Source: a virus
Length of the DNA: 6,065 nt
Virus record (IMG/VR): IMGVR_UViG_3300020041_000006
Span: 1 to 6,065 of that record
Reading direction: 5' to 3' (one strand)
Positions 1-6,065 of this stretch are shown here, one piece after another. The notes under the pieces were generated by a model. That model made no database searches. It saw only the letters and a list, made by a program, of their open reading frames with translations, and was not told the origin of the DNA. The position numbers were made by a program, and so were the translations under genes. The first letter of the stretch is position 1; each line of letters begins with the position of its first letter.

Positions 1-121
1 ATATGTTGAGTATTCGTCCTGTTTATTACTGGTCAGGCATATACCCCGATTATCTTCATTATACTGGTCCTGATTACTTCAATCCGATTTATAATGATAT
101 CGGATATCAAGATGTTCCCGG
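1..121. repeat. Terminal redundancy, left copy. It is identical to 5945-6065 and marks a circular genome of 5,944 nt.
   Basis: Base-by-base comparison: atatgttgagtattcgtcct...gatgttcccgg occurs at 1-121 and again at 5945-6065 with no mismatch. The reading frame of the capsid gene is continuous across the junction. Confidence 0.95.
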
Positions 122-458
122 TTTCCAATTTGGTTTTGGGACTACGTCAGCTGCGGAGACTGTGGCCTACGAGCCTTGTTTTAACGAGTTTCGGTCTTCC
201 TATGATGAGGTTCTTGGCCAGTTGTCTCGATTCCAAGGAGGTCCCGACGCTAAACCTCTTTATTCTTATTGGGTTCAACAGCGCGTTTTGTCGGCAAGCT
301 ACAATCAGTATTATTCGCTCCTGTTTGTAGATATCAATCAAGTAAACTCGCCGTTTATTTCCAGGAGGGAGGATAATTTCTTTATCAACCTCTCGTACTC
401 TGTCCAGAAGAAGAATCTGGTCAATAAAACGTTTGCAACCCGTCTGTCTAACCGTTAA
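1..458 (+). CDS. VP1: Major capsid protein VP1, C-terminal 151 codons (5'-partial in this linearisation). The frame starts at nt 3 and the TAA stop is at 456-458.
   Basis: ORF 3-458 is the in-frame continuation of 4612-6065 through the 121-nt overlap. Its ATG at nt 3 is an internal Met (..GYMIDMLSIRPVYYW..). Confidence 0.93.
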   Translation, partial: MLSIRPVYYWSGIYPDYLHYTGPDYFNPIYNDIGYQDVPGFQFGFGTTSAAETVAYEPCFNEFRSSYDEVLGQLSRFQGGPDAKPLYSYWVQQRVLSASYNQYYSLLFVDINQVNSPFISRREDNFFINLSYSVQKKNLVNKTFATRLSNR

Positions 459-470
459 TATATTAATCTT

Positions 471-779
471 ATGGCACTTGATTGGTTACTTGATGATGCC
501 CCCGCTTATGTTTCTCGTGGCCAGCGCATTCTTTCCGTCCTTAATGGCTCTGGCTCCGTCGATGTTCTCCCCGGTCGTCCGGATGTAGTAGCAGGACCCT
601 CTGATTTTGATAAGGGTGAAAGGTTTAATCCCGAAATCGATTTTGACCCTAATTCGTTCTCTCGTATGGACAAGTTCGATGGCCTCGAGGTCGGACAGGA
701 ACTTATTGATAGTCAGTTAGATTCGAGCAAGGGCGACGGCTCGCAGTCCGCGAAAAAGTCGACTTCTGAAGAAAAATAG
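471..779 (+). CDS. Hypothetical small acidic protein, 102 aa. A scaffolding-like role is possible from position and charge only.
   Basis: ATG lies 12 nt after the VP1 stop. Third positions are T/C-rich like the neighbouring genes. About 20 Asp/Glu against 11 Lys/Arg. I recognise no family motif. Confidence 0.7.
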   Translation: MALDWLLDDAPAYVSRGQRILSVLNGSGSVDVLPGRPDVVAGPSDFDKGERFNPEIDFDPNSFSRMDKFDGLEVGQELIDSQLDSSKGDGSQSAKKSTSEEK

Positions 780-809
780 TACATCCTTTACTTGATGATA
801 TATGTTACG

Positions 810-887
810 TGCGCGGACCCCTTCTGTGAGAGTTCGTGAATCGCTGAAGGTTATTGGTAACGACTGCAGGAGAGGCCGCGCATTTTT
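810..887 (+). terminator. Long imperfect hairpin followed by a T5 run. It is either a terminator-like element or a structured ssDNA element in the intergenic region.
   Basis: TGCGCGG (810-816) pairs with CCGCGCA (876-882). The stem continues after an A817 bulge (818-819 with 874-875, 821-826 with 867-872, one T-G wobble). It is followed by TTTTT at 883-887. The 40-nt apical region is longer than in a textbook intrinsic terminator. Confidence 0.3.
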
Positions 888-912
888 CTATCGTTCTTTA
901 AATTTTGTTACG

Positions 913-1104
913 ATGTCTGATACTAAACAACCTTTTTATAAGTCGAAAGCTTTTTGGACGCTCGTTTCTTCCATTGTTGCTGCTTTGGCTGCCTTTTTTT
1001 TGTCATCGTGTGCTGCTCAGGCCAGGGTGCAGCGCAATGGCGTTCATATTGACACAGTACGTGTCGATTACATCATCCGTTCTAACAATTTAACTCGCAT
1101 TTAG
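913..1104 (+). CDS. Small lipoprotein precursor, 63 aa. It has a signal peptide with lipobox L-S-S-C, and the predicted mature lipopeptide is 31 aa. The ORF track extends it to an upstream ATG at 802.
   Basis: MSDTKQPFYKSKAFW (Lys-containing n-region), TLVSSIVAALAAFF (h-region), LSSC lipobox (nt 1000-1011, Cys codon 1009-1011), then CAAQARVQRNGVHIDTVRVDYIIRSNNLTRI. The TAG stop at 1102-1104 is 1 nt before the VP2 ATG. The 802-912 extension is Arg-rich, has mixed third-position usage and overlaps the 810-887 hairpin, so I prefer the start at 913. Confidence 0.65.
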   Translation: MSDTKQPFYKSKAFWTLVSSIVAALAAFFLSSCAAQARVQRNGVHIDTVRVDYIIRSNNLTRI

Positions 1105-1105
1105 T

Positions 1106-2353
1106 ATGGCTATTCCTGCTGCTTCCGCCACATCTTTTGGTCAAGCCCTCGGCCAGTCCGCCGCCTCCGCGGGTACTACCGGCCTGATCTCTGGTGCTCT
1201 TGGCCAGCTTTTCGGTGGTATGAACGCCCGCCGTCAATGGAAATATCAGCAAAAGCAGATGAAGCTTCAGCAACAGTACGCCCTCGAGCAAATGCAGAAG
1301 CAGTCTGAACTTTCCTATTCTAACTGGCAAAAACAGTTTGATTACGAAAACTCTTATAATGATCCTTCGAAAGTTTTTGATCGTTATTTGAAGGCTGGTG
1401 TGACGCCTGCCGCCGTTTTAGGCTCCTCAGGTGTCGGCGTGAATGCTACTATGTCGGGCGGCTCTGCCCCTATGCCTTCCGCTTCGGGCCCTTCGGGTGG
1501 CTCGCCCGTCGCCCCTGGCACCTTTGCTCCTACCAGTCCCACCGCTATTGCAGAGAATATGATTGCACAATCTACGGTTGACCGCAATACTGCTGCCGCC
1601 AATCGAGACGACGCCGAGGCCGACCTTATGAGAGGTAATACTCATAGTGCGGACTGGCGAAAGGAGATGGATAATCTGGAGAAGAAGTCCCTGGAGCATC
1701 ATATCGACAATGTTTCTGAATTAATTCGCCTTAATCGCGCTTTGGCTGATATTCATGCTGCTGACGCCGAGTACGCTGATCTTATGGCTACATACAAGTT
1801 TCAAGATTTTGTCGCTATGTATTCGAAACATGTTGAGGAGGCGATTCAGATCAAGAAGTACAATGACAAATATTTCGATTCTATTTACGCTGCCCAAATC
1901 GCCCGAGATTTTGCTGCTGCTTATGAATCTGCTGCCTCCGGTGATGTCTTAAACGTTGAGTCTGAAATACGTAAGGTCAACCTGGCTGATCTTCGTGAGT
2001 GGTTTAATCTCAATTGGGATTCAGAGGTTGACGTTCCCGAGGTTGATGAGAAAGGCAAACCTACCGGCAAGACAATGAAGATGACAGGTCGTCAGATTCA
2101 CCAGAGGCTTATGGGTCTCGCTGCTTCAGAAGGTGAGCAAGACCTTTCAGGTCGCTGGTTTCAGAATCGATCCAGTAAGAATGCTTTTGGTTACGGTTTG
2201 GCAAGAACCGCCTTGCTTGGCGCCATTGCTATCGCTGGCACGGCCGTTACGAAGCGTCCTACCCCTGTCGATTATGACGAAAGTAGAGAAATTTATAGCA
2301 GAGATGGCGAATACGCTGGAACTACGAGGGCTTCTCGTCGCTATGTAAGGTAA
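1106..2353 (+). CDS. VP2: VP2 minor capsid / DNA pilot protein, 415 aa.
   Basis: The N-terminus is rich in Gly/Ala/Ser (AIPAASATSFGQALGQSAASAGTTGLISGALGQLFGG). A Gln-rich segment follows, then the block YNDPSKVFDRYLKAGVTPAAVLG. That block matches the conserved VP2 motif of gokusho/alpa-like microviruses (N-x-P...R-[LY]-K-x-AG-[LV]-[NT]-P). Next come a long charged, helical-looking middle region and a C-terminal hydrophobic segment FGYGLARTALLGAIAIAGTAV. Confidence 0.9.
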   Translation: MAIPAASATSFGQALGQSAASAGTTGLISGALGQLFGGMNARRQWKYQQKQMKLQQQYALEQMQKQSELSYSNWQKQFDYENSYNDPSKVFDRYLKAGVTPAAVLGSSGVGVNATMSGGSAPMPSASGPSGGSPVAPGTFAPTSPTAIAENMIAQSTVDRNTAAANRDDAEADLMRGNTHSADWRKEMDNLEKKSLEHHIDNVSELIRLNRALADIHAADAEYADLMATYKFQDFVAMYSKHVEEAIQIKKYNDKYFDSIYAAQIARDFAAAYESAASGDVLNVESEIRKVNLADLREWFNLNWDSEVDVPEVDEKGKPTGKTMKMTGRQIHQRLMGLAASEGEQDLSGRWFQNRSSKNAFGYGLARTALLGAIAIAGTAVTKRPTPVDYDESREIYSRDGEYAGTTRASRRYVR

Positions 2354-2382
2354 AACTGAACAATCTTTTCGACTTTTCGACC

Positions 2383-2413
2383 TTTGCTGTTCACTCTCTT
2401 TGTTTTATATTTG
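2383..2413 (+). promoter_or_regulatory. Candidate Bacteroidota-type sigma-A promoter: -33 TTTG, 19-nt spacer, -7 TAtaTTTG.
   Basis: TTTG at 2383-2386 and TATATTTG at 2406-2413 match the Bacteroides consensus TTTG / TAnnTTTG with 19-nt spacing. The site lies in the 86-nt intergenic region, about 27 nt upstream of the ATG at 2440. Confidence 0.5.
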
Positions 2414-2439
2414 CATTGTAAACCAATAACCATATTACT

Positions 2440-2757
2440 ATGAAAACGAGTAAAAAGCGTAGTTTCTCAGATCTCACTATCGATGTTGTTGAGTACATGT
2501 TTACCGAATGGCTTGTCCGCCAAGGTTTATTTTCCATGTACAAAGCGAATTATGAGAAATTCTATCCAAATCATCGATCTTTTCGCGACAATTTGCGTGT
2601 TAAGATTCGCAATCTGAGCCGTTCGTCTCTTCTTGGTATTGAGAATCTCATTTCTACGTCTTTCCCGTTTACCATGACGTCGGAAGGTTATAACTTTTGG
2701 TTAGAGCAATCGAATCTCTGGCGACAGTTTTGTAAAAAATTTAAGTCTATTTTCTAA
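2440..2757 (+). CDS. Hypothetical basic protein, 105 aa, ORFan.
   Basis: ATG start and TAA stop. Third positions are T/C-rich. About 17 Lys/Arg against 9 Asp/Glu. The C-terminus carries an aromatic motif, FPFTMTSEGYNFWLEQSNLW. I cannot assign a family. Confidence 0.75.
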   Translation: MKTSKKRSFSDLTIDVVEYMFTEWLVRQGLFSMYKANYEKFYPNHRSFRDNLRVKIRNLSRSSLLGIENLISTSFPFTMTSEGYNFWLEQSNLWRQFCKKFKSIF

Positions 2758-2768
2758 ATTGTATTATT

Positions 2769-3092
2769 ATGATTCAAGTTCACGTCGTTATTCGCCGAAT
2801 TAACCCGGCTCTTAAAATCGACCTCGCCCAGATAGGTCGTGTCAAAGATGGTCATTTTGAACCCCTTCCTTTTAGCGCCCTTAAGGATACTCCCATTGCG
2901 CCTTTTCTAAAGAGTTCGCATATTAGCGATTCACTTTACGTCGATCATTCGGAAGTTTTCAACCTTATTGTCGCTTGTGGAGGTCTTTCCGGTTCTACTG
3001 TTGATTTTTTCGATAATACGATAGTACTCATTTTTGATTCTGAACTCAACTACGATGAAAGCACGACGAAAGAAGAAGGGACGAGGAACTAA
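2769..3092 (+). CDS. Hypothetical acidic protein, 107 aa, ORFan.
   Basis: ATG lies 11 nt after the previous stop. Same strand and codon style as the neighbours. No recognisable motif. Confidence 0.7.
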   Translation: MIQVHVVIRRINPALKIDLAQIGRVKDGHFEPLPFSALKDTPIAPFLKSSHISDSLYVDHSEVFNLIVACGGLSGSTVDFFDNTIVLIFDSELNYDESTTKEEGTRN

Positions 3093-3109
3093 AGTAGTGA
3101 CTCGCCCGC

Positions 3110-3538
3110 TTGGTGGAAAGGTTCTTTGATTACGAAGCTCCTGGGAGAGTTTTTTCTTCCCCAGGAGTTTTTGTCCTCAAACTCACCGAATTTATTCGGT
3201 ATATAGAGCGTGAAGTGGAGCCATGGAGCTCGAAGACGCGAAGCGTCCCGGCCGTTAAGGCCGTCGAGCGGCGTAACGAAACAGTTTTCGCGCTCGAAAG
3301 TACCGTCTTTCGAAGCGCAAAGTATTATTCTTCGATTATGGACACATTTGATTTTCGCCCTCGTTTTTCTCCTGTGATCGGCAGCACCCCCTACCGTTTT
3401 TCCATTGGAGCGTACCGCGGTAAAAAACGCGTTGTTATCGCCTGGTTTTCCGAGGAAGGACCCGCTAATGATTATCTTATTCGCTGTCGTCTTGATTATC
3501 CTGCTATCAAATTTGATTGTCTTAGAAGTTTTTTGTAA
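3110..3538 (+). CDS. Hypothetical protein of uncertain extent. It is 142 aa from TTG 3110, or 66 aa from the only in-frame ATG at 3338. Its stop overlaps the VP4 start.
   Basis: The frame is open from 3101. The TAATG overlap with the VP4 ATG (stop 3536-3538, ATG 3538-3540) suggests translational coupling. The 3' part (3338-3538) has T/C-rich third positions like the other genes. The 5' part has many A/G-ending codons, contains the terminator-like hairpin and the hairpin cluster, and starts only with TTG or GTG. Confidence 0.45.
   Translation: MVERFFDYEAPGRVFSSPGVFVLKLTEFIRYIEREVEPWSSKTRSVPAVKAVERRNETVFALESTVFRSAKYYSSIMDTFDFRPRFSPVIGSTPYRFSIGAYRGKKRVVIAWFSEEGPANDYLIRCRLDYPAIKFDCLRSFL
3138..3172 (+). 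terminator. Intrinsic-terminator-like hairpin: 8-bp GC-rich stem plus a T5 tract.
   Basis: CTCCTGGG (3138-3145) pairs perfectly with CCCAGGAG (3160-3167) across a 14-nt loop, followed by TTTTT (3168-3172). It is preceded by GAAG, which can pair with the T-tract. It sits 46 nt downstream of the stop at 3092. Confidence 0.4.
3185..3318 (+). other. Cluster of four further stem-loops in a locally GC-rich stretch. It is a candidate structured ssDNA or RNA element.
   Basis: ACCGAA-TTTA-TTCGGT (3185-3200). GACGC-GAA-GCGTC (3235-3247). CGGCC-GTTAA-GGCCG (3249-3263). GCGCTCGAAAG-TACCGT-CTTTCGA(A)GCGC (3290-3318; 11 bp with one bulge). My hand count over 3221-3320 gives about 59% G+C, visibly above the rest of the genome. 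Confidence 0.45.
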
Positions 3539-4608
3539 TGCCTTGTTCGTCACCCATATGGATACGCAATCGTCGCTATTTTGACAAGAAGAACCCTTGT
3601 CGCGATGGCTCTGATGTCGCGAAGTCTGCTTTAGCTCTCCGTCCTTGGGATATTGCCCGCCAGTGGCTTATGGTCCCTTGTGGAAAGTGCGAGGAATGTC
3701 TTCGTCGTCAACGCAATGATTGGTTTGTTCGTTTGGAACGCGAGCTCGCTCGTTGTAGGGCTGAATCTCAGCAAGTTATTTTTATTACGATAACTATAGC
3801 TCCTAAGTATTACGACGAAGCGCTGCAAGATCCCTCTAAGTTCATTCGACGATGGAATGAGCGTGTTCGCCATAAGCTCGGTCACTCTTTCAAGCATGCG
3901 TTTTTTCAGGAGTTTGGCACTCATCCAGAAACAGGATCGGCGCCGCGTCTTCATTTTCACGGCTTTCTTTTCGGGACCAATTGTATGTATAACGAAATTA
4001 GGTCGGCCGTCCGTGATTTAGGTTTCGTTTGGCTTGCAAGAGGCACGCATAAGCGCGCACGATACGTTGTCAAATACGTTACTAAGCAAATTTATTTTGA
4101 CCCTACAGAAATATCTAATCAAAATGTCGTTTTAGATGGAAAGTCTACATCTTTATCTTGCCTCCTCCAACATCGCCGTTATACGCGAAAATTCGTATCT
4201 GCTGGCGTTGGTGATTTTCTTGGTTACATGCCTCGTCCTTCTGCTCGTACTTCGACGTGGTCTTATTTTGATTTTGAGAAGCGCATCAATTACAATTACT
4301 CGATTCCTCGATATTACCTTAGGTACCTTAAACAAGAGGACGAAGTTTCGCGTTCGGTTGCTGCTGCTGATTCTTATGCACGTTTTAGCAAGTCTCCTTT
4401 GGTTAAACGTATTGTGTCTCTGTGTGTTGATCGGTTCAATCTCCATTCCTCCGTATCCCGTAGAGCGTCATATACGTGGGAACAAAAACAGATAATGCGC
4501 TTCGCTGCGTCCTCTCGCAAGATGCCGGATTTCGATCCTCCTACTTGGCTGGACTTGGACATTCTTCAATTCTGGCAAGATCATTACAAACTTCAACTAA
4601 TTACTTAA
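3538..4608 (+). CDS. VP4: VP4 replication initiation protein, 356 aa: an HUH rolling-circle endonuclease, phiX gpA-like.
   Basis: N-terminal MPCSSPIWIRN and VPCGKCEECLRRQ (Cys cluster, nt 3679-3699). Motif I is IFITITI. The HUH motif is LHFHGFLFG (nt 3949-3972). The double-Tyr catalytic motif is YVVKYVTK (nt 4063-4086), which has the same Y-V-x-K-Y-V-x-K pattern as phiX174 gpA. Confidence 0.95.
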   Translation: MPCSSPIWIRNRRYFDKKNPCRDGSDVAKSALALRPWDIARQWLMVPCGKCEECLRRQRNDWFVRLERELARCRAESQQVIFITITIAPKYYDEALQDPSKFIRRWNERVRHKLGHSFKHAFFQEFGTHPETGSAPRLHFHGFLFGTNCMYNEIRSAVRDLGFVWLARGTHKRARYVVKYVTKQIYFDPTEISNQNVVLDGKSTSLSCLLQHRRYTRKFVSAGVGDFLGYMPRPSARTSTWSYFDFEKRINYNYSIPRYYLRYLKQEDEVSRSVAAADSYARFSKSPLVKRIVSLCVDRFNLHSSVSRRASYTWEQKQIMRFAASSRKMPDFDPPTWLDLDILQFWQDHYKLQLIT

Positions 4609-4611
4609 TTT

Positions 4612-6065
4612 ATGGGAAAACAACCCTTTATTTCTCACGCCGTCAATGGCTACTCTCGCTACGATGTCCCTGAGAGTAAGGCCTTTACGTGTACGCCGGG
4701 TATTTTATATCCAGTGCGAATCGATTTTATTAACGCTCGAGACCGCGTTTCTATCGAGCAGGGTATTGATGTTCGCAGTAATCCTCTTGCTGTCCCGACA
4801 TTTAATCCCTACACTGTTCGACTTCATCGTTTCTGGGTGCCGCTTCAGTTGTATCACCCCGAGATGAGGACGAATAGCAGTAAGTTCGATATGAATGATT
4901 TGAGCTTGAACTTTATTGCCACTTCGTCGACCGGATCCTACCCGTTTACTACGAACAATTATCCCTACTCCAATTCGCTGCTTCGTTGGTTGCGCGCAGT
5001 CCCGGCTTCTATCCCGACGACAACCTCCAGTAATGTTCCTATGTCGGCCAGCCTTTCGTCTGCTCAGTTAGGATACCCCTTGGGCTGGTGTACTGCCGAT
5101 TCTTACCTTGCTTATTGGGATATTGTCCGTAATTATTACGGCTATTCTCAGTGGGGTCTCTATTCTTTTGCCTGGCCCAGTAGCTGGTATCTCATCCCCA
5201 ATAGTACTGGCGCTGCATATAATGTCCTTCAGTTCAGCGATGTTCAGACGTTTTTTTCGCAAAGATTTGGAAATCTTGAATTCTTAGATGCTTATTTCGA
5301 GAGCCAATTCTACCCCTCGGCTGTGCCATCGTCGAATAATACATATAATAGAGGAAATTTATTTTCTCAGATACTGCTTTCGGATCTTGGTGCTACGATT
5401 ACTGCTTCTAAGGATGGTTATCCTGTTTCTTCTCTTTACCCTGGAAGTACCTCGTTGTCTACCTCGGGTCCCGCCGATCAATTTGCCACCAATCCCAGCG
5501 AAACAACCCTCACCTCGCTTGGAGCATTTCTCGTGTCCCACCCAATGGCTGTTATACCTTCGAATCCCGATCGTTATAGCCGCCTGCTTCCCGTTGGTTC
5601 TTCCGAAGGTGTTTCTATGTCTGGCGTTTCGACTATACCACAGTTGGCTATTGCTTCGCGGCTTCAAGAGTATAAGGATTTGCTTGGCGCTGGAGGGTCT
5701 CGTTATAGCGATTGGTTGGAGACTTTTTTTGCGTCAAAGATTGAGCACGTCGATAGACCTAAGTTGCTCTTTAGCGCATCGCAGACTATTAATGTTCAGG
5801 TTGTCATGAATCAAGCTGGATTTAATAATTTTGGAGGAGACGCCTCTATGGGTCCTTTAGGTCAGCAAGGTGGTGCTATTGCCTTTAATGAGCGCCTTGG
5901 TCGTCGTCAATCTTACTATTTTCGCGAGCCTGGCTATATGATTGATATGTTGAGTATTCGTCCTGTTTATTACTGGTCAGGCATATACCCCGATTATCTT
6001 CATTATACTGGTCCTGATTACTTCAATCCGATTTATAATGATATCGGATATCAAGATGTTCCCGG
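4612..6065 (+). CDS. VP1: Major capsid protein VP1 (phiX F-like jelly-roll), N-terminal 484 codons. It runs off the window end and continues at 1-458. The full product is 596 aa on the 5,944-nt circle.
   Basis: ATG at 4612 lies 3 nt after the VP4 stop. I translated every codon from 4612 to 6065 by hand and found no stop. The product begins MGKQPFISHAVNGYSRYDVP..FNPYTVRLHRFWVPLQLYHPEM and contains GGSRYSDWLETFF..DRPKLL and LGQQGGAIAF, which are characteristic Microviridae VP1 blocks. The codon at 5947 equals window position 3, the start of the 3-458 ORF. Third codon positions are T/C-rich, as in the other genes. Confidence 0.95.
   Translation, partial: MGKQPFISHAVNGYSRYDVPESKAFTCTPGILYPVRIDFINARDRVSIEQGIDVRSNPLAVPTFNPYTVRLHRFWVPLQLYHPEMRTNSSKFDMNDLSLNFIATSSTGSYPFTTNNYPYSNSLLRWLRAVPASIPTTTSSNVPMSASLSSAQLGYPLGWCTADSYLAYWDIVRNYYGYSQWGLYSFAWPSSWYLIPNSTGAAYNVLQFSDVQTFFSQRFGNLEFLDAYFESQFYPSAVPSSNNTYNRGNLFSQILLSDLGATITASKDGYPVSSLYPGSTSLSTSGPADQFATNPSETTLTSLGAFLVSHPMAVIPSNPDRYSRLLPVGSSEGVSMSGVSTIPQLAIASRLQEYKDLLGAGGSRYSDWLETFFASKIEHVDRPKLLFSASQTINVQVVMNQAGFNNFGGDASMGPLGQQGGAIAFNERLGRRQSYYFREPGYMIDMLSIRPVYYWSGIYPDYLHYTGPDYFNPIYNDIGYQDVP
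5945..6065. repeat. Terminal redundancy, right copy, identical to 1-121.
   Basis: Same comparison as for the left copy. The overlap is typical of assembling a circular contig. Confidence 0.95.

Follow-up and report, generated by a model that had tools for sequence, protein, structure and literature searches.

A conserved predicted mini-lipoprotein gene of gut microviruses and its possible roles at the host envelope

Several kinds of very small lipoproteins or membrane proteins are used by phages and plasmids to open, or to close, the envelope of their host. The colicin lysis or bacteriocin release proteins (BRP; Pfam Lysis_col, e.g., ColE7 Cel and the pCloDF13 BRP) are lipoproteins made as precursors of about 45-52 aa, for instance a 47-aa precursor with a 19-aa signal, that leave a mature lipopeptide of about 27-35 aa. 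Both their mature form and their signal peptide, which is stable and lethal, are toxic (PMC2896534 and the references it cites). The superinfection exclusion lipoproteins, such as T5 Llp and phi80/N15 Cor, are small stand-alone phage lipoproteins, and T5 Llp blocks secondary infection by binding FhuA, the outer-membrane receptor of the phage (PMC9586334; bioRxiv 10.64898/2026.03.26.714494). Among small phages, the phiX174 protein E is a single-gene lysis protein, overprinted inside gene D, in which the transmembrane segment is conserved and the tail is replaceable. Finally, the outer-membrane spanin subunits (lambda Rz1) and the unimolecular spanins (T1 gp11) act in the last step of lysis. How microviruses outside the phiX174 group leave their hosts is, however, unresolved, and earlier surveys could only point to M15 peptidases in a minority of genomes (PMC3394797, PMC9239249).

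We examined a stretch of 6,065 nucleotides of a virus (IMG/VR record IMGVR_UViG_3300020041_000006), referred to below as the window, in which an earlier note based on the sequence alone had pointed to a tiny lipoprotein gene immediately upstream of VP2, as a candidate lysis or superinfection exclusion factor. The lipoprotein gene described in that note is indeed there, and its identity as a lipoprotein gene is well supported. Its functional interpretation is only partly supported, since the conserved phage gene and its signal are confirmed, whereas lysis and exclusion, between which the note did not choose, remain readings that the sequence alone does not separate. The gene belongs to a compact, unannotated and phage-restricted family for which our literature searches, on microvirus lipoproteins and lysis proteins, found no description.

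A conserved gene with a lipoprotein signal

The window carries a 121-bp terminal direct repeat and is thus a circular genome of 5,944 nt, with all genes on the + strand: VP1 (4612 across the junction to 458), an acidic 102-aa ORF (471-779), the lipoprotein ORF (913-1104), the VP2 pilot protein (1106-2353), two ORFs of about 105 aa (2440-2757 and 2769-3092) and the VP4 replication initiator (3538-4608). These assignments rest on PHROG 8689 ('pilot protein for DNA ejection', E = 8e-9 for VP2), PHROG 942 and PF23343. The closest GenBank records are faecal 'Microviridae sp.' genomes from pigs, civets, rodents, lemurs and tortoises, at 69-76% nucleotide identity.

The ORF at 913-1104 (+), 63 codons plus a TAG stop, translates to MSDTKQPFYKSKAFWTLVSSIVAALAAFFLSSCAAQARVQRNGVHIDTVRVDYIIRSNNLTRI and ends 1 nt before the start of VP2. 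Its signal peptide (913-1008, residues 1-32) has a basic n-region with K5, K10 and K12 and the h-region AFWTLVSSIVAALAAFFL. It is followed by the lipobox L30-S31-S32-C33 (1000-1011) and by a predicted mature lipopeptide of 31 aa, CAAQARVQRNGVHIDTVRVDYIIRSNNLTRI (1009-1101), which is basic and is the one given in the earlier note. The hydrophobic core is about 17-18 residues (A13-L30), and not 14 as the note had it. The sequence passes a PROSITE PS51257-style rule, with a K/R in the first 7 residues, [^DERK]6-[LIVMFWSTAG]2-[LIVMFYSTAGCQ]-[AGS]-C and the Cys at position 33. It is the only ORF of the genome that does so, but as 0.14 such ORFs are expected per dinucleotide shuffle and 13% of the shuffles have at least one, the motif alone is weak evidence. 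Conservation is decisive, as the Cys and the small residue at -1 are kept in about 97% of 223 distinct homologues, in which -3 is L/T/A/M, -2 is S/A/T/V and -1 is S/G/A. An exception is found in four type B relatives (see below), which have an atypical Glu at position -2 (FFLESC).

This gene is real and under very strong purifying selection. Over 84 distinct orthologous DNA sequences, ATG913 is invariant and the entropy at codon positions 1/2/3 is 0.32/0.18/1.13 bits, so that third positions are saturated and the conservation acts on the protein rather than on a DNA/RNA element or an overlapping frame. Across 92 loci, it is the most conserved protein of the genome, with a median identity of 88.9%, against 85% for VP4, 69% for VP1 and 55% for VP2. 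A longer in-frame ATG at 802, which gives a 100-aa product and is used by many gene callers, is not supported, because the additional 111 nt (802-912) show no codon periodicity and contain indels among relatives; this extension is probably not translated. It overlaps two conserved non-coding elements. The first is a long hairpin at 809-887 (arms GTGCGCGG / CCGCGCA) followed by TTTTT, between ORF 471-779 and the lipoprotein gene, with an RNA folding energy of -36.3 kcal/mol (z = -2.1) and a consensus structure showing 2 compensatory pairs in 6 sequences; it looks like a terminator/attenuator or a single-stranded-DNA structure. The other is a nearly invariant block at 863-901, ACTGCAGGAGAGGCCGCGCATTTTTCTATCGTTCTTTAA, 12 nt upstream of the start codon, with at least 95% column conservation over most of its length in 91 distinct upstream regions, while the synonymous sites of the gene are saturated. 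A scan for sigma-70 promoters and terminators near the gene was at chance level, and no Bacteroidetes-type TTTG...TAnnTTTG promoter was found upstream of it.

The search with the single sequence found 380 clusters at 90% identity and a profile of divergent members found 650, while 41 GenBank microvirus records and 215 IMG/VR stretches encode the protein. The source annotations are 'hypothetical protein' or obviously spurious labels, and the 'VP2' of GenBank MG945680 that covers the homologue is a wrong-frame annotation and not a fusion. No meaningful similarity to described families could be found: there was no Pfam hit at E <= 1 for the 63-aa or the 100-aa form, no NCBIfam hit at E <= 10, no PHROG hit better than E = 0.096, to families of unknown function, and no PDB sequence match beyond E = 1.7. 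An exhaustive profile search of 1.84 billion representatives listed 69 hits, all of them small phage-type ORFs apart from P0210 (1455 aa, 17 repeats) and P0256, which are chance repeat matches, and no cellular homologue. AlphaFold2, run with a 25-sequence alignment, modelled with confidence only the transmembrane helix (one continuous helix over residues 12-41, pLDDT 88-91 over residues 11-30), the mature part having a pLDDT of 55-64.

Two modules joined at the lipobox cysteine

An unexpected feature of the family, which the earlier note had missed, is its modularity. In the type A family, to which the window belongs, F14, W15, T16, L17, A24, F28, F29, C33, G43, H45, D47, T48 and V49 are invariant, and the mature peptide has the core motif G-[VI]-H-x-D-T-V, whose G43, H45, D47, T48 and V49 are invariant in both alignments examined. 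The signal peptide (SKKFWTLVAAIVAALxAFF) is nevertheless the most conserved module, with a second-codon-position entropy of 0.11 bits against 0.25 in the mature part, and, among 61 representatives of 50%-identity clusters, K-2, F0 and W1 are invariant and T2, A10 and F15 nearly so. This is far beyond what export alone requires. Genomes whose VP1 is as close or closer to that of the window (66-76% identity) carry, at the same position upstream of VP2, a 65-aa ORF with the same signal peptide (SKKFWTLVASIVAALAAYF...SC) but with a different mature peptide, CTTRHYVVQSASSIKSGDTTRTTITYEQVGNFKRP, that we term type B (loci L093-L100 of our set are relatives in which the mature peptide differs). The exhaustive profile search revealed further mature types behind the same signal peptide. 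Conversely, the type B mature peptide, which forms 306 clusters of its own, occurs behind unrelated signal peptides in microviruses from birds, a blackfly and lemurs, always directly after a canonical lipobox Cys (loci L132-L135 and L137 are relatives with an unrelated signal peptide). The only element common to all combinations is the lipobox Cys at the junction, which we take as the strongest available evidence that this Cys is used as a lipoprotein processing site.

The acidic signal that exports lipoproteins to the surface in Bacteroidota, K-(D/E)2, Q-A-(D/E)2 or S-(D/E)2 at +2..+5 after the Cys (PMC5080379, PMC6222051), is absent: +2..+6 is AAQAR in the window, and D/E occurs in this stretch in only 5 of 223 homologues. 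The protein thus probably faces the periplasm, as the earlier note had proposed. A complication is that in about 30 of the 69 cluster representatives, and in 8 loci examined, the ORF has no stop after the mature peptide and continues for about 135 codons in the +1 frame of a real-looking downstream gene, to end in a strongly conserved basic tail, RRGGRRKGRPRPKIKTIPLGGSHL; read through, this would give a product of roughly 195 aa. In the window, this tail is a separate small ORF.

The position of the gene in the genome also varies, which the note did not report. It lies between the post-VP1 ORF and VP2 in the window and its close relatives, but between VP2 and VP4 in more distant phages, with VP1 only 23-32% identical. 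It therefore moves as a module, and its type does not follow the VP1 tree. The note had asked for lipobox ORFs at the syntenic position in related genomes, and all 25 of the closest GenBank genomes, picked by genome similarity, were found to carry a family member. A scan of one genome per prokaryotic species found the gene only in Alistipes, namely in A. montrealensis kh20 and an uncultured Alistipes, so that the note's guess of the host phylum was right. There, and in other Alistipes contigs, it is the first gene after the junction of complete microvirus prophages (lipoprotein, small ORF, VP4, VP1, ORF, VP2), inserted between a HIT/HTH_3 gene pair and znuA in either orientation, and no solitary copies were seen. 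The prophage of A. montrealensis kh20 lies at about 131.4-136.4 kb of NZ_JAGYXY010000001.1.

Lysis, exclusion or another envelope role

The absence of any recognisable endolysin, holin or peptidase, as stated in the note, is confirmed for all listed ORFs against Pfam, PHROGs and NCBIfam. The hydrophobic ORFs overprinted in VP4 (4136-4495) and in VP1 (5288-5809) are open in relatives, but they are no longer than synonymous-codon shuffles give (P = 0.42 and 0.15), and +1 frames are nearly stop-free in this genome. We therefore favour, although only tentatively and as less than an even chance, a role of the gene as the single-gene lysis effector of a microvirus whose hosts, in this view, are Alistipes-like Bacteroidales. 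The 63-aa product would be inserted in the inner membrane by its N-terminal signal, lipidated on Cys33 and cut by signal peptidase II, and the products would together damage the envelope or derail its biogenesis late in infection so that progeny escape, in the manner of the colicin lysis lipoproteins. What our analysis establishes is a real gene, strong selection at the protein level, a lipobox kept throughout the family, a two-module architecture, the lack of a surface-export motif, the presence of the gene in every close relative examined and the lack of another recognisable lysis gene. Actual lipidation and globomycin-sensitive cleavage, the final location, the lysis function and its target are inferred from sequence alone, as would be a toxic signal peptide, the activation of an outer-membrane phospholipase A or the binding of the phage's own outer-membrane receptor. 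A lysis role is in line with the conserved signal peptide, which is unusual for a mere export tag, with the size of the precursor and mature peptide, and with a distribution that looks essential, the gene being retained although it has moved between two genome positions. The three M15-peptidase microviruses examined, phiHBP1 (PMC13064476) and two IMG/VR relatives, which form a peptidase-bearing Bacteroides microvirus lineage, have no lipobox ORF, and none of the 136 other loci compared (134 of them microviral loci carrying the lipoprotein) has an M15 gene; the direction fits, but these closely related genomes are effectively one or two independent peptidase lineages. On the other hand, a lipoprotein has no precedent as a phage single-gene lysis protein, and a colicin-type quasi-lysis does not by itself remove the peptidoglycan that a 25-30-nm virion must cross. 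The ORFs that run on past the mature peptide are also hard to square with a precise 31-aa effector, and the Glu at -2 in four type B genomes is atypical.

The main rival, which we hold to be possible but rather unlikely, is superinfection exclusion or receptor masking, in which the lipopeptide would be delivered to the periplasmic face of the outer membrane and bind the receptor of the phage, thereby blocking secondary infection of infected or lysogenic cells and protecting released virions from inactivation on cell debris. Phage lipoproteins of this size without a partner are classically exclusion factors, the related phages are temperate, the first position in the prophages suits a gene expressed in the lysogen, and the discrete mature types, exchanged between phage lineages on one signal peptide, could reflect receptor specificity. 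Exclusion genes are, however, normally accessory and patchy, whereas all 25 closest relatives keep one in genomes of only about 7 genes. The type A mature peptide is also more conserved than VP1 and VP2, the proteins expected to contact a receptor, and occurs with VP1s only 23-32% identical to that of the window, and this model gives no reason for the extreme conservation of the signal peptide. It is less likely that the product is an uncleaved N-in/C-out membrane protein, an 'amurin' like phiX174 E that would inhibit a host membrane enzyme of cell-wall precursor synthesis or flipping, with the Cys conserved for another reason, or, in a variant of this idea, that the pre-protein jams the lipoprotein-maturation enzymes (Lgt/LspA). 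The conserved transmembrane segment with its replaceable tail, its small-xxx-small pattern (S19/S20-A23/A24-A27) and the continuous helix of the AlphaFold2 model would fit this reading. But the Cys follows a canonical lipobox and is the only element kept when either module is swapped, which is best explained by real lipoprotein processing, the type B mature peptides are conserved behind unrelated signal peptides, so that the tail is not dispensable, and the gene is not embedded in another one. Another envelope role is similarly unlikely, such as anchoring or assisting VP2/procapsid assembly at the membrane, promoting vesicle-mediated release, or disrupting the outer membrane as the last step of a pathway that otherwise relies on host autolysins. 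In the window the stop lies 1 nt before VP2, and the hairpin and block upstream suggest regulated expression together with VP2, but in many relatives the gene lies between VP2 and VP4, there is neither a spanin partner nor a C-terminal transmembrane segment, and such a role has no precedent. Finally, cleavage by signal peptidase I after A35-Q36-A37, which would release a soluble 26-aa periplasmic peptide and make the lipobox coincidental, is very unlikely: C-[AS]-A-Q-A-[RK] is conserved within type A and AQA is a good -3/-1 site, but the AxA motif is absent from the other mature types (CTTRH, CTGYQ, CSSYT, CASHK, CNAKQ and others), in which the lipobox Cys is kept.

The boldest form of the lysis hypothesis, which we regard as possible but doubtful, is that this family is the missing lysis gene of a large clade of gut (Alistipes/Bacteroidales) microviruses and a new class of single-gene lysis, a two-part lipoprotein whose released signal peptide and 31-aa lipopeptide both attack envelope biogenesis, possibly by jamming lipoprotein maturation or sorting like a protein 'globomycin', and which would have arisen by convergence with colicin lysis proteins. 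If the gene is lytic, it would be the first lipoprotein-type single-gene lysis system and a new 'protein antibiotic' lead against Bacteroidales envelope biogenesis; if it is an exclusion factor, it would be the first described for microviruses and a handle on their unknown receptor. The family has hundreds of sequence clusters, is linked to a cultivable host genus through complete prophages and is the only membrane-targeted small protein in these genomes, which makes the lysis question directly testable with one 192-nt gene, and a conserved signal peptide that reassorts with different mature peptides is an unusual evolutionary pattern.

Comparison with the described systems

The colicin lysis proteins share with the product of this gene a very small lipoprotein precursor and a mature lipopeptide of about 30 aa (about 28 aa for the colicin lysis proteins, 31 aa here), and they are encoded by a mobile element that must get a macromolecular cargo out of a Gram-negative cell. 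The functional importance of the signal peptide in BRPs finds here a parallel, although an indirect one, in its being the most conserved module. The gene is nevertheless not a member of this family by sequence, its precursor is longer (63 aa) because its signal is of 32 aa against about 19-24 aa, and it is found among microviral genes (VP1, VP2, VP4) of a phage of Bacteroidales, with no colicin or immunity gene, rather than at the end of a plasmid SOS operon of enterobacteria. BRPs, moreover, give quasi-lysis and not virion release. Llp and Cor are likewise small stand-alone phage lipoproteins, predicted to face the periplasm and without a partner gene, but there is no homology in the PHROG and Pfam searches, the mature part is half the size of that of Llp, and the gene is present in every close relative rather than patchily distributed, is more conserved than the capsid and pilot proteins and has a conserved signal peptide. 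With phiX174 E and other single-gene lysis proteins of small phages, it shares the context of a small lytic phage with no endolysin or holin, and one N-terminal transmembrane helix that is the conserved part, followed by a variable hydrophilic tail. However, E is overprinted, has no lipobox and is not processed, whereas this gene is free-standing, between ORF 471-779 and VP2, carries a lipobox kept throughout its family and has no family hit. As for the spanins, Rz1 and T1 gp11 also are short phage lipoproteins, but no ORF for an inner-membrane partner with a periplasmic coiled coil was found around 913-1104 on either strand, the genome has no holin or endolysin hit, and the C-terminal 31 aa are hydrophilic (hydropathy at most 0.47), without a transmembrane segment, and not proline-rich.

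Genome ends and non-coding elements

The ends of the window carry a 121-bp terminal direct repeat (1-121 and 5945-6065). The window is a circularly permuted, complete microvirus genome of 5,944 nt, and the VP1 gene (4612 to 458) spans the junction. Between ORF 471-779 and the lipoprotein gene, a conserved long hairpin can be found at 809-887 (GTGCGCGG...CCGCGCA), and it is followed by TTTTT. Its RNA fold gives z = -2.1, and two compensatory base-pair changes were observed among six relatives. This element may be a terminator/attenuator that sets the dosage of the lipoprotein and of VP2, or a single-stranded-DNA structure. A nearly invariant non-coding block, ACTGCAGGAGAGGCCGCGCATTTTTCTATCGTTCTTTAA, lies at 863-901, 12 nt upstream of the lipoprotein ATG, and it is far more conserved than the synonymous sites of the gene. 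A similar TCTnTATCGTTnCTTT stretch precedes the gene in the Alistipes prophage L091.

At 790-800, ACTTGATGATA resembles the core of the phiX174 origin nick site, ACTTG/ATA. It occurs once in the window, where 0.02 occurrences are expected by chance, and it is moderately conserved in relatives. It may be the nick site of the Rep protein (VP4). The only full match in the window to a Bacteroidetes-type promoter pattern (TTTG-N19-TAnnTTTG) is located at 2383-2413, just upstream of ORF 2440-2757. It is consistent with a Bacteroidota host, but its support is weak since 18% of shuffles give at least one match.

Prophages, variants and annotation of the lipoprotein gene

Complete microvirus prophages were found in Alistipes genomes (L091, at about 9.9-14.9 kb, and loci L092, L141, L143 and L144), always inserted between a HIT / HTH_3 gene pair and znuA-ABC transporter genes, in either orientation. 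This suggests that one recombination site is reused by divergent microviruses. Among the type-B relatives, which share the signal peptide but carry a different mature peptide, four loci (L094 3501-3704, L095 4490-4708, L096 2416-2625 and L099 3743-3946) have the lipobox variant FFLESC, with a Glu at position -2, and this falls outside the standard lipobox rules.

In phages where the lipoprotein gene lies before VP4, it often has no stop codon. It then reads through about 135 codons of the +1 frame of the next gene into a conserved basic tail, giving ORFs of 195-210 aa (L007 4688-5320; L091 9977-10585; L101 2432-3025; L102-L104; L106 1440-2027; L107 1523-2110). The tail has no nearby ATG in these phages, and frameshifting, a non-canonical start or a true fusion could each account for this arrangement.

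The public annotations of family members are wrong or spurious. In MG945680 (L003, 3402-5030), the annotated 'VP2' is extended through an alternative frame across the lipoprotein gene, while the source names of other members (P0260, P0305 and P0321) include 'chitin synthase regulator' and 'BrkB/YihY family membrane protein'. In many records, the gene is not annotated at all.

Overprinted frames compared with phiX174 genes

Long hydrophobic ORFs are found in the +1 frames of VP4 (4136-4495) and VP1 (5288-5809), and they are open in most relatives. However, they are no longer than synonymous-codon shuffles predict, because the +1 frames are almost stop-free in this genome, and they could mislead a search for overprinted genes of the phiX174 E type. 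A small basic ORF, MILNSTTMKARRKKKGRGTKVVTRPLGGKVL, is also present at 3034-3129, in the +1 frame over the 3' end of ORF 2769-3092. Its tail (RRGGRRKG...PLGGSHL) is strongly conserved in distant relatives, and it looks like a DNA-packaging peptide of the phiX J / gokushovirus VP8 type.
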